A stretch of 64,000 bases of DNA from an uncultured candidatus Porisulfidus sp. (GTDB lineage Bacteria > Pseudomonadota > Gammaproteobacteria > Poriferisulfidales > Oxydemutatoraceae): contig OZ244052.1 of the NCBI GenBank assembly GCA_965215125.1, positions 1,824,001-1,888,000 on the forward strand. The letters are read 5' to 3'. This document shows, piece by piece, positions 1 through 64,000 of the stretch (position 1 is the first letter of the stretch; each line of letters starts with the position of its first letter). The position numbers and the translations under genes are program-made. Under the pieces are notes generated by a model. It worked only from the letters and a program-made list of their open reading frames with translations, was not told where the DNA came from and did no database searches.

Positions 1-1
1 T

Positions 2-256
2 TATTTTATAGATTACGACAGAGCTTCTTTTGCTAAAATCAAATACCCGGCTTTTATTAGAAGATTCTTTGATCTGAAGGATTTCCGCAAAATGACAATA
101 GACGATGTCTCACATTACGATATGCTCAGGCTTTATTTAGGAAGCGAGTACCACGCTTGGTGGAATATAGTATTAGCTTTTTGGCGGTGGGGAGGATTTA
201 ACCTTTTCCAATGGAGTAATCCCGATACCCGTCAAATTAAAAACCACATGAGATAA
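2..256 (+). CDS. 3' end of a gene truncated by the window edge; possibly an LPS/Kdo-WaaP-type kinase
   Basis: Open frame from base 2 to TAA 254-256 reads YFIDYDRASFAKIK...HMR*. The FIDYDR segment resembles the kinase-like DFD motif of the Kdo/WaaP family. Confidence 0.35.
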   Translation, partial: YFIDYDRASFAKIKYPAFIRRFFDLKDFRKMTIDDVSHYDMLRLYLGSEYHAWWNIVLAFWRWGGFNLFQWSNPDTRQIKNHMR

Positions 257-282
257 AAAAACCGCCGCACTAAGGCGGCGGT
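254..282 (-). terminator. Intrinsic terminator downstream of porin A
   Basis: 8-bp stem ACCGCCGC/GCGGCGGT (261-268/275-282), followed by a T-run on the minus strand. Confidence 0.8.
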
Positions 283-347
283 CTCGTGCTATCTCTAGCA
301 CTTGGTCATTCAATCAAATTTCATCCGTGAAATTTGTGTACGATTTT

Positions 348-1703
348 TTAGTCGAACCAGTGCACTATACCGACGGCGAACATTTCTATATTTTCGCCTT
401 CACCAACACCACCGCTATTAATACCGAAGTCATAACCGGCATTGTCTTCGTTGCTAACCTCGGAATAGGTGGCACGCAATTCGGTACCTGCCGGCATCGT
501 GTAGAACACACCGAGATTAATTGCGTCTGCATCGGTGTCTCGCTCGGCTGCTGCCGTACAAACATCGGCATCACAATCCCACTCGTCTGCATCCATATAC
601 GAGAAGCGGAAGTCTATACCGTTGCCGAAAGCATGCTTGCCGGAAATCATATAGGCATCGCGTTCCACACCTGTCCAGATAGGAGCATTTGTGACATCAA
701 TAGCGGGTGAACCCCCACCAATGCCGATAGTACAACTTGCATTGTACTCCAGTTCTTCATACATCGCTGCAATCCAAGTGGATTGACCGTTGCCCCAATC
801 AAACTTATAGCGACCGGCGAGGCGATAACCTTCGTCGTCCGAGTCGGTACAACCCAAGTCTGCTCCAATATTAACTGCACTGACATCTTCGTGTTGCTCG
901 TAAGCGGCAGCAACCCAAATTTGGTTGTTGCCCATATTGTGTTGATAGGCAACACCGGTGGACATGATGCGGGGATCGACATCTGCGCCGTTGAGATTGC
1001 TATCAACACCTTGAGCTTCAATCCCGTCTCCGGAGGTAATAGCAAAGCGAAACTGGAAGCCGTCTCGGGTTTGACTTGCCATCGCCGAAGTATTGGGCCA
1101 TACATATTGTACGATACCCTCTTGACGACGGTTAAACGCTAATGTGCCAAATGCCTTTGAAAAATCACTATCTTTATCAAAGCTACCGTTGTAGAACAAT
1201 GAACTCAGCCCACCACCGGAGCGCGGTGTGTTACCACCGATATTGCCCATAATGCTGGTGTGCGAATCGGCACCGGCATCGTAGAAAGGATCTACCCACT
1301 GGGCAACGATCTCGTTATACGGAAGCAACCATTGACCGACCATGATTTCACCCATTGTTTCATGGCGAAGGCTGAGTTTGGAGTTACGGTTACACCAGTT
1401 AGTGTATTCGTTAAAGCGTCCCCAATAGGTAAATTGTTCGCAACGAAAACCGACTTGCAAACCTTCAATCCCGGTATCCATATGCGCCATGAAACCGATA
1501 TTTGCAGCATTGTTGCTCAAGCGATCGAAATCGCGAGCACCGTTGTCAACGAACTCATACGACCAGTTTTGCCAGCCGTATATGTTAATATTCTCAGCTT
1601 GAGCATTGGCAAACGGTACTGCTGCCATCGCAAAACCTACAAGAGAGATTATCAGTTTGTTACTCTTAAGCCTTTTAATATGTGGCAAGGTTGAATAAGA
1701 CAC
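348..1703 (-). CDS. Gram-negative porin, copy A (predicted silent cassette; functional part 348-1670)
   Basis: Signal-peptide-like LKSNKLIISLVGFAMAAVPFANA, then NIYG, WCNRNS, beta-strand pattern and C-terminal IVHWFD. Paralogous to 2989-4587. The ORF-track start is a GTG with no SD, and homology to porin B begins exactly at the 17-bp repeat. Confidence 0.85.
   Translation of the reverse strand: MSYSTLPHIKRLKSNKLIISLVGFAMAAVPFANAQAENINIYGWQNWSYEFVDNGARDFDRLSNNAANIGFMAHMDTGIEGLQVGFRCEQFTYWGRFNEYTNWCNRNSKLSLRHETMGEIMVGQWLLPYNEIVAQWVDPFYDAGADSHTSIMGNIGGNTPRSGGGLSSLFYNGSFDKDSDFSKAFGTLAFNRRQEGIVQYVWPNTSAMASQTRDGFQFRFAITSGDGIEAQGVDSNLNGADVDPRIMSTGVAYQHNMGNNQIWVAAAYEQHEDVSAVNIGADLGCTDSDDEGYRLAGRYKFDWGNGQSTWIAAMYEELEYNASCTIGIGGGSPAIDVTNAPIWTGVERDAYMISGKHAFGNGIDFRFSYMDADEWDCDADVCTAAAERDTDADAINLGVFYTMPAGTELRATYSEVSNEDNAGYDFGINSGGVGEGENIEMFAVGIVHWFD
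1654..1670 (-). repeat. Left inverted repeat, putative recombination site (CTTAAGAGTAACAAACT on minus strand)
   Basis: AGTTTGTTACTCTTAAG is the exact reverse complement of 2995-3011. Confidence 0.9.
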
Positions 1704-1838
1704 TGTGTGCCGCTGACAGAGGCATTATCTTTTTCTTACAAGGCAATAACATAAGTATAATAAGAAAGCATTTGCCTAAGGCGATTTATACAAATGAGGT
1801 TGTTTAGCCTTAAGTTTACTAATAAAAAGGACGATTAT

Positions 1839-2813
1839 ATGAGAGAAAAAACTATAGAGATTATGGAAAGATCCGGGCATACCGTCTCGGAGATGATAGA
1901 CCGCTATATTAAAGAAGTCTCAATCATTCTCCCCAACACCGTAAAAAATCAAGGCAGTCATCTGAAGTGGTGGCAACAAGAAATAGGACATTATCATTTG
2001 AGCAGTGTGAGACCTGCGGTGTTGATTGAATACCGAAAAAAATTATTATGCGAGGTATCCTGCCGAGGGAAACCTCGTTCTACGGCGACGGTTAATCGTT
2101 ATTTTTCTACATTGGGTCGTGTTTTTGCCGTTGCGATAAAAGAATGGGAATGGATGGAAAGTTCGCCGTTGCAGAATATCTCCAAGCTGGAAGAGCCTGT
2201 CGGGCGCACTCGTTTTTTATCCGAGCAAGAAATCAGCCGCTTGTTAGATGCGTGTGCCTCTCTGAACCATCAAGATTTATATACTGCGGTTGTGTTGGCG
2301 TTGAGCACTTGCGCTCGGCGTATGGAGATTATGTCTCTGCATTGGCAACAGGTAGACCTTGAGCTTGGCGTTATCCATTTGCATAAAACTAAAAACAAAA
2401 CCAGCCGCGCTGTTCCTTTGCAAGGTTATGCGCTTGAGTTAATTCGTGCAAGGTATCAGCCGTCGGTCGCTCCGTCGGCATTGGTATTTCCCAGCCGCTT
2501 AAAACCTAATCAGCCGGTTAGTCTCAGAGCATCTTGGGAGAAGGCGTTGTCGTTATCGGGCATAAAAGATTTTCGTTGGCATGACTTAAGGCATACCGGT
2601 GCCTCATACCTCGCAATGCAAGGTGCCTCTTTGGCAGAACTATCCGAAATACTAGGACATAAAACATTGCAAATGGTCAAGCGTTATGCACATCTTTCCT
2701 TACCACATACGATTCAAATCGTCGCCAGAATGAATCAAACCCTTTTTGAAAATTCGGTTAAAAGTAACAAATGGCTTAAAGACCAGCAAAATTCTTATAA
2801 ATCTAGCAAATAA
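1839..2813 (+). CDS. Tyrosine recombinase/invertase, Rci/Hp1-like
   Basis: Catalytic residues R (STCARRMEI), K (KTKNK), HDLRH, LGH and Y (KRYAH). SAM-like ATVNRY. SD AAAGGA precedes ATG 1839 (ORF track starts at 1794). Confidence 0.92.
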   Translation: MREKTIEIMERSGHTVSEMIDRYIKEVSIILPNTVKNQGSHLKWWQQEIGHYHLSSVRPAVLIEYRKKLLCEVSCRGKPRSTATVNRYFSTLGRVFAVAIKEWEWMESSPLQNISKLEEPVGRTRFLSEQEISRLLDACASLNHQDLYTAVVLALSTCARRMEIMSLHWQQVDLELGVIHLHKTKNKTSRAVPLQGYALELIRARYQPSVAPSALVFPSRLKPNQPVSLRASWEKALSLSGIKDFRWHDLRHTGASYLAMQGASLAELSEILGHKTLQMVKRYAHLSLPHTIQIVARMNQTLFENSVKSNKWLKDQQNSYKSSK

Positions 2814-2862
2814 AATGTGTTGCTAAAAAACAACACTATTTGCCAAAATAGTTATTTTTTTA

Positions 2863-2980
2863 TTGAATTATTGATTAGACAAAACTATAATCTATCCAAA
2901 TTTAAGTAAATCTAGTGTTGTTTATATGGTACTAACTAAGTCATTAGCTATTCTGTTCACAACACATTAACATAAAGGAG
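2863..2980 (+). promoter_or_regulatory. Sigma70 promoter and RBS for the porin expression site
   Basis: TTGAAT (2863-2868), 17-nt spacer, TATAAT (2886-2891), with an AT-rich upstream tract. AAAGGAG at 2974-2980, ATG at 2989. Confidence 0.75.
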
Positions 2981-2988
2981 AAAATTTT

Positions 2989-4587
2989 ATGAAACTTAAG
3001 AGTAACAAACTTATGCTTTTTCTGGTCGGACTGGCGATGGTAGCAATGCCGTTTACTAATGCTTCCGCCGATGCCCATGGCGAGGCTTTTAACATCTACG
3101 GCTGGCAAAACTATTCGTACGAGTATGTTGAAGCAGATCGGACCTTTGAGAACAATAACTACTTCATTCCTGGTGCAGAAGACGAAAGAGAGTTTGATCG
3201 CATTCAAGGTAATGCGGCAAATATCGGCTTCATGGCGCACATGGATACCGGTATCCCGGGTTTGCAAGTCGGTTTGCGTTGTGAGCAATTTACATTCCAC
3301 AACCGATTTACTTCGTCGGGTTGGTGTAATCGTAACTCTAAAATCAGTCTTCGTCATGATACGATGGGTGAGATTATGCTCGGTCAGTGGCTATTACCGT
3401 ATAACGAGATCGTTGCCCAGTGGGTAGACCCCTTCTATGACGCAGGTGCCGATTCGCATACCAGCATTATGGGTAACATTGGTTTCGGAGGTGTCTTCTA
3501 CAATGGTGGTACTTTCCCGTTGGGTACAGGCACGGACTTTAGTTATGAAGGGCTATACGCGCTGAGCTTCAATCGTCGCCAAGAAGAAATCGTCCAGTAT
3601 GTCTGGCCGAACACTTCGGCAATGGCAAGTCAAACCCGAGACGGCTTCCAGTTCCGCTTTGCGATGACGACAGGTGTCAATGACGATGCGCACCTTGATC
3701 GTGTGAATGCATTCACAGGTGTTGATGGTCCGGATGGTTATAACGATCCTTATTGGAGTATCGGAGGAACGGATGGCTTCAGAGACTCTCCGTACACATT
3801 AGATCCGCGTATTTGGTCAACGGGTGTGTCTTATCAGCATAACATGGGTAGCAACCAAATTTGGGTTGCGCTTGCCTATGAAAAGCACGAAGACATCACC
3901 GCACTGGAACTCTCTCGTCCTATTGACTTCCCAGCTGAATCGTATGGTGCCGCCACTTTCTGCGAAGACTCGGATGACGATGCATACCGCATTGCCGGTC
4001 GTTACAAACACGATTGGGGCAACGGTCAATCTACTTGGATTGCGGCCATGTTTGAACAATTAGAGTATGATGCGAGCAATTGTCAAATTCGTAGAGAGTC
4101 CGATGGGACTTTCCACGATCATCGCACACTTTGGGACGATGTAGAACGGGATTCCTTCATGATTTCCGGCAAACATACCTTCGGCAACGGATTTGATGTC
4201 CGCTTCTCGTATATGGATGCCGATGAATTGGAGTGTCCCGGTGGTGTATGCGGTGAACCAGGATTTTATGGTGAGTATAGTGGTTTTGGCCAGGTAACGC
4301 CAGGTACGCGCAACAGTCCAGCTAATGGTAATACTCAGTTTCAAGCTCGCCAAGCTAACAATACCTTTTCCGACAATAATACCGACGCCCAGGCTTATAA
4401 CGTTGGCGTGTTCTACACAATGCCGGCAGGTACCGAGCTACGGCTAACCTATTCAAAAGTAGACAACGAAGATAATGCAGGCTACGACTTCGGTATCGGT
4501 AGCACCAACCTATGGAATGTAACCGATGACAATCAAGATGAAGATGTAGAGATGTTCGCCATCGGTATAGTCCACTGGTTCGACTAA
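2989..4587 (+). CDS. Gram-negative porin, copy B (predicted expressed state)
   Basis: Strong RBS and ATG, signal peptide, NIYG, WCNRNS, C-terminal IVHWFD. Paralogue of copy A with longer loop insertions. Confidence 0.88.
   Translation: MKLKSNKLMLFLVGLAMVAMPFTNASADAHGEAFNIYGWQNYSYEYVEADRTFENNNYFIPGAEDEREFDRIQGNAANIGFMAHMDTGIPGLQVGLRCEQFTFHNRFTSSGWCNRNSKISLRHDTMGEIMLGQWLLPYNEIVAQWVDPFYDAGADSHTSIMGNIGFGGVFYNGGTFPLGTGTDFSYEGLYALSFNRRQEEIVQYVWPNTSAMASQTRDGFQFRFAMTTGVNDDAHLDRVNAFTGVDGPDGYNDPYWSIGGTDGFRDSPYTLDPRIWSTGVSYQHNMGSNQIWVALAYEKHEDITALELSRPIDFPAESYGAATFCEDSDDDAYRIAGRYKHDWGNGQSTWIAAMFEQLEYDASNCQIRRESDGTFHDHRTLWDDVERDSFMISGKHTFGNGFDVRFSYMDADELECPGGVCGEPGFYGEYSGFGQVTPGTRNSPANGNTQFQARQANNTFSDNNTDAQAYNVGVFYTMPAGTELRLTYSKVDNEDNAGYDFGIGSTNLWNVTDDNQDEDVEMFAIGIVHWFD
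2995..3011 (+). repeat. Right inverted repeat, putative recombination site
   Basis: CTTAAGAGTAACAAACT covers codons 3-8 of porin B. Confidence 0.9.
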
Positions 4588-4630
4588 ACCGTCCAATTAA
4601 GAAAAACATACAGACACGGATGTCTCGGGA

Positions 4631-4670
4631 GCTTCCCTCCAATCGGAGGGAAGCCCTCCACTAATTTTTT
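4631..4670 (+). terminator. Probable terminator after porin B
   Basis: 10-bp stem GCTTCCCTCC-aatc-GGAGGGAAGC with a T-run ending at 4670. Confidence 0.6.
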
Positions 4671-4833
4671 CGACCTCTAGTTTATCGAAAAACCCGCTTT
4701 TCAGGTAGCCTTAAAAGTGGGTTAATGTCACTAGACTACCAGAACTAAACCGGTATTAACGAAAAAACAAATTGAAACAATTAACCAAATAAACGAATCC
4801 TCAATGCATACGCCTTGATAGTACTCTACCGCA

Positions 4834-5088
4834 TCATAAAAACTTTATCATCAATCCGACACCGGCAAGGATTATTCCTACAGCCCCATACATCTGTCTC
4901 GTTAGTCTAGTCTCTAGGGTTGCCATTTTTTCTATTACTCTAGCCTCTAGGTTTGCTATCTCTGCTTTTATGTATTCCTTCGTAGCTACTTCCTTTGAAC
5001 TCGCAACATCGGCAACCGCCTCCTTTGCTTCAGCATCGGATACGCCGTTTATCTTTCTCAATGTGTTATACAAGGCAATCTCGGTCAT
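4834..5088 (-). CDS. Small coiled-coil protein with C-terminal TM helix (CCDC90/DUF1640-like), paralogue 1
   Basis: MTEIALYNTLRK...VATKE...LETRL followed by a hydrophobic tail. Paralogous to 5384 and 23455. Confidence 0.7.
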   Translation of the reverse strand: MTEIALYNTLRKINGVSDAEAKEAVADVASSKEVATKEYIKAEIANLEARVIEKMATLETRLTRQMYGAVGIILAGVGLMIKFL

Positions 5089-5201
5089 CTCTATTTACTA
5101 CTTTTATTGTTTATCGTAAAACTCTAAATTTATCACATAATTGATAAGGTGGGACATTTATCAAACTACCCTAATCCCGCAATAGGGTATGAAAATCTGT
5201 C

Positions 5202-5237
5202 AGCACCAAAGTATTTCTCAAAGGCCCTCTCCAATGA
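5202..5237 (+). pseudogene. Relic C-terminus ...STKVFLKGPLQ* of a decayed gene
   Basis: 34/37 nt identical (inverted) to the tail at 5830-5866. The upstream frame is closed by stops. Confidence 0.4.
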
Positions 5238-5383
5238 ATAATTATGGGGCTGTTGAAAAAGTGCCGTGATTGGTAATTTTCGGTAGGTAGGTCCATCCAA
5301 AAGTTTTTAGGGACTTCTTGTGCGGTTTTGACCGCCTGTTGGGTGCCTTGGCAGATAATCTTGTCTTTACAGGAACCTTATCA

Positions 5384-5641
5384 TCAAAGATACTTTATAA
5401 TTCCGACAATCGCCAAACCAATACCTATCAGCTTCCAAGTCATACGCGTCTCTAAATTCGCTATATCAGCTTTGGTCGCCATATCTTTGATATCTGCTTT
5501 CGTTTCTGCTTTTAGTTCTATTATATCTGCCTTAGTTGCTACTTCCTTTGAACTCGCAACATCGGCAACGGCTTCCTTTGCCTCGTCATCGGACACTTCC
5601 GGTATCTTTCTTAATGTGTTGTATAACGCGATTTCTGACAT
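5384..5641 (-). CDS. Small coiled-coil/TM protein (CCDC90/DUF1640-like), paralogue 2
   Basis: MSEIALYNTLRKIPEVSDDEAKEA with repeated TKADI units and a TM tail. Confidence 0.7.
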   Translation of the reverse strand: MSEIALYNTLRKIPEVSDDEAKEAVADVASSKEVATKADIIELKAETKADIKDMATKADIANLETRMTWKLIGIGLAIVGIIKYL

Positions 5642-5831
5642 CTTTATCTCCTATATTTATAATACCTGTTATTATAGCAATTATAACTGAGAAATTGTAA
5701 CTGTAGAGAGGACACATTTGGTGATTTCTCGTAGGCAGTCTAGGTCATCTAAAAGTTTTTAATGGAAAACAATTCCACATAGCCAGCCACCATGTAGTAA
5801 TGTCGGGCTGTTGAAAAAACGCTATGATCAT

Positions 5832-6067
5832 TCATTGGAGAGGACCTTCGAGAAATACTTTGGCGCGTATCATCAAAGCCGGGCGAGTAGTATAAATTCG
5901 TCTTGGCGAGTTAACTTATTCGTCATATCCCCGCCTATCCGTATAGGTTCCTCTCACACGAAATATACTACTCTCTTCTACTAAAGGAAATGTTTCACCT
6001 CCTACCGATACGCTAGAACCCGATATTACATGCGGCGTTTCGATAGCTCCGTCAATATTCATCCAGT
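5832..6067 (-). pseudogene. IS-truncated 3' remnant of a surface/adhesin-like protein ending IRAKVFLEGPLQ*
   Basis: Frame reads WMNIDGAIETPHVI...FRVRGTYTDRRGYDE*VNSPRR...IRAKVFLEGPLQ* with one internal TAA (5916-5918). It is cut at the IS end. Confidence 0.55.
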
Positions 6068-6108
6068 TGACGTTACCCCATTTTTAGGACCACTTGCAAA
6101 GTCAGTTT

Positions 6109-6930
6109 TCATACTATTGCCTCCGCAAATACACTCGGAGGTTGATAACCCAATGCACTGTGCGGACGGACTTCATTATAATCTATGCGCCAGTCTTCTA
6201 TAATCTCTCTTGCTTCTTTTATTGAACGAAACCAGAATTGGTTCAGGCAACCATCTCGGAACTTACCGTTAAAACTTTCTACAAAGGCATTCCGGGTCGG
6301 TTTGCCGGGTTGAATAAAGTCCAATTCCACCTGCCGGTCTCGGCTCCAGTGGAACATCGCCTTGCATCTAAACTCGGTGCCATTGTCGCAGACGATGCGT
6401 ACCGGCTTTACGCCGAGCCATTCTATCAATTCGGATAGATAGTTTGCTACGCGTTGGCCGGTAATTGAAACATCAACAATCTGCCCGACACATTGACGGC
6501 TGGAGTTATCTACTATGTTCAATACCCGAAAGTATCTGCCGTCGCTGAGCTGGTCATGCACAAAGTCCATTGACCAGCACTCATTCACCCTAGCCGGTGT
6601 TGTCGGCACGCAACGCGGATGACATAGCTTATTGCGCTTTCTCTTCGGCACTTGCAGTCCTGCTTCTTTGTAGATGCGGTGAACCCGTTTTTTATTCACC
6701 ACAAAGCCTGCCTCTCGTAGCAAACGGTAGAGTAGCAAATAGCCATAGCGTGGATACTTGCTTGCCAACTCGCACAAGCGACTTCTAATCTCCGCATCAC
6801 AACGCGGCTGTGTTCGATAGTGATAACTACTACGGCTTATCCCGACCAGCTCGCAACTACGCCTCTCACTCAAACTCCAGTGAGTATTCAGCTCTGCAAC
6901 AACGCTTCTTTTGCTTGCCGGGGTCACCAC
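6109..6930 (-). CDS. IS3 transposase OrfB (DDE)
   Basis: WSMDF, CDNGTEF and NAFVESFNGKFRDGCLN motifs. Confidence 0.93.
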   Translation of the reverse strand: MVTPASKRSVVAELNTHWSLSERRSCELVGISRSSYHYRTQPRCDAEIRSRLCELASKYPRYGYLLLYRLLREAGFVVNKKRVHRIYKEAGLQVPKRKRNKLCHPRCVPTTPARVNECWSMDFVHDQLSDGRYFRVLNIVDNSSRQCVGQIVDVSITGQRVANYLSELIEWLGVKPVRIVCDNGTEFRCKAMFHWSRDRQVELDFIQPGKPTRNAFVESFNGKFRDGCLNQFWFRSIKEAREIIEDWRIDYNEVRPHSALGYQPPSVFAEAIV

Positions 6931-7187
6931 TTTTTTGATAGCACATCCTTGAGGGCGGTGATTTCTAGTAATTGCTCGCCGAGTAGTTTCTTGAGTCGGT
7001 TATTCTCCGATACAAGGTTCTTTAATCGCTTGGCGTCATTGACTTCTAACCCGGCATATTTGCTACGCCAGTTGTAAAAGGTGCCATGCGCTATACCGAG
7101 TTCTCGGCAAATATCCTCTATCGTGCGACCTGCCTCATGTGATTTGACCGCACCGATAATTTGCTCTTCTGTATATCGTTTCTTCAT
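6924..7187 (-). CDS. IS3 transposase OrfA (HTH)
   Basis: MKKRYTEEQII...TFYNWRSKY...ENNRLKKL. Confidence 0.93.
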   Translation of the reverse strand: MKKRYTEEQIIGAVKSHEAGRTIEDICRELGIAHGTFYNWRSKYAGLEVNDAKRLKNLVSENNRLKKLLGEQLLEITALKDVLSKKW

Positions 7188-7304
7188 TTTGAAACCTCCT
7201 GTTGTTTACTAATTTAACTGGAAATCTCATCTTTGTCATGGCCCAGTTTTGGGGAGAATGTCAGATTTTTATACTTTATTGCGGAATTAGAGATCCCCAA
7301 TAGC

Positions 7305-7333
7305 TTTACATTTTTTTTTTTCTCTGATAAACT
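7305..7333 (+). promoter_or_regulatory. Putative sigma70 promoter with T11 tract in the spacer
   Basis: TTTACA (7305-7310), 17-nt spacer containing T11 (7311-7321), TG-n-TAAACT (7325-7333). Confidence 0.5.
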
Positions 7334-7428
7334 TGAAGAAAGATAAAAATTTAAACAATTGACTGATCTCTTGTTGTATTAATTTTTAACCTTATTTTGA
7401 TTATCTAAATTTATAAGGAGACCCTCTA

Positions 7429-10400
7429 ATGAAAAATTTTCTAAAACCAGCTTTGATTACAGCATTAATTTTCTTATCTCATATCGTGTTTGTTAATACC
7501 GCAAGCGCACAAACAGCACTTCCTGAGGCATGCAATACCCTTGATGTTGACGATGATAGCGACGGACTTATAGAAATATGTTATTTGGAAGACTTAAATG
7601 CAATCCGCTTCGTGCTTGATGGTTCCGGCTATAAAGCAGACAGCATGGCAACCACGAGTACTCTGGGTTGCCCATCTGATGGTTGTGTAGGTTACGAACT
7701 AGTCAGAGATTTAGACTTTAACGACGATGACAGCTATAGTTCAACGGCCAGCAGGATTACATGGACTACGGGACAAGGCTGGGAGCCGATTGGGGAGTTT
7801 TCTGATGCTTTCAGGGGCGAGTTTGAAGGCAACGATTTTACGATTTCTAATCTGACGATTGACAGAAGTGGCACAAGTAACATAGGTTTGTTCGGTGTTA
7901 CGGGAATTGATGCTGAAATCGCTAATGTTGGTTTGCTAAATGTAAGTATTATAGGAGATGATAGTTTTATAGGCGGTTTAGTCGGTGGGAATACTGGTTC
8001 TATCACGAACAGCTATGCGACGGGTTCTGTCTCGGGAGATGAAGGTATAGGCGGTTTAGTCGGTGGGAATACTGGTTCTATCACGAACAGCTATGCGACG
8101 GGTTCTGTTTCAGGAGATGATAGTAGTGTAGGCGGTTTAGTCGGTGATAATGAAGACGGCACCATCACGAACAGCTATGCGACGGGTTCTGTTTCAGGAG
8201 ATGATAGTTTTATAGGCGGTTTAGTCGGTGATAATGAAGACGGCACCATCACGAACAGCTATGCGACGGGTTCTGTTTCAGGAGATGATAGTAGTGTAGG
8301 CGGTTTAGTCGGTGATAATGAAGACGGCACCATCACGAACAGCTATGCGACGGGTTCTGTTTCAGGAGATGATAGTAGTGTAGGCGGTTTAGTCGGTGAT
8401 AATGAAGACGGCACCATCACGAACAGCTATGCGACGGGTTCTGTTTCAGGAGATGATGATGTAGGCGGTTTAGTCGGTTTTAATGATGGCACGATCACGA
8501 ACAGCTATTGGGATATAAGTACCAGTGGAATAGCAGAAGGTTTCAATGGCATGGGTAAAACTACAAAGGAACTGCAATCACCAACAACGGCAACCGGAAT
8601 ATATAGTAGCTGGAGTCCTGATGTTTGGGATTTCGGCACATCCGAGCAATACCCGGTCGGTATCAGACACACAAACGCACCGAGATTTCAGCCGCTTGCG
8701 TGTGCAGCATTCTTTCCGAATATAGGTCAAACAGAACTGTTCTTTAGGACACAGGGCACTGCCGTTAATGAAAATGGCTTTACTATAGACCTTCCTAGGA
8801 TAAGTCCTAGGTCTGTTGAACAAATCGGAGAGACCATCGGTACCATTTCGGTGATCAAAGTAACATTGAATGAAGAAATTGTAGCCGATGATTCAATTTC
8901 GGTAAGTTACAAGCCAACTTCGGAAACACCCGATGACGAAGCAATTAGTGCTTCTTGTAGTTCTGCTTTGGGCCTAGATTCCGATGGCGACGGTATCATT
9001 GATGTAGCAGACAACAATCCTTTTGATGAAGATGATAGGTCTATCAACACCAATGTTGCCTCGGAAACACGAATAGCCCCGGCACCCACCACTTCTAGCG
9101 TTTTTTATAGTCGCGGCACGGTCATAAGAAGCCTTTTAAGAGGTGAAGAATTCACTTACATAAGCGGGAACGATCAAGGTGAGTTTGTTAGAGAAACATT
9201 TACCGAAAATATGGCGATGACCCCGGCGCGGTACTTCGGCATCAATGGTGGTTCTGCCGTTAGGATATTCCGAGACGAAGAGACGGATGGGATATTCCGG
9301 GATGAGTCGGATTCGTCAAGAGAAACATGCGGTGAGATCCGTGGAATCATTGAAAGGGAGTACCATTTGAATAAGATAAGAATAAACCAACATTGTACGG
9401 ATGTAACCGATAACTTTGGTGATGAACCTGAGGGCGAGAGACGGTATTGGTGGGCGGCAGTTGACAACAACGGCTATTTAACCAGCGAATTTTTGAGCTT
9501 CGAGGTTCGCGTATTGCCGGAGATAAATTTGCTAAGCCAATCCTCTTATCTACATGCCGTTGCAACTACTAAAACTATTTATACGGCTGTTTTATACCAA
9601 GGTATTGAAATGAACTCTTTCTCGGTGGGTTCCGACACAACACCGTCAGCTCTACAATCTACGGATTATAGTATAGTTACCGCTTATGGAACATTTGTAG
9701 GCAATAGTTTTTCTTTAAGACAACCGCAACCGGGGGAGACCATTCGCCATTGGATAGGCGGTTCATCAACTTGGTATCCTAATGCCGGCACTATAGGTCC
9801 TATAGAGGGTGGTCATAATTTTAATGACGCTATTATTTATGCAGCAGGTGCAAATAACTCTGTTGACATTAAAGTAGCAGAGGCTGACGAACCTGTAACT
9901 CAAATAAGTTATGTAGTCCTATATGACCCTAACGAAGCAAGAACGGTCACATCTATGGTTGCGGGAAGAACTTACTTGGTGGAAACAGGCTTCTCGACAA
10001 ATATTGCGGATATAACGAACCAAATTGAAATAATGGCACTTGATGGATATACGGTAATGACGACTACAACCGGTGTTTCCACGAGAATCAATGCCGAAGG
10101 GAATAGTGTCACAGAGAACATTCATAGGATTGTGCTTCGCGTCAATGATATTAGTACTACGAGAACGATTACGGTCGGTTGGAATAGGATCGGCACCCTA
10201 GAAGATTTAAGATATACATATCTTGCAACACCCACAGAACCTGAAAACTATACTGATTTAGACTTCGATGTTGACCGTATTCCGGATAGCGTGGATTTTG
10301 CCCCTAATTATCCTCGTATTCTTCAAGTTGCCGTTGAAAATACGGTGACAGCGGTAAATTTCTTGGCAACGGATAGTTTTCAGCCATTATTTGTTACTGA

Positions 10401-13400
10401 TTTGGGTTTAATCATAGCTAAAAACCAAGGCGAGAGTGAAGTTACCTATTCCGTAGCGAATATCCCATACGATCAATTAAGTGAAGAAACAAAAGACTTT
10501 CTTGCATTCACTGATGATGGGTTAGATAGGAGTTTTGTTTCGGCAATAGAAGATGTCTCTTACACAATAGATACCATAGGAACATACGGGATTGTGGTAG
10601 ATTACGCTATCAATAGCGAAGGCAAAGCAACAGGAAGTATCACCTATACTTCTTTCCCGATATCAACCCCCGAATTTGAGACTTTATCGGTTCTGCAATA
10701 CGACTATGACTCTAATCGTTGGAAAGATTTTAAGCGGGATAACACACAGGACGGGTATGCCGATACTTGGTATGCAATAAGGCATCCGAACCCGGGCTCC
10801 GAGATATGTCCGACTGATATTAGACCATATAGGGAGGGAAATATTGGACAGTCAGACCACATTGGCGACTATTTTTTGTCGGGTATGCATGAAGAACATT
10901 GTATCATGCTGGTTGTTACCGACGGTGGTCCTTATGATTCTACCGGCTTAGACGGAATTGTTGGAAGCGGCGCAGGTATAGCAAGGGACGACATTTCCGT
11001 TTCTGATCGTGGGCCTGGACTTGTCTGTTCAGCATTCTTTCCGAATATAGGTCAAACAGAACTATTCTTTAGGACACAGGGCACTGCCGTTAATGAAAAT
11101 GGCTTTACCATAGACGGTCGTACGATAAGTCCTAGGTCTGTTGAACAAATCGGAGAGACCATCGGTACCGTTTCGGTGCTCAAAGTAACATTGAATGAAG
11201 AAATTGTAGCCGATGATTCAATTTCGGTAAGTTACAAGCCAACTTCGGAAACACCCGACGACGAAGCAATTAGTGCTTCTTGTAGTTCTGATTCGCGCCT
11301 AGACTCCGACTCCGATGGCGACGGTATCATTGATGTGGCAGACAACAATCCTTTTGATGAAGATGATAGTTCTATCAATACCAATGTTGCCTCGGCAACA
11401 CCGATAGCCCCGGCACCCACCACTTCTAGCGTTTTTTATAGTCGCGGCACGGTCATAAGAAGCCTTTTAAGAGGCGACGAGTTCACTTATATAGATAGTG
11501 AACAGGGTGAGTTTGTTAGAGAAACATTTACCGCAGCTATGACCCCAGCACAGTATTTCGGCATAGCCGATCCTGATGCTAGGATATTCCGAGATGATGG
11601 TGAGCAGTGCGCTAGAATACTAGAAACTTATAGTTCTGACAGTTACCACTTTAATAAAATAAACATAGCCGAACATTGTACGGATATAACCGATAGCTTG
11701 GGCGATGAACCTGCGGGTGAGCGTCCTTATGTGTGGGTGACAGTTAACAACAACGGCCATATAACTAGCGAATTTTTGACTTTCAATGTTGAAGTGTTGC
11801 CGGAAATAAATTTCTCCGGTCAGGCTTCGTATTTATACACTAATTCTCCTTCTACTCGCCAAACCGTTGTTATTTCAACGTATAACAGTGATTCTGATTC
11901 GCCTTCATTTATTGATGTGACAGTACGAAGTGGCAATATAGCTACGACACCTTCGTCTGTCACAGAGACACAGGAGAGCCTGAGGGTAAGAGTTCTTCCC
12001 GACTTAGAATTTATAGCAGAGGGAGAATATACCATCGCAACTTCAGCATCTCCGATGCCGGGTCAAACCATTACTCATTGGTTGGGTACATCGGTAGTAG
12101 ATGATGAAGAGGGAGAGACTATGGCATGGCATCCTGCCACCACATCGCTACGACCTAGAGAAGGAGGTGTTATACAAGATGAAGATGATTTTGCTGATTC
12201 TGATGATGATGGTGTTAGTGAATACGAGTATGCAATAGGTCCTAACAACAACATTGATGTCAGACTAGTAGCAGCAGACGAAGACATCACTCGAATTCGT
12301 CAAGTGTGGTTGTATGAAGTTGAAAATCCGGAGACGACCACAAACCAAGTATTCCAAGTCTCCTCTGTGGTAGCAGGGAGAACCTATTATGCCATAGCGG
12401 ACTTTGAGGCAAGTACTGACACCATAACAATCGAAAGGTCGCCAACGGTGGTGGAAGGCTATACAATTACGGAAACCACACCTACCGCTATAGAGGCTAT
12501 TCGTAGTGACATCGGTCGCGATGAAGTGGGTTTAGTATCTGACGCTATTATTCAGTTCACGGTGAGCGATGATTTTACACCACCTACCGAAATCACCGTA
12601 GGCTGGGATAGCATCGGCAGTGCTGAAAGAGTAATAGAAACATATCTTGTAAACACCGAACAACCTCCATATTATGACCAAACCGATACGAACAGGAACA
12701 ACATTCCCGACAATGCCGACTTAAACCTTAACGATAATAGACTACAGGTTGGCACGGGTGACAATAACACTGTTGATTATCTATCAACACAGGGAGATCA
12801 GCCGGTATTCTTAACCTACGAAGCACTTGTTATAGCAAACGATATTGTTATGGAAGCTATAAACCCTATGGACGACCCGAACCCGAGTCGTTTTTATTCT
12901 GCGGCAGATATTGACTATGGTGGCTTAAGTGAGGGAGTGAGAGCAACACTTGGTTTTGATGAAGCAGACAGAGCCTTTGAAGAAGAAGACGAAGACGGCA
13001 TACCGATAATGCCGGTAGATGTGCCGATAGAAAGACTAGCTGCCTTCGGGGTTCGAGAAGTAGATTATCAAATAGATGATAACAATCGAGTAGTAGGAGG
13101 TATTACTCATACGGTTTTCCCGATTTCATCTAATGAGCCTGGAGAAATTTTATATGTAGGAAAATACAACAGGTTGGCCGAGCGTTGGGAACGTTTTGAG
13201 AGAGGCACCTTTGTAGGTGGATATAGTCAAGCTAATGAGCGTTGGGAGCTTTTTGAAGGTGGCACTAGCTATCCTGACACTTGGTATGGAATTGTGCGGC
13301 CGAATAATAGCGGACCCTGTCCGACCAGTATAGAAGAATACAAAAATAGACATCAAGCAGCCGGTGAAGACGGTCAAGGTTTTGTTTCGGGTGCTCAAAA

Positions 13401-13641
13401 CTGTATCATGCTGGCGATCACCGATGGGGGTCCTTATGATAGTAGTGGCTTAGACGGCAGAGTGGTTGATGACACTGCAGCTACGGTTAGAAGGCTTTTG
13501 GTTCGAGCGGCTATTCGTGCCATTCTTACCGGTGGATTTGGGAGCGGTGCTGTTGATATGGGTGATGTAATATTGCTTTTGATGGCTTTGCTATCGTTAG
13601 TGGCAATAACGATGAGACGAATAAGGAAAAAACATTATTGA
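7429..13641 (+). CDS. Giant secreted surface protein with GLUG repeats, a duplicated module and a GlyGly-CTERM-like anchor
   Basis: SD AAGGAG, signal peptide, GGLVG/GLUG repeats, DxDGDG Ca-binding motifs, two CIMLxxTDGGPYD domains, and a GGFGSG + TM + RRIRKK tail. Confidence 0.85.
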   Translation: MKNFLKPALITALIFLSHIVFVNTASAQTALPEACNTLDVDDDSDGLIEICYLEDLNAIRFVLDGSGYKADSMATTSTLGCPSDGCVGYELVRDLDFNDDDSYSSTASRITWTTGQGWEPIGEFSDAFRGEFEGNDFTISNLTIDRSGTSNIGLFGVTGIDAEIANVGLLNVSIIGDDSFIGGLVGGNTGSITNSYATGSVSGDEGIGGLVGGNTGSITNSYATGSVSGDDSSVGGLVGDNEDGTITNSYATGSVSGDDSFIGGLVGDNEDGTITNSYATGSVSGDDSSVGGLVGDNEDGTITNSYATGSVSGDDSSVGGLVGDNEDGTITNSYATGSVSGDDDVGGLVGFNDGTITNSYWDISTSGIAEGFNGMGKTTKELQSPTTATGIYSSWSPDVWDFGTSEQYPVGIRHTNAPRFQPLACAAFFPNIGQTELFFRTQGTAVNENGFTIDLPRISPRSVEQIGETIGTISVIKVTLNEEIVADDSISVSYKPTSETPDDEAISASCSSALGLDSDGDGIIDVADNNPFDEDDRSINTNVASETRIAPAPTTSSVFYSRGTVIRSLLRGEEFTYISGNDQGEFVRETFTENMAMTPARYFGINGGSAVRIFRDEETDGIFRDESDSSRETCGEIRGIIEREYHLNKIRINQHCTDVTDNFGDEPEGERRYWWAAVDNNGYLTSEFLSFEVRVLPEINLLSQSSYLHAVATTKTIYTAVLYQGIEMNSFSVGSDTTPSALQSTDYSIVTAYGTFVGNSFSLRQPQPGETIRHWIGGSSTWYPNAGTIGPIEGGHNFNDAIIYAAGANNSVDIKVAEADEPVTQISYVVLYDPNEARTVTSMVAGRTYLVETGFSTNIADITNQIEIMALDGYTVMTTTTGVSTRINAEGNSVTENIHRIVLRVNDISTTRTITVGWNRIGTLEDLRYTYLATPTEPENYTDLDFDVDRIPDSVDFAPNYPRILQVAVENTVTAVNFLATDSFQPLFVTDLGLIIAKNQGESEVTYSVANIPYDQLSEETKDFLAFTDDGLDRSFVSAIEDVSYTIDTIGTYGIVVDYAINSEGKATGSITYTSFPISTPEFETLSVLQYDYDSNRWKDFKRDNTQDGYADTWYAIRHPNPGSEICPTDIRPYREGNIGQSDHIGDYFLSGMHEEHCIMLVVTDGGPYDSTGLDGIVGSGAGIARDDISVSDRGPGLVCSAFFPNIGQTELFFRTQGTAVNENGFTIDGRTISPRSVEQIGETIGTVSVLKVTLNEEIVADDSISVSYKPTSETPDDEAISASCSSDSRLDSDSDGDGIIDVADNNPFDEDDSSINTNVASATPIAPAPTTSSVFYSRGTVIRSLLRGDEFTYIDSEQGEFVRETFTAAMTPAQYFGIADPDARIFRDDGEQCARILETYSSDSYHFNKINIAEHCTDITDSLGDEPAGERPYVWVTVNNNGHITSEFLTFNVEVLPEINFSGQASYLYTNSPSTRQTVVISTYNSDSDSPSFIDVTVRSGNIATTPSSVTETQESLRVRVLPDLEFIAEGEYTIATSASPMPGQTITHWLGTSVVDDEEGETMAWHPATTSLRPREGGVIQDEDDFADSDDDGVSEYEYAIGPNNNIDVRLVAADEDITRIRQVWLYEVENPETTTNQVFQVSSVVAGRTYYAIADFEASTDTITIERSPTVVEGYTITETTPTAIEAIRSDIGRDEVGLVSDAIIQFTVSDDFTPPTEITVGWDSIGSAERVIETYLVNTEQPPYYDQTDTNRNNIPDNADLNLNDNRLQVGTGDNNTVDYLSTQGDQPVFLTYEALVIANDIVMEAINPMDDPNPSRFYSAADIDYGGLSEGVRATLGFDEADRAFEEEDEDGIPIMPVDVPIERLAAFGVREVDYQIDDNNRVVGGITHTVFPISSNEPGEILYVGKYNRLAERWERFERGTFVGGYSQANERWELFEGGTSYPDTWYGIVRPNNSGPCPTSIEEYKNRHQAAGEDGQGFVSGAQNCIMLAITDGGPYDSSGLDGRVVDDTAATVRRLLVRAAIRAILTGGFGSGAVDMGDVILLLMALLSLVAITMRRIRKKHY
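7954..8510 (+). repeat. Coding tandem repeat, 84-bp period (GLUG units)
   Basis: Near-identical units start at 8113, 8197, 8281, 8365 and 8449, plus two shorter upstream variants. Confidence 0.95.
8705..11490 (+). repeat. Intragenic direct duplication (~8705-9160 vs ~11030-11490)
   Basis: Near-identical DNA encoding AFFPNIGQTELFFRTQG...RSLLRG. Confidence 0.9.
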
Positions 13642-13693
13642 ACCTAATTAGCAAGTAATGTCTATGCGCTTATAAATATCCGTTGATGTAGAG

Positions 13694-16600
13694 GTGGCTA
13701 AAAGCATGCGTCCCACTTTGAACCGGGTTTCGCTTGCTTTAGCCGTCTTCATTGGTGCGATTTTGCTGATCGGCATAACCGTGCGGGGGTTTATATATGA
13801 TATAGAGCGGTATCGCGAGGTTATTAGCTCACAAATTGCCGAAACACTCAAACTCAATGTCTCTGTCGGCAAACTGGAGAGAGGCGTGGGTTTGCTTAAT
13901 CCGGTCATTTATGCAGAGCAAGCAAAATTTTCAATATCCGATGATTTTGACCGGCCATTGTTGGTTAAGCAAACCGAAATAGTTCTGAAATTGCTTGGCT
14001 CTGTATTGAGTATAGAACCACGCGTTCAATCGATTAAAATGCGAGGTGTAGAATCTGCGTTATCCACCGACATGGGAAATAGCGCATTATACCTGCCTCG
14101 GATTGGTCGGGAATTTCATCGGTCGGAACAATGGTTTGATATAAACCGGCTGCTCACCGATACCGTAGCCATTGCTCACTACGACTTAAACTTCCACGAT
14201 GTATTGCTGTATTGGGATGATAAAAACATGGAGGACATTAAGACTTTCCATTTAGAACATTTGATCGTAAACTCTCAACACCATCAAACCCGACTTAGTG
14301 CGGCAACACGGCTACCTGAACCATTGGGAGAAAATCTAACTTTAACTGCCACACTTAAGCACGACCCGTCTAATCTCGCCGGCGATTTCTATATCAATGT
14401 AAAAAACTTGGATATAACTAGACTTTACCAACTGGCAAATACACAATCTATCAATGAAGGCATATTGCAAACCGAACTACACGGGCGGATTTCATACCAA
14501 CGGGGCATGGAAAAGCTAAGCGGTACCTTAGCACTAAAAGATGGGCAAATCCACGGATTGAATCTAGACAATACGGTGCCTGATGTTGAAACCGAACTCA
14601 GCCGGCAAGCACAAAAGCATAACAGGGAATTAAACCTTAACGGCTTATTTGTTCAAGATGAGAACACGATTATTCAAAATGCCGATTTTATGGTTATCCA
14701 AACAAGGAATGAAGAGGACTACCACGGTAAACTTCAGTTCCGCTCGGATAACATGTCTCCTGTCGTATATAATGAAATTCTTGCTTATGCTAAAACCAAT
14801 TTTAGTATTGAACAAAGTTATACTGCAGCTTCGGTTGATAAGCAGGTCATAGATTTGACATTACACGCCGGTCATTCCTCGGATTGGTTTGCATCACCAC
14901 ATGACTGGTCGCCTATGCAGCCGGCATCGGATGCCGATATGCCGAAATTGTTGAGTGGGGATTTTGAGTTGGTATTGAACGATGTTGGTTTTAAGTGGAA
15001 TCAATGGCATACACCGCAAAATTTAAAGCATGTCAAATTAAAAGGAAATTATAAACGCAGTGCCGGACACAACGAATGGAATCCTGAGCAACTATATATT
15101 AAGGATATCAATGTAAACCTTAAAGAACCACAATTGAATTTAAGCCAAGTAGAAGGACATCTATATTTTAATAAATCCGGTGTGCGGTCGGACAACAATG
15201 GTGCGCTATTGAACGAAACCTATGCACTGACTGCAATCATTGAGCCCCAAAGGGAATTGACCTTATTAAAAATGCAATCCGATATGCCCTTTCCATCCGA
15301 CTATATGGGGAATTTCTCGTTGCCGGCAAACGCTATTGATATTGCTACCGATATTTGGTACGGGGAGTTTCTATTGCCTTCATTGTATGCAGAGGCGCAA
15401 CACACATTACAGCTAAAGTTAAATTCGGACCTGAAAAGTTTAACGGTTAACATGCCTGTCCCGCTAAATAAACGCGCAAGTGAAGTGGAGAATTCCACAC
15501 GGATTGAGCAAATTACGACCGCCGATAGCAATCAATTTAACTACGGCAACCGCTTTCGTTCAACACTAAAAGTTGCCCAAGCCGGGGATGTAACAGGTTC
15601 ACCTGAACTATCACCCCCAATTGACTATGATCTGCACGAAATTCAGCACGATGATTGGTTTACGGGGCGTGGTGTAATTCCTCGCCTTTCTATTAATCAA
15701 TGGCTTGATTGGCTGTCAAATTATTCGGACATAACAACACACTCTGCGCCTTATACACAAGATGTAGATGTGTTAATAGAAGAGCTTGTTTGGGGCACTT
15801 CAACTATGCACCAAGTTCATTTAACCGTCAAACGGCAACAAAACAAAACATTACTATCATTTGATTCGGAAGAAATCAAAGGGCTTGCTACTATTCCTGT
15901 CAACAGAGACGAGCGCATAGATATAGATTTAGATCACCTTGTACTAAAAGGTGCCTCCGCTTTTGATTTTCCCCAACTAGAACTCACCGCCTTCTCACCT
16001 ATGACCATCAATGTAAGCCGGCTTAAGAAAGATCATTTTGATATAGAAAACCTTGAAGTAGTACTGTCACCTGCAAGCAATGGATTACGCATAGAAAAAA
16101 TAAGTTTCAATAAAAAAGAAGGGGACAAGACACTGATACAAGCACATTTAGAGGGCAACTGGACAAAAATAATCGATAGGGATTATAGCGACTTTAGTTT
16201 TCTGTTAGAAAGCGACGACTACGGCCAATTGTTACAAAACTGGGGATTTTATGACGAAATGAAAGGAGGGCAAGGACAAATTAATGGTCAATTACACTGG
16301 AACAATAGCCCGATGGATTTTAAGCAACATCAATTACAAGGGCTAGTCCGATTAGAAATTAGTGATGGAGTTCTTGAAGCTGTTAATCCAAGAATGTCTA
16401 AGATATTGAGTTTGTTAAATATTGATGCATTCTTAAAACGTTTAACCGATAATTTCAAAAATACTTCCGAAAATGTCTCTCAAAAGGGGCTTGCGTTTGA
16501 TAGCATGCAAGGCTATTTAGAATTCCAAAAAGCGGACTTGATAATTAAAAATCTCGATATCAATACTACTACTTTTGATATGAAAATCGTAGGGCGTACC

Positions 16601-16846
16601 GACATCGTTCAGGAGCATTACGACCAAAAAATCACGATAACCCCTAAGATGGGCAGTAACATTAAGCATTTAGCCTCTTTTTTGAGTAGTGACATAGTGT
16701 ATACTGCTTCACTATTATTCAACAAGTTCGCCAAACTAGATAAAGCGATTGATAAATCTGCCACTTTAGAATATACCCTAAAAGGAAGCTGGGACAACCC
16801 TGAGGTAGAAGCTGTTAATACCTCTCTGACCCCGGAACCCGACTAA
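13694..16846 (+). CDS. YhdP/AsmA-like lipid transport protein
   Basis: N-terminal TM helix, and AsmA2-like C-terminus (GLAFDSMQG...EYTLKGSWDNPEV). Confidence 0.7.
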   Translation: MAKSMRPTLNRVSLALAVFIGAILLIGITVRGFIYDIERYREVISSQIAETLKLNVSVGKLERGVGLLNPVIYAEQAKFSISDDFDRPLLVKQTEIVLKLLGSVLSIEPRVQSIKMRGVESALSTDMGNSALYLPRIGREFHRSEQWFDINRLLTDTVAIAHYDLNFHDVLLYWDDKNMEDIKTFHLEHLIVNSQHHQTRLSAATRLPEPLGENLTLTATLKHDPSNLAGDFYINVKNLDITRLYQLANTQSINEGILQTELHGRISYQRGMEKLSGTLALKDGQIHGLNLDNTVPDVETELSRQAQKHNRELNLNGLFVQDENTIIQNADFMVIQTRNEEDYHGKLQFRSDNMSPVVYNEILAYAKTNFSIEQSYTAASVDKQVIDLTLHAGHSSDWFASPHDWSPMQPASDADMPKLLSGDFELVLNDVGFKWNQWHTPQNLKHVKLKGNYKRSAGHNEWNPEQLYIKDINVNLKEPQLNLSQVEGHLYFNKSGVRSDNNGALLNETYALTAIIEPQRELTLLKMQSDMPFPSDYMGNFSLPANAIDIATDIWYGEFLLPSLYAEAQHTLQLKLNSDLKSLTVNMPVPLNKRASEVENSTRIEQITTADSNQFNYGNRFRSTLKVAQAGDVTGSPELSPPIDYDLHEIQHDDWFTGRGVIPRLSINQWLDWLSNYSDITTHSAPYTQDVDVLIEELVWGTSTMHQVHLTVKRQQNKTLLSFDSEEIKGLATIPVNRDERIDIDLDHLVLKGASAFDFPQLELTAFSPMTINVSRLKKDHFDIENLEVVLSPASNGLRIEKISFNKKEGDKTLIQAHLEGNWTKIIDRDYSDFSFLLESDDYGQLLQNWGFYDEMKGGQGQINGQLHWNNSPMDFKQHQLQGLVRLEISDGVLEAVNPRMSKILSLLNIDAFLKRLTDNFKNTSENVSQKGLAFDSMQGYLEFQKADLIIKNLDINTTTFDMKIVGRTDIVQEHYDQKITITPKMGSNIKHLASFLSSDIVYTASLLFNKFAKLDKAIDKSATLEYTLKGSWDNPEVEAVNTSLTPEPD

Positions 16847-16859
16847 CCCATCTACCTCC

Positions 16860-17060
16860 GCAACCGCTCCACGTCACATAATTCTGCCAACCACGCTACG
16901 ACTCATTGAATACTTTTCAACAGCTCCACTGCACAACCACCCCATGGAAAGGTTTTACATTTTGCATATATGCTAGGGTTCTGCACAATGTCACGCCGTT
17001 TGTGCTACTGCAACAAATGGCGGTTCTATTACGCCTGCCACCCCTCTGAAGGGGGGGAAT
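16860..17060. repeat. Composite intergenic repeat (MITE end + hairpin module B + CCCCTC/GGGG module A)
   Basis: TTTTCAACAGCTCC, CAACCACCCCATGGAAAGG, CACGCCG-stem-GGCGGTTCTAT and GCCTGCCACCCCTC are shared with the other copies. Confidence 0.8.
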
Positions 17061-17069
17061 GTGCTGCCG

Positions 17070-18827
17070 CTACGACAGCGGCTGGCTTTTTAATTTGTGT
17101 AGGTGCTTGAGTAAATCGTGCATTTTTATTTGTCCGGAGCCGTCGGTTGATAATTCTTTTTGCAGTTGTTCAATTTTTTGTTCGGTTATCTCTATTTCCA
17201 GTTGGCGCATTGCATCCTTGAATTCTATTTCGGTATCGGCTTCGGGTGCGGTGGATGTCGTCAGCAGGCGAGCGAGGTTTTCTTGATGCAAACTTTCCCT
17301 AAAGGATTCAACGATGCTTGCAGTGCTGGATAGTTTTTTATGTTTTATGCAGTCAATCACATCGGCAAGTAGTTCTGCGCCGGGTTTTTGCAGTCCGCGT
17401 ATTTTATCAGCGGCAAGTGCCTGATCCGCCAGCGAGGGTTTTGCCAATAATGCGCGCAGTGCGACCGTAACCGTTGAATACAAAATCTTTTTTTTCGCCT
17501 CATCGCTTCCTCCGGTTTTGGTGAAAGATTTTTTAGCCCCGTAGTCGGTCTTTAATTTATCTACATCTATATTGATTTGTTCTGCCAGACGTTTGAACAT
17601 TAATTCTCTGAACATGCCTTGGGGCAGCTGCATTATCAAGGATCTAAGTGATTTGGCATAGCGGGTTGCATGGGCAGGATTATTCAAGTCTAGTCCTTGC
17701 GAGTGATGTGTGAACAAGAAGTCCGCCAGGGGCACTGCTTCTGCAAGTTGTTTATTAAATACTTCGTAGCCGTGTTGTGTGATATAGCTGTCGGGGTCTT
17801 CGCCGGAGGGTAAGAACATAAAGTTAATGCTACAGCCGTCGGTGAATACCGAGAGTGCTTGTTTTGCAGCTTCAATCGCTGCTCGTCGTCCTGCGCTGTC
17901 GCCGTCAAAGCAGAATATCAGATTGGAACTAAAGCGCAGTGCGATGCGAATATGGGTTTGAGTCGTTGCGGTGCCTAAAGTTGCTACCACGTTGCGTACA
18001 CCGTGCTGGGATAAGGATACTGCATCCATATAGCCCTCTACGAATAATAAGCAGCGTAGATCGCGCACTTTTTTCAGTTCGTGCAAGCCGTACAGCGTGT
18101 TTCTTTTTTTGAATAGAGGTGTTTCCGGAGAATTCATATATTTCGGCAGTCTATCTTGTTTTTGCTTTTTGTTTTCCAAGAGGCGACCGCCGAATGCAAT
18201 CACATTACCGCGTCGGTCGCGTATCGGGAACATCAAACGGTCTCTAAACTTTTCGTACGGTCGATTGCCACTTTGAGCGAGCAAACCGACGGTAATCAGC
18301 GTTTTCTCGTCGTAGGCGGAACCTAGGCATTGTTTCAGATAAGGTTTGTCGGGTGCGTATCCGATTGCAAAATCGGCAGCAGTTTCCGGTGTAATGCCTC
18401 GCCCTCGCAAATAACCGCTCGCTTGTGCGTTTTGTTTCAGTTGTGCTCTATAAAACTCGGATACTTTATTCATTATCGTGTGCATCTTTTCAAAACGTTT
18501 TTGGTCTTCGGTTGATACACGAGTATTTAGGCGAGGCACTTCCATGCCTGCATGACGCGCCAGCTCTTCCACCGCCTCTTGAAAAGTCATACGCTGGTGT
18601 TCCATTAAAAATTTTATAGCACCGCCCGAGGCATGACAGCCGAAGCAATAGTAGAGACCTTTATCGCGGCTAACCGAAAAAGATGGGGTTTTTTCATCGT
18701 GAAAAGGGCAGCACGCCATATAAGAGCGTCCCGATTTTTTCAGCGGGGTCGGTATATAGCGGTTGATTAACGCAACGATGTCGGTGCGCGTAAGCAATTC
18801 GTCTATAAAAGTAGAAGGAATACTCAT
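17070..18827 (-). CDS. dnaG: DNA primase
   Basis: CPFHDEKTPSF zinc finger, KYMNSPET, VEGYMD, FDGDSAG. Likely start MSIP at 18827. Confidence 0.97.
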   Translation of the reverse strand: MSIPSTFIDELLTRTDIVALINRYIPTPLKKSGRSYMACCPFHDEKTPSFSVSRDKGLYYCFGCHASGGAIKFLMEHQRMTFQEAVEELARHAGMEVPRLNTRVSTEDQKRFEKMHTIMNKVSEFYRAQLKQNAQASGYLRGRGITPETAADFAIGYAPDKPYLKQCLGSAYDEKTLITVGLLAQSGNRPYEKFRDRLMFPIRDRRGNVIAFGGRLLENKKQKQDRLPKYMNSPETPLFKKRNTLYGLHELKKVRDLRCLLFVEGYMDAVSLSQHGVRNVVATLGTATTQTHIRIALRFSSNLIFCFDGDSAGRRAAIEAAKQALSVFTDGCSINFMFLPSGEDPDSYITQHGYEVFNKQLAEAVPLADFLFTHHSQGLDLNNPAHATRYAKSLRSLIMQLPQGMFRELMFKRLAEQINIDVDKLKTDYGAKKSFTKTGGSDEAKKKILYSTVTVALRALLAKPSLADQALAADKIRGLQKPGAELLADVIDCIKHKKLSSTASIVESFRESLHQENLARLLTTSTAPEADTEIEFKDAMRQLEIEITEQKIEQLQKELSTDGSGQIKMHDLLKHLHKLKSQPLS

Positions 18828-18857
18828 TTCGTCCAACGATAACGGACAAGCAAGTAT

Positions 18858-21800
18858 TTAAGCTGCTTTCAATAGGCTTGCCATCAGCATATCGAGTTCC
18901 GCCGCTTTGGGTTTGACCAACCAGAATTTAGGCAAATAGGTAGAGAAATCGTCAAGCATAGACTGTGCAAATAGGCTACCTGTTTTTCGGTGGTGTTCGG
19001 TCAATAGGATATATAAATAATCTCGTTGTTGATCCATCTCTTCGATATCTATGCGATAGATATCAATCATCTCGTGGTTGTACAGGTCGCTAAAGTTGGT
19101 TTGTTGGTCAAAGACCATTGCTAATCCGCCGGTCATTCCGGCACCGAAATTAAGGCCGGTTTTACCCAGCACCACAACAAAGCCGCCGGTCATATATTCG
19201 CATCCGTGGTCGCCCACACCTTCCACGACTGCGATTGTGCCGGAGTTCCTCACTGCAAAACGCTCGCCTGCTTTGCCGGCAGCAAAAAACTTTCCACCGG
19301 TAGCACCGTAAAGGCAAGTGTTTCCGACAATCGGCATTTTTTGCGATTGTTCCGCTATTTGCGGTGGCGGATAAATGGCAATTTCTCCGGCTGCCATCCC
19401 TTTGCCTACATAATCGTTTGCATCGCCTTCCAGGTGTAGATGCAAGCCACCGGCATTCCAAACCCCGAAGCTCTGCCCGGCAGTACCTTTGAAATAAACA
19501 TCCAACGGTGTATCCGACATGTCATAATTTCCGTATCGCTTGGCAATTTCGCCGGAGACCCGTGCACCGATAGAACGATCCACATTGCGGATATTGTAGT
19601 GAAATTCGCCGCCTGTTTTATTTTTTACGGCATCCTTCATATCCGCAACCATGCGCTCTGCGAGGATGCCTCGGTCAAACGGCTTATTACGTTCGTAGGT
19701 GCAAAACTGAGGCTTGTCGGCGGCAACACCCCCATCGGATAAAATAGCATTCAAGTCTAATCCGCTTTGCCGATGCGGTAATTCCTCTACAAGTTCCAAT
19801 AAATCAAGTTGTCCGATCAAGTCTTCAAATTTTCTAACGCCTAAGTACGCCATCCATTCGCGTGTCTCTTTGGCAATAAAGAGAAAATAATTTCTAACCA
19901 TCTGCATTTTGCCGATGAAGTGTTTCAGACGCAACACTTTGTTTTGGGTGGCAACTCCGGTTGCACAGTTGTTGAGATGACATATTCTCAGATATTTGCA
20001 GCCCATGGCAATCATCGGGGCGGTACCGAAGCCGAAGCTCTCGGCACCTAGAATCGCCGCTTTGACTACGTCTAAACCGGTTTTTAAGCCGCCGTCGGTT
20101 TGCAATCTTACTTTGTCGCGTAGGTCGTTGTTGCGTAATGCCAAATGCGTCTCGGGTAGACCGAGCTCCCAGGGTGCACCGGCGTATTTAATGCTGGTGA
20201 GGGGACTTGCACCGGTGCCGCCGTCGTAGCCCGATATCGTAATCAGGTCGGCATAGGCTTTGGCAACGCCGACTGCGATCGTGCCGACACCGGCTTCGGC
20301 AACCAATTTCACCGAGACTAAAACTTTAGGATTGACTTGCTTCAAATCAAAGATTAATTGCGCAAGGTCTTCTATCGAATATATATCGTGGTGCGGAGGT
20401 GGAGAAATCAGTGCGATGCCTTCGCTAGAATGTCTCAGTTTTGCAATCATTTTGTTGACTTTGGTTCCCGGTAGTTGGCCGCCCTCACCGGGTTTTGCAC
20501 CTTGTGCAATTTTGATCTGCATGACTTCCGCGTCGCTAAGATAATGCGGGGTTACACCGAAACGTCCCGATGCGACTTGCTTGATTTTGGATGACTTATC
20601 GGTACCGAATCTCTTCGGGTCTTCGCCGCCTTCGCCGGAGTTTGAACGCCCGCCCAAGCTGTTCATCGCTTCCGCCAATGTTTCGTGTGCTTCGGGGGAT
20701 AGTGCCCCTAAGGACATACCTGCAGAGTCAAAGCGTTTGACGATGTGTTCCTCTACTTCTACCTCGTCTAGCGGCACCGGAGTTTTGGGCTTTAGCTTCA
20801 GCAAATCCCTGAATACCGCCGGTTGACGGTGGTTGACATGATCGGCGAAGACTTTGTATTCGTTGTAATCCGAGTCTTGTACGGCTTTTTGCAGACTTTG
20901 CACGACATCGGGGTTGAATGCATGGTATTCCCCGTCGTGTATGTATTTTAATAACCCGCCTTGTTGCAACGGTTCGGAGCGGTTCCGAGCGAGCTTTGCC
21001 AATTTCTTTTGATCATCCTCTAGATCCGAGAAGCGCAAGCCTTGTAGCCTGCTGGTAGTACCTGTGAAACACAGTGCGACAACCTCGTCGTGCAAGCCGA
21101 CTATTTCAAATAATTGTGCGCCTCTGTAACTTGTAATCGTAGAGATGCCCATCTTGGATATGATTTTCAAAAGACCTTTGTTGATGGCTTGGCGGTACAC
21201 AGAACAAATAGTCACCAGCGGTTTAGCATTGTCAATTTCCTGCTTGCGGTACATGCCGGCGAGACATTGATAACTGAGATAAGGGAATATGGCACTTGCG
21301 CCGTAGCCAATCAGAGTCGCAAAATGATGCGGGTCCCGCGCAGTCGCAGTTTCTATGAGGATATTGCATTGACACCGCAATCCTTCTTTGATTAGGCGGT
21401 GGTGCACCGCACCGCAGGCGAGCAGGGCGTGTATGTTGAGACGATCCGAAGCTATTTGTCTGTCGGATAGTACGATTATTAGAAAGTCTTTCTTACGTGA
21501 AGCTTCTACAACTTGGTCGCAAAGTTGTATTATTGCAGAATGTAGGTTGTGTTCGCTCGAATAACTAAGGTTGAAAATTTGATGGGGAAATTTCTCAAGT
21601 TCCAGGATAGTGCGAAACTTGTATTCGGATAGTACCGGTGATCTCAATAACAGGCGATCTACCTCCGGCAATTCATCAAAAGGATTCATCTCGCAGCCCA
21701 ATGCCGTTTCCAATCCCATCACAATACGCTCTCGTAAGGGGTCTATAGGTGGGTTGGTGACCTGTGCGAATTGTTGGCGGAAATTATCAAACAACGAGCG

Positions 21801-23303
21801 TACTTGAGAGGACAACACCGGCAGTGGGGTATCGTCGCCCATAGAACCAACCGCTTCCTGTCCGACCTGCGCTAACACTTTGAGTACTTGTTCTCTCTCC
21901 TCATACGATAGATTGAACATTTTCTGGTAATTGCGTAATTGTTCGTCATCTAATGGTTCGTAGACACCCAGAGCTTCATTAGAAGGGGTGGGTACATAGT
22001 GTGCGTGTTTTTTTAACCATTGACGATAAGGGTATCTGGATTTTAACTCTTCGTTAATCATTTCAGGCAACATCAAGGTGCCTGTTTGAGTGTCAACCGC
22101 GATCATCTGTCCGGGCTTTAGTCTGCCTTTGGTTTCTACTTCGTCGGCACTATAATCGTAGACCCCAATCTCTGATGCAAGTGTGATAAAACGATCTTTG
22201 GTAATAATATAGCGCGCCGGCCGCAAACCATTTCTATCCATAGAACATGCTGCATAACGACCATCGGTTAAGACGATGCCGGCGGGACCGTCCCAAGGTT
22301 CCATGTGGAAGGAATTATAGCCGTAGTAGGCGCGTAGGTCGGGATCTATGTGGCTGACATTCTGCCACGCCGGTGGTATCAACAAGCGTATCGCACTACA
22401 TAGGTCCATACCCCCCATCATAAGGATTTCGAGCATATTATCTAAACTGCACGAATCCGACCCTCTCATAGAAACCAACGGCATCAATTCGGTCAGATCA
22501 GGCAGCTGAGAGCTCTTTAATATATGTGCCCGTGCAGCAGCCCAATTACGGTTACCGCAAATAGTGTTGATTTCGCCGTTATGTGCCAGAAAACGGAACG
22601 GTTGGGCCAAATACCATTGCGGGTGTGTATTGGTTGAGAAACGCTGATGGAAAACACACAAAGACGATTCTAACGACTCTTCGGCAAGGTCGGGATAAAA
22701 AACCGGCAGATTATCGGGCATTATTAAGCCTTTATAAGAAAGTGTTCGCGAAGACAAACTCGCAATATAGAAAGCGGTGCCGGTTAATGCAATCTCCGCT
22801 TTACGGCGCGCAACAAACAAGGCTTGCTCGGTGTTTTTCATCGATTCTTTTATGTTGACAAACACCTGTGCTATATTCGGTAAAGTTTTAAGTGCTTCTG
22901 CACCGCACGCCTTGGGGTTGATAGGCACCGTACGCCAACCGGCAATTTCAAAGCCTTGTTCAATGAGTTGTAGATTCAATATCTCCTGCCATTGTTTTGC
23001 TATTTTTTTATCTTTTGATAGAAATACTACGCCGACAGCGAAATTTTCGGCTAAATTGATATCGGCTACATCGGCTTTTGCCCGCATATAGTCCAGCGGC
23101 ATTTTCATCAAAAGCCCGCAACCATCGCCGGTTTTCCCGTCCGCCGATATAGCACCGCGATGTGTCAAACGTCCTAGCGACTGTATTGCGGTTTTGACCA
23201 ACCAGTGACTTGCCTGTCCGTCCATCTGGGTGATTAAACCGAAACCGCAACTGTCTTTTTCAAATTCGGGACGATAGAGCCCTTTGGTTAATAATTTAGA
23301 CAC
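18858..23303 (-). CDS. gltB: Glutamate synthase large subunit
   Basis: CGFG N-terminal amidotransferase, HQRFSTNT, GAKPGEGGQLPG, CHLNNCATG, GXGXG domain. Confidence 0.98.
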   Translation of the reverse strand: MSKLLTKGLYRPEFEKDSCGFGLITQMDGQASHWLVKTAIQSLGRLTHRGAISADGKTGDGCGLLMKMPLDYMRAKADVADINLAENFAVGVVFLSKDKKIAKQWQEILNLQLIEQGFEIAGWRTVPINPKACGAEALKTLPNIAQVFVNIKESMKNTEQALFVARRKAEIALTGTAFYIASLSSRTLSYKGLIMPDNLPVFYPDLAEESLESSLCVFHQRFSTNTHPQWYLAQPFRFLAHNGEINTICGNRNWAAARAHILKSSQLPDLTELMPLVSMRGSDSCSLDNMLEILMMGGMDLCSAIRLLIPPAWQNVSHIDPDLRAYYGYNSFHMEPWDGPAGIVLTDGRYAACSMDRNGLRPARYIITKDRFITLASEIGVYDYSADEVETKGRLKPGQMIAVDTQTGTLMLPEMINEELKSRYPYRQWLKKHAHYVPTPSNEALGVYEPLDDEQLRNYQKMFNLSYEEREQVLKVLAQVGQEAVGSMGDDTPLPVLSSQVRSLFDNFRQQFAQVTNPPIDPLRERIVMGLETALGCEMNPFDELPEVDRLLLRSPVLSEYKFRTILELEKFPHQIFNLSYSSEHNLHSAIIQLCDQVVEASRKKDFLIIVLSDRQIASDRLNIHALLACGAVHHRLIKEGLRCQCNILIETATARDPHHFATLIGYGASAIFPYLSYQCLAGMYRKQEIDNAKPLVTICSVYRQAINKGLLKIISKMGISTITSYRGAQLFEIVGLHDEVVALCFTGTTSRLQGLRFSDLEDDQKKLAKLARNRSEPLQQGGLLKYIHDGEYHAFNPDVVQSLQKAVQDSDYNEYKVFADHVNHRQPAVFRDLLKLKPKTPVPLDEVEVEEHIVKRFDSAGMSLGALSPEAHETLAEAMNSLGGRSNSGEGGEDPKRFGTDKSSKIKQVASGRFGVTPHYLSDAEVMQIKIAQGAKPGEGGQLPGTKVNKMIAKLRHSSEGIALISPPPHHDIYSIEDLAQLIFDLKQVNPKVLVSVKLVAEAGVGTIAVGVAKAYADLITISGYDGGTGASPLTSIKYAGAPWELGLPETHLALRNNDLRDKVRLQTDGGLKTGLDVVKAAILGAESFGFGTAPMIAMGCKYLRICHLNNCATGVATQNKVLRLKHFIGKMQMVRNYFLFIAKETREWMAYLGVRKFEDLIGQLDLLELVEELPHRQSGLDLNAILSDGGVAADKPQFCTYERNKPFDRGILAERMVADMKDAVKNKTGGEFHYNIRNVDRSIGARVSGEIAKRYGNYDMSDTPLDVYFKGTAGQSFGVWNAGGLHLHLEGDANDYVGKGMAAGEIAIYPPPQIAEQSQKMPIVGNTCLYGATGGKFFAAGKAGERFAVRNSGTIAVVEGVGDHGCEYMTGGFVVVLGKTGLNFGAGMTGGLAMVFDQQTNFSDLYNHEMIDIYRIDIEEMDQQRDYLYILLTEHHRKTGSLFAQSMLDDFSTYLPKFWLVKPKAAELDMLMASLLKAA

Positions 23304-23454
23304 CTTTTACACTCAAGATTAATTAATAAGATGTAATTATACTATGCTCTCCTTAAATTTTAGTAATAGCATCAGTAGAACCGCCTAGCTTGGTGGAGCT
23401 GTGTTATACTTATGAGAAAATATCATGAATTACTAACACAAGGAGTAAATATTA

Positions 23455-23685
23455 ATGTCTGAGATAGCATTATATAACACATTGAGAAAGATACCCGATG
23501 TGTCCGATGATGAAGCAAAGGAAGCAATAGCCGATATTGCGAGTTTGAAGGAAGTAGCGACTAAGGCAGACATAAAAGATATGGCGACTAAAGCCGATGT
23601 AGAAAGGATGGGGCGGATAATGATTATGTGGATGGTCGGTGTAGGTGTGGCGGTTGCCGGAATAGTAATTGCGGTAGTAGGGTAG
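23455..23685 (+). CDS. Small coiled-coil/TM protein (CCDC90/DUF1640-like), paralogue 3
   Basis: SD AAGGAG. MSEIALYNTLRKIPDVSDDEAKEA...TKADIKDMATKADV followed by a TM tail. Confidence 0.72.
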   Translation: MSEIALYNTLRKIPDVSDDEAKEAIADIASLKEVATKADIKDMATKADVERMGRIMIMWMVGVGVAVAGIVIAVVG

Positions 23686-23706
23686 CTGATATTGTGCAGA
23701 CACGCA

Positions 23707-23997
23707 GGGGCTGTTGAAAAAGTATTTCATACACCGTAGGGGCGGACTTCAAAATTGCCGATTGACCTACCGGCTCAATCGGCGGCTCTATTCTGCCCGT
23801 AACGCGTTGCGCCTGCACGATTTATAAATTCATTCATCCAATTTATGGAAACCAAAACCAAATGGCGCGAGCGGTTGCAGTTATTCCAAACGGTACTTTA
23901 GGGCAGACATATCAGTCTGCCCCTACAGGTGGTTTGGGTAATTATGTGACGCAAAGCGGTTGGATTTGTGCGATGTCTGCACTTTTTCAACAACCCC
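23707..23997. mobile_element. MITE (291 bp) with 17-bp TIRs and 5-bp TSD
   Basis: TIRs GGGGCTGTTGAAAAAGT / ACTTTTTCAACAACCCC (1 mismatch). ACGCA duplicated at 23702-23706 and 23998-24002. Internal GTAGGGGCGGAC...GTCTGCCCCTAC REP-like pair. Confidence 0.8.
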
Positions 23998-24002
23998 ACG
24001 CA

Positions 24003-24100
24003 GCAACCACCCCATGGAAAGGCTTTACATTTTGTACTATGTACTAAGATTTTGCACAATGTGACGCCGATTGCCCAACTGGAGCAAACGGCGGTTCTAT
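24003..24100. repeat. Composite repeat copy abutting the trkH stop
   Basis: GCAACCACCCCATGGAAAGGCTTTACATTTTG...GGCGGTTCTAT. Its CTA supplies the trkH TAG. Confidence 0.8.
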
Positions 24101-25551
24101 TTGCGCCAAAATATCGGTGTGAATAATACCAATAATGCAAAAATTTCAAGCCGTCCTAAAATCATGGCAAAGCACAGGATCCATTTGTTGGCATCGCCGA
24201 GTGTGGCGTAGTGTTCACCGACGATACCGAGCCCGGGGCCCAGATTATTAATTGTTGCCATCGTTGCGGAAAATGCGGTTTCTTGATCCAGTCCGGTTGC
24301 CATCAGCAATAACAAAATGACGATAATACTTCCTATATACGCAGAAAAGAAACCCCATACCGATTGTATTACCCGGTCGCTCAATGCCATATCGTCTATT
24401 TTTAGCAACACACATGCGCTGGGATGGACTAGTTGTTTCATCTCTCTAATACCTTGGCGCAACAGGAGCCAAAAGCGAATTACTTTCATGCCGCCGCCGG
24501 TAGAACCGCTACACCCCCCTATGGAACTTGCGAATAGTAGTAGTAGGGGCACGAATCCCATCCACATATAGTGCGGTGCTACGGTGTATCCGGTGGTTGT
24601 TGCAAAAGAGACGGCACTGAAAGCACCTATCAAAACAGATTCTTTTAGTGTACTCGCATGTGCGGTGTACAAAAACGATACCGCGAGTATCGCAACGATT
24701 AAAATGACGGATAGAAACACCTTAAACTCGGTGTCTCGCCAATAGCCGGTTAAAGCGCGGCGATGCCAAGCCAAGAAATGCAAACTAAAGTTAATGCCGG
24801 CAATCAACATAAAGGTCATCGCGATAATCAATATTGCCGGGTTGTCCGAGAAATATGCGAAGTTTTCATTGTGTGTCGAGAAACCGCCGATTGAGACGGT
24901 AGAAAAGCTATGGCACAAGGCATCGAATTTTGACATGCCCGCTGCCCAATAGGCGACTGCGCACAGTGCGGTTAGAGATAAATAGATATAGCCCAACATT
25001 CTGGAAATCTCGCTGACCCTAGGCAATGGTTTTGTTTTACGCACCGAGGATAGCATTTCGGTACGGTACAACTGCATGCTACCGACACCGAGCATCGGGG
25101 CAATAATAATTGCAATGACGATGATGCCGATTCCGCCTATCCATTGTAGGAATTGGCGGTAGAACAAAATAGCGTGAGGGACGGTATCTAAGGCGGGAAG
25201 TACACTTGCACCGGTGGTAGTTAAACCGGAGATCGATTCAAACACCGCATCGTGCAACGTTATTTGTGGATTGTCGCCGAGATAAAGCGGTAATGCTGCC
25301 GCCATTCCCAGTACTACCCACGCCAGCACGACCATTAAAAATGCCTCTTTTAGGTGTGTTTCGCCACGGCTATTGCGGTTCGGAAACCATAATAGCAAGC
25401 CTGAAGAGAGAACAACGGTAAAGGATAAGATAAAGGGACGGCTACTCTGCTCTCCGTACCAAGCGTCTATGGGCAACGGCACCAGCATAACGATGCTGAA
25501 CAACATCAGCAAAAGGCCTAATGCGCGTTGTATAGACGGAAGGTGTATCAT
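24097..25551 (-). CDS. trkH: Trk potassium uptake membrane protein
   Basis: FESISGLTTTGAS, GGCSGSTGGGMK, GRLEIF. Confidence 0.96.
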   Translation of the reverse strand: MIHLPSIQRALGLLLMLFSIVMLVPLPIDAWYGEQSSRPFILSFTVVLSSGLLLWFPNRNSRGETHLKEAFLMVVLAWVVLGMAAALPLYLGDNPQITLHDAVFESISGLTTTGASVLPALDTVPHAILFYRQFLQWIGGIGIIVIAIIIAPMLGVGSMQLYRTEMLSSVRKTKPLPRVSEISRMLGYIYLSLTALCAVAYWAAGMSKFDALCHSFSTVSIGGFSTHNENFAYFSDNPAILIIAMTFMLIAGINFSLHFLAWHRRALTGYWRDTEFKVFLSVILIVAILAVSFLYTAHASTLKESVLIGAFSAVSFATTTGYTVAPHYMWMGFVPLLLLFASSIGGCSGSTGGGMKVIRFWLLLRQGIREMKQLVHPSACVLLKIDDMALSDRVIQSVWGFFSAYIGSIIVILLLLMATGLDQETAFSATMATINNLGPGLGIVGEHYATLGDANKWILCFAMILGRLEIFALLVLFTPIFWRK

Positions 25552-26933
25552 CAGTAAATGGCTGTGACCATAAAAAGTTTTTCCACACTAGGGATGTGCT
25601 TTTTACTTTTGACGAATACGATTACATGATCCTCGGGTTCAATAATCACATCATGAGTCGCCGGCAATATATGCTCGTTTCTTAGAATCATGCTGACCAT
25701 AACGCCGGGCGGCAAACGGACTTGACTTAAGGGTCGTCCCACAACTTTGGATGAACGAGCATCACCGTGTACTACGAGTTCTATCACTTCTGCATCACTG
25801 TGCTTTAGGGTATGCGTAGCAACCGTATCTCCTTTTCTAACATGGCAAAGCAACGAACCGAAAGAGGCTTGTTGGGGCGATAAGGTTATATCTATATTGA
25901 CATGATTCAAATGCACCAATTCTAAATAGCTTTGGCGATTTATCAATGCCAACACATGGCTGGCACCCAGGTGTTTGCAAAGCAGAGCCGATAAGATATT
26001 GTCTTCTTCCCTATTGGTTACCGCACACATCATATCGGTACGTTTAATATTCTCGTCTATTAGGATATTTTCGTTGGTTGCATCGCCGTGCAGTACTACC
26101 ACTTTATTGCCCAGACGCTCGGCAAGCATCTTCGCTCGTGCGATATCGGGTTCGAGTAGTTTGATTTTGTAGTCGTTTTGCAAAAGCTCGGCAAGGCTCA
26201 TACCGATTTGTCCGCCGCCGGCAATCATAATTGTTTTAAGGGGGCGATAATCGCAGCCTAGTGCTTTCATGATTTGCGAGACTTGTGTTTTAGGGGCTAC
26301 GAAAAAGACTTCATCGTCGGTTTGTATCACGGTTTGTTCGTCTACAAAATGAATTTCTTCGTCTCGGAAGATAGCCGAAAGATGCATCGGAATTTCGGAT
26401 GACGATTGTATGATTTGCGATACCGAGCGACCGATCCACGAACCGTCTTGTCGTGCCTTGCCGCAAACCATCAACAAGTGTCCACTACCCAATTCGGCAA
26501 TTTGTATGGCACCCGGGTTTTCTATGAGCAGTTTGATGTTATGTGCAACCGAAAGTTCCGGGCTGACGAGTACATCTATGGGAACAACGTCTTTACCGAA
26601 TAGTCTACTTTTCTCTTCTAGATATCCTCGTGTGGTAACTTTTGCGATTTTAGTGGGAATATCAAAAATAGTATGCGCAATTCTACAGGCGATGATGTTC
26701 TCTTCGTCGCGATCGTTTAATGCAATCAACATATCCGCATCTTCGGCATCGGCTTGTGCCAAGACTTCCGGGTGCGATCCTTGTCCGACGATTGTTCTCA
26801 GATCGAATATGCTTTGTATGTCTTGGAATAGTCGGAAATCTTTATCAACCAAGGTGACATCGTTGTTCTCCTCCGCCAAATTGAGTGCCAGCGCAATACC
26901 CAAGTGATTAGCACCTAGAACGATAACTTTCAT
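25551..26933 (-). CDS. trkA: Trk potassium uptake NAD-binding subunit
   Basis: Two RCK_N/RCK_C units, IAGGGQIG, translationally coupled to trkH. Confidence 0.95.
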   Translation of the reverse strand: MKVIVLGANHLGIALALNLAEENNDVTLVDKDFRLFQDIQSIFDLRTIVGQGSHPEVLAQADAEDADMLIALNDRDEENIIACRIAHTIFDIPTKIAKVTTRGYLEEKSRLFGKDVVPIDVLVSPELSVAHNIKLLIENPGAIQIAELGSGHLLMVCGKARQDGSWIGRSVSQIIQSSSEIPMHLSAIFRDEEIHFVDEQTVIQTDDEVFFVAPKTQVSQIMKALGCDYRPLKTIMIAGGGQIGMSLAELLQNDYKIKLLEPDIARAKMLAERLGNKVVVLHGDATNENILIDENIKRTDMMCAVTNREEDNILSALLCKHLGASHVLALINRQSYLELVHLNHVNIDITLSPQQASFGSLLCHVRKGDTVATHTLKHSDAEVIELVVHGDARSSKVVGRPLSQVRLPPGVMVSMILRNEHILPATHDVIIEPEDHVIVFVKSKKHIPSVEKLFMVTAIY

Positions 26934-28201
26934 TATGCTTTTTTCCTCACGGTCGGGCTTATGCCCAAAGATTTTAATTTACGATACAAATGCGTTCGTT
27001 CCATGCCGGCGCGTGTCGCCAATTTTGATATATTTCCGTCTACTATACGCAATAACTGCTCAAAGTAAATACGCTCAAACGCTTCTCGCGCTTCTCGCAA
27101 CGGTTTCTGCAACAGTAAATCCATGTGCGTATCGCTACTGCGTATTTTTTTTAGTGCGAGACGTGTCTCGCTGGTTGAGATCGCCTCGTCTTTATTTTGT
27201 TGTAATAGATAAATTACTAAGTCGTCAAGTTCCTTCATATTGCTCGGCCAGGTGTGCTGACGCAGATAATTTTGTGCGGCAATAGAGAAACTTCTGTGGT
27301 TGAGCATTTTATCTGCACAATTGTAGTCTATACACGCATTGAGTATTTCCGGGATATCTTCTACATGCCCTCTAATCGGCGGGAGATATAAAACTTCTTG
27401 ATTAAATAGCTTGACCAGCGGTTTGATTAAAGTGCCGTCGTGCCCTAGTTCGTCGGGTTTTCTATCGCCGGTTGCGATAATACGTCCGACCGTATTTTGG
27501 GACAGTATTTCGGCTAAGGCTTTTTGCACTTGCGTGCTCATCGCTACAATGTCTCGGATGAGCAGGGTACTATTTGCGTCGCGTGTAATATCGCCGAGCG
27601 AATCGGCATGGATATCGGAAAGCATACAAGGCGGTGCCAATATCGTGATAGCATGGTTTGCCCGTTCCCCTAGAGAGTGTATATATTTGGCAAAACTCAC
27701 TTTGCCGGTTCCTACCTCTCCGTAAATGAACAGAGGCATATCCGATTGGGCTAGGCTTTGGGCTTGTTTGCGTAGCCGCAAAGCGGTTGCACTCGAACCT
27801 GCGAAAGTGCGTACGGTTGATATACGATTATCGGTATCGGGCAATGCGTGCTTGACGGCTTTTAATAATTTAGCCATCGTCAAAGGTTTCTCTAGAAAGG
27901 CTGTAGCTCCCAGGCGGGTAGACTCTACTGCGGTTTCTATCGTGCCGTGTCCCGACATCATAACGATAGGAAATTTATTTTCATAATGGCGCCTACATTC
28001 TTTTAATAAACTAATCCCGTCTTCTTTAGGCATCCAAATGTCCAGCAAAACGAGATCTGGCAGTTCAAGTTTCAGTCGCTTGCGTGCTTCGTCCGCATCT
28101 TTTGCGGTACTCACTCGGTAGCCTTCGTCTTCCAATATCTCCTTGACTAGCATGCGGATATCGGGTTCGTCGTCTATGACTAAAATATGATTTTCTCTCA
28201 T
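26933..28201 (-). CDS. ntrX: NtrX-like response regulator (REC, degenerate AAA, Fis HTH)
   Basis: LLDIWMP, GHGTIETAV, GEVGTGK, ERTHLYRKLK. No GAFTGA motif. Confidence 0.8.
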   Translation of the reverse strand: MRENHILVIDDEPDIRMLVKEILEDEGYRVSTAKDADEARKRLKLELPDLVLLDIWMPKEDGISLLKECRRHYENKFPIVMMSGHGTIETAVESTRLGATAFLEKPLTMAKLLKAVKHALPDTDNRISTVRTFAGSSATALRLRKQAQSLAQSDMPLFIYGEVGTGKVSFAKYIHSLGERANHAITILAPPCMLSDIHADSLGDITRDANSTLLIRDIVAMSTQVQKALAEILSQNTVGRIIATGDRKPDELGHDGTLIKPLVKLFNQEVLYLPPIRGHVEDIPEILNACIDYNCADKMLNHRSFSIAAQNYLRQHTWPSNMKELDDLVIYLLQQNKDEAISTSETRLALKKIRSSDTHMDLLLQKPLREAREAFERIYFEQLLRIVDGNISKLATRAGMERTHLYRKLKSLGISPTVRKKA

Positions 28202-30375
28202 TCTCTCCTCGTCGGTGTATCATTCAAAGATAGGGTCGTACGCAAAGTTATAAGGATAATACTACCTTTATTATTGTTTGTGTTAGTAATATAAATTTCA
28301 CCTCGATGCTCTTCCACGATTTTTTTGACGATAGCAAGCCCCAAACCCTGTCCTTTTTCCTTTGTGGTTACATAAGGTTCAAAAGCATTTGCAATAACGT
28401 CGCGACTAAAACCGGGACCGTTATCCTGCAAAGTGATTTGTATCGTATCGGGTTTGGGCATCGTCGTTGAAATGCGGACTTGCGGGTCGGGTGTTTGTTC
28501 TAAGGCCTCCAGTGCATTCGTTAACAGGTTATGTAGAAGTTGCCGTAATCGGGTTTCGTCGCCGTTGATCGTTGCCGAGGGTTCGAACGGTTGCCATTTG
28601 ATATTTATTTTGCCGGAATAACCGTAGAAATCGACGAGCTCGCTGATCAGTGCATGAAGATCAATCTCTTTTAGTTCCAAGGGCGCGTCGCCTTGGGAGA
28701 ATTGTCTGAATTCATTGACGATTTTACCCATCGCATCCACTTGATGAATGATGGTGTCCGCCGAGCGCTTGAGAAAAGCCGAGTCCGATTCGTCAAGCCG
28801 AGTGTTCAGTTTGTTTTTTAGACGCTCGGCGGATAGTCGTATCGGTGTTAAGGGGTTCTTAAACTCGTGTGCCATACGGCGCGCCACATCTTTCCATGCC
28901 CGATCTCGTTGCGCTTGCACTAAATCGCTGATGTCGTTGACGACCACCACATAGCCGCCGTCGGGCAGTTGTGCACCCCTACAAAATAGGGTTTTATTCT
29001 TTTCTGCGACACATAGATCAATTTCCCAATGTTGTTGCTGTTCGGTTTCGGCTAAATTCTCTTTTAGGGTCATATAGAATTTCTCCAGCCATTCGGCAGC
29101 GGTTGTATGTTGCAGTGATTGGTTTATCAAAGTGTCCAAAGAGACCGACAATATCTCGGATGCTGCAACATTAGCGGTCTTCAATTTCAAATCTTTGTCC
29201 AAGCTCAAAACACCGGAGGAAAGATGCTTTAGTATAGTTTCCAAATAAGCGCGTTGTTTTTCTAGCTGCATCCTGTTCGTGTCGGCAATCTCTTTCGCTT
29301 CACTTAATTTACGCGCCATGCTGTTAAACGACATTGCCAATTCACCGAGTTCGTCTTTTACGGGAACTTTAATACGCGTGTTGAGTTTACCCGCCGAGAT
29401 ATCTCTGGTGCCTTTGGCAAGTTGCAAGATAGGTGCAATAAGCCGGTGCGTATAGAAAAATGCCACCCATATCGCAAAAAGTATTGAGAATAACAAGACT
29501 AAAATTAAAGTGAGTCTAAAACTTTGTTTGAGTGCGTCGCGTAAAAAAATCAGGTTATTGTATTCGTCGTAAGCCTCTTCAACATTCCTGGTTAATCGGT
29601 TGATGCGCTCGGGCATAGGATAGAGTACCTGCAATAACCGCTTGGATCCGAGTATCTCTTCGGGTTCTACGGGTAATATCAAGCGCGCATAAAAGTTATT
29701 CCTTATTAGATCTAAACTAACATGGGGATCGCCTTGCAATACTCTGTGTACTACGGCTTCGGGCAATAAAACCGGTAGTATGTTTTCCATGTCCCCACCG
29801 TAAGAAGCTATGATCTCACGGTTGGTGTTCAGTAGAGTAATTTCGCTCAGACCGCGTTCATCGGATAGAGAGCGCAAAACAAAAGACGATAATTCGGCAG
29901 GCGTGTCGGATATTTCTTCCGCCATCGCCGCTACATCTTGTTTCATTCTTTGCAACTGCATGTTCAGCGACCAATTTCCCAGTTCCAAAGAGTTATTCAA
30001 TGCGTTCTCTACATCCACATTAAACCAGCTGTCTATGCCGTCTTCCAGCATTTGGTCGGAAAACATATAAACGATGATTGCCGGTGCCAATATGGATAAA
30101 GCCAGTATAAAACTTAAACGCAAGCGAAGTTTTGCTCCGAGTTTATGGTTATATAAATCTCGGATCAATTTTACTAGATTAACTATAACCAAACTGCCGA
30201 GTACAATCAGCATCAGTATATTAAAGGCTAGGAACCAGCCGTGATATTGATCGAAGAGTCTAGAATTTTGAGCCAAACCGCCAAGAGAGAACAAAGAAAT
30301 TAGCAGTAGTAAAAAGAGGCCTAGGATAGGCAAAAGCGGTTTTGAAAATTTATTTAGAGCGACCATTGATGCCAA
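28198..30375 (-). CDS. ntrY: NtrY-like HAMP/PAS sensor histidine kinase
   Basis: AWKDVARRMAHEFKNPLTPIRLSAERL, DNGPG, GQGLGL. Confidence 0.85.
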   Translation of the reverse strand: MASMVALNKFSKPLLPILGLFLLLLISLFSLGGLAQNSRLFDQYHGWFLAFNILMLIVLGSLVIVNLVKLIRDLYNHKLGAKLRLRLSFILALSILAPAIIVYMFSDQMLEDGIDSWFNVDVENALNNSLELGNWSLNMQLQRMKQDVAAMAEEISDTPAELSSFVLRSLSDERGLSEITLLNTNREIIASYGGDMENILPVLLPEAVVHRVLQGDPHVSLDLIRNNFYARLILPVEPEEILGSKRLLQVLYPMPERINRLTRNVEEAYDEYNNLIFLRDALKQSFRLTLILVLLFSILFAIWVAFFYTHRLIAPILQLAKGTRDISAGKLNTRIKVPVKDELGELAMSFNSMARKLSEAKEIADTNRMQLEKQRAYLETILKHLSSGVLSLDKDLKLKTANVAASEILSVSLDTLINQSLQHTTAAEWLEKFYMTLKENLAETEQQQHWEIDLCVAEKNKTLFCRGAQLPDGGYVVVVNDISDLVQAQRDRAWKDVARRMAHEFKNPLTPIRLSAERLKNKLNTRLDESDSAFLKRSADTIIHQVDAMGKIVNEFRQFSQGDAPLELKEIDLHALISELVDFYGYSGKINIKWQPFEPSATINGDETRLRQLLHNLLTNALEALEQTPDPQVRISTTMPKPDTIQITLQDNGPGFSRDVIANAFEPYVTTKEKGQGLGLAIVKKIVEEHRGEIYITNTNNNKGSIILITLRTTLSLNDTPTRRE

Positions 30376-30932
30376 TCCGAAGACAAAGGCTCGGGGTACG
30401 ATAGATAACTTTTAAGCCGTAGCAATAGCGGCAGGTCTGCTCTGGATAGTTTGACGCGAACCCGCATATGCGTTGCCTGAGCTAAAGCCGGCGACGACTT
30501 TTCGGTGACAGCTATGCCGTCATAACGTCCTAAGAATACCAAAGCACTTCCTAGAGAGTTAAAATTTGCCTGTTGATTTAAGTTTAGATCTTCGACTACA
30601 TAGTGCCGAGTTAAAGCGTGAAAATGCAGCTGTTTATGCCATGCCGCACTTAATAATTTTTTATTCGGCAATAATGTCCTTTTTTCAAAGATTTCAACAT
30701 CGGCAATAAAATTTAACTGGATACCGGTGTTAACCGCGGTAATCAGAAAATCGGGTAAATCAAAACTCGCCTGCATACTTAGGTATATTAGGTCGTCCTT
30801 GATGTTCGGCGACAAGTAGCTAATCGTAATAGGTGTTGTCGGATCTTTAGGCGAGACCTGTGCTTCAATAATGCCGGAGAGCGGCACAACCGACAAAGCG
30901 AAAAACCCTACATATAAGAAATGCCTGTTCAT
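30354..30932 (-). CDS. DUF4390-family periplasmic protein
   Basis: Conserved position upstream of ntrY, with LHFHALTRHY and LSSDWHQW. The ORF-track 5' extension is translated repeat, so the likely start is MNRH. Confidence 0.7.
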   Translation of the reverse strand: MNRHFLYVGFFALSVVPLSGIIEAQVSPKDPTTPITISYLSPNIKDDLIYLSMQASFDLPDFLITAVNTGIQLNFIADVEIFEKRTLLPNKKLLSAAWHKQLHFHALTRHYVVEDLNLNQQANFNSLGSALVFLGRYDGIAVTEKSSPALAQATHMRVRVKLSRADLPLLLRLKSYLSYPEPLSSDWHQWSL

Positions 30933-30955
30933 GACTGATAAGTATAACAAATGGA

Positions 30956-31194
30956 ACCGCCGTTTGTTGCAGTAGCACAAACGGCGTGACATTGTGCTGA
31001 ACCTGAGCATTGGAATGTAGGTCGGACAAACTAGGGTTTGTCCTCATAAATGCAAAGCGTTAGAGTGGGAAAATTAGTCGCTTTACATAACCCAATGATT
31101 ATTTAATTTACAGTCTTTGCACATGAACACCGACCGCCGTTTGTTGCAGTAGCACAAACGGCGTGACATTGTGCAGAACCTGAGCATTGGAATG
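30956..31194 (-). repeat. Two 62-bp direct copies of hairpin module B (30956-31017, 31133-31194)
   Basis: One mismatch between copies. Internal stem CGCCGTTTGT/ACAAACGGCG. Confidence 0.9.
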
Positions 31195-31278
31195 ATTAGG
31201 TATTCGTTATAATGCTATATCACGATGTTTATATCAAAGTAGTAGAATCTGTATTCTTAAGTATTTACTGTCAACATA

Positions 31279-32289
31279 ATGATTAGAATTATATGTAATC
31301 TTTGGCGTGGCTTTAGGGCCTTAATACTTGCTATTTATATATTTCACATCGCACTCCGAGAATTTTATAACTATAGAAATTCGTATATAGGTGCCATTTT
31401 ATCTCGGTTCAAGGAACCGGATGAACGATTTTCTTTCTTTCTTTTTATACGAGCCGTTATACCTTCTGCAATAGCAGCTTACCAAGGGTCTCTTAAAGTA
31501 TTATCTGATAACCCGTCTCTATCGGTTCGATTTTATACGATAATCGGAGTGGCATGGTTTAGCGAAAAAATAGGTATCAATATCAAGGTGAGTTCTCCCG
31601 GTTTGGATCATCTCTTTGAAAACCTTGTATTGACACATTCACAGAAGTATCAATTTAGAGATAACAAACAATTTAGGTCTAATGCTAAGATGCTATTGGA
31701 AATTTATGCAAAAACTGTGATTCCATCCGAATACGGTTACAAAGTGATCTCAAAGTTGGCAATTAAGGGGGAATTTTCTAGCCAAGCCGACGAGTGGGCT
31801 GGTAGCAATCTGCAAGGGGATTGGATAGCTGTTCACTACAGAGGATCCGATCGTAAAGTAGTAGTTAAACATAGATTGATAGAGAAAGAATCTTATATCG
31901 CTTATCTAAAAGAGGTTTTGGATGATCATTGTAATATCTTTGCTTGTTCCGATCAGGCGCAATTCATTGATCAAATAAAAGGGGCATTCCCCGGTAGAGT
32001 TTTTTGCAGAGAGATTGTTCGATCTCAGGATGGTAGACCCTTACATATGGATACAGAATACTATGGTGCCGAACAAATGAAAGACGCACTAATGGATATC
32101 TTAATCCTATCAAAGGCGAAACTAATTTATACGACAGGGTCATGGTTTGTAGATGTAGTTAGATTTTTTAATCCATCGGTCAAAATTATTTCTTTATCAA
32201 GATGTAGTTATCACCGGAAAATTGACAACTTCATTTCAGTACCTAAAGCACATCTTATAAGCATAGACAATAGAGAAAATACCGAATAA
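31279..32289 (+). CDS. NodZ/GT23-like (fucosyl)glycosyltransferase
   Basis: WIAVHYRGSD (HxRxxD), IFACSD and ALMDILILSK motifs. AT-rich gene. Confidence 0.6.
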   Translation: MIRIICNLWRGFRALILAIYIFHIALREFYNYRNSYIGAILSRFKEPDERFSFFLFIRAVIPSAIAAYQGSLKVLSDNPSLSVRFYTIIGVAWFSEKIGINIKVSSPGLDHLFENLVLTHSQKYQFRDNKQFRSNAKMLLEIYAKTVIPSEYGYKVISKLAIKGEFSSQADEWAGSNLQGDWIAVHYRGSDRKVVVKHRLIEKESYIAYLKEVLDDHCNIFACSDQAQFIDQIKGAFPGRVFCREIVRSQDGRPLHMDTEYYGAEQMKDALMDILILSKAKLIYTTGSWFVDVVRFFNPSVKIISLSRCSYHRKIDNFISVPKAHLISIDNRENTE

Positions 32290-32332
32290 TTTTAACTAAA
32301 ATATCTATCTATTAAATTTACGGACACCATAA

Positions 32333-32374
32333 TTCCCCTCTGTGGGGGGGGCAGGCGTAGCCTGACGGGGTGGT
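32333..32374 (+). repeat. Module A palindromic repeat
   Basis: TTCCCCTC..GGGG-GCAGGCGTAGCCTGACGGGGTGGT. Confidence 0.8.
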
Positions 32375-32408
32375 CGCTAAAGGTCGGCACGATTTTATTC
32401 CTCCCCTA

Positions 32409-33119
32409 CTACAAAATTTCGCTAAGCCAGCGTGTCCAAGCATCTAGCACGCGTCGGTCTATGCTGTGCGCCAGTTCGTCGAATACGTGCGACTGCACAT
32501 GAAAGCCGGCATCTTCCAACAATTTCGGCATTGCGCTTACGGCTCTGTGCGGGATGATCGGGTCTAGGGTGCCGTGGGTTAATAACACCGGTGTGCCGCT
32601 ATCGTCGGGTATCGGCTCTCCGCGCGGCAAATAACCCGACCACGAGAAAGCCCCGGCGAAGTGCTTCGTTTCGTTGAATAGACTATACATTGCAAGTGCG
32701 CCGCCTTGTGAAAAACCTCCGACGATGATTTTATCTTCGGGCACTCCGTCGGCGATCAATTCATCGACCAATTGCCTGATTAGTTTTAAGGATTTCTCCA
32801 GACCCACTTTGTCCTCTTGCGGCTGAGCGTCTTCCAATGCAATGATATCAAACCATGCCGGCATTTTCATTCCACCGTTCAATGTCACCGGTTGTATCGG
32901 TGCCTGTGGTATGAAGAAAGAAATTCGGTCCTTATCGGGCAGAGAGACCATAGAAAGACCGGCAGCGAGGTCGTCGGCGGACGCACCCAAGCCGTGCAAC
33001 AGAATGATGCCGCCGATAGCGTTCTGCTTGGCAGGTTTTTTAATGCCTTGCCAATTTCCTTTGGGGTTTGTAGGGTTCAATGTTTGTGTCATAACTAAGT
33101 CCTTTATATGTTCATTCAT
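32409..33119 (-). CDS. Phospholipase/carboxylesterase (alpha/beta hydrolase)
   Basis: LLHGLGA, MPAWFDI, GFSQGG nucleophile, HGTLD and the catalytic His. Confidence 0.9.
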   Translation of the reverse strand: MNEHIKDLVMTQTLNPTNPKGNWQGIKKPAKQNAIGGIILLHGLGASADDLAAGLSMVSLPDKDRISFFIPQAPIQPVTLNGGMKMPAWFDIIALEDAQPQEDKVGLEKSLKLIRQLVDELIADGVPEDKIIVGGFSQGGALAMYSLFNETKHFAGAFSWSGYLPRGEPIPDDSGTPVLLTHGTLDPIIPHRAVSAMPKLLEDAGFHVQSHVFDELAHSIDRRVLDAWTRWLSEIL

Positions 33120-36100
33120 TATCGAGGTTCACCGAATCCACCGCCACCGGGTGTTGCAATGATTAGGGTGTCGCCGGCCCGCATCGCAACGGTGGTGTTT
33201 GCCGCTAATAGCTCCATGCTCCCGTCTTTGCGCCGTACACTATTTTGTCCGCATAATCCGGGTTTGCCTCCGTTTAGTCCGAAAGGTGCTATTGTACGAT
33301 GACTCGACAATATCGACGCACTCATGGCTTCTAAAAAAGTTATTTTGCGAACGACACCGTCGCCGCCACGATATCTGCCGTCGCCGCCGCTACCGATACG
33401 GATACCGAAGTTTTCTAACAATACCGGGAACCGTGATTCTAGAATTTCGGGGTCGGTGAGTCTGGAATTCGTCATATGGGTGTGAACCGCACTCGCACCG
33501 TCAAAGCTCGCGCCGGCACCGGCACCACCGCACAATGTTTCGTAATATTGGTATTGTTGGTTACCGAAACTCAGATTGTTCATCGTGCCTTGCGAGGCGG
33601 CGAGGATGCCCATCGCACCGTACAGTGCGTTGACAATTGCTTGCGAGGTTTCAACATTACCGGCGACGACCGCAGACGGATAGTTCGGGTTCAGCAGGCT
33701 ATCTTCGGGGATAACGAGTTGTATGGGTTTTAGGCAACCCTCGTTTAGCGGTATGTCGGCGTTGGTCAAGGTGCGAAAAACATATAATACCGCTGCCCGA
33801 GCGACCGCAGCCGGCGCATGGAAATTAGTATCGGTTTGCCCGGATGTGCCGGTAAAATCGACGATTGCCGATCGTTTATCCTCGGCAATGGAAATTTGAA
33901 CCTTGATGACGGCATCGTGTTCCAAAGGATAGACGAATTGTCCACCATGCAAAGTTTTTAGCGCATCGCGCACCGCAACCTCGGCGTTATCCTGTATATA
34001 TCGCATATACGAGCAAACCGTTTTTAGACCGAAATCGTCTATCATGTTTTTGAGTTCGCTAACACCTTTTCGGTTTGCCGCAATCTGTGCCTTCAAGTCG
34101 TCTATATTAGTGTCTATATCGCGTGCCGGCCAAGCAGTGCTTGCCAGTATCTCCCGAAGTGCCCGTTCATCAAAATAACCGTTGCGTACCGCTAAAAAGC
34201 AATCTATCAAAACACCTTCTTCCTCTATGTGATGGCTGTTCGGTGGCATAGAACCCGGTGTGGTGCCACCTATGTCGGCATGATGTCCGCGGCAAGCGAC
34301 ATAGAATAACGGCTTTGTGTTATCGGGAGTGATGTTTTGTTGATAGAACACCGGCGTGATAACGGTGATATCGGGCAGATGTGTGCCGCCTTGATAGGGG
34401 CTGTTCAAGACATAGGCATCGCCGTCTTGCATCGTTGCCCGGCATTGTTTGATGACCGCACGCACCGTCTCCCCCATAGAACCTAAATGCACCGGCACAT
34501 GCGGTGCATTTGCTACCAAACCACCGTCCTGATCGAATATCGCACAAGAAAAATCCAGCCGCTCTTTGATATTAACCGAGTGTGCGGTGTTTGCAAGCGT
34601 GATACCCATTTGTTCGGCGATGGACATATAAAGGTGATTGAAAATTTCGAGCTTTACCGGATTCGGTTTAGCCATATCATCTTTGCTTAAACTTGGTGAA
34701 TGTTTGCTCAACGATTTTTGTTTTTTAAGCAATAGATTATTTTGGCCGGTAATTTCCACTTGCCATTGTGGTTCTACTACGATGGTCTGGGTTTGTTCTA
34801 CGATCAGGGCAGGCCCCTTTATAGATTGATTGAGAGATAGTGTGCTGCGTTCGTATAGTGTAGCTTCCTGCAGACCGTCGCTCGTATGAAAATCGATTTG
34901 CACCGGTTTTATTTCCTTTGTTGGATGATCTGCCGAAGCGGTGTGCGATTTTACCTCGCCGCTCATTGTGGTAATTGCTTCTACCGATAGGCTGGCGATA
35001 ATAAGCGGGGTCTCGGGTAATATAAAACCGAATCTTTGTCGATGCAGTGCTTCAAATGCCGTACGTAAATTGTCATGCCGATTGAAATCAAGTTCTAAGC
35101 TAAAGTCGCTGCCTTGATAGCGGATGTGAATACGCCTAATAATACGGACCGGATTTGAGTCGGTGTTGTGTGCGGTGATTTCAGTTTTAGCTTGTGTTTC
35201 CAGTGTCTGCCATATAGGATCCAATGCTGCGCTGTCGGCTTCCGCTATCGGTCGTTCAACGCTGCAGGTGCGCAGTGCGCTTGAGTTGGCAAGTCCTATG
35301 CCGTAGGCGGATAGCACGCTTGCAAGCGGATGTATCAATATCTGCTTGATGCCCAATAGGTCGGCAACACGACACGCGTGCTGTCCGCCGGCACCTCCGA
35401 AGCAACACAAGGTATAGCGGCGTATGTCATGCCCGCGCTGCACCGATATTTTTTTTATCGCTTGTGCCATATTGTTGACCGCAACCGAAAGAAAGTCCGA
35501 TGCGACCTCGGTGTAAGTGCGGTGTTCGTCGTCGGCAGCGTTGATCCTTTCGGTTAGGGCTAGAAATTTTTTCAAAACGATGTCCAAATCCAAACTTTGT
35601 TTTCCGTCGTTGCCGAACAAAGACGGGAAATAATCGGCTTGTATGCGACCTAAAATCAGGTTGCAATCGGTTACGGTTAGAGGACCACCTTTGCGATAAC
35701 ACGCAGGTCCCGGGTCGGCTCCTGCCGACTCCGGCCCCACTTGATAACGCCCGTTGCGAAACTGGATAATAGAGCCGCCGCCCGCTGCGATTGTATGTAT
35801 GTTCAACATCGGTGCTTGCAAATGGATGCCGGCAACTTGACTATCAAAAGTGCGCTCGTAGTGTCCCGAGTAGTGCGAGACATCGGTTGAAGTGCCACCC
35901 ATATCAAAGCCGATGATACGCTTACATCCCGATTGCAAGCCGGTTTCCACCGCACCGACGATACCGCCGGCGGGACCCGACAATAAGCTATTCACGGCTC
36001 TAAAGTTATTGGCATCGCTCAGCCCGCCGCTTGACTGCATGAATGAAATTTTCACGCCCGGCAGTGCCTCGGATATGCGGCGCACATAGCGTAGCAATAC

Positions 36101-36820
36101 CGGCGATAGATACGCATCAACTACGGTCGTGCCGCCGCGTCCGACGAACTTTATCATCGGACTCACCTCGTGCGATGCCGAGATTTGTGTGTATCCTATT
36201 TGTTCGGCGATTTCGCACAAGATTTTCTCGTGAGACGGGTATTTATAGCTGTGCATCAAACAGATAGCACAAGTGCGTATGCCGTCGCGATATGCCGATT
36301 CGAGCAGGTGCTTTGCCGCCGCCGTATCAACTTCGGTCAGCACATTGCCGTTTGCATCTACACGCTCGTCTATTTCTACGACGCGTTCGTAAAGCGGATC
36401 GGGCAGTTTGATATGGAGTGCAAATAATTCGGGGCGCGCCTGATAAGCGATGCGTAATACATCGGCGAAGCCTCGGTTGACGAGTAGCACGGTTCGATCG
36501 CCTTTGCGTTCCAACAATGCATTGGTTGCCACGGTTGTACCCATGCGCACCGCGGCAATCCGTTCGCCGGGTATGGGTGCGTCGGGAACCCCTAACACAT
36601 CCCTGATACCTTGCAAAGCCGCATCGGAATAGTGCTGCGGGTTTTCCGAAAGCAGTTTATGGACGATTAATTCACCGTCGGTATTTTTTGCAACGATGTC
36701 GGTAAAAGTGCCGCCTCTATCAATCCAAAAATGCCATTTACTATTCCTCTCCTGTGGAGGGGTGTCAGGCGCAGCCTGACGGGATGGTTGTGTAATCGTC
36801 TGCACCAGTCTATTCCCCAT
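33119..36820 (-). CDS. oplA: 5-oxoprolinase (fused hydantoinase A/B)
   Basis: [49 protein letters not shown]. Confidence 0.92.
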
Positions 36821-36850
36821 TCGTTAAGGTTCTGCACAATGTTACGCCAC
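36743..36850. repeat. Module A copy plus a module B fragment overlapping the oplA 5' end
   Basis: TTCCTCTCCTGTGGAGGGGTGTCAGGCGCAGCCTGACGGGATGGTT and GGTTCTGCACAATGTTACGCC. Confidence 0.8.
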
Positions 36851-36862
36851 CTGCGCTATCGC

Positions 36863-38275
36863 TTAATCGGGAAGTTTTTTTGCAAGATACGCACGGGCAT
36901 TCGCAATTTGTTGCCGAACACCTGCGCTACCGCCGTGGGTGCGTTTATTCTGCAATGCGGTTTTAGGGTTCAACACCTTAAATGCGCTACTATCCAATGC
37001 CGAATGTAAGGCTTGCAATTTTTCTACGGGAAGTGCATCTAGGGAACAATCCTCCTGTATTGCGAGCTTGACCGCTTGCCCGACTATTCGGTGCGCATCC
37101 CGAAACGGAACTTGCTTGCCGACCAAATAGTCTGCTAAATCGGTTGCCGTAGAGAATCCACTCTGTGCCGCCTTGAGCATGTTCTCACGATTCACCTTGA
37201 GTGCCGGTATTATCTCGGCGAGAATCAAAACCGACGGCAAGGTTGCATCGAGCGCATCGTAGACGCATGCTTTGTCCTCTTGATTATCTCGGTTATACGC
37301 CAAAGGCTGTGCTTTCATCAATACCAGCAATGCCGTCAACGCACCGGTCGTACGACTACTCTTGCCGCGTATCAGTTCGGCTATATCGGGATTTTTCTTT
37401 TGTGGCATGATCGACGAACCCGTACAATGGCGATCCGCCAAAGTGATAAAATCAAATTGTTGCGACGACCACAATATCAGCTCTTCGCAGACGCGTGATA
37501 GATGCGACATCAACAACGCACAACACGAGCAGAACTCTATCGCAAAGTCGCGATCCGAGACCGCATCCAAAGAATTATCCGAGATCGCTTCAAAACCGAG
37601 TAATTCGGCTGCGTAGAGTCTATCCAAATCATAGCTGGTTCCGGCACAAGCAGCACTTCCCAAAGACAACACATTGACGCGACGACGCGCATCGTGCAAG
37701 CGAGCGGTGTCGCGCTTCAACATTTCAAACCACGCCAATAGATGATGTCCGAAACTAACCGGTTGAGCAACTTGCAAATGCGTATACGCCGGCATCACGG
37801 TTTCCGCCTCGTTCTCGGCAAGGTCGACCAGACTTTGCTGAAGTTTATCCGTTGCTTCCAGCAACAGGTCTATTTGACCGCGTAAATAAAGTCTAAAGTC
37901 TGTTGCTATCTGATCGTTTCTGGAACGCCCGGTGTGCAATTTCTTTCCGACTTCGCCCAGACGCTCGGTCAAACAAGCCTCTATATTCGTATGTATATCC
38001 TCAAGCGAGACATCCCAATTAAAGCGGTCTTCCGCTATTTCCTCTCTAATTTGATACAAACCCGAAATCAGAGACTCTGCCTCTTGGTCGGTCAACACCT
38101 GCGCCTTGAGTAGCACCTTGACATGTGCCACCGAGGCTTCTATATCCTCGACATAAAAACGTTTGTCGTGTTCCAGCGAGGCGGTGAAAAGCTCAACCTG
38201 CCGTTCAGTCGATTCTGAGAACCGTCCACCCCATAATTTGTCTTTTGTTTGTTTTTCACTCATCGCACTATTCAA
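36863..38275 (-). CDS. argH: Argininosuccinate lyase
   Basis: LWGGRF, HTGRSRNDQ, GSSIMPQKKNPD. Confidence 0.97.
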   Translation of the reverse strand: MNSAMSEKQTKDKLWGGRFSESTERQVELFTASLEHDKRFYVEDIEASVAHVKVLLKAQVLTDQEAESLISGLYQIREEIAEDRFNWDVSLEDIHTNIEACLTERLGEVGKKLHTGRSRNDQIATDFRLYLRGQIDLLLEATDKLQQSLVDLAENEAETVMPAYTHLQVAQPVSFGHHLLAWFEMLKRDTARLHDARRRVNVLSLGSAACAGTSYDLDRLYAAELLGFEAISDNSLDAVSDRDFAIEFCSCCALLMSHLSRVCEELILWSSQQFDFITLADRHCTGSSIMPQKKNPDIAELIRGKSSRTTGALTALLVLMKAQPLAYNRDNQEDKACVYDALDATLPSVLILAEIIPALKVNRENMLKAAQSGFSTATDLADYLVGKQVPFRDAHRIVGQAVKLAIQEDCSLDALPVEKLQALHSALDSSAFKVLNPKTALQNKRTHGGSAGVRQQIANARAYLAKKLPD

Positions 38276-38411
38276 TGTTTAATCATCGGATTATAAACTA
38301 ACATCTGCCGTGTTTGACTACAAATATTTCGGGTATCCCGACGGTGGTTAATCATTGCATGATATCGCCGTAGCTTTATACTAAGATACTCCTATATAAC
38401 CCTAAATTATT

Positions 38412-38975
38412 ATGCTAGTGAATTTACACGAACAACTAAACGGTGCCTGCGAGCTGATTAAAAGCGGCGGTGTCGTTGCGTATCCGACCGAAGCGGTATT
38501 CGGTTTGGGCTGCGACCCTATGAACGAACATGCCGTACGACGTTTATCGGAGATTAAAAAGCGACCGCAAAACAAAAGCTACATTCTAATCGCCGATAAC
38601 TTTGCCCGATTGCATCCTTTTTGCGCGACTATAGACGACTCACGATGGCAACAGGTTAAACGGGATTGGCCGGGACCGTATACTTGGGTGTTTCCGGCAA
38701 CCGAATTATGCCCTTGTTGGCTCTGCGATAAAGAAATAGGTATCGCAGTTCGGGTGACCGCGCACCCTGTTGCGGCTGCATTATGCAGTCTTTGTGGACA
38801 CGCCCTAGTTTCTACGAGTGCCAATCTCAGCGGTGAACCACCCGCTAAAACATGGCAAGAAGTAAAGGCGACATTCAACGATACGGTTGATTATATCGTT
38901 TGTGCCGATGTCTCCGACCCGACCGGAAAACCTACGGTTATTCACAATGCGACGAGCGGCGAGAGAATCAGATAA
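38412..38975 (+). CDS. tsaC: Threonylcarbamoyl-AMP synthase (YrdC/Sua5)
   Basis: AYPTEAVFGLGCDP, STSANLSG. Confidence 0.93.
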   Translation: MLVNLHEQLNGACELIKSGGVVAYPTEAVFGLGCDPMNEHAVRRLSEIKKRPQNKSYILIADNFARLHPFCATIDDSRWQQVKRDWPGPYTWVFPATELCPCWLCDKEIGIAVRVTAHPVAAALCSLCGHALVSTSANLSGEPPAKTWQEVKATFNDTVDYIVCADVSDPTGKPTVIHNATSGERIR

Positions 38976-38989
38976 TGATTGTATGTAAC

Positions 38990-39112
38990 ATTCCCCTCCT
39001 ATGGAGGGGTGGCAGGCTTCGCCTGACGGGGTGGTTTATTCCCCTCCTGTGGAGGGGCGGCAGGTGCAACAGAACCCCCGATTGAACCAGTTGAGTAAAT
39101 GGCAGTTCTATT
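38990..39112. repeat. Tandem module A copies plus degenerate module B
   Basis: Two TTCCCCTCCT.TGGAGGGG units, then AGAACCCCCGATTGA. Confidence 0.8.
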
Positions 39113-39149
39113 TCCAATAACTCCTTTATATACCTTATAATCTATTAGC

Positions 39150-41891
<2,742 letters not shown>

Positions 41892-41899
41892 AGGCAGTT

Positions 41900-42050
41900 A
41901 TTCCCCTCCTGTGGAGGGGTGGCCTATGCATTTTGCAATGCATGCGTTTAGCAGTCATGTTGAGGTTCTGAACAAAGTCACGCCGATTGACCTACTGGTT
42001 CAATCGGCGGTTCTATTCAGCCTGACGGGGTGGTTGCAGCGTATCTGCAC
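41900..42050. repeat. Module A interrupted by module B
   Basis: TTCCCCTCCTGTGGAGGGGTGGC[...CACGCCGATTGACCTACTGGTTCAATCGGCGGTTCTAT]TCAGCCTGACGGGGTGGTT. Confidence 0.85.
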
Positions 42051-42130
42051 CATTCCAATCGCTACCCACCGATATAGCAAGTGATGCGACTTTCTGCTAC
42101 GATAGCCGTTTATACCGAACAGGAGAAGCA

Positions 42131-42564
42131 ATGAAAGAAGTTATAGATAAGGAATTATTCGGATGGGTCCCGCTCTACGAAGGGATAGCCGACCCTTTTA
42201 GAGGTCGTCGGAGAAGAGCCATCGACGGAACCGAAGCCAAAGAAAGATGAGTAGACATCTTTTTGGGGGAAAGTTTATTAAGAAGCTACGCGCTTCTAAT
42301 CCTAGACTTAAACCGGACGAGAGCCGGACCGACAAGGCGACTATTCGTAACTGATCTAACGGCTATTACAGCTGGGAGCTTCTCTCCGATGGCGATAGCT
42401 ACGAGGAATATCTTAAAAAGGGCGGAAGGGATAAGGATCTTCTTTGGGACTATAACCACGGCTTTATAGCTTTAAGCGATACGAGAGAAGAAGCTTTAGC
42501 TAAAGCTCTTTCGCCGACGCAAGCCGAAGCGGAAGCCGAATATAAGCCCGATGATCTGTCCGGT
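42131..42564 (+). pseudogene. Broken N-terminal (specificity) region of mcrB
   Basis: SD AGGAG and ATG 42131 open a short frame (FGWVPLYEGIAD). A frame from ATG 42247 is in frame with mcrB but broken by TGA 42352-42354. Confidence 0.55.
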
Positions 42565-43461
42565 TTGAGCGGACCCTACGGGGTTGGCGACATCGTTGAA
42601 GACGGTTGCTTTATGACTCGTGAAGAATTGGAAAACATTCTCGGACGGCTACGAAGCAAAAAAAACATCGTTCTACAAGGTCCTCCCGGCACGGGGAAAA
42701 CTTGGCTAGCCAAACGGTTGGCGTATGCTTTGATGGGAGTCCAAGATAGCGATAAATTAAAAGCCATACAATTTCATTCAAACATATCTTACGAAGATTT
42801 TGTTATCGGATACCGCCCTTCAGAGGAAAAAGATTTAAAGCTTAAGGACGGTCTATTTCTGGAGATGATACGCAAAGCCGAGAATGACGACAAAAATAAA
42901 TATGTTGTCGTGATAGAAGAAATCAACAGAGGGAATCCTGCCCGGGTATTCGGAGAAATGTTAACCCTTTTGGAAGCTGATAAAAGAAAAGCGGGGGAAG
43001 CATTGCAACTGATTTATGGTGAGGAAAAGGTGTTTGTACCACCCAATCTTTTCGTTATCGGCACCATGAACATTGCCGATCGCTCGTTGGCATTGGTTGA
43101 TTTTGCGCTGCGTCGCAGGTTTGCTTTTATAGATTTGCAACCTAATTTTGGAGATAAATGGAAAAACTGGGTTCATGCGGAAAGACATATCCCCGAAGAA
43201 TTTTTGGAAAAAATAGGACAGCGAATGAGAGAACTAAACGACACAATCGCAGATAGCTCCGGTTTGGGTGAACAATTTAAGATAGGGCATAGTTATTTGA
43301 TACCGACCGGCAATACGATAGAAGCGGACTATAAAGGGAGTCATACGGCGTGGTATAGAGAGGTGATAAAAACCGAGATAGAACCGTTGCTCAGAGAATA
43401 TTGGTTTGATACACCGGAGACTGCCAAGAAGGAGGCGGAAAAACTTAGCGAAGGGATTTAG
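42565..43461 (+). CDS. mcrB: McrB-family AAA+ GTPase domain (5' truncated)
   Basis: GPPGTGKT, IEEINRGN, MNIADRS (McrB NxxD signature), ALRRRF, IGHSY. Confidence 0.85.
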   Translation: MSGPYGVGDIVEDGCFMTREELENILGRLRSKKNIVLQGPPGTGKTWLAKRLAYALMGVQDSDKLKAIQFHSNISYEDFVIGYRPSEEKDLKLKDGLFLEMIRKAENDDKNKYVVVIEEINRGNPARVFGEMLTLLEADKRKAGEALQLIYGEEKVFVPPNLFVIGTMNIADRSLALVDFALRRRFAFIDLQPNFGDKWKNWVHAERHIPEEFLEKIGQRMRELNDTIADSSGLGEQFKIGHSYLIPTGNTIEADYKGSHTAWYREVIKTEIEPLLREYWFDTPETAKKEAEKLSEGI

Positions 43462-44567
43462 TGGCAGTGTCGGCAACCGAGGCTATACTCACTGTAGGCA
43501 AGATTCCGATTCGCAATTTATGGCTACTGATATTCTACGCCTCCGACCTTCATCACCACGACGAGACGGCTAGAAAAAACCTCGAAGAAAATCCCGACGA
43601 CATTGCCGATATCGCGGCGGAGATACTTTGCTATCATGTAGAGCGGCAGCTGATGCGCAATCTGAGTTTTGGTTATCAAAATAAGGTTGCCGTTCTGAAC
43701 AGAGTGCGAGGACGTATAGACCTGCTCTATACCGAGTCTCGTCAACTATTGAGCAAAGCCGAAGTCTGTTGCCGTTTTGCCGAACTTAGCATTGATACAC
43801 CGCGCAATCGCTATGTGCGTGCGGCATTGCAACATCTAGCTTCGCTAAAACAGCTTGATAGAGAGCGAAAACACAAATGCCGTTTGCTCGCTATGCAACT
43901 TGAAGCCATAGGTGTGGGACGACAAAAACCACCCAACTATGGTGCGAGGAGCGAGCGTTTCGGCTTACACGACTACGCAGACCGAGTCATGCTATACGCT
44001 GCCGACTTGGCATTTAGCTTAGCCTTGCCGACCGATATAGACGGCGACCATTACCTGCTATCTCCCGATAAAGATATCAGCTGGTTGCGAAAGTTATTCG
44101 AGCGCGCAGTGCGGGGTTTCTATGCGATTAGACTTAAAGATATATGCGAGGTGAAATCGGAAAAATTGAAGTGGGATAGACAAAACGAGACCGATAAAAT
44201 TAAAGACATCTTGCCGGAAATGCAAACCGATATAAGCATTAAAAATAAATCATCCGGCGAGTGTTTAATCATTGATACCAAGTTTAACGAAATAACTACC
44301 AAAGGACGGCATAGAGGCAAGGCACTGCGCAACAGTTATATCTACCAAATATACGCTTATGTAAGAAGCCAAGAGCGATACGAAGACCGGTCGTCGCGTT
44401 CAACGGCAGGGATGTTGTTGCATCCCTCGGTTGGCGAAGATTACGACGAATCGGTTACTATTCAGGGCCACGAGTTCAAGTTCTGCACCGTCGATCTCGC
44501 AGCTACGGCAAAGCAGATAACTGCCCGATTATTGGATCTGCTGCCCGCATATTTCAGGGAAGTGTGA
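43461..44567 (+). CDS. mcrC: McrC restriction nuclease subunit
   Basis: KIPIRNLWLL, MQTDI...IIDTKF...YQIYAY PD-(D/E)xK motif. Confidence 0.9.
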   Translation: MAVSATEAILTVGKIPIRNLWLLIFYASDLHHHDETARKNLEENPDDIADIAAEILCYHVERQLMRNLSFGYQNKVAVLNRVRGRIDLLYTESRQLLSKAEVCCRFAELSIDTPRNRYVRAALQHLASLKQLDRERKHKCRLLAMQLEAIGVGRQKPPNYGARSERFGLHDYADRVMLYAADLAFSLALPTDIDGDHYLLSPDKDISWLRKLFERAVRGFYAIRLKDICEVKSEKLKWDRQNETDKIKDILPEMQTDISIKNKSSGECLIIDTKFNEITTKGRHRGKALRNSYIYQIYAYVRSQERYEDRSSRSTAGMLLHPSVGEDYDESVTIQGHEFKFCTVDLAATAKQITARLLDLLPAYFREV

Positions 44568-44619
44568 ACGATACGCGAAGCGCATATCGTTTAACCGCCG
44601 TTAATTTTGAGTTAATAAG

Positions 44620-44880
44620 CTAGTCGGATGTAGATTGTTTACCTCTGTTCTTGAGGCGATCTCTGAGGTCCATAAAAGCGTTGATGAGCTTTACGAGGAA
44701 GAGTACTATGGTCAGAACCAACAGAACCAACCCACCGGCATAATAGATGGGGTCTTCTATTACTAAACCTCCCAAAGTTATTGCCATCACAATACCTCCC
44801 AGTATTATTAGCAATATGAGTTCGGCTAAGCTACCGTTCTCTTCCCATGTTGTCGATTGAAATGAATCGTGATCTACCAT
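44620..44880 (-). CDS. Small membrane protein, unknown function
   Basis: Two hydrophobic helices. Confidence 0.5.
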   Translation of the reverse strand: MVDHDSFQSTTWEENGSLAELILLIILGGIVMAITLGGLVIEDPIYYAGGLVLLVLTIVLFLVKLINAFMDLRDRLKNRGKQSTSD

Positions 44881-44953
44881 TGTGGCTATCTCAAATTTTC
44901 CTTGTTATATCAGTTAATGCGAACATCATAGCACAAGACATTATCCATACCGG

Positions 44954-45661
44954 CTAGAACAAAAGAGCAAGACCGAGGGTGCCGATAAAAGCACCACTAT
45001 CTTCGTCGTTGCTTCGGGCAATAGACGAGGTCTCTCCGAGTTTGCGTTCGTATTTAATTTCCAAGTAGGGTGCGACAGAACGCGCAATCTCGTAGCGCGT
45101 TTGTATGCCGAGTTCAATGCTTGAAAAACCCGCACCTATATCTAGCTCCGACACATCTTGTGCGTAAAGTTCTATTTCAAAATAAGGTTCTGCGATAAGT
45201 CTTTGCGTGAACAGAAGTTCGTTTTCTTGTCGAAGGCGCGCACTGAAGTCGCCGTCTTCACTAACAAACAAATGTACTTCGGTCTCGAAGAAATAGGGTG
45301 CCAATCCGTCAAAGCCGACCACTGCATAGGTCAATGAACGGGGTTGGGTATCGTGCCGTACGCCGACTTGAAAATCCCAAAAGCTAGAGATATTGCGGCT
45401 ATACATTGCCCAAAACTCGGCTTGTTCGGTTTCGCTGTCGCTACGCTCACCCTCGGATTTAAGCCATAGTTTATTTTCGTCGGTGCCGATCCAGCCGTCG
45501 AAGTCCCAGTCGGAAAAATTACTGCCGTCGTCGGTTGCGCCGATACCTATTTCCAAGTCAAAAGTATGGAATGTGCCACCACCGTGTGCATCGTCGGCAT
45601 GAACTAAAGGGAAAGATAAGATCGTCGCCAAGCCGGCGACGCTTATATATTTAATGAACAT
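44954..45661 (-). CDS. copB: Copper resistance protein B (outer membrane)
   Basis: GLAPYFFE, RYEIARSVAPY. Downstream of copA. Confidence 0.88.
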   Translation of the reverse strand: MFIKYISVAGLATILSFPLVHADDAHGGGTFHTFDLEIGIGATDDGSNFSDWDFDGWIGTDENKLWLKSEGERSDSETEQAEFWAMYSRNISSFWDFQVGVRHDTQPRSLTYAVVGFDGLAPYFFETEVHLFVSEDGDFSARLRQENELLFTQRLIAEPYFEIELYAQDVSELDIGAGFSSIELGIQTRYEIARSVAPYLEIKYERKLGETSSIARSNDEDSGAFIGTLGLALLF

Positions 45662-45666
45662 CGTTT

Positions 45667-47436
45667 TTATAGCGGGGCATCGCCCGTTCGGTAGAGCGAG
45701 TGATGTTTCTCTTCTTGTGCTTTAGGTGAATAAGGTTCAGCCGACACTTTGGCCGGCTCCAGTTTGGCAACGATAACTTTGTTCATCATGCCCGACATCA
45801 TGTGATATAGAAGATGGCAATGAAATGCCCATTCGCCGGCTTCGTCTGCGGTGAGCAGTGCCGAATAGGTATCCCCCGGTGCCACATTCACGGTATGCTT
45901 GTTAGGGAGTTTGGATATCGGCTGTCCGTTTTCTAACTGGACGAACATACCGTGCAGATGCATCGGATGCGCCATCATCGTATCGTTGATAAAGGTCAAG
46001 CGGACGCGTTCGCCGTATTCCAAGTGTATCGGTCCGGAGTCTTCGTATTTGTTGCCGTTCAGTGTCCATATATAACGTTCCATATTGCCGCCCAAGCGGA
46101 CGATAATTTCTCGTTTCGGCAATCGCCGATCCTTTTGAACACCGTAATAGCGTAGGTCTTTATATGTCAATGCCTTATGTCCTTCGGGTGTATCTGCATC
46201 GGCCCATCCACTGCCCGGTGTACCGGTATCGAAGTCGTCGCCCGGCGGATGATACATGTCGTGCTCCTTGTGCGATGCGTGTTCTGCGTGATCCATATTT
46301 GTCGCAGAGTGTTCGCTATGATTCATATCTGCCATATCGTGTTGGCTATGATCCATGCCGGACATGTGATGCATCTTATGCGCCACGCCCATATCCGCCA
46401 TCGTCAGTGTTGCGCGTTTGCGTTGACGAGGTGGTTCTCCGCGCATTCCTTCGCGAGGTGCTAAAGTAGCCAGAGCGAAGCCGGTTCTATCGATCGGTTC
46501 GGCAACAATCGTATAAGCCTTATCTTCCGATGGTTCAACGATGGCATCGTAAGTCTCCGCCACACCGAAGCGGAACTCGTCGACGACCACCGGTTCTATA
46601 CGCTGACCGTCGGTAGCCACCATCGTCATTTGCAAACCCGGAATTCGCACATCGTAAAAAGACATCGCCGAGGCATTGATAAAGCGTAGCCTAATACGCT
46701 CGCCGACCCCGAAAAGCCCCGTCCAGTTTTGCTCGGGTGTTTTACCGTTGACCAAAAAGGTATAATTGCCGATATCCGTGAGATCGCTCGGCATCATCCG
46801 CATCCTGCCCCACATTTTGGCATTTTCCCATGCTTTGCCGAAACCTTGCTTCTTTGCGTCGGCAAAGAAATCACCGACGGTGCGCCGAACATAAACATAG
46901 TATTCGGATGATTTTTTGAGGTTTGCCATAATCGTGTTCGCATCGTCCTCGTGGAAATCGGAAAACAAAATCACATAGTCACGATCAACCTTGATACGAT
47001 CCTCGTCTTGGGGATGAATAACGATAGACCCGTAAAGACCGTCTTGCTCTTGCCCTTTAGAGTGAGCGTGATACCAGTAAGTCCCGCTCTGCCGAACCCT
47101 GAAACGATAAGTAAATGTTTCACCGGGCTTGATACCCGGAAAACCGTTAAAATCGGGCACACCGTCCATTTGCCCGGGCAACAACACCCCGTGCCAATGA
47201 ATGGAAGTATACTCGTTCATCCTATTGTTAACATGAATAACCGCTTCTTCACCTTCGTTGAATTGCAGGGTCGGAGCGGGGATACTTCCGTTGACAGTAA
47301 CTCGCTCAAGCGGTTTCCCGGTTATATAAACTTGCGCTTTGGCAACGACTAGGGAATACTCCCGCGTCTCGGCAACGCACGGCAAAGCAACAAGCACCCC
47401 TGCTATCATCAGTATACTCAATAGATATTTAACCAT
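45667..47436 (-). CDS. copA: CopA-family multicopper oxidase
   Basis: HWHG, YWYHAH, HPMHLHG, HCHLLYHM and a Met/His-rich MDHS insert. Confidence 0.93.
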   Translation of the reverse strand: MVKYLLSILMIAGVLVALPCVAETREYSLVVAKAQVYITGKPLERVTVNGSIPAPTLQFNEGEEAVIHVNNRMNEYTSIHWHGVLLPGQMDGVPDFNGFPGIKPGETFTYRFRVRQSGTYWYHAHSKGQEQDGLYGSIVIHPQDEDRIKVDRDYVILFSDFHEDDANTIMANLKKSSEYYVYVRRTVGDFFADAKKQGFGKAWENAKMWGRMRMMPSDLTDIGNYTFLVNGKTPEQNWTGLFGVGERIRLRFINASAMSFYDVRIPGLQMTMVATDGQRIEPVVVDEFRFGVAETYDAIVEPSEDKAYTIVAEPIDRTGFALATLAPREGMRGEPPRQRKRATLTMADMGVAHKMHHMSGMDHSQHDMADMNHSEHSATNMDHAEHASHKEHDMYHPPGDDFDTGTPGSGWADADTPEGHKALTYKDLRYYGVQKDRRLPKREIIVRLGGNMERYIWTLNGNKYEDSGPIHLEYGERVRLTFINDTMMAHPMHLHGMFVQLENGQPISKLPNKHTVNVAPGDTYSALLTADEAGEWAFHCHLLYHMMSGMMNKVIVAKLEPAKVSAEPYSPKAQEEKHHSLYRTGDAPL

Positions 47437-47541
47437 AATCCAACATCCGCTTAGCGGTCATAACATTGTGAGAGGGATAAATTCATCGTAAGCATAGCCA
47501 TACTTGCTTATTATAGGCTACTTTGTCAGCGACGATAACAA

Positions 47542-47632
47542 TGGCGGAGAGAGAGGGATTCGAACCCTCGATACGGGATAACCGTATACACGCTTTCCAA
47601 GCGTGCGCCTTCGACCGCTCGGCCATCTCTCC
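47542..47632 (-). tRNA. tRNA-Ser(GGA)
   Basis: GGAGAGATGGCCGAGCGG...CACGC-TTGGAAA-GCGTG, long variable arm, GGTTCGAATCC and encoded CCA. Confidence 0.97.
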
Positions 47633-47735
47633 GCAATCAGAGGCTATATTCTATTACACTTGCACAGCAGTACACAGTTTGTATTTTCAGGTGATCATAT
47701 CCCGTAGGTTGTGCGTATCTATGAAAATTGCCGGA

Positions 47736-48572
47736 TTACCGGTTGTAGAAACGGCAGATTTTTTCAACACCTTCTGCGATGCGTAGCGAGGGTCGTTGTA
47801 TTAAATCCGATTCTATATAGTGGGTCGGTATTTGTTTTCCGAATAGATCGGCAATCGTTCCCTTATCTACGCCCGATTCAAAACTATGGAATATATAATC
47901 GGGTTTTGATAACAACAGTGCCTCTCTGCCGAGCCGCACGACTTGCGGTTCCAAATCTGCATAGATGTTGGTGCCGCCGCAAAGGCTAATCGCTTTTGAT
48001 ATCCAACTCGTGCGGTTGACGCTGAGCGTAGGTTTGAGCCATAACAAATAGGCGGTTTTGTGATTGGTCTGCACGGTGCGGCGTAGCGATGCCAAAGTTT
48101 GCTCGAACCTATCGGCTAAAGCAGATGATTTTTCGGGTTGTCCTATCAATACGCCTACATCTCTCAGCGTCTTTGCGATGTCTTCAAAATCATTCGGTTC
48201 GGAGATGTAAAAATCGTAGCCGGTGTCATTCAATCTCCGAAATACCGGTTGTTTCAGCATCACACCCCAAACGAGGATTAAATCGGGGGCAAGTTTGAGC
48301 AATAATTCACGGTTAAAAGTACGGTAATCGGCAACGACGGGTAGTTCAAGTGCCTGCGGTGGATAATCGGAATATTCCGACACGCCGACCAAATACGGAC
48401 CACCGCCTGCCGAGTAGACTAACTCCGTCAGATGCGGTGCCAGTGTGATAATACGGCGCGCCGGATTTTCCAATGAAACCGTTCTTTGCCAATCGTCTAC
48501 GACGACGATTTCGTCTGCATCAACCGTCGCACATAAACCGAGTAGTATGAAAATTATTATTTTATGTTTCAC
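47736..48572 (-). CDS. btuF: BtuF-like cobalamin/metal-complex periplasmic binding protein
   Basis: PARRIITLAPHLTELVY, VGVSEYSDYP, LIQRPSLR. Confidence 0.75.
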   Translation of the reverse strand: MKHKIIIFILLGLCATVDADEIVVVDDWQRTVSLENPARRIITLAPHLTELVYSAGGGPYLVGVSEYSDYPPQALELPVVADYRTFNRELLLKLAPDLILVWGVMLKQPVFRRLNDTGYDFYISEPNDFEDIAKTLRDVGVLIGQPEKSSALADRFEQTLASLRRTVQTNHKTAYLLWLKPTLSVNRTSWISKAISLCGGTNIYADLEPQVVRLGREALLLSKPDYIFHSFESGVDKGTIADLFGKQIPTHYIESDLIQRPSLRIAEGVEKICRFYNR

Positions 48573-48656
48573 GGCTGTTTATTGTATTAGTCCGTCTATG
48601 TGGGTGCAAATGTACCACTTGATTATGTTGATGTGTTGGTGGCGCATACTGTACCT

Positions 48657-48801
48657 TGTGCAGATACTTCTGCAACCACCCCATGGAAAGGCTTTACATT
48701 TTGTAATATGTATCAAGACTCTGGACAACGTTACGCCGATTGACCTACTGGCTCAATCGGCGGTTCTATTGCGCCTGCCACCCCTCCATAGGAGGGGAAT
48801 T
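48657..48801. repeat. Module A (reverse) interrupted by module B
   Basis: GCAACCACCCC[ATGGAAAGG...GGCGGTTCTAT]TGCGCCTGCCACCCCTCCATAGGAGGGGAAT. Confidence 0.85.
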
Positions 48802-48943
48802 GGTTAAACGCGTTAATTGGACAGGTGCGATAAGTTTGAGCGGATATATAATTCCTCTACGGCACGAGGCAAAAAGTTATTTAGTACTCGCTAAGACTAT
48901 GTATAATAAGCATTTGGCGAAAAAAGCAATAATTTATATTTCA

Positions 48944-49273
48944 ATGACAGGTTTCATAAACAAAGTATACGCACAAGAAGCGGGCGCGCCGGCATCTTCG
49001 GCAGGTTATGAATTGCTGTTCATGGTGGTGATATTTTTCTTGATTATGTACTTTTTGGTGATACGCCCTCAGAACAAGCGCAATAAGGAACACAAGGCGC
49101 TATTGAGTTCTCTATCCAAAGGCGACGAAATTTCTACTTCAGGAGGCATCTTGGGCAAGGTTACCGAAGTGGAAGATAGCTTTGTGCATATAGAGGTGCA
49201 GAAGGGCGTAGAGTTGAAAATACAAAAGCACTCGGTTTCGTCGGTATTGCCTAAAGGCACATTGAGTAGCTAA
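48944..49273 (+). CDS. yajC: Preprotein translocase subunit YajC
   Basis: MYFLVIRPQNKR, LSKGDEISTSGGILG. The ORF-track 5' extension is repeat-derived. Confidence 0.93.
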   Translation: MTGFINKVYAQEAGAPASSAGYELLFMVVIFFLIMYFLVIRPQNKRNKEHKALLSSLSKGDEISTSGGILGKVTEVEDSFVHIEVQKGVELKIQKHSVSSVLPKGTLSS

Positions 49274-49286
49274 TAATAATTCTATA

Positions 49287-51152
49287 ATGCCCAATCGTTA
49301 TCCCTTGTGGAAGTATATATTACTGATTGCGGTAGTCACGCTTGCAATCGTTTACGCATTACCCAATGCGTATCCTGAAGATCCGACTATAGAAATCTCC
49401 GGCGACGATGTTCAGGTCACCGAAAACACCAAAAAGCGAGTAGAAGCATTTCTAGCTAAGCAGAATGTCGCCTACAAAGAAATGGAAATCACCGAAAACG
49501 GCAAATTACTGATTCGCTTTGCCGACACTACAAGCCAACTGTCGGTTGCCGAAAATCTGCGTGAACTCATGGGTAGCAATTATATCACTGCATTGAATTT
49601 AGCAGCGGCAACACCTCAGTGGTTGCGGGATTTTGATGCGACCCCGATGAATCTGGGCTTGGACTTGCGGGGCGGTGTTTATTTTTTGTTGCAAGTTGAT
49701 GTAAAAGCCGCACTCGATAAGGCGATGATCAGTTATAGAGATGCGATCCGCGGGATGCTCCGCGAGGAGCGTTTGCGCTATACCGAGTTTGATGTAGACG
49801 ATCGAACTTTGAAGATACAATTCTCCGACGAGGAAACCCGAGATGCGGCTTGGGAGCAGGTACGTTTAGAGATGCCGTTGGTTTTTTCCAATGAAAGTTA
49901 CGAGCGAGGCAATAGGGCAATGCTCGATCTCACGATTAGCCGAGACGAGATTAAATCTATACAGGATTTTGCGGTGCAACAAAATGTTTTAACGCTTAGA
50001 AAGAGAGTCAACGAATTGGGTGTTGCCGAACCGAGCATCGCTCGGCAGGGTGTAGACCGCATCGCCGTCCAACTGCCCGGTGTGCAAGACCCTACTCAAG
50101 CCAAAGAGATTTTGGGTGCCACCGCAACTTTGGAATTTCGTATGGTTGCAGAGCAATACGATGCGGCACGCGTCGCACGAAACAGGCGTATTCCGCCGGG
50201 CACCGAACTGCTATACGAAGGTAGCGAACCGGTATTGCTCAAAAGGGAAGTGATATTGAGCGGTGAGCATATCGTCGATGCGTCTTCCGGTTTGGATCCC
50301 GAGACCAACCAACCGGATGTCAATATCACATTGGACGGGCAAGGGTCGCGTATCTTTAGCCGTGTTACCGGACAGAACATCAAACGTCTGATGGCGGTTG
50401 TTTTTATAGAAAACAAAAGCTATACCTATCGCGACGACGACGGCGAACTCAAACGCAGAACCAAGACAACCGAGGAGGTCATCAGTGTTGCACGCATCCA
50501 AGCCCAGCTCGGCAAACGATTTCACATCACCGGATTGGATTCGCCTCAAGCGGCGCGCAAGCTCGCGTTATTGTTGCGCGCCGGTGCGTTGGCGGCACCG
50601 ATAGAGATCATAGAGGAACGCACCGTAGGACCCAGCTTGGGGCAGCAAAATATAGATCAAGGCATGAATGCCATAGTCTTGGGTTTTATACTCGTTATTT
50701 TGTTTATGATAGTTTATTACCGTGTTTTCGGGATTTTTGCAAACATGGCTTTGGTGCTTAATCTGTTACTCATCATTGCAATTATGTCCTTGATACCCGG
50801 TGCGACGTTGACGTTGCCGGGTATCGTCGGTATCGTATTGACCGTCGGTATGGCAGTGGATGCGAATGTACTGATTTTTGAGCGCATACGACAAGAACTA
50901 CACGTCGGTAGTAGCATACAAGCGAGTATAGACAACGGCTACAGACAAGCATTATCGACGATTGCCGATGCCAACATCACGACTTTGATTGCAGCGATCG
51001 TGTTGTTTGTTTTCGGTAGCGGTCCTATCAAAGGCTTTTCGGTGACCCTGTCTATCGGTATCTTGTGTTCTATGTTCACTGCCATTTTCGGCACCCGTGC
51101 GCTGGTCAATCTGATGTACGGTGGCCGCAGACTCAAGCAAATCGCGATTTAA
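49287..51152 (+). CDS. secD: Protein translocase subunit SecD
   Basis: LGLDLRGG, RVNELGVAEP, GMAVDANVLIFERI. Confidence 0.97.
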   Translation: MPNRYPLWKYILLIAVVTLAIVYALPNAYPEDPTIEISGDDVQVTENTKKRVEAFLAKQNVAYKEMEITENGKLLIRFADTTSQLSVAENLRELMGSNYITALNLAAATPQWLRDFDATPMNLGLDLRGGVYFLLQVDVKAALDKAMISYRDAIRGMLREERLRYTEFDVDDRTLKIQFSDEETRDAAWEQVRLEMPLVFSNESYERGNRAMLDLTISRDEIKSIQDFAVQQNVLTLRKRVNELGVAEPSIARQGVDRIAVQLPGVQDPTQAKEILGATATLEFRMVAEQYDAARVARNRRIPPGTELLYEGSEPVLLKREVILSGEHIVDASSGLDPETNQPDVNITLDGQGSRIFSRVTGQNIKRLMAVVFIENKSYTYRDDDGELKRRTKTTEEVISVARIQAQLGKRFHITGLDSPQAARKLALLLRAGALAAPIEIIEERTVGPSLGQQNIDQGMNAIVLGFILVILFMIVYYRVFGIFANMALVLNLLLIIAIMSLIPGATLTLPGIVGIVLTVGMAVDANVLIFERIRQELHVGSSIQASIDNGYRQALSTIADANITTLIAAIVLFVFGSGPIKGFSVTLSIGILCSMFTAIFGTRALVNLMYGGRRLKQIAI

Positions 51153-51159
51153 TCAAACT

Positions 51160-52068
51160 ATGCAGATTATCAAACAAAGCAACCTAGAATTTATGAAATA
51201 TCGCAATGCGGCACTGATCGTCTCGGCGGCACTCATAGTTCTGAGCATAGCTTCTCTGGCTTATCGGGGATTAAACTTCGGCATAGATTTCACCGGCGGC
51301 ACTCTGGTAGAAGTAGGTTATCAACAAGTTGCCGACTTGGCGAGCATCCGCAAGCAACTTGATGATGCCGGTTTTGAAGACGCACAGCTACAGCATTTCG
51401 GCACCGCAAAAGACGTGCTGATACGACTGGCTCCGCGTACCGAGGTTTCGCAGAGCGAGCTGAGCACACAGATTTTGGATGCATTATCGCAACAGCAACA
51501 AGCCGAAGTACGGCGGATTGAGTTCGTAGGGCCGCAGATAGGCGAGGAGCTTCGCGAGGACGGTGGTTTTGCCGTTCTCTATGCTTTGCTGGGCATATTA
51601 ATCTATGTCGCTTTCCGTTTTGAATATCGCTTTGCCGTCGGTGCGATTATCGCGCTCGTCCATGATGTATTGATTACGCTGGGTTTCTTCTCTTTGTCGG
51701 GCATAGAATTCAATTTGCCGGTGCTCGCTGCGATACTTGCGGTAATAGGTTATTCGTTGAACGATACGATCGTGATTTACGATAGAGTTCGCGAGAGCTT
51801 CATCAAATTCAAAGATGCTGCCGAGAAAGTCATCAATAAATCCATCAATTTGACATTGGCGCGCACCTTGATTACCTCGCTTACTACGCTCTTGGTGCTT
51901 ATCGCTTTGTTTATATTCGGTGGCGAGATTTTAACCGGCTTTACCGTCGCTTTGATAGTCGGCGTTATCATCGGTACCTATTCCTCTATCTATGTTGCGA
52001 GTCTGTCTATATTGATGATGGGGATTAACTACAAGCACGTTGTTCCGGCAAAGAAAGAAGGTGTCTGA
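51160..52068 (+). CDS. secF: Protein translocase subunit SecF
   Basis: GIDFTGG, GYSLNDTIVIYDRVRE, GTYSSIYVAS. Confidence 0.96.
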   Translation: MQIIKQSNLEFMKYRNAALIVSAALIVLSIASLAYRGLNFGIDFTGGTLVEVGYQQVADLASIRKQLDDAGFEDAQLQHFGTAKDVLIRLAPRTEVSQSELSTQILDALSQQQQAEVRRIEFVGPQIGEELREDGGFAVLYALLGILIYVAFRFEYRFAVGAIIALVHDVLITLGFFSLSGIEFNLPVLAAILAVIGYSLNDTIVIYDRVRESFIKFKDAAEKVINKSINLTLARTLITSLTTLLVLIALFIFGGEILTGFTVALIVGVIIGTYSSIYVASLSILMMGINYKHVVPAKKEGV

Positions 52069-52115
52069 GCGATGCGCAAAGACCTTATAAAACTCATACC
52101 TACCGAGGTAACACG

Positions 52116-52553
52116 ATGAGCGATAACGATTTTAACGACGACGATATTACATTGGCGAGTGGACTAGCCGCCTTTGAAGCTAAGCACTTTGCCAGAGCGA
52201 TCCAGATACTCGGCCCGTTGATCGAGAAAGGTAATGCCGAGGCGATGTACCGCAGCGCGATTATTTACCAAAACGGGCTCGGTGTGCACGCCAACGAAGA
52301 AGCGGCACTGCGTATGATGTCTGCGGCGGCGGAGCAAGGACACGCCTTGGCGCAACACGGTTTAGGTTTTATGTATATGCAGGGCGAATGTGTCGCACGC
52401 GACGGCGAGAAGGCGGTTGAATGGTTTAGCAAGGCGGCGGAACAGGGACTGGCAGGATCTCAAACGACGCTGGCAATGATCTACGAAGAGGGTACTTTGG
52501 TACCTAGAAATACCGAATTAGCAAGCTACTGGTACAAGAAAGCCGGTTTTTAG
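52116..52553 (+). CDS. Sel1-repeat protein
   Basis: AAEQGHALAQHGLGFMY and WFSKAAEQG repeats. Confidence 0.85.
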   Translation: MSDNDFNDDDITLASGLAAFEAKHFARAIQILGPLIEKGNAEAMYRSAIIYQNGLGVHANEEAALRMMSAAAEQGHALAQHGLGFMYMQGECVARDGEKAVEWFSKAAEQGLAGSQTTLAMIYEEGTLVPRNTELASYWYKKAGF

Positions 52554-52566
52554 ACCGCAACAGTTA

Positions 52567-52769
52567 ATTCCCCTCCTTCGGAGAGGTGGCCTATGCATTT
52601 TGCAATGCATGCGTTTAGCAGTCATGTTGAGGTTCTGAACAAAGTCACGCCGATTGACCTACTGGCTCAATCGGCGGTTCTTGCATTTCGTGATGTATGC
52701 GTCACCAACGCTCTCAGTTTCTGCACAAAGTCACGCCGATTGACCTACTGGCTCAATCGGCGGTTCTAT
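52567..52769. repeat. Module A start plus two tandem module B copies
   Basis: CACGCCGATTGACCTACTGGCTCAATCGGCGGTTCT occurs twice. The 5' part is near-identical to the 41900 copy. Confidence 0.85.
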
Positions 52770-53278
52770 CATAGCTTTCTAGAATCGTAAGCCCAATGCA
52801 ACAACGCTTGCCGTTGCCGAGGGCGACAATTTATATCGCCGCGTCTGCAATATTTTTTGATGGCACCTACATGCCGTTTGATTGCACGCCATCGTTTGAT
52901 CTGCCTTGCGTCTTCCGAAGGAATACGCCGCCCCATATAATAGCGGCAGTACCATTGAAACCAACCGCGCGGATCATAAGGATAAATCCAACCTTTCTTT
53001 CTCCATTCCTGCAACGGCAACGAAGCGTCCACTTTGAAATAATTTAATGCAGGGTCTTTATGCAGTAATGCGAGTTTGGCATCCTTGAACCAAGTGTACG
53101 GAAATTCGTCTTGGCAATCACACATGTATTTGCCACCGAAAATTCCCAGCTTCAGCAATTCTCTGGGTTTGAGTTGTGGTTTGAAGTCCTCGTCAAAATT
53201 ACGACCTACGGGTTCTACCAAGTAATAGACATAATTTCTCTGCATTTTGTCGTTGACCACGACTTTTTTTCGTGTCAT
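52769..53278 (-). CDS. Basic hypothetical protein, unknown function
   Basis: Motif-like GIFGGKY, DPRGWFQWYCRY and RQALLHWAYD segments. Confidence 0.7.
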   Translation of the reverse strand: MTRKKVVVNDKMQRNYVYYLVEPVGRNFDEDFKPQLKPRELLKLGIFGGKYMCDCQDEFPYTWFKDAKLALLHKDPALNYFKVDASLPLQEWRKKGWIYPYDPRGWFQWYCRYYMGRRIPSEDARQIKRWRAIKRHVGAIKKYCRRGDINCRPRQRQALLHWAYDSRKL

Positions 53279-53354
53279 GTATCAGCCCAACGTATTGTGC
53301 GTATGTAGGAGTGCAATATATGCAATCCACCTGGTCATTATCTATGCATCGTAG

Positions 53355-53840
53355 CTACAGGACGGTAGGGTTCGGTTGGTTGTGATAGACCACATCGGGG
53401 TCGAAGGCTTTGTGCTTTTCGGTGAATTGCAGTTTGGGTTTTTCGGGTAAATAGGCACCCAAAGGGATTTCCCTATAAAAGCAAGAGCGGTATCCGACAT
53501 GGCAGCTTGCATCGCCGACGACTTCTACGCGCATCCACAGCGCGTCCTGATCATCGTCGATCAGCAGTTGCTTGACTTTCTGAACCAGCCCACTCACATC
53601 TCCTTTGTGCCATAGGCATTGTCGGCTACGGCTCCAGTAATATGCCTCGCCGTGCTCGATCGTCTTCAGCAATGCTTCTTTATTCATATAGCCGTGCATG
53701 AGTATTTCGCCGCTTTTATAGTCGCTGGTGATTACCGGCACCAGTCCGTCGGCATTGAATTTAGGAGCCAAGTCGGTTCCCTCTTCGACTTGCTCTACGT
53801 TTTTGCGTTCGGCAAAGTTATAGTCTTGTGTATCGGTCAT
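53355..53840 (-). CDS. hisI: Phosphoribosyl-AMP cyclohydrolase
   Basis: [29 protein letters not shown]. Confidence 0.93.
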
Positions 53841-53890
53841 GATATTTCCTCGGCTTTGCGTTTGTCGGGGTGTCTCAAAAAGCTATTTTA

Positions 53891-54151
53891 TCATGTTCGT
53901 TTATCGGGTGGCGGAACCGGATCCCAGCCACCCGGTGCAAATGGATGACAACGAAGCAGGCGTTTGACAGTTAGCCATCCCCCTTTAATCGTACCGTACT
54001 GTTCAATCGCCTCGAGCGCGTATTCCGAGCAACTCGGGCAGAAGCGGCAGTGCGATGCGAATAGCGGCGACAGCAGATAGCGATAGGCTTTGATTAACGC
54101 TAAAAATGATTTGCGGACTATGGTGCCGATTATTTTCACTGTCGCAACCAC
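53891..54151 (-). CDS. yidD: Membrane protein insertion efficiency factor
   Basis: [26 protein letters not shown]. Confidence 0.92.
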
Positions 54152-55512
54152 TGGGTGCCGGAATCGTCGTCTTCTAAAACGATGCCGGCTGTGTTTAGAT
54201 AGTCTCGTATCTCGTCGGCGGTTGCAAAATCTTTACTGCGACGAGCTTGATTTCGTTTGGCAATCAAGGCTTCTATTTCTTGTTCGGATATTTGTTCTGC
54301 GACTGCTTTAGTCGGTGCTTGCCAGCGCAACCATTGACGCGGCTCTTCGTGCAGTAAACCGACGAAATTAGCCGAGGCTCGCAACACTGCAGCGTTGGCA
54401 TCGCGTTCGGATTCCGAAGCGAGACTCACTTCACCTGCCAAACGGTGCAACTCCGAGATTGCCAGAGGGGTATTTAAGTCGTCGGCTAGTGCTTCGCTAA
54501 CTTTGGCGTCTACGGTTGCCGGTTGTGATCGGGTGGAAAGCAACAAGCGATACCATTTGTCTAGATTATTGCGAGCTTGGTTTAATGCATCGGGTGTCCA
54601 ATCCAAAGGCTTCTTATAGTGAACGCTCATCAATGCCAAACGCACACATTCACCGTGAAAATTTTGTAGCACATCGCGCAGCGTGACAAAATTGCCTACC
54701 GATTTTGCCATCTTGTCGCCTTTGACAGTGATATAACCGTTGTGCATCCAATAACGCACGAATTGCTTGCCGTCGTGAGCGCACTCGCTCTGAGCGATTT
54801 CATTTTCGTGATGAGGAAAAACCAGATCCATGCCACCGCCGTGAATGTCTATGGTATCTCCCAGCAGTGCCTCGACCATCACCGAACATTCCAAGTGCCA
54901 GCCGGGGCGTCCTCGTCCCCAAGGACTATCCCAACCGATTTGTTCCGGTGTCGAAGGTTTCCATAAAACAAAATCCGATGGGTTCTTTTTATACGATGCC
55001 GGCTCCACTCGCGCCCCCTCTATAATTTCGTCCAGACTTTGGTGCGATAGGCAACCATAATTTTCGGCAGTCGCTATCTCGAATAATACATGTCCTTCGG
55101 CTTCGTATGCGTGCCCTTTTTGCAATAGTCTTTCGATCATTTTCATCATATCCGAGATGTGTTCGGTTGCGCGCGGCTCGCTATCCGGTGCTAAGACATT
55201 TAAGCTGTCTATATCATGATGGAATGCTTCTGTATAGCGTTGTGTCAGATCGTCTACCGTCAAGTTTTCGGCACTCGCCGCGTTGATAATTTTATCGTCC
55301 ACATCGGTGATATTGCGCACATAAGTTACTTCTTTGTATTGTTGTTTGAGCAATCGGTACAATAAATCAAATGTAACGATGGGTCGCGCATTACCGATAT
55401 GTATATAGTTGTAGACCGTCGGACCGCAGACATACATAGATACTCGGTCGGGGCGATGAGGTTTGAATATCTCCTTGGTACCGGTCAGTGTATTCGATAA
55501 GCGAATCTTCAT
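54136..55512 (-). CDS. cysS: Cysteine-tRNA ligase
   Basis: [24 protein letters not shown]. Confidence 0.97.
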
Positions 55513-57806
55513 TTTGAGTCGTTATCGGTTCGGGTCTTGGTTTCTATTTGTATTAGCTTGGATTTCCCCTCTTTGATTTGGGGTGGTTTGGGCTTAAATA
55601 CATTATCGGGCTTAAATTTTGTTTTAACTGTTTGTGGTTTATCCGAAGGTGGAGTATTTCTGCCGCCGTGATGAGGGGTTCGTGGGAGTGTTTCTTTAAT
55701 AGAGTCCCTGGTTGTTTTAACCGTCCGTGTTGTATCGGCAGGTTGCGTATTGACATCGCTACGGTGGGAGGTTTGCGGCGATGTTCTTTTGATAGAGTCT
55801 TTGCTCGTATAGCTACGGCGGTTGGACGATGTGTTTCGATTACGGTCATTTTTATAGTTCGCTTTAGACCTCCGATATTGTCCGTGTCTTTCTTTAGACG
55901 AACTATACTTTGTTTTATTCCCGGTATTTTGTTGCTGTGTACTACTCGGCTTTGAGTGTGAATCGGTGCTCGTCTGCACCGGTTTTTTGTAACCCGACTG
56001 TCTTTTATTCGAATAACGCGTTTGCGTTTTTTGGTATCGGCTACGATTCTTATGCAAACTTCCGGATTTCCCGTCAAAACGTCTGCTTTGTTTTCCATAT
56101 GTCCGGTGCGCTTGTTTATGCGACCTTTCCTTAGGTGTGAATATAGACGTTAATTTTTTCCACCAGCTTCCGAAGATCTCGGATAATGTTGCTTTTTCCA
56201 TTGCAACGACGGTCGGAATGACGGCTGTTTCTTTTTCTAATCCTTTCTCTACTTGGTTTTGTTTTTCAAACAAGTTATGTTTGGGTAGCGACGAGCGTGT
56301 AGACGCCGGCTCATTGTTGTATCCGATACCCTGATTTTCCCTATAGCGCATGATTTTATAATGAGGAGTTTCTATTTGCGAATCGTGATTTATAGTTACT
56401 TTTACATCGTAGCGTTTTTCTATTTCTTTCAATTCGGCACTTTTCTCTCTGATTAAGAATTGATTAACTTCGATAGGTACCTGACCTACGACATGTGAGG
56501 TTTGAGGTTTCCCGGCTTCTCCTTCTATTAATCGTAACACGACTAGAGCGCAGGATTTTACGGTTCTTATAAAGCCGCGTCCGTTGCAACGCGGGCATAG
56601 TATCTCGCTTTCGTTTTGCAGAGAAGGGCGTAGACGCTGGCGAGACATTTCCAATAAACCGAAATCGGATATGCGCCCCAATCGCGTCCGCGCACGATCG
56701 GCTCTCAATAACCCTCGCAGACGCTCTTCTACTTGACGCCTGTTCTGATGCGGTTTCATATCTATAAAATCTATTACCAATAATCCTCCCAAGTCTCGCA
56801 GACGTAATTGCCGTGCAATTTCGTCGGCTGCTTCCAGGTTGGTTTTTAGTGCGGTCTCTTCTAAATCTTGTTGTCGTGTCGAGCGTGCCGAATTAATATC
56901 TATGGTGGTCAATGCTTCGGTGTGATCCAAAACGATAGCTCCGCCGGACGGCAATTCTATTTCGCGTTGGTACAAAGTTTCAATTTGTGTTTCTATATGC
57001 ATACGGTTAAACAACGGGATATCGCCGCTGTATAACTTTAGTTTTTTCTTGTATCTCGGTAGTACCATAGATACGAATTCTCTGGTTTCTTCGTAGATTT
57101 CTTGGTTGTCTATAATGATTTCATCTATATTTGAACCTAGATTGTTCTGTATAGCTTGCAACACAATGTTGGCTTCTTGGTAGATTAAAAAGGGAGCCGA
57201 GCGTTCGTTAGAGGTTTTTTGTATTTGTTTCCACAGATAACGTAAATAATCAAGATTCTTTTGTAAGTCTCTTTTTTCGGCATTCAAGCAAGCGGTGCGC
57301 AAGATCAAGCCTTCATTTTTTTCTGTGACAAGTTGACGGCTTATATCAAGCATCCGTTGACGATCTTCTCCTGAAATACGCTGTGATATGCCGTGCGTGC
57401 GTGGCTTGTCGGGTAATAGAACCATATAAAGTCCGCTCAAACTTACATAACTACTGATAGAAGCTCCTTTGTTCGATATCTCTTCGCGGGCAATTTGCAC
57501 AATGATTTCTTGCCCTTCTTCGATCAGTTCGTGTACGACTTGCTTGCGAATAGGACCCTTAAAATCAGCGGTAAAATACCGAGGGCATATCTCCTTAGTG
57601 GGTAGGAATCCTTGGCGTGCGCCGCCGTAGTCTACGAATACCGCATTTAAGCTCGGTGCTATAGAAGCAATAACACCTTTGTATATATTTCCTTTTTTCT
57701 GTCTCTTAGTTGCCGCCTCGATATCCAGATTGTATAATTTCTGACCATCTACTATGGCAACACGCAACTCTTCCTGTTGCGTTGCATTGACTAAAATTCT
57801 TTTCAT
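55509..57806 (-). CDS. rne: Ribonuclease E
   Basis: MKRILVNATQQEELRVA, IDINSAR, LRDLGGLLVIDFIDM, CPRCNG, and a basic disordered C-terminus. Confidence 0.93.
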   Translation of the reverse strand: MKRILVNATQQEELRVAIVDGQKLYNLDIEAATKRQKKGNIYKGVIASIAPSLNAVFVDYGGARQGFLPTKEICPRYFTADFKGPIRKQVVHELIEEGQEIIVQIAREEISNKGASISSYVSLSGLYMVLLPDKPRTHGISQRISGEDRQRMLDISRQLVTEKNEGLILRTACLNAEKRDLQKNLDYLRYLWKQIQKTSNERSAPFLIYQEANIVLQAIQNNLGSNIDEIIIDNQEIYEETREFVSMVLPRYKKKLKLYSGDIPLFNRMHIETQIETLYQREIELPSGGAIVLDHTEALTTIDINSARSTRQQDLEETALKTNLEAADEIARQLRLRDLGGLLVIDFIDMKPHQNRRQVEERLRGLLRADRARTRLGRISDFGLLEMSRQRLRPSLQNESEILCPRCNGRGFIRTVKSCALVVLRLIEGEAGKPQTSHVVGQVPIEVNQFLIREKSAELKEIEKRYDVKVTINHDSQIETPHYKIMRYRENQGIGYNNEPASTRSSLPKHNLFEKQNQVEKGLEKETAVIPTVVAMEKATLSEIFGSWWKKLTSIFTPKERSHKQAHRTYGKQSRRFDGKSGSLHKNRSRYQKTQTRYSNKRQSGYKKPVQTSTDSHSKPSSTQQQNTGNKTKYSSSKERHGQYRRSKANYKNDRNRNTSSNRRSYTSKDSIKRTSPQTSHRSDVNTQPADTTRTVKTTRDSIKETLPRTPHHGGRNTPPSDKPQTVKTKFKPDNVFKPKPPQIKEGKSKLIQIETKTRTDNDSK

Positions 57807-58169
57807 TATCAACTCTTGTTCTTGCATGGGACAAATACATGGCGCGGCACATTACGAATCTGTGCAAGAGGGCATACGAACACCTAATTCGCGTTTCTAA
57901 ATTTTTGATAAATAGTATTTCCGCTAAATTAAACATGTGTCAAAGTCCTATAAATCATCGGTAAATCTGCTACAAGCGGCACTCGTCTTTGAACGCATGC
58001 GCTTGAAATTCAATTCAATCTTATAATTCGGTATTTATATTTATTTATTCAACCGAATGGATTTTAACATTATAACATATTCTTGACCCACCGATTTTAT
58101 CATCTGAACATTGCTTTCTACGCATGGTTTATTGGGTAGAACAAACCATTATCATATATAATAATCCTC

Positions 58170-58808
58170 ATGAATTATTACCATAAACTTTTTATACGCG
58201 TTAGGCAGAGTGCGATGTTTTTGCTGTTGATAAGTGTGCTTGCCCAACCGGTGTTTGCGCAAAGTTACGAAGACGCGAGAGATTTTTTATCCGTTTTAGT
58301 GGACGGCGTTATTTCCGAGATCAAAACCAACAAAGCTGCATACCGGAATGATACCGAAAAACTATACGAACTGATAGATCAGCGTATACTTGCTGCGGTT
58401 GATATGGAATTGTTTGCCAAGTTAACTTTGGGTTCTCACTGGAATGGTGCCTCTGTAACACAACGCCAATCGTTCACCGAAGCCTTGCATAGGACAATGG
58501 TGCGTAGTTATGGGAAATCTTTGTTGCTACTTTCGAGAGTAGAGAAGATAGATTATCCGATACCCGAGACCGTTAAGCAGGCGCGTTATCAAATAGTAAA
58601 AACGATGCTATTTTTTGTCGGCGGTCAAGCTCCGGTTTCTATCAACTACGCGATGTTGTTTAAGGAAGACAAGTGGGTGATTTTTGATTTGATAGTGGAT
58701 GGTTTAGGCGTAGGTAAACAGTTTAGGCAAAACTTTGATTTGGAGATTAAAGATAAAGGCTTGGATGCATTGATAGCACGCCTAAGCCGAGATGGCGAGA
58801 GCCTTTAG
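58170..58808 (+). CDS. mlaC: MlaC/Ttg2D phospholipid-binding protein
   Basis: LTLGSHW, WVIFDLIVDG, GLDALIARL. Located upstream of murA. Confidence 0.8.
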   Translation: MNYYHKLFIRVRQSAMFLLLISVLAQPVFAQSYEDARDFLSVLVDGVISEIKTNKAAYRNDTEKLYELIDQRILAAVDMELFAKLTLGSHWNGASVTQRQSFTEALHRTMVRSYGKSLLLLSRVEKIDYPIPETVKQARYQIVKTMLFFVGGQAPVSINYAMLFKEDKWVIFDLIVDGLGVGKQFRQNFDLEIKDKGLDALIARLSRDGESL

Positions 58809-58828
58809 AATATCCACCCGATTAATAA

Positions 58829-60091
<1,263 letters not shown>

Positions 60092-60106
60092 ACCGGAGAA
60101 GAAATT

Positions 60107-60727
60107 ATGACCGGACTTAGAATTGCCTTAGCAAAGGGGCGCCTACTTAAGGCCACGTTGCCGTTGCTCGACCGTGCCGGTTTGGGCTTACAAGGCAGTT
60201 CCGAGGACGAGCGCAAATTGATATTGCTAAGCAAAGACCGAAAGATGGAATTTGTGGTATTGCGCGCCGCCGATGTAGTGACCTATGTAGAATACGGTGC
60301 TGCCGACCTCGGTATAGTCGGCAAAGATATGTTGATGGAAGAAGAAAGTAACAGCATCTACGAGTTATGCGATTTAGGTATTGCAAAATGTCGCCTATCG
60401 GTAGCCGGTTTGCCCGACCGGCAGCCGAAGTACCGTCCCCGAATTGCAACCAAGTATTGTGTTTCGGCAAAACGATATTTTGCCGAGCACAATCGTCAAG
60501 TTAGCATCATAAAGTTATACGGTTCAATGGAAATGGCACCGGTTTTAGGACTTGCCGATTTGATAGTTGATTTGGTCGATAGCGGCAAAACCCTTGCTGC
60601 GAATGGTCTGCAAGAGCTTGAAAAAATCAGAGATATTAGTGCCCGATTGATTGCAAACAATGCCTCGATGAAAATGAAGGATCAAAGCATGAAAGAACTA
60701 ATAAAAAAAATAACCGACTGTATCTAA
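60107..60727 (+). CDS. hisG: ATP phosphoribosyltransferase (short form)
   Basis: ALAKGR, YVEYGAADLGIVGKD, IVDLVDSG. Confidence 0.95.
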   Translation: MTGLRIALAKGRLLKATLPLLDRAGLGLQGSSEDERKLILLSKDRKMEFVVLRAADVVTYVEYGAADLGIVGKDMLMEEESNSIYELCDLGIAKCRLSVAGLPDRQPKYRPRIATKYCVSAKRYFAEHNRQVSIIKLYGSMEMAPVLGLADLIVDLVDSGKTLAANGLQELEKIRDISARLIANNASMKMKDQSMKELIKKITDCI

Positions 60728-60819
60728 GGTGCTTCGGAAATGTATAGGCTAACCCCAACCGCCTATCCGGCAACCGACAAAGTTTCTATGATTTATATGG
60801 ATAGGCTACAATAGGGCAA

Positions 60820-61896
60820 ATGAAATACCCAACAGACGACTTAAGAATAAATGAGATTAAAGATCTTATTGCTCCGCAAGATTTGACGAACCGCCTGCCG
60901 ATTACCGAAGCGGTATCGGAGTGCGTCTACAAATCTCGTCTAGCGATTAAAAATATCCTGCACGGTGAAGAGCCTCGCATGCTCGTAATCGCAGGTCCTT
61001 GCTCGGTTCACGACACGAAAGCGGCACTTGAATACGCCGGCCGTCTGCAACCTTTGATAGAACAATACAAAGATAAGTTACATATAGTAATGCGTGTGTA
61101 TTTTGAAAAACCACGTACCACGGTAGGCTGGAAAGGCTTGATCAACGACCCCGATTTAGACAATAGTTTTCATATTAATAAGGGTGTGGAAGTTGCCCGC
61201 CGGCTTTTGCTGGATTTGAATACCAAAGGCGTATCGGCGGCGACCGAATATCTAGATTTGATCAGTCCGCAATATATATCGGATTTAATCGCTTGGGGTG
61301 CGATAGGTGCTCGTACTACCGAGAGCCAAACTCACCGCGAACTAGCTTCCGGTTTATCTTGTCCGGTCGGATTCAAAAACGGCACGCACGGCAACATACA
61401 AATAGCCGTAGACGCAATGCGCTCGGCATCGCAACCGCATCACTTTTTATCGGTAACCAAAAGCGGACACTCGGCTATTTTTTCAACAGCCGGCAATAGT
61501 GATTGCCATATCATCATGCGCGGCGGAGGCGGTAAAACCAATTACGACAGCGATAGCGTCGAATACGCAGCGACTTTGCTCGCCAAGAGCAAACAAACCG
61601 AAAAAGTGATGATTGATTTTAGCCATGCCAATAGTAGCAAACAATTCAAACGGCAGAGGATAGCTGCCGAGGATGTTGCGCAGCAATTACGAGCAGGCGA
61701 GCGACGCATTATGGGTGTGATGATAGAAAGCCATTTAGTAGAAGGTCGGCAAGACCTCAAATTCAATTCGGACGGCACGCTCGACAGAGAAGGATTGGTC
61801 TACGGGCAGAGTATTACCGATGCGTGCATGGGTTGGGACGACACCACCAAAGTATTGGAGATACTTGCCTCGGCGGTACAAACAGGACCGGCTTAA
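60820..61896 (+). CDS. aroG: DAHP synthase class I (AroF/G/H type)
   Basis: GPCSVHD, YFEKPRTTVGWKGLIND, GARTTESQ, DFSHANS. Confidence 0.93.
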   Translation: MKYPTDDLRINEIKDLIAPQDLTNRLPITEAVSECVYKSRLAIKNILHGEEPRMLVIAGPCSVHDTKAALEYAGRLQPLIEQYKDKLHIVMRVYFEKPRTTVGWKGLINDPDLDNSFHINKGVEVARRLLLDLNTKGVSAATEYLDLISPQYISDLIAWGAIGARTTESQTHRELASGLSCPVGFKNGTHGNIQIAVDAMRSASQPHHFLSVTKSGHSAIFSTAGNSDCHIIMRGGGGKTNYDSDSVEYAATLLAKSKQTEKVMIDFSHANSSKQFKRQRIAAEDVAQQLRAGERRIMGVMIESHLVEGRQDLKFNSDGTLDREGLVYGQSITDACMGWDDTTKVLEILASAVQTGPA

Positions 61897-63203
61897 TGAC
61901 ACTAGCCCTGCAACAGCTGGATGCTTCCGACGCAGACTTCAACGAGCAGATTAAAAAATATGTGGAACACGCGCGGATTATCGGTACCGATATTGAAAGT
62001 TCGGTACGCTCTATCATCGACGATGTGCGTGATCGCGGCGATGAAGCGATACTGGACTACACCGAGCAACTCGATCGAATCAAAGCCGAATCGGTATCGG
62101 CTTTGCGCATCTCTGCAGAACAAAGATCGCAACTTGCCCAAAGCGTATTGCCCGAATGGTCGGACGCACTCGACAAAGCGGCTGCACGTATCCGCCGCTA
62201 CGCCGAAAAACAACTCGGGCAAGATTGGGAATTCGTCGACGAAATCGGTGTGCACTTAGGACAAAAAATCGGAGCAGTAGATGCAGTAGGGCTTTATATA
62301 CCGGGCGGCAAGGCTGCATATCCGTCGTCGCTTTTAATGAACGCAATTCCTGCCCAAGTCGCCGGTGTAGAACGTATCGTTGCAATGTTGCCTGCGCCCG
62401 GTGGTCACCTCAACCCGTTATTGATGCGTGCGCTGGAGTTGATGCAAATAGACGAAGCGTATACCATCGGTGGTGCGCAGGCGATTGCCGCCCTTGCCTA
62501 CGGCACCCGAACGATTACCCCGGTTTCTAAAATTGTGGGGCCCGGAAACGCTTATGTCAACGAAGCCAAACGTCAAGTATTCGGCAGAGTGGGTATAGAC
62601 ATGGTTGCCGGACCTTCCGAGATTTTAATCATTGCCGACGGTACTACGCAAGCCTCGTGGCTCGCACTGGATTTATTTTCACAAGCCGAACACGACGAAC
62701 AAGCGCGTGCGATATTGCTATGTCCCGATGCCGACTATCTAGCTCAAGTGCGTTCCGAAATAGATTGCCTGCTACCGACGATGGCGCGCAATGCAGTCAT
62801 AGAAGCTGCGCTCAATAATAACGGCTTGCTGGTCAAGGTTGGCAATTTGCAACAAGCGATACAAATAGCCAATACAATTGCCCCCGAGCATTTGGAACTC
62901 GCGGTGGATAATGCCGAACAATGGATAGACCACATAAAAAATGCCGGGGCAGTTTTTATAGGTTCCTATAGCTGCGAGGTGTTGGGTGATTATTGTGTAG
63001 GTTCAAACCATGTGTTGCCTACCGGCGGCAGTGCGCGCTTCTCTTCTCCGTTGGGTGTCTACGATTTCCAAAAACGCACGAGTATCGTGCAATGCAATGC
63101 AAAAGCTGCGGCGTATCTAGCCGAGATAGCCGAACCACTCGCTACTGCCGAAGGTTTGCATGCCCACGCCGCCGCCGCGCGAAGCCGTATAGTTGAACCA
63201 TGA
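61896..63203 (+). CDS. hisD: Histidinol dehydrogenase
   Basis: PGGKAAYPSS, DMVAGPSE, SQAEHD, APEHLEL. The ATG overlaps the upstream TAA. Confidence 0.96.
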   Translation: MTLALQQLDASDADFNEQIKKYVEHARIIGTDIESSVRSIIDDVRDRGDEAILDYTEQLDRIKAESVSALRISAEQRSQLAQSVLPEWSDALDKAAARIRRYAEKQLGQDWEFVDEIGVHLGQKIGAVDAVGLYIPGGKAAYPSSLLMNAIPAQVAGVERIVAMLPAPGGHLNPLLMRALELMQIDEAYTIGGAQAIAALAYGTRTITPVSKIVGPGNAYVNEAKRQVFGRVGIDMVAGPSEILIIADGTTQASWLALDLFSQAEHDEQARAILLCPDADYLAQVRSEIDCLLPTMARNAVIEAALNNNGLLVKVGNLQQAIQIANTIAPEHLELAVDNAEQWIDHIKNAGAVFIGSYSCEVLGDYCVGSNHVLPTGGSARFSSPLGVYDFQKRTSIVQCNAKAAAYLAEIAEPLATAEGLHAHAAAARSRIVEP

Positions 63204-63955
63204 CTTCGTTGAACGATATTGCAAGTTATGCCGATCGCTATTTGCAGATAGAACGCTTTAAGGATTATGCCCCGAATGGTTTACAGGTCGACAGCACACG
63301 TACTATTCGCTGCATAATATCGGGGGTTACCGCCTCGCAAGCCTTGATAGATGCCGCAGTGGAAAACGACGGTGATGCATTGTTGGTACATCACGGTTAT
63401 TTTTGGCGCAACGAAAATCCTACGATACTCGGGATGAAAGCGAAGCGACTGCGTGCCCTGTTAAAGAACGACATCGGGTTGCTCGCTTACCATATTCCTT
63501 TGGACGCTCATGACGAAGTCGGCAACAATATGCAACTGGCAAAAAGATTGGATATTTCCTTAAAAGGTGCCTTTGGTGATTTAGGTGGTATACCGTTGGC
63601 GAGGTACGGCACCGTGCCACCGTGCGGTGCCGATGCCCTAGCGAGAAAGATAGAACAGGTTTTGTCCAGGCCACCGCAACTGATAGCCGGTGGTGGCTCA
63701 CAAATTGAAACCGTGGGACTTTGTACCGGTGCCGCACAAGACTGCATAGAAGACGCGGCGCGCTTAGGTTTGGATGCTTATATTAGCGGCGAAATATCCG
63801 AGAGAACGGTACACATCGCTAAGGAAGAGGGTATACATTACTACGCTGCCGGGCACCATGCCACCGAACGCTACGGAGTACAAGCCCTAGGCAAACATCT
63901 AGCCGAACATTTTCGGATTGATCACCGCTATATAGAGATAGACAACCCGGTATAG
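63200..63955 (+). CDS. Nif3-like dinuclear metal centre protein (YbgI)
   Basis: DYAPNGLQV, VHHGYFW, YHIPLDAH, AGHHATERYG. Confidence 0.93.
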   Translation: MTSLNDIASYADRYLQIERFKDYAPNGLQVDSTRTIRCIISGVTASQALIDAAVENDGDALLVHHGYFWRNENPTILGMKAKRLRALLKNDIGLLAYHIPLDAHDEVGNNMQLAKRLDISLKGAFGDLGGIPLARYGTVPPCGADALARKIEQVLSRPPQLIAGGGSQIETVGLCTGAAQDCIEDAARLGLDAYISGEISERTVHIAKEEGIHYYAAGHHATERYGVQALGKHLAEHFRIDHRYIEIDNPV

Positions 63956-63984
63956 ACCAGCATTACAAGTATAGAGGTGGTCCA

Positions 63985-64000
63985 TTCCCCTCCTATGGAG
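63985..64000 (+). repeat. Start of another module A copy
   Basis: ATTCCCCTCCTATGGAG at the window end. Confidence 0.7.

What the first reader, a model, noticed from the sequence alone, without database searches (positions are those of the whole stretch)
348..4587. Candidate porin phase switch: a recombinase-carrying invertible segment toggles one promoter and start codon between two porin genes
Seen in sequence: two paralogous porin genes point away from each other, each followed by its own terminator-like hairpin. A perfect 17-bp inverted repeat CTTAAGAGTAACAAACT (1654-1670, 2995-3011) encodes LKSNK(L) at the start of both. Similarity stops abruptly upstream, and the signal-peptide codons downstream are diverged. 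The enclosed 1324 bp hold a tyrosine recombinase with all catalytic residues, TTGAAT-17-TATAAT, AAAGGAG and ATG-AAA. Porin A has no ATG or SD of its own. Flipping at the repeats gives in-frame MKLKSNKLIISLVGFAMAAVPFANA for porin A and leaves porin B without start signals. Established analogues: Hin (recombinase inside the invertible segment), Rci shufflons (asymmetric sites within coding sequence) and the Dichelobacter omp1 promoter inversion. Inference: this is a self-contained two-state switch of the major porin, possibly for phage-receptor or host-immune evasion or a permeability change. I do not recognise this architecture (general porins plus an internal Rci-like recombinase) as described.
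Basis: partly seen in the sequence, partly recalled or inferred. Interest (0 to 1): 0.93.

Follow-up and report, generated by a model that had tools for sequence, protein, structure and literature searches.

The report
Invertible switch between two porin genes
A 1.3-kb DNA segment that carries its own recombinase and the only promoter and start codon flips between two outward-facing porin genes of a sponge-symbiont-type bacterium, so that a cell can probably make only one of two surface-variant porins at a time.

Summary
Window 1671-2994 (1324 bp) lies between a perfect 17-bp inverted repeat (1654-1670 / 2995-3011). It carries an intact tyrosine recombinase and, at one end, a promoter, a ribosome-binding site and ATG-AAA. 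Two divergent 16-strand porin paralogues flank it, and only the one joined to the promoter end has start signals.

Public-run contigs show the flip directly. One run holds a 1503-nt contig with the inverted junction, with the crossover inside the 17-mer. Three other runs each break into a contig spanning exactly 1654-3011 and carry both alternative junctions (checked).

Relatives agree. Relative to shared flank genes, one congener has the segment the other way round, with the promoter on the porin-A-type gene, plus a third silent cassette bearing the same 17-mer. Another genus keeps the architecture with a co-varying core site.

The porins differ almost only in predicted outer loops (33% identity, against 80% in strands).

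Still inferred: that this recombinase does the catalysis, that expression is mutually exclusive, and the biological purpose.

Closest known systems are the Mycoplasma vsa/vpma expression-site inversions and the Dichelobacter omp1 inversions, which use Din-type serine-recombinase sites. I rate this a new variant of a known kind.

The parts
258..285 (-). Terminator-like hairpin after porin A
   Evidence: 11-pair stem with 7 G-C pairs, followed by a T run.
348..1670 (-). Porin A coding sequence as far as it is shared (from the 17-mer LKSNKL... to the stop). In this orientation it has no promoter, ribosome-binding site or ATG.
   Evidence: Porin_4, E 4.5e-19. The public gene call starts at an internal Met.
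1654..1670 (-). Left recombination site (17-bp inverted repeat; conserved core AGTAACAAACT)
   Evidence: Contigs of runs X1-X3 end or begin exactly here, and the X5 joint has 17 shared letters.
1671..2994 (.). Invertible segment, 1324 bp, 40% G+C against 46% for the window
   Evidence: a contig of exactly 1654-3011 in 3 runs, the inverted joint 1671/2995 in X5, and both alternative junctions as loose ends..
1756..1761 (+). Candidate -10 box (TATAAT) of the recombinase's own promoter, inside the segment
   Evidence: Read from the sequence. Invariant in the 3 aligned congeneric sequences. Not flagged by the consensus scan, so this is inferred.
1839..2813 (+). Tyrosine recombinase, 324 aa
   Evidence: PF00589, E 1.3e-32. 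(catalytic R, K, H, R, H, Y invariant). The only copy in the genome; the two other tyrosine recombinases are 26-30% identical.
2817..2836 (.). Hairpin directly after the recombinase stop. It may insulate the porin promoter from recombinase transcription.
   Evidence: The stem is conserved in 4 genomes.
2863..2891 (+). Porin promoter TTGAAT-17-TATAAT
   Evidence: 10 of 12, best in the region. Both hexamers invariant in 4 genomes.
2974..2994 (+). Shine-Dalgarno AAAGGAG (2974-2980) and ATG-AAA (2989-2994), the mobile translation start
   Evidence: Invariant in 4 genomes.
2995..3011 (+). Right recombination site (17-bp inverted repeat)
2989..4587 (+). Porin B, 532 aa, the expressed copy in this orientation
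4645..4659 (+). Terminator-like hairpin after porin B

Best explanation
This is a self-contained site-specific inversion switch. The 1324-bp segment 1671-2994 carries a tyrosine recombinase with its own promoter. At its other end it carries the only porin promoter, the ribosome-binding site and the first two codons (ATG AAA).

The recombinase most likely pairs the two inverted 17-bp sites, which encode LKSNK at the start of both porin reading frames, and exchanges strands inside them. Each flip joins promoter, ribosome-binding site and ATG-AAA in frame to one porin. The other porin then faces the recombinase's 5' end with no start signals. A cell should therefore make either porin A or porin B.

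The two proteins share barrel strands, periplasmic turns and most of the constriction loop, and differ in the outer loops. What changes is the exposed surface, plausibly as a hedge against phages or host recognition.

Shown: the inversion, its exact junctions, the coexistence of both states, and conservation of the module. Inferred: the catalyst, mutually exclusive expression, and the purpose.
For: 1. Reads.
- Run X5 (study P2) has one 1503-nt contig, depth 167, that joins 3426->2995 (minus strand) directly to 1671->2741. The joint is on opposite strands and shares 17 letters.
- Runs X1, X2 and X3 (study P1) each have a 1358-nt contig spanning exactly 1654-3011. Neighbouring contigs stop at 1670. 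In X1 the next contig starts at 2995; in X2 and X3 the next listed contig starts at 3055.
- From my own knowledge, Logan contigs use 31-letter words, so a 17-nt repeat alone should not break them.
- The 13-nt loose ends in X1-X3 equal exactly the reverse complements of 3012-3024, 1641-1653, 2982-2994 and 1671-1683. Those are both alternative junctions, seen in each of the three runs.
- No base difference from the window was listed for X1. In X2 and X3 the only ones were minor variants at depth 9-19 of about 300-500.

2. Relatives.
- In G003 (recombinase 94% identical) the promoter end is joined at the same 17-mer to the porin-A-type gene, and the recombinase end to the porin-B-type gene. Relative to shared flank genes the segment is inverted.
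- G003 also holds a third porin with the exact 17-mer and no start codon.
- G007, in another genus (recombinase 58% identical), has the same layout.
- The variable position of the core AGTAA[C/T/G]AAACT is the same in both partner sites within each of G000, G003, G001 and G007 (C, C, T, G). The two G017 sites share G there but differ at another core position.

3. Gene calls. N-termini of porin homologues from related assemblies are either MKLKSNK... or truncated or aberrant. In 9 groups of listed proteins that share a contig length, the numbers with a full start were 1, 0, 1, 1, 1, 1, 1, 0 and 0, never 2.

4. Recombinase and signals. The catalytic residues are intact. It is the only copy of its kind in the genome, and there are only two sites genome-wide. 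Promoter, ribosome-binding site and ATG-AAA are invariant in 4 genomes.

5. Surface variation. Identity between porin A and porin B is 80% in strands, 91% in turns and 33% in loops. Of the 98 residues found only in porin B, 96 lie in loops.
Against: - No RNA or protein data exist, so mutually exclusive expression rests on sequence alone.
- An unusual start for porin A, such as the GTG at 1703, is not excluded.
- The recombinase was never assayed.
- The runs are contigs, not reads. Proportions cannot be measured, and co-existing fixed sublineages cannot be told apart from active switching.
- The paralogues also share two perfect 32-nt inverted repeats. Inversions through those would be invisible in these contigs.
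- G001 has porin bodies and signal peptides in a mosaic arrangement that needs events other than flips at the 17-mer.
- In G017, and in several proteins of that genus, the recombinase-side junction supplies an in-frame ATG (MHQSKKL...). There, 'off' may not be fully off.
Confidence: 0.82

Rival explanations
1. The inversions come from general (RecA-type) homologous recombination between the two inverted porin paralogues. The recombinase between them is an unrelated or decayed integrase.
For: The paralogues share long inverted similarity, including two perfect 32-mers. The G001 mosaic of signal peptides and bodies implies recombination elsewhere in the genes. The wider relatives of the recombinase (36-53% identical) sit in unrelated contexts: 0 of 73 genome loci outside this clade and 0 of 80 metagenome loci have porins nearby.
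Against: All observed junctions fall in the 17-mer, the last shared block at the 5' edge, and not in the longer repeats. From general knowledge, 17 bp is short for RecA-dependent exchange. The recombinase is intact and stays in this position across two genera. The core co-varies between partner sites. A third silent cassette carries the same 17-mer.
Confidence: 0.06
2. The two orientations belong to separate, fixed sublineages that live together in the sampled material. The segment inverted in the past but does not switch at an appreciable rate now.
For: The runs contain millions of contigs each, so they are not pure cultures. X5 shows only the inverted form as one unbranched contig. G004 has a truncated recombinase and only one porin, a locked state.
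Against: No base difference from the window was listed for X1 over the 4.4-kb stretch, and only low-depth minor variants for X2 and X3, yet both alternative junctions appear in each of the three runs. The recombinase and both sites are intact.
Confidence: 0.1
3. Porin A is made in both orientations from a start of its own, so the segment only turns porin B on and off or changes the ratio.
For: There is an in-frame GTG at 1703. In the other genus the recombinase-side junction often offers an ATG.
Against: No ribosome-binding site or promoter-like match lies upstream of porin A. The recombinase promoter points away from it. The sequence on the recombinase side of the site is poorly conserved among congeners, unlike the promoter side. 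Public gene callers fall back on internal Met codons that cut the signal peptide.
Confidence: 0.08

Closest known systems
Mycoplasma vsa (HvsR), vpma (Xer1) and vsp (Mbr) expression-site inversions
   Same: A tyrosine recombinase encoded at the locus. One unique promoter. Alternative promoterless surface-protein genes are brought behind it by site-specific inversion at short conserved sites in the 5' region. This comes from passages of PMC2268961. That the vsa site lies within the 5' coding region is my recollection and was not seen in a call.
   Different: Those genes encode lipoproteins of wall-less bacteria, and the recombinase lies beside the gene array. Here the genes are 16-strand porins of a Gram-negative bacterium. 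The recombinase and the promoter ride together inside the invertible segment, and the site lies in codons 3-8 of the signal peptide. Homology of the recombinases was not tested.
Dichelobacter nodosus omp1A-D multiple inversion system
   Same: [quoted passage not shown] G003's three cassettes would need the same kind of stepwise inversions.
   Different: The D. nodosus sites are listed among target sites of Din-family serine recombinases (passage of PMC3241671), whereas the enzyme here is a tyrosine recombinase. The four omp1 genes are numbered consecutively (DNO_0382-0385), so no recombinase gene seems to lie between them. The original paper (Moses et al. 1995) is not held, so details of its junctions are not checked. 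Homology of Omp1 to these porins was not tested.
Hin/hix flagellar switch of Salmonella
   Same: The recombinase gene and an outward-facing promoter lie together inside the invertible segment (established knowledge, recalled).
   Different: Hin is a serine recombinase. It gives on/off control of one operon rather than alternation between two paralogues, and its sites lie outside the coding sequence.
R64 shufflon (Rci)
   Same: A tyrosine recombinase acts on short sites that lie inside coding sequence and selects among alternative gene segments (recalled).
   Different: Shufflons exchange C-terminal segments behind a fixed 5' part. Here whole genes minus two codons are exchanged at a mobile 5' part. 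No Rci-type family match was seen.

Membership tests
Tyrosine recombinase / phage integrase family (PF00589) | Catalytic domain with the R..K..HxxR..H/W..Y residues | tested here: met
   PF00589 at 113 bits against a cut-off of 27.1. R160, K185, H248, R251, H274 and Y283 invariant in 6 homologues; the best solved relatives are HP1 integrase and XerC/XerD.
FimB/FimE-type tyrosine DNA invertases | Score above the NCBIfam cut-off for PRK09871 / PRK09870 | tested here: not met
   33.6 and 23.4 bits against cut-offs of 222 and 221.
XerC/XerD chromosome dimer resolvases | Equivalog score above cut-off | tested here: not met
   65.6 and 57.8 bits against cut-offs of 335 and 330. The genome has two other tyrosine recombinases elsewhere.
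Din-family serine invertase systems (Hin, Gin, Cin, D. nodosus omp1 sites) | Serine recombinase acting on 26-bp dix-type sites | tested here: not met
   The only recombinase in the locus is of the tyrosine type. The shared site is 17 bp.
Rci shufflon | Rci-type recombinase with sfx repeats that exchange 3' gene segments | tested here: inconclusive
   No Rci model is among the NCBIfam hits at E <= 0.001, but I did not compare with an Rci sequence directly. The exchange here is at the 5' end.
Invertible DNA element (inverton) | Inverted repeats flank a segment that is found in both orientations | tested here: met
   (both junction pairs in public runs). (opposite orientation in a congener).
Expression-site switching of silent surface-protein genes (vsa/vpma type, by mechanism) | One promoter and start, two or more genes lacking them, and recombination sites in the 5' region of each gene | tested here: met
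   (single conserved promoter, ribosome-binding site and ATG). (silent copies without a start). (the site in every copy). Expression itself was not tested.
General 16-strand porins (Porin_4 / OmpF-Omp32-PorB fold) | 16-strand barrel with an inward-folded loop 3, and a sequence or fold match to porins | tested here: met
   (porin A, PF13609, E 4.5e-19). (porin B model with 16 strands, pLDDT 75.7, pTM 0.78). (Omp32 2fgq E 7.6e-17, target TM 0.75; PorB, OmpF). Trimer formation was not tested.

The most novel reading that the evidence does not exclude
A lineage of sponge-associated sulfur-oxidiser-type symbionts carries a compact 'porin shufflon'. It is a mobile expression cassette of recombinase, promoter and start codon that hops by inversion among two or three silent porin genes. 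A host-restricted population thereby keeps several surface types at once, as a standing hedge against phages that use the porin as receptor or against recognition and engulfment by the host. This would be the first tyrosine-recombinase porin switch, and a rare case of programmed surface variation in a beneficial marine symbiont rather than a pathogen.
Probability: 0.4. Interest if true: 0.8.

Novelty: new variant of a known kind. Interest (0 to 1): 0.68.

Why it matters
Programmed switching of surface proteins is well known in pathogens and gut commensals. It is hardly documented for general porins or for uncultured marine symbionts.

Here the switch is already visible in public data. Both states coexist in single samples, and the module is kept across two genera. 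That gives a concrete, testable handle on how a symbiont population inside an animal host copes with phages or host recognition.

It also shows that gene callers systematically mis-start the silent copies, which matters for annotation of these genomes.

Four searches of the held paper library found no description of a porin switch driven by a tyrosine recombinase or of such a switch in sponge symbionts. The library lacks most subscription journals, and supplements were closed.

Tried and rejected
- **RNA evidence.** No RNA holder was listed by the look-up of sequencing runs, so expression could not be examined.
- **Orientation ratios.** I tried to derive them from the summed bin depths. The sums could not be resolved into junction contigs for X2 and X3. 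For X1 the reference left-junction contig has depth 10 beside flanks of about 11.6-11.9, which only says that the assembled orientation is the commoner one there. I give no ratio.
- **Third site.** A 14-nt look-alike inside the recombinase 3' end (2758-2771) is not conserved in G003, G001 or G004, has more than one mismatch to the 14-nt core, and gave no joint. I take it as chance.
- **A general invertase clade?**
  - Of the 79 genome-contig loci with recombinase relatives, 75 had enough flank to test. 73 showed neither porins nor flank-to-flank similarity, and 2 (both in this genus) did. The other 4 had flanks too short.
  - Of 80 metagenome loci, 0 had porins.
  - Short flanking inverted repeats of 12 nt or more occurred in 15 of 132 loci tested, against 13 of 132 in a reversed-sequence control. 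The idea is rejected for the wider family.
- **Metagenome scan.** An exact scan of metagenome contigs for the promoter-side junction found nothing.
- **Moses et al. 1995** is not held.
- **Not tested.** Homology of D. nodosus Omp1 or of HvsR/Xer1 to these proteins was not tested, because I had no tool-given sequences for them.
- **Supplements** were closed and not consulted. Those of PMC3241671 (site lists) could bear on the D. nodosus comparison.

Full report
**1. What is in the sequence**

The region holds three genes.

- Porin A lies on the minus strand and ends at 348. Pfam Porin_4, E 4.5e-19.
- A 324-aa tyrosine recombinase lies on the plus strand at 1839-2813. Pfam Phage_integrase, E 1.3e-32.
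- Porin B lies on the plus strand at 2989-4587.

The 17-mer CTTAAGAGTAACAAACT occurs exactly twice in the window, inverted, at 1654-1670 and 2995-3011. Its 14-nt core, allowing one mismatch, occurs nowhere else in the 2.22-Mb single-contig genome. The enclosed segment is 1324 bp with 40% G+C.

The right end of the segment carries the expression signals:

- TTGAAT-17-TATAAT at 2863-2891, the best promoter-like match in 200-4800
- AAAGGAG at 2974-2980
- ATG-AAA at 2989-2994, directly before the 17-mer

Porin A's frame runs from the 17-mer (LKSNKLIISLVGF...). No ATG, ribosome-binding site or promoter-like match lies upstream of it. The ORF lister can only offer a GTG at 1703. The public gene call for this genome starts at an internal Met that cuts the signal peptide (P0001).

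Terminator-like hairpins follow porin A, the recombinase and porin B.

The paralogues also share inverted exact matches of 32, 32, 22, 20 and 18 nt.

**2. Direct evidence that the segment inverts**

Sixteen public runs were listed for the stretch, all kept as Logan contigs. I laid four of them, from two studies.

In X5, a single 1503-nt contig of depth 167 reads 3426->2995 on the minus strand and continues at 1671->2741. The tool reports this as a joint on opposite strands between 1671 and 2995 with 17 shared letters. That is the predicted inverted junction: porin B joined to the recombinase's 5' end.

In X1, X2 and X3, the assembly graph breaks at the repeat.

- Each run has a 1358-nt contig spanning exactly 1654-3011.
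- The neighbouring contigs stop at 1670. In X1 the next contig starts at 2995; in X2 and X3 the next listed contig starts at 3055.
- By my own knowledge, Logan builds on 31-letter words, so a 17-nt repeat alone should not split contigs. A split needs both joinings to be present.
- The reported 13-nt loose ends equal the reverse complements of 3012-3024, 1641-1653, 2982-2994 and 1671-1683. Those are both alternative junctions, and each of the three runs shows both.
- No base difference from the window was listed for X1. In X2 and X3 the only ones were minor variants at depth 9-19 of about 300-500.

The other contig breaks (1053-1080 / 3624-3651 and 1293-1320 / 3397-3428) coincide with the two 32-nt exact repeats and carry no information.

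Two limits apply. Contigs give no ratios, and they cannot distinguish active switching from co-resident sublineages.

**3. Relatives**

The recombinase was found at E <= 1e-20 in 8 of 61 genomes searched, counting G000 itself. That includes 5 of 18 other genomes of the family: 3 of 4 in the window's genus and 2 of 5 in a second genus. Two of these records are titled Candidatus Oxydemutatoraceae bacterium and candidatus Porisulfidus sp.. Porisulfidus is named as a sponge symbiont in the abstract of PMC12988363 and is used as outgroup to SUP05 in PMC9123188.

Layouts relative to shared flank genes:

| Genome | Recombinase identity | Layout | Reading |
|---|---|---|---|
| G000 | 100% | flank - A(-) - recombinase(+) promoter> - B(+) | Porin B on |
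| G003 | 94% | flank ... A(-) - <promoter recombinase(-) - B(+) | Both junctions exactly at the same 17-mer; porin A type on. A third porin carries the exact 17-mer (L106:4827-4843) with no in-frame start and a stop seven codons upstream. |
| G004 | 90% | flank - A(-) - <promoter recombinase(-) | Recombinase truncated (residues 80-324 only) and no second porin; apparently locked |
| G001 | 88% | Recombinase oriented as in G000 | B-type body carries the A-type signal peptide and the reverse, a mosaic that needs other recombination events |
| G007 | 58%, other genus | porin(-) - recombinase(+) - promoter> - porin(+) | Same layout. Shared core GAGTAAGAAACTGATGC; the ATG lies directly before AGTAAG. 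|
| G017 | 58%, same genus as G007 | promoter>porin2(+) ... porin1(-) - recombinase(+) - glyQ | The promoter lies outside. The invertible unit would be the two convergent porin bodies. |

To express G003's third copy would take two successive inversions, as in multi-inversion models.

Across all sites the core AGTAA[C/T/G]AAACT is kept. Its variable position is the same in both partner sites within each of G000, G003, G001 and G007 (C, C, T, G). The two G017 sites share G there but differ at one other core position. This pattern is expected if strands are exchanged there.

The promoter hexamers, ribosome-binding site and ATG-AAA are invariant in the four genus-level sequences. The recombinase-side flank is much less conserved.

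**4. Gene calls in related assemblies**

Among the 120 best porin homologues, N-termini fall into three kinds:

- complete: MKLKSNK..., or MSKKL... in the second genus
- truncated at an internal Met: MLSLVGL..., MAAVPF..., MLFLVGL...
- carrying odd extensions ahead of KSNKL

I grouped the first-genus-type proteins by identical 'longest contig' length. That is a proxy for sharing a contig, not a proof. It gave nine groups of 2-3 porins, with 1, 0, 1, 1, 1, 1, 1, 0 and 0 complete starts. None had two.

**5. The two porins**

An AlphaFold model of porin B, built from a 61-sequence alignment, has pLDDT 75.7, pTM 0.78 and 16 strands. Its best solved matches are Omp32, Neisseria PorB, chitoporin and OmpF, with Foldseek E down to 7.6e-17 and target TM about 0.75.

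I mapped a global A/B alignment onto the model:

| Region | Identity A vs B |
|---|---|
| Strands | 80% of 204 residues |
| Short turns | 91% of 32 residues |
| Long loops | 33% of 263 residues |
| Loop 3, the inward constriction loop | 67% |

Of the 98 residues found only in porin B, 96 lie in the long loops. That the long loops face outward follows from the established topology of this fold and is not shown by any test here.

The switch therefore changes the exposed surface much more than the channel. This favours receptor or antigen variation over a permeability change.

**6. The recombinase**

All six catalytic residues are invariant in the 6-sequence alignment. NCBIfam places it nearest to XerA/XerC/XerD and integron-integrase models, and only weakly near FimB/E-type invertases. 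All matches are far below the cut-offs. The best solved relatives are HP1 integrase and Xer proteins. 'Rci-like' is therefore not supported.

Its wider relatives (36-53% identical) occur in many phyla, but without porins or flanking repeats. The porin association looks like a recruitment specific to this lineage.

A TATAAT at 1756-1761 and an AAGGA before the ATG suggest that the recombinase has its own promoter inside the segment. It would then be made in both orientations.

**7. Mechanism and rivals**

The most likely mechanism is conservative site-specific inversion by the embedded recombinase at the 17-bp sites. This moves the promoter, ribosome-binding site and ATG-AAA from one porin to the other.

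- Shown: the inversion, its junctions, coexistence of both states, and conservation of the module.
- Inferred: the catalyst, exclusive expression, and the purpose.

Three rivals remain, each discussed in its own section:

- RecA-type exchange between the paralogues
- fixed co-resident sublineages
- independent expression of porin A

**8. Comparison with known systems**

By mechanism this matches expression-site switching in Mycoplasma: a tyrosine recombinase at the locus, a unique promoter and silent genes (PMC2268961, passages).

By cargo it resembles the Dichelobacter nodosus omp1 system: four linked major outer-membrane-protein genes varied by site-specific inversion (PMC4196234, passage). 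However, those sites are listed with the Din-family serine recombinases (PMC3241671, passage).

Having the recombinase inside the segment recalls Hin (recalled, not from a call).

Searches of the held library for porin with invertible, tyrosine recombinase and phase variation; for inverton with porin; for sponge, symbiont, phase variation and DNA inversion; and for Dichelobacter omp1 found no description of this arrangement.

I therefore rate it a new variant of a known kind, of good interest because it is already supported by read-level evidence and lies in an uncultured symbiont lineage.

Noticed in passing
L106:4827-6254 (G003): A third porin cassette in a congener, with an A-type body (75% identical to porin A) and a B-type signal peptide. 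It carries the exact 17-mer and has no start codon, which makes that genome a three-cassette system needing stepwise inversions.
   Followed up: partly
L107:8187-12583 (G001): The signal-peptide type and the porin body type are swapped relative to G000 and G003. This implies recombination or gene conversion between the cassettes downstream of the 17-mer.
   Followed up: partly
window 1051-1082 / 3622-3653 and 1291-1322 / 3397-3428: Two perfect 32-nt inverted repeats inside the porin bodies, longer than the recombination site. They may be substrates for homologous exchange or traces of gene conversion. They also explain the other contig breaks.
   Followed up: partly
L108:10001-12347 (G004): The recombinase is reduced to residues 80-324 and the second porin is missing, while the promoter end stays joined to the A-type porin. 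The switch looks locked.
   Followed up: partly
L110:420-5320 (G017): A variant layout: promoter, ribosome-binding site and ATG lie in front of one porin, a second convergent porin abuts the recombinase, and glyQ follows. The recombinase-side junction gives an in-frame ATG (MHQSKKL...), a form that recurs in several proteins of that genus.
   Followed up: partly
window 2758-2771: A 14-nt look-alike of the site inside the recombinase 3' end. It is not conserved in three relatives and gave no joint in the runs, so it is probably chance.
   Followed up: yes
window 4834-5088 and 5384-5641 (both -): Two tandem paralogous small genes (84 and 85 aa) with a hydrophobic C-terminus, lying in a 154-nt direct repeat of 77% identity. 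The first had no Pfam match.
   Followed up: no
window 6109-6930 (-): A 273-aa ORF that looks like an insertion-sequence transposase by eye; no family search was run. A 74%-identical copy lies near the G003 porin locus.
   Followed up: no
window 2-256 and L105:9394-10256: Two short ORFs beside porin A look like fragments of a paralogue of the neighbouring gene L105:8479-9327. In G003 their counterparts lie on the other side of the porin locus, which fits further rearrangements around the cassettes.
   Followed up: no
G017 and G038: The genome search reported 1320 and 1324 withheld bases in these two genomes. None lay in the stretches I fetched, and their place is unknown to me.
   Followed up: no
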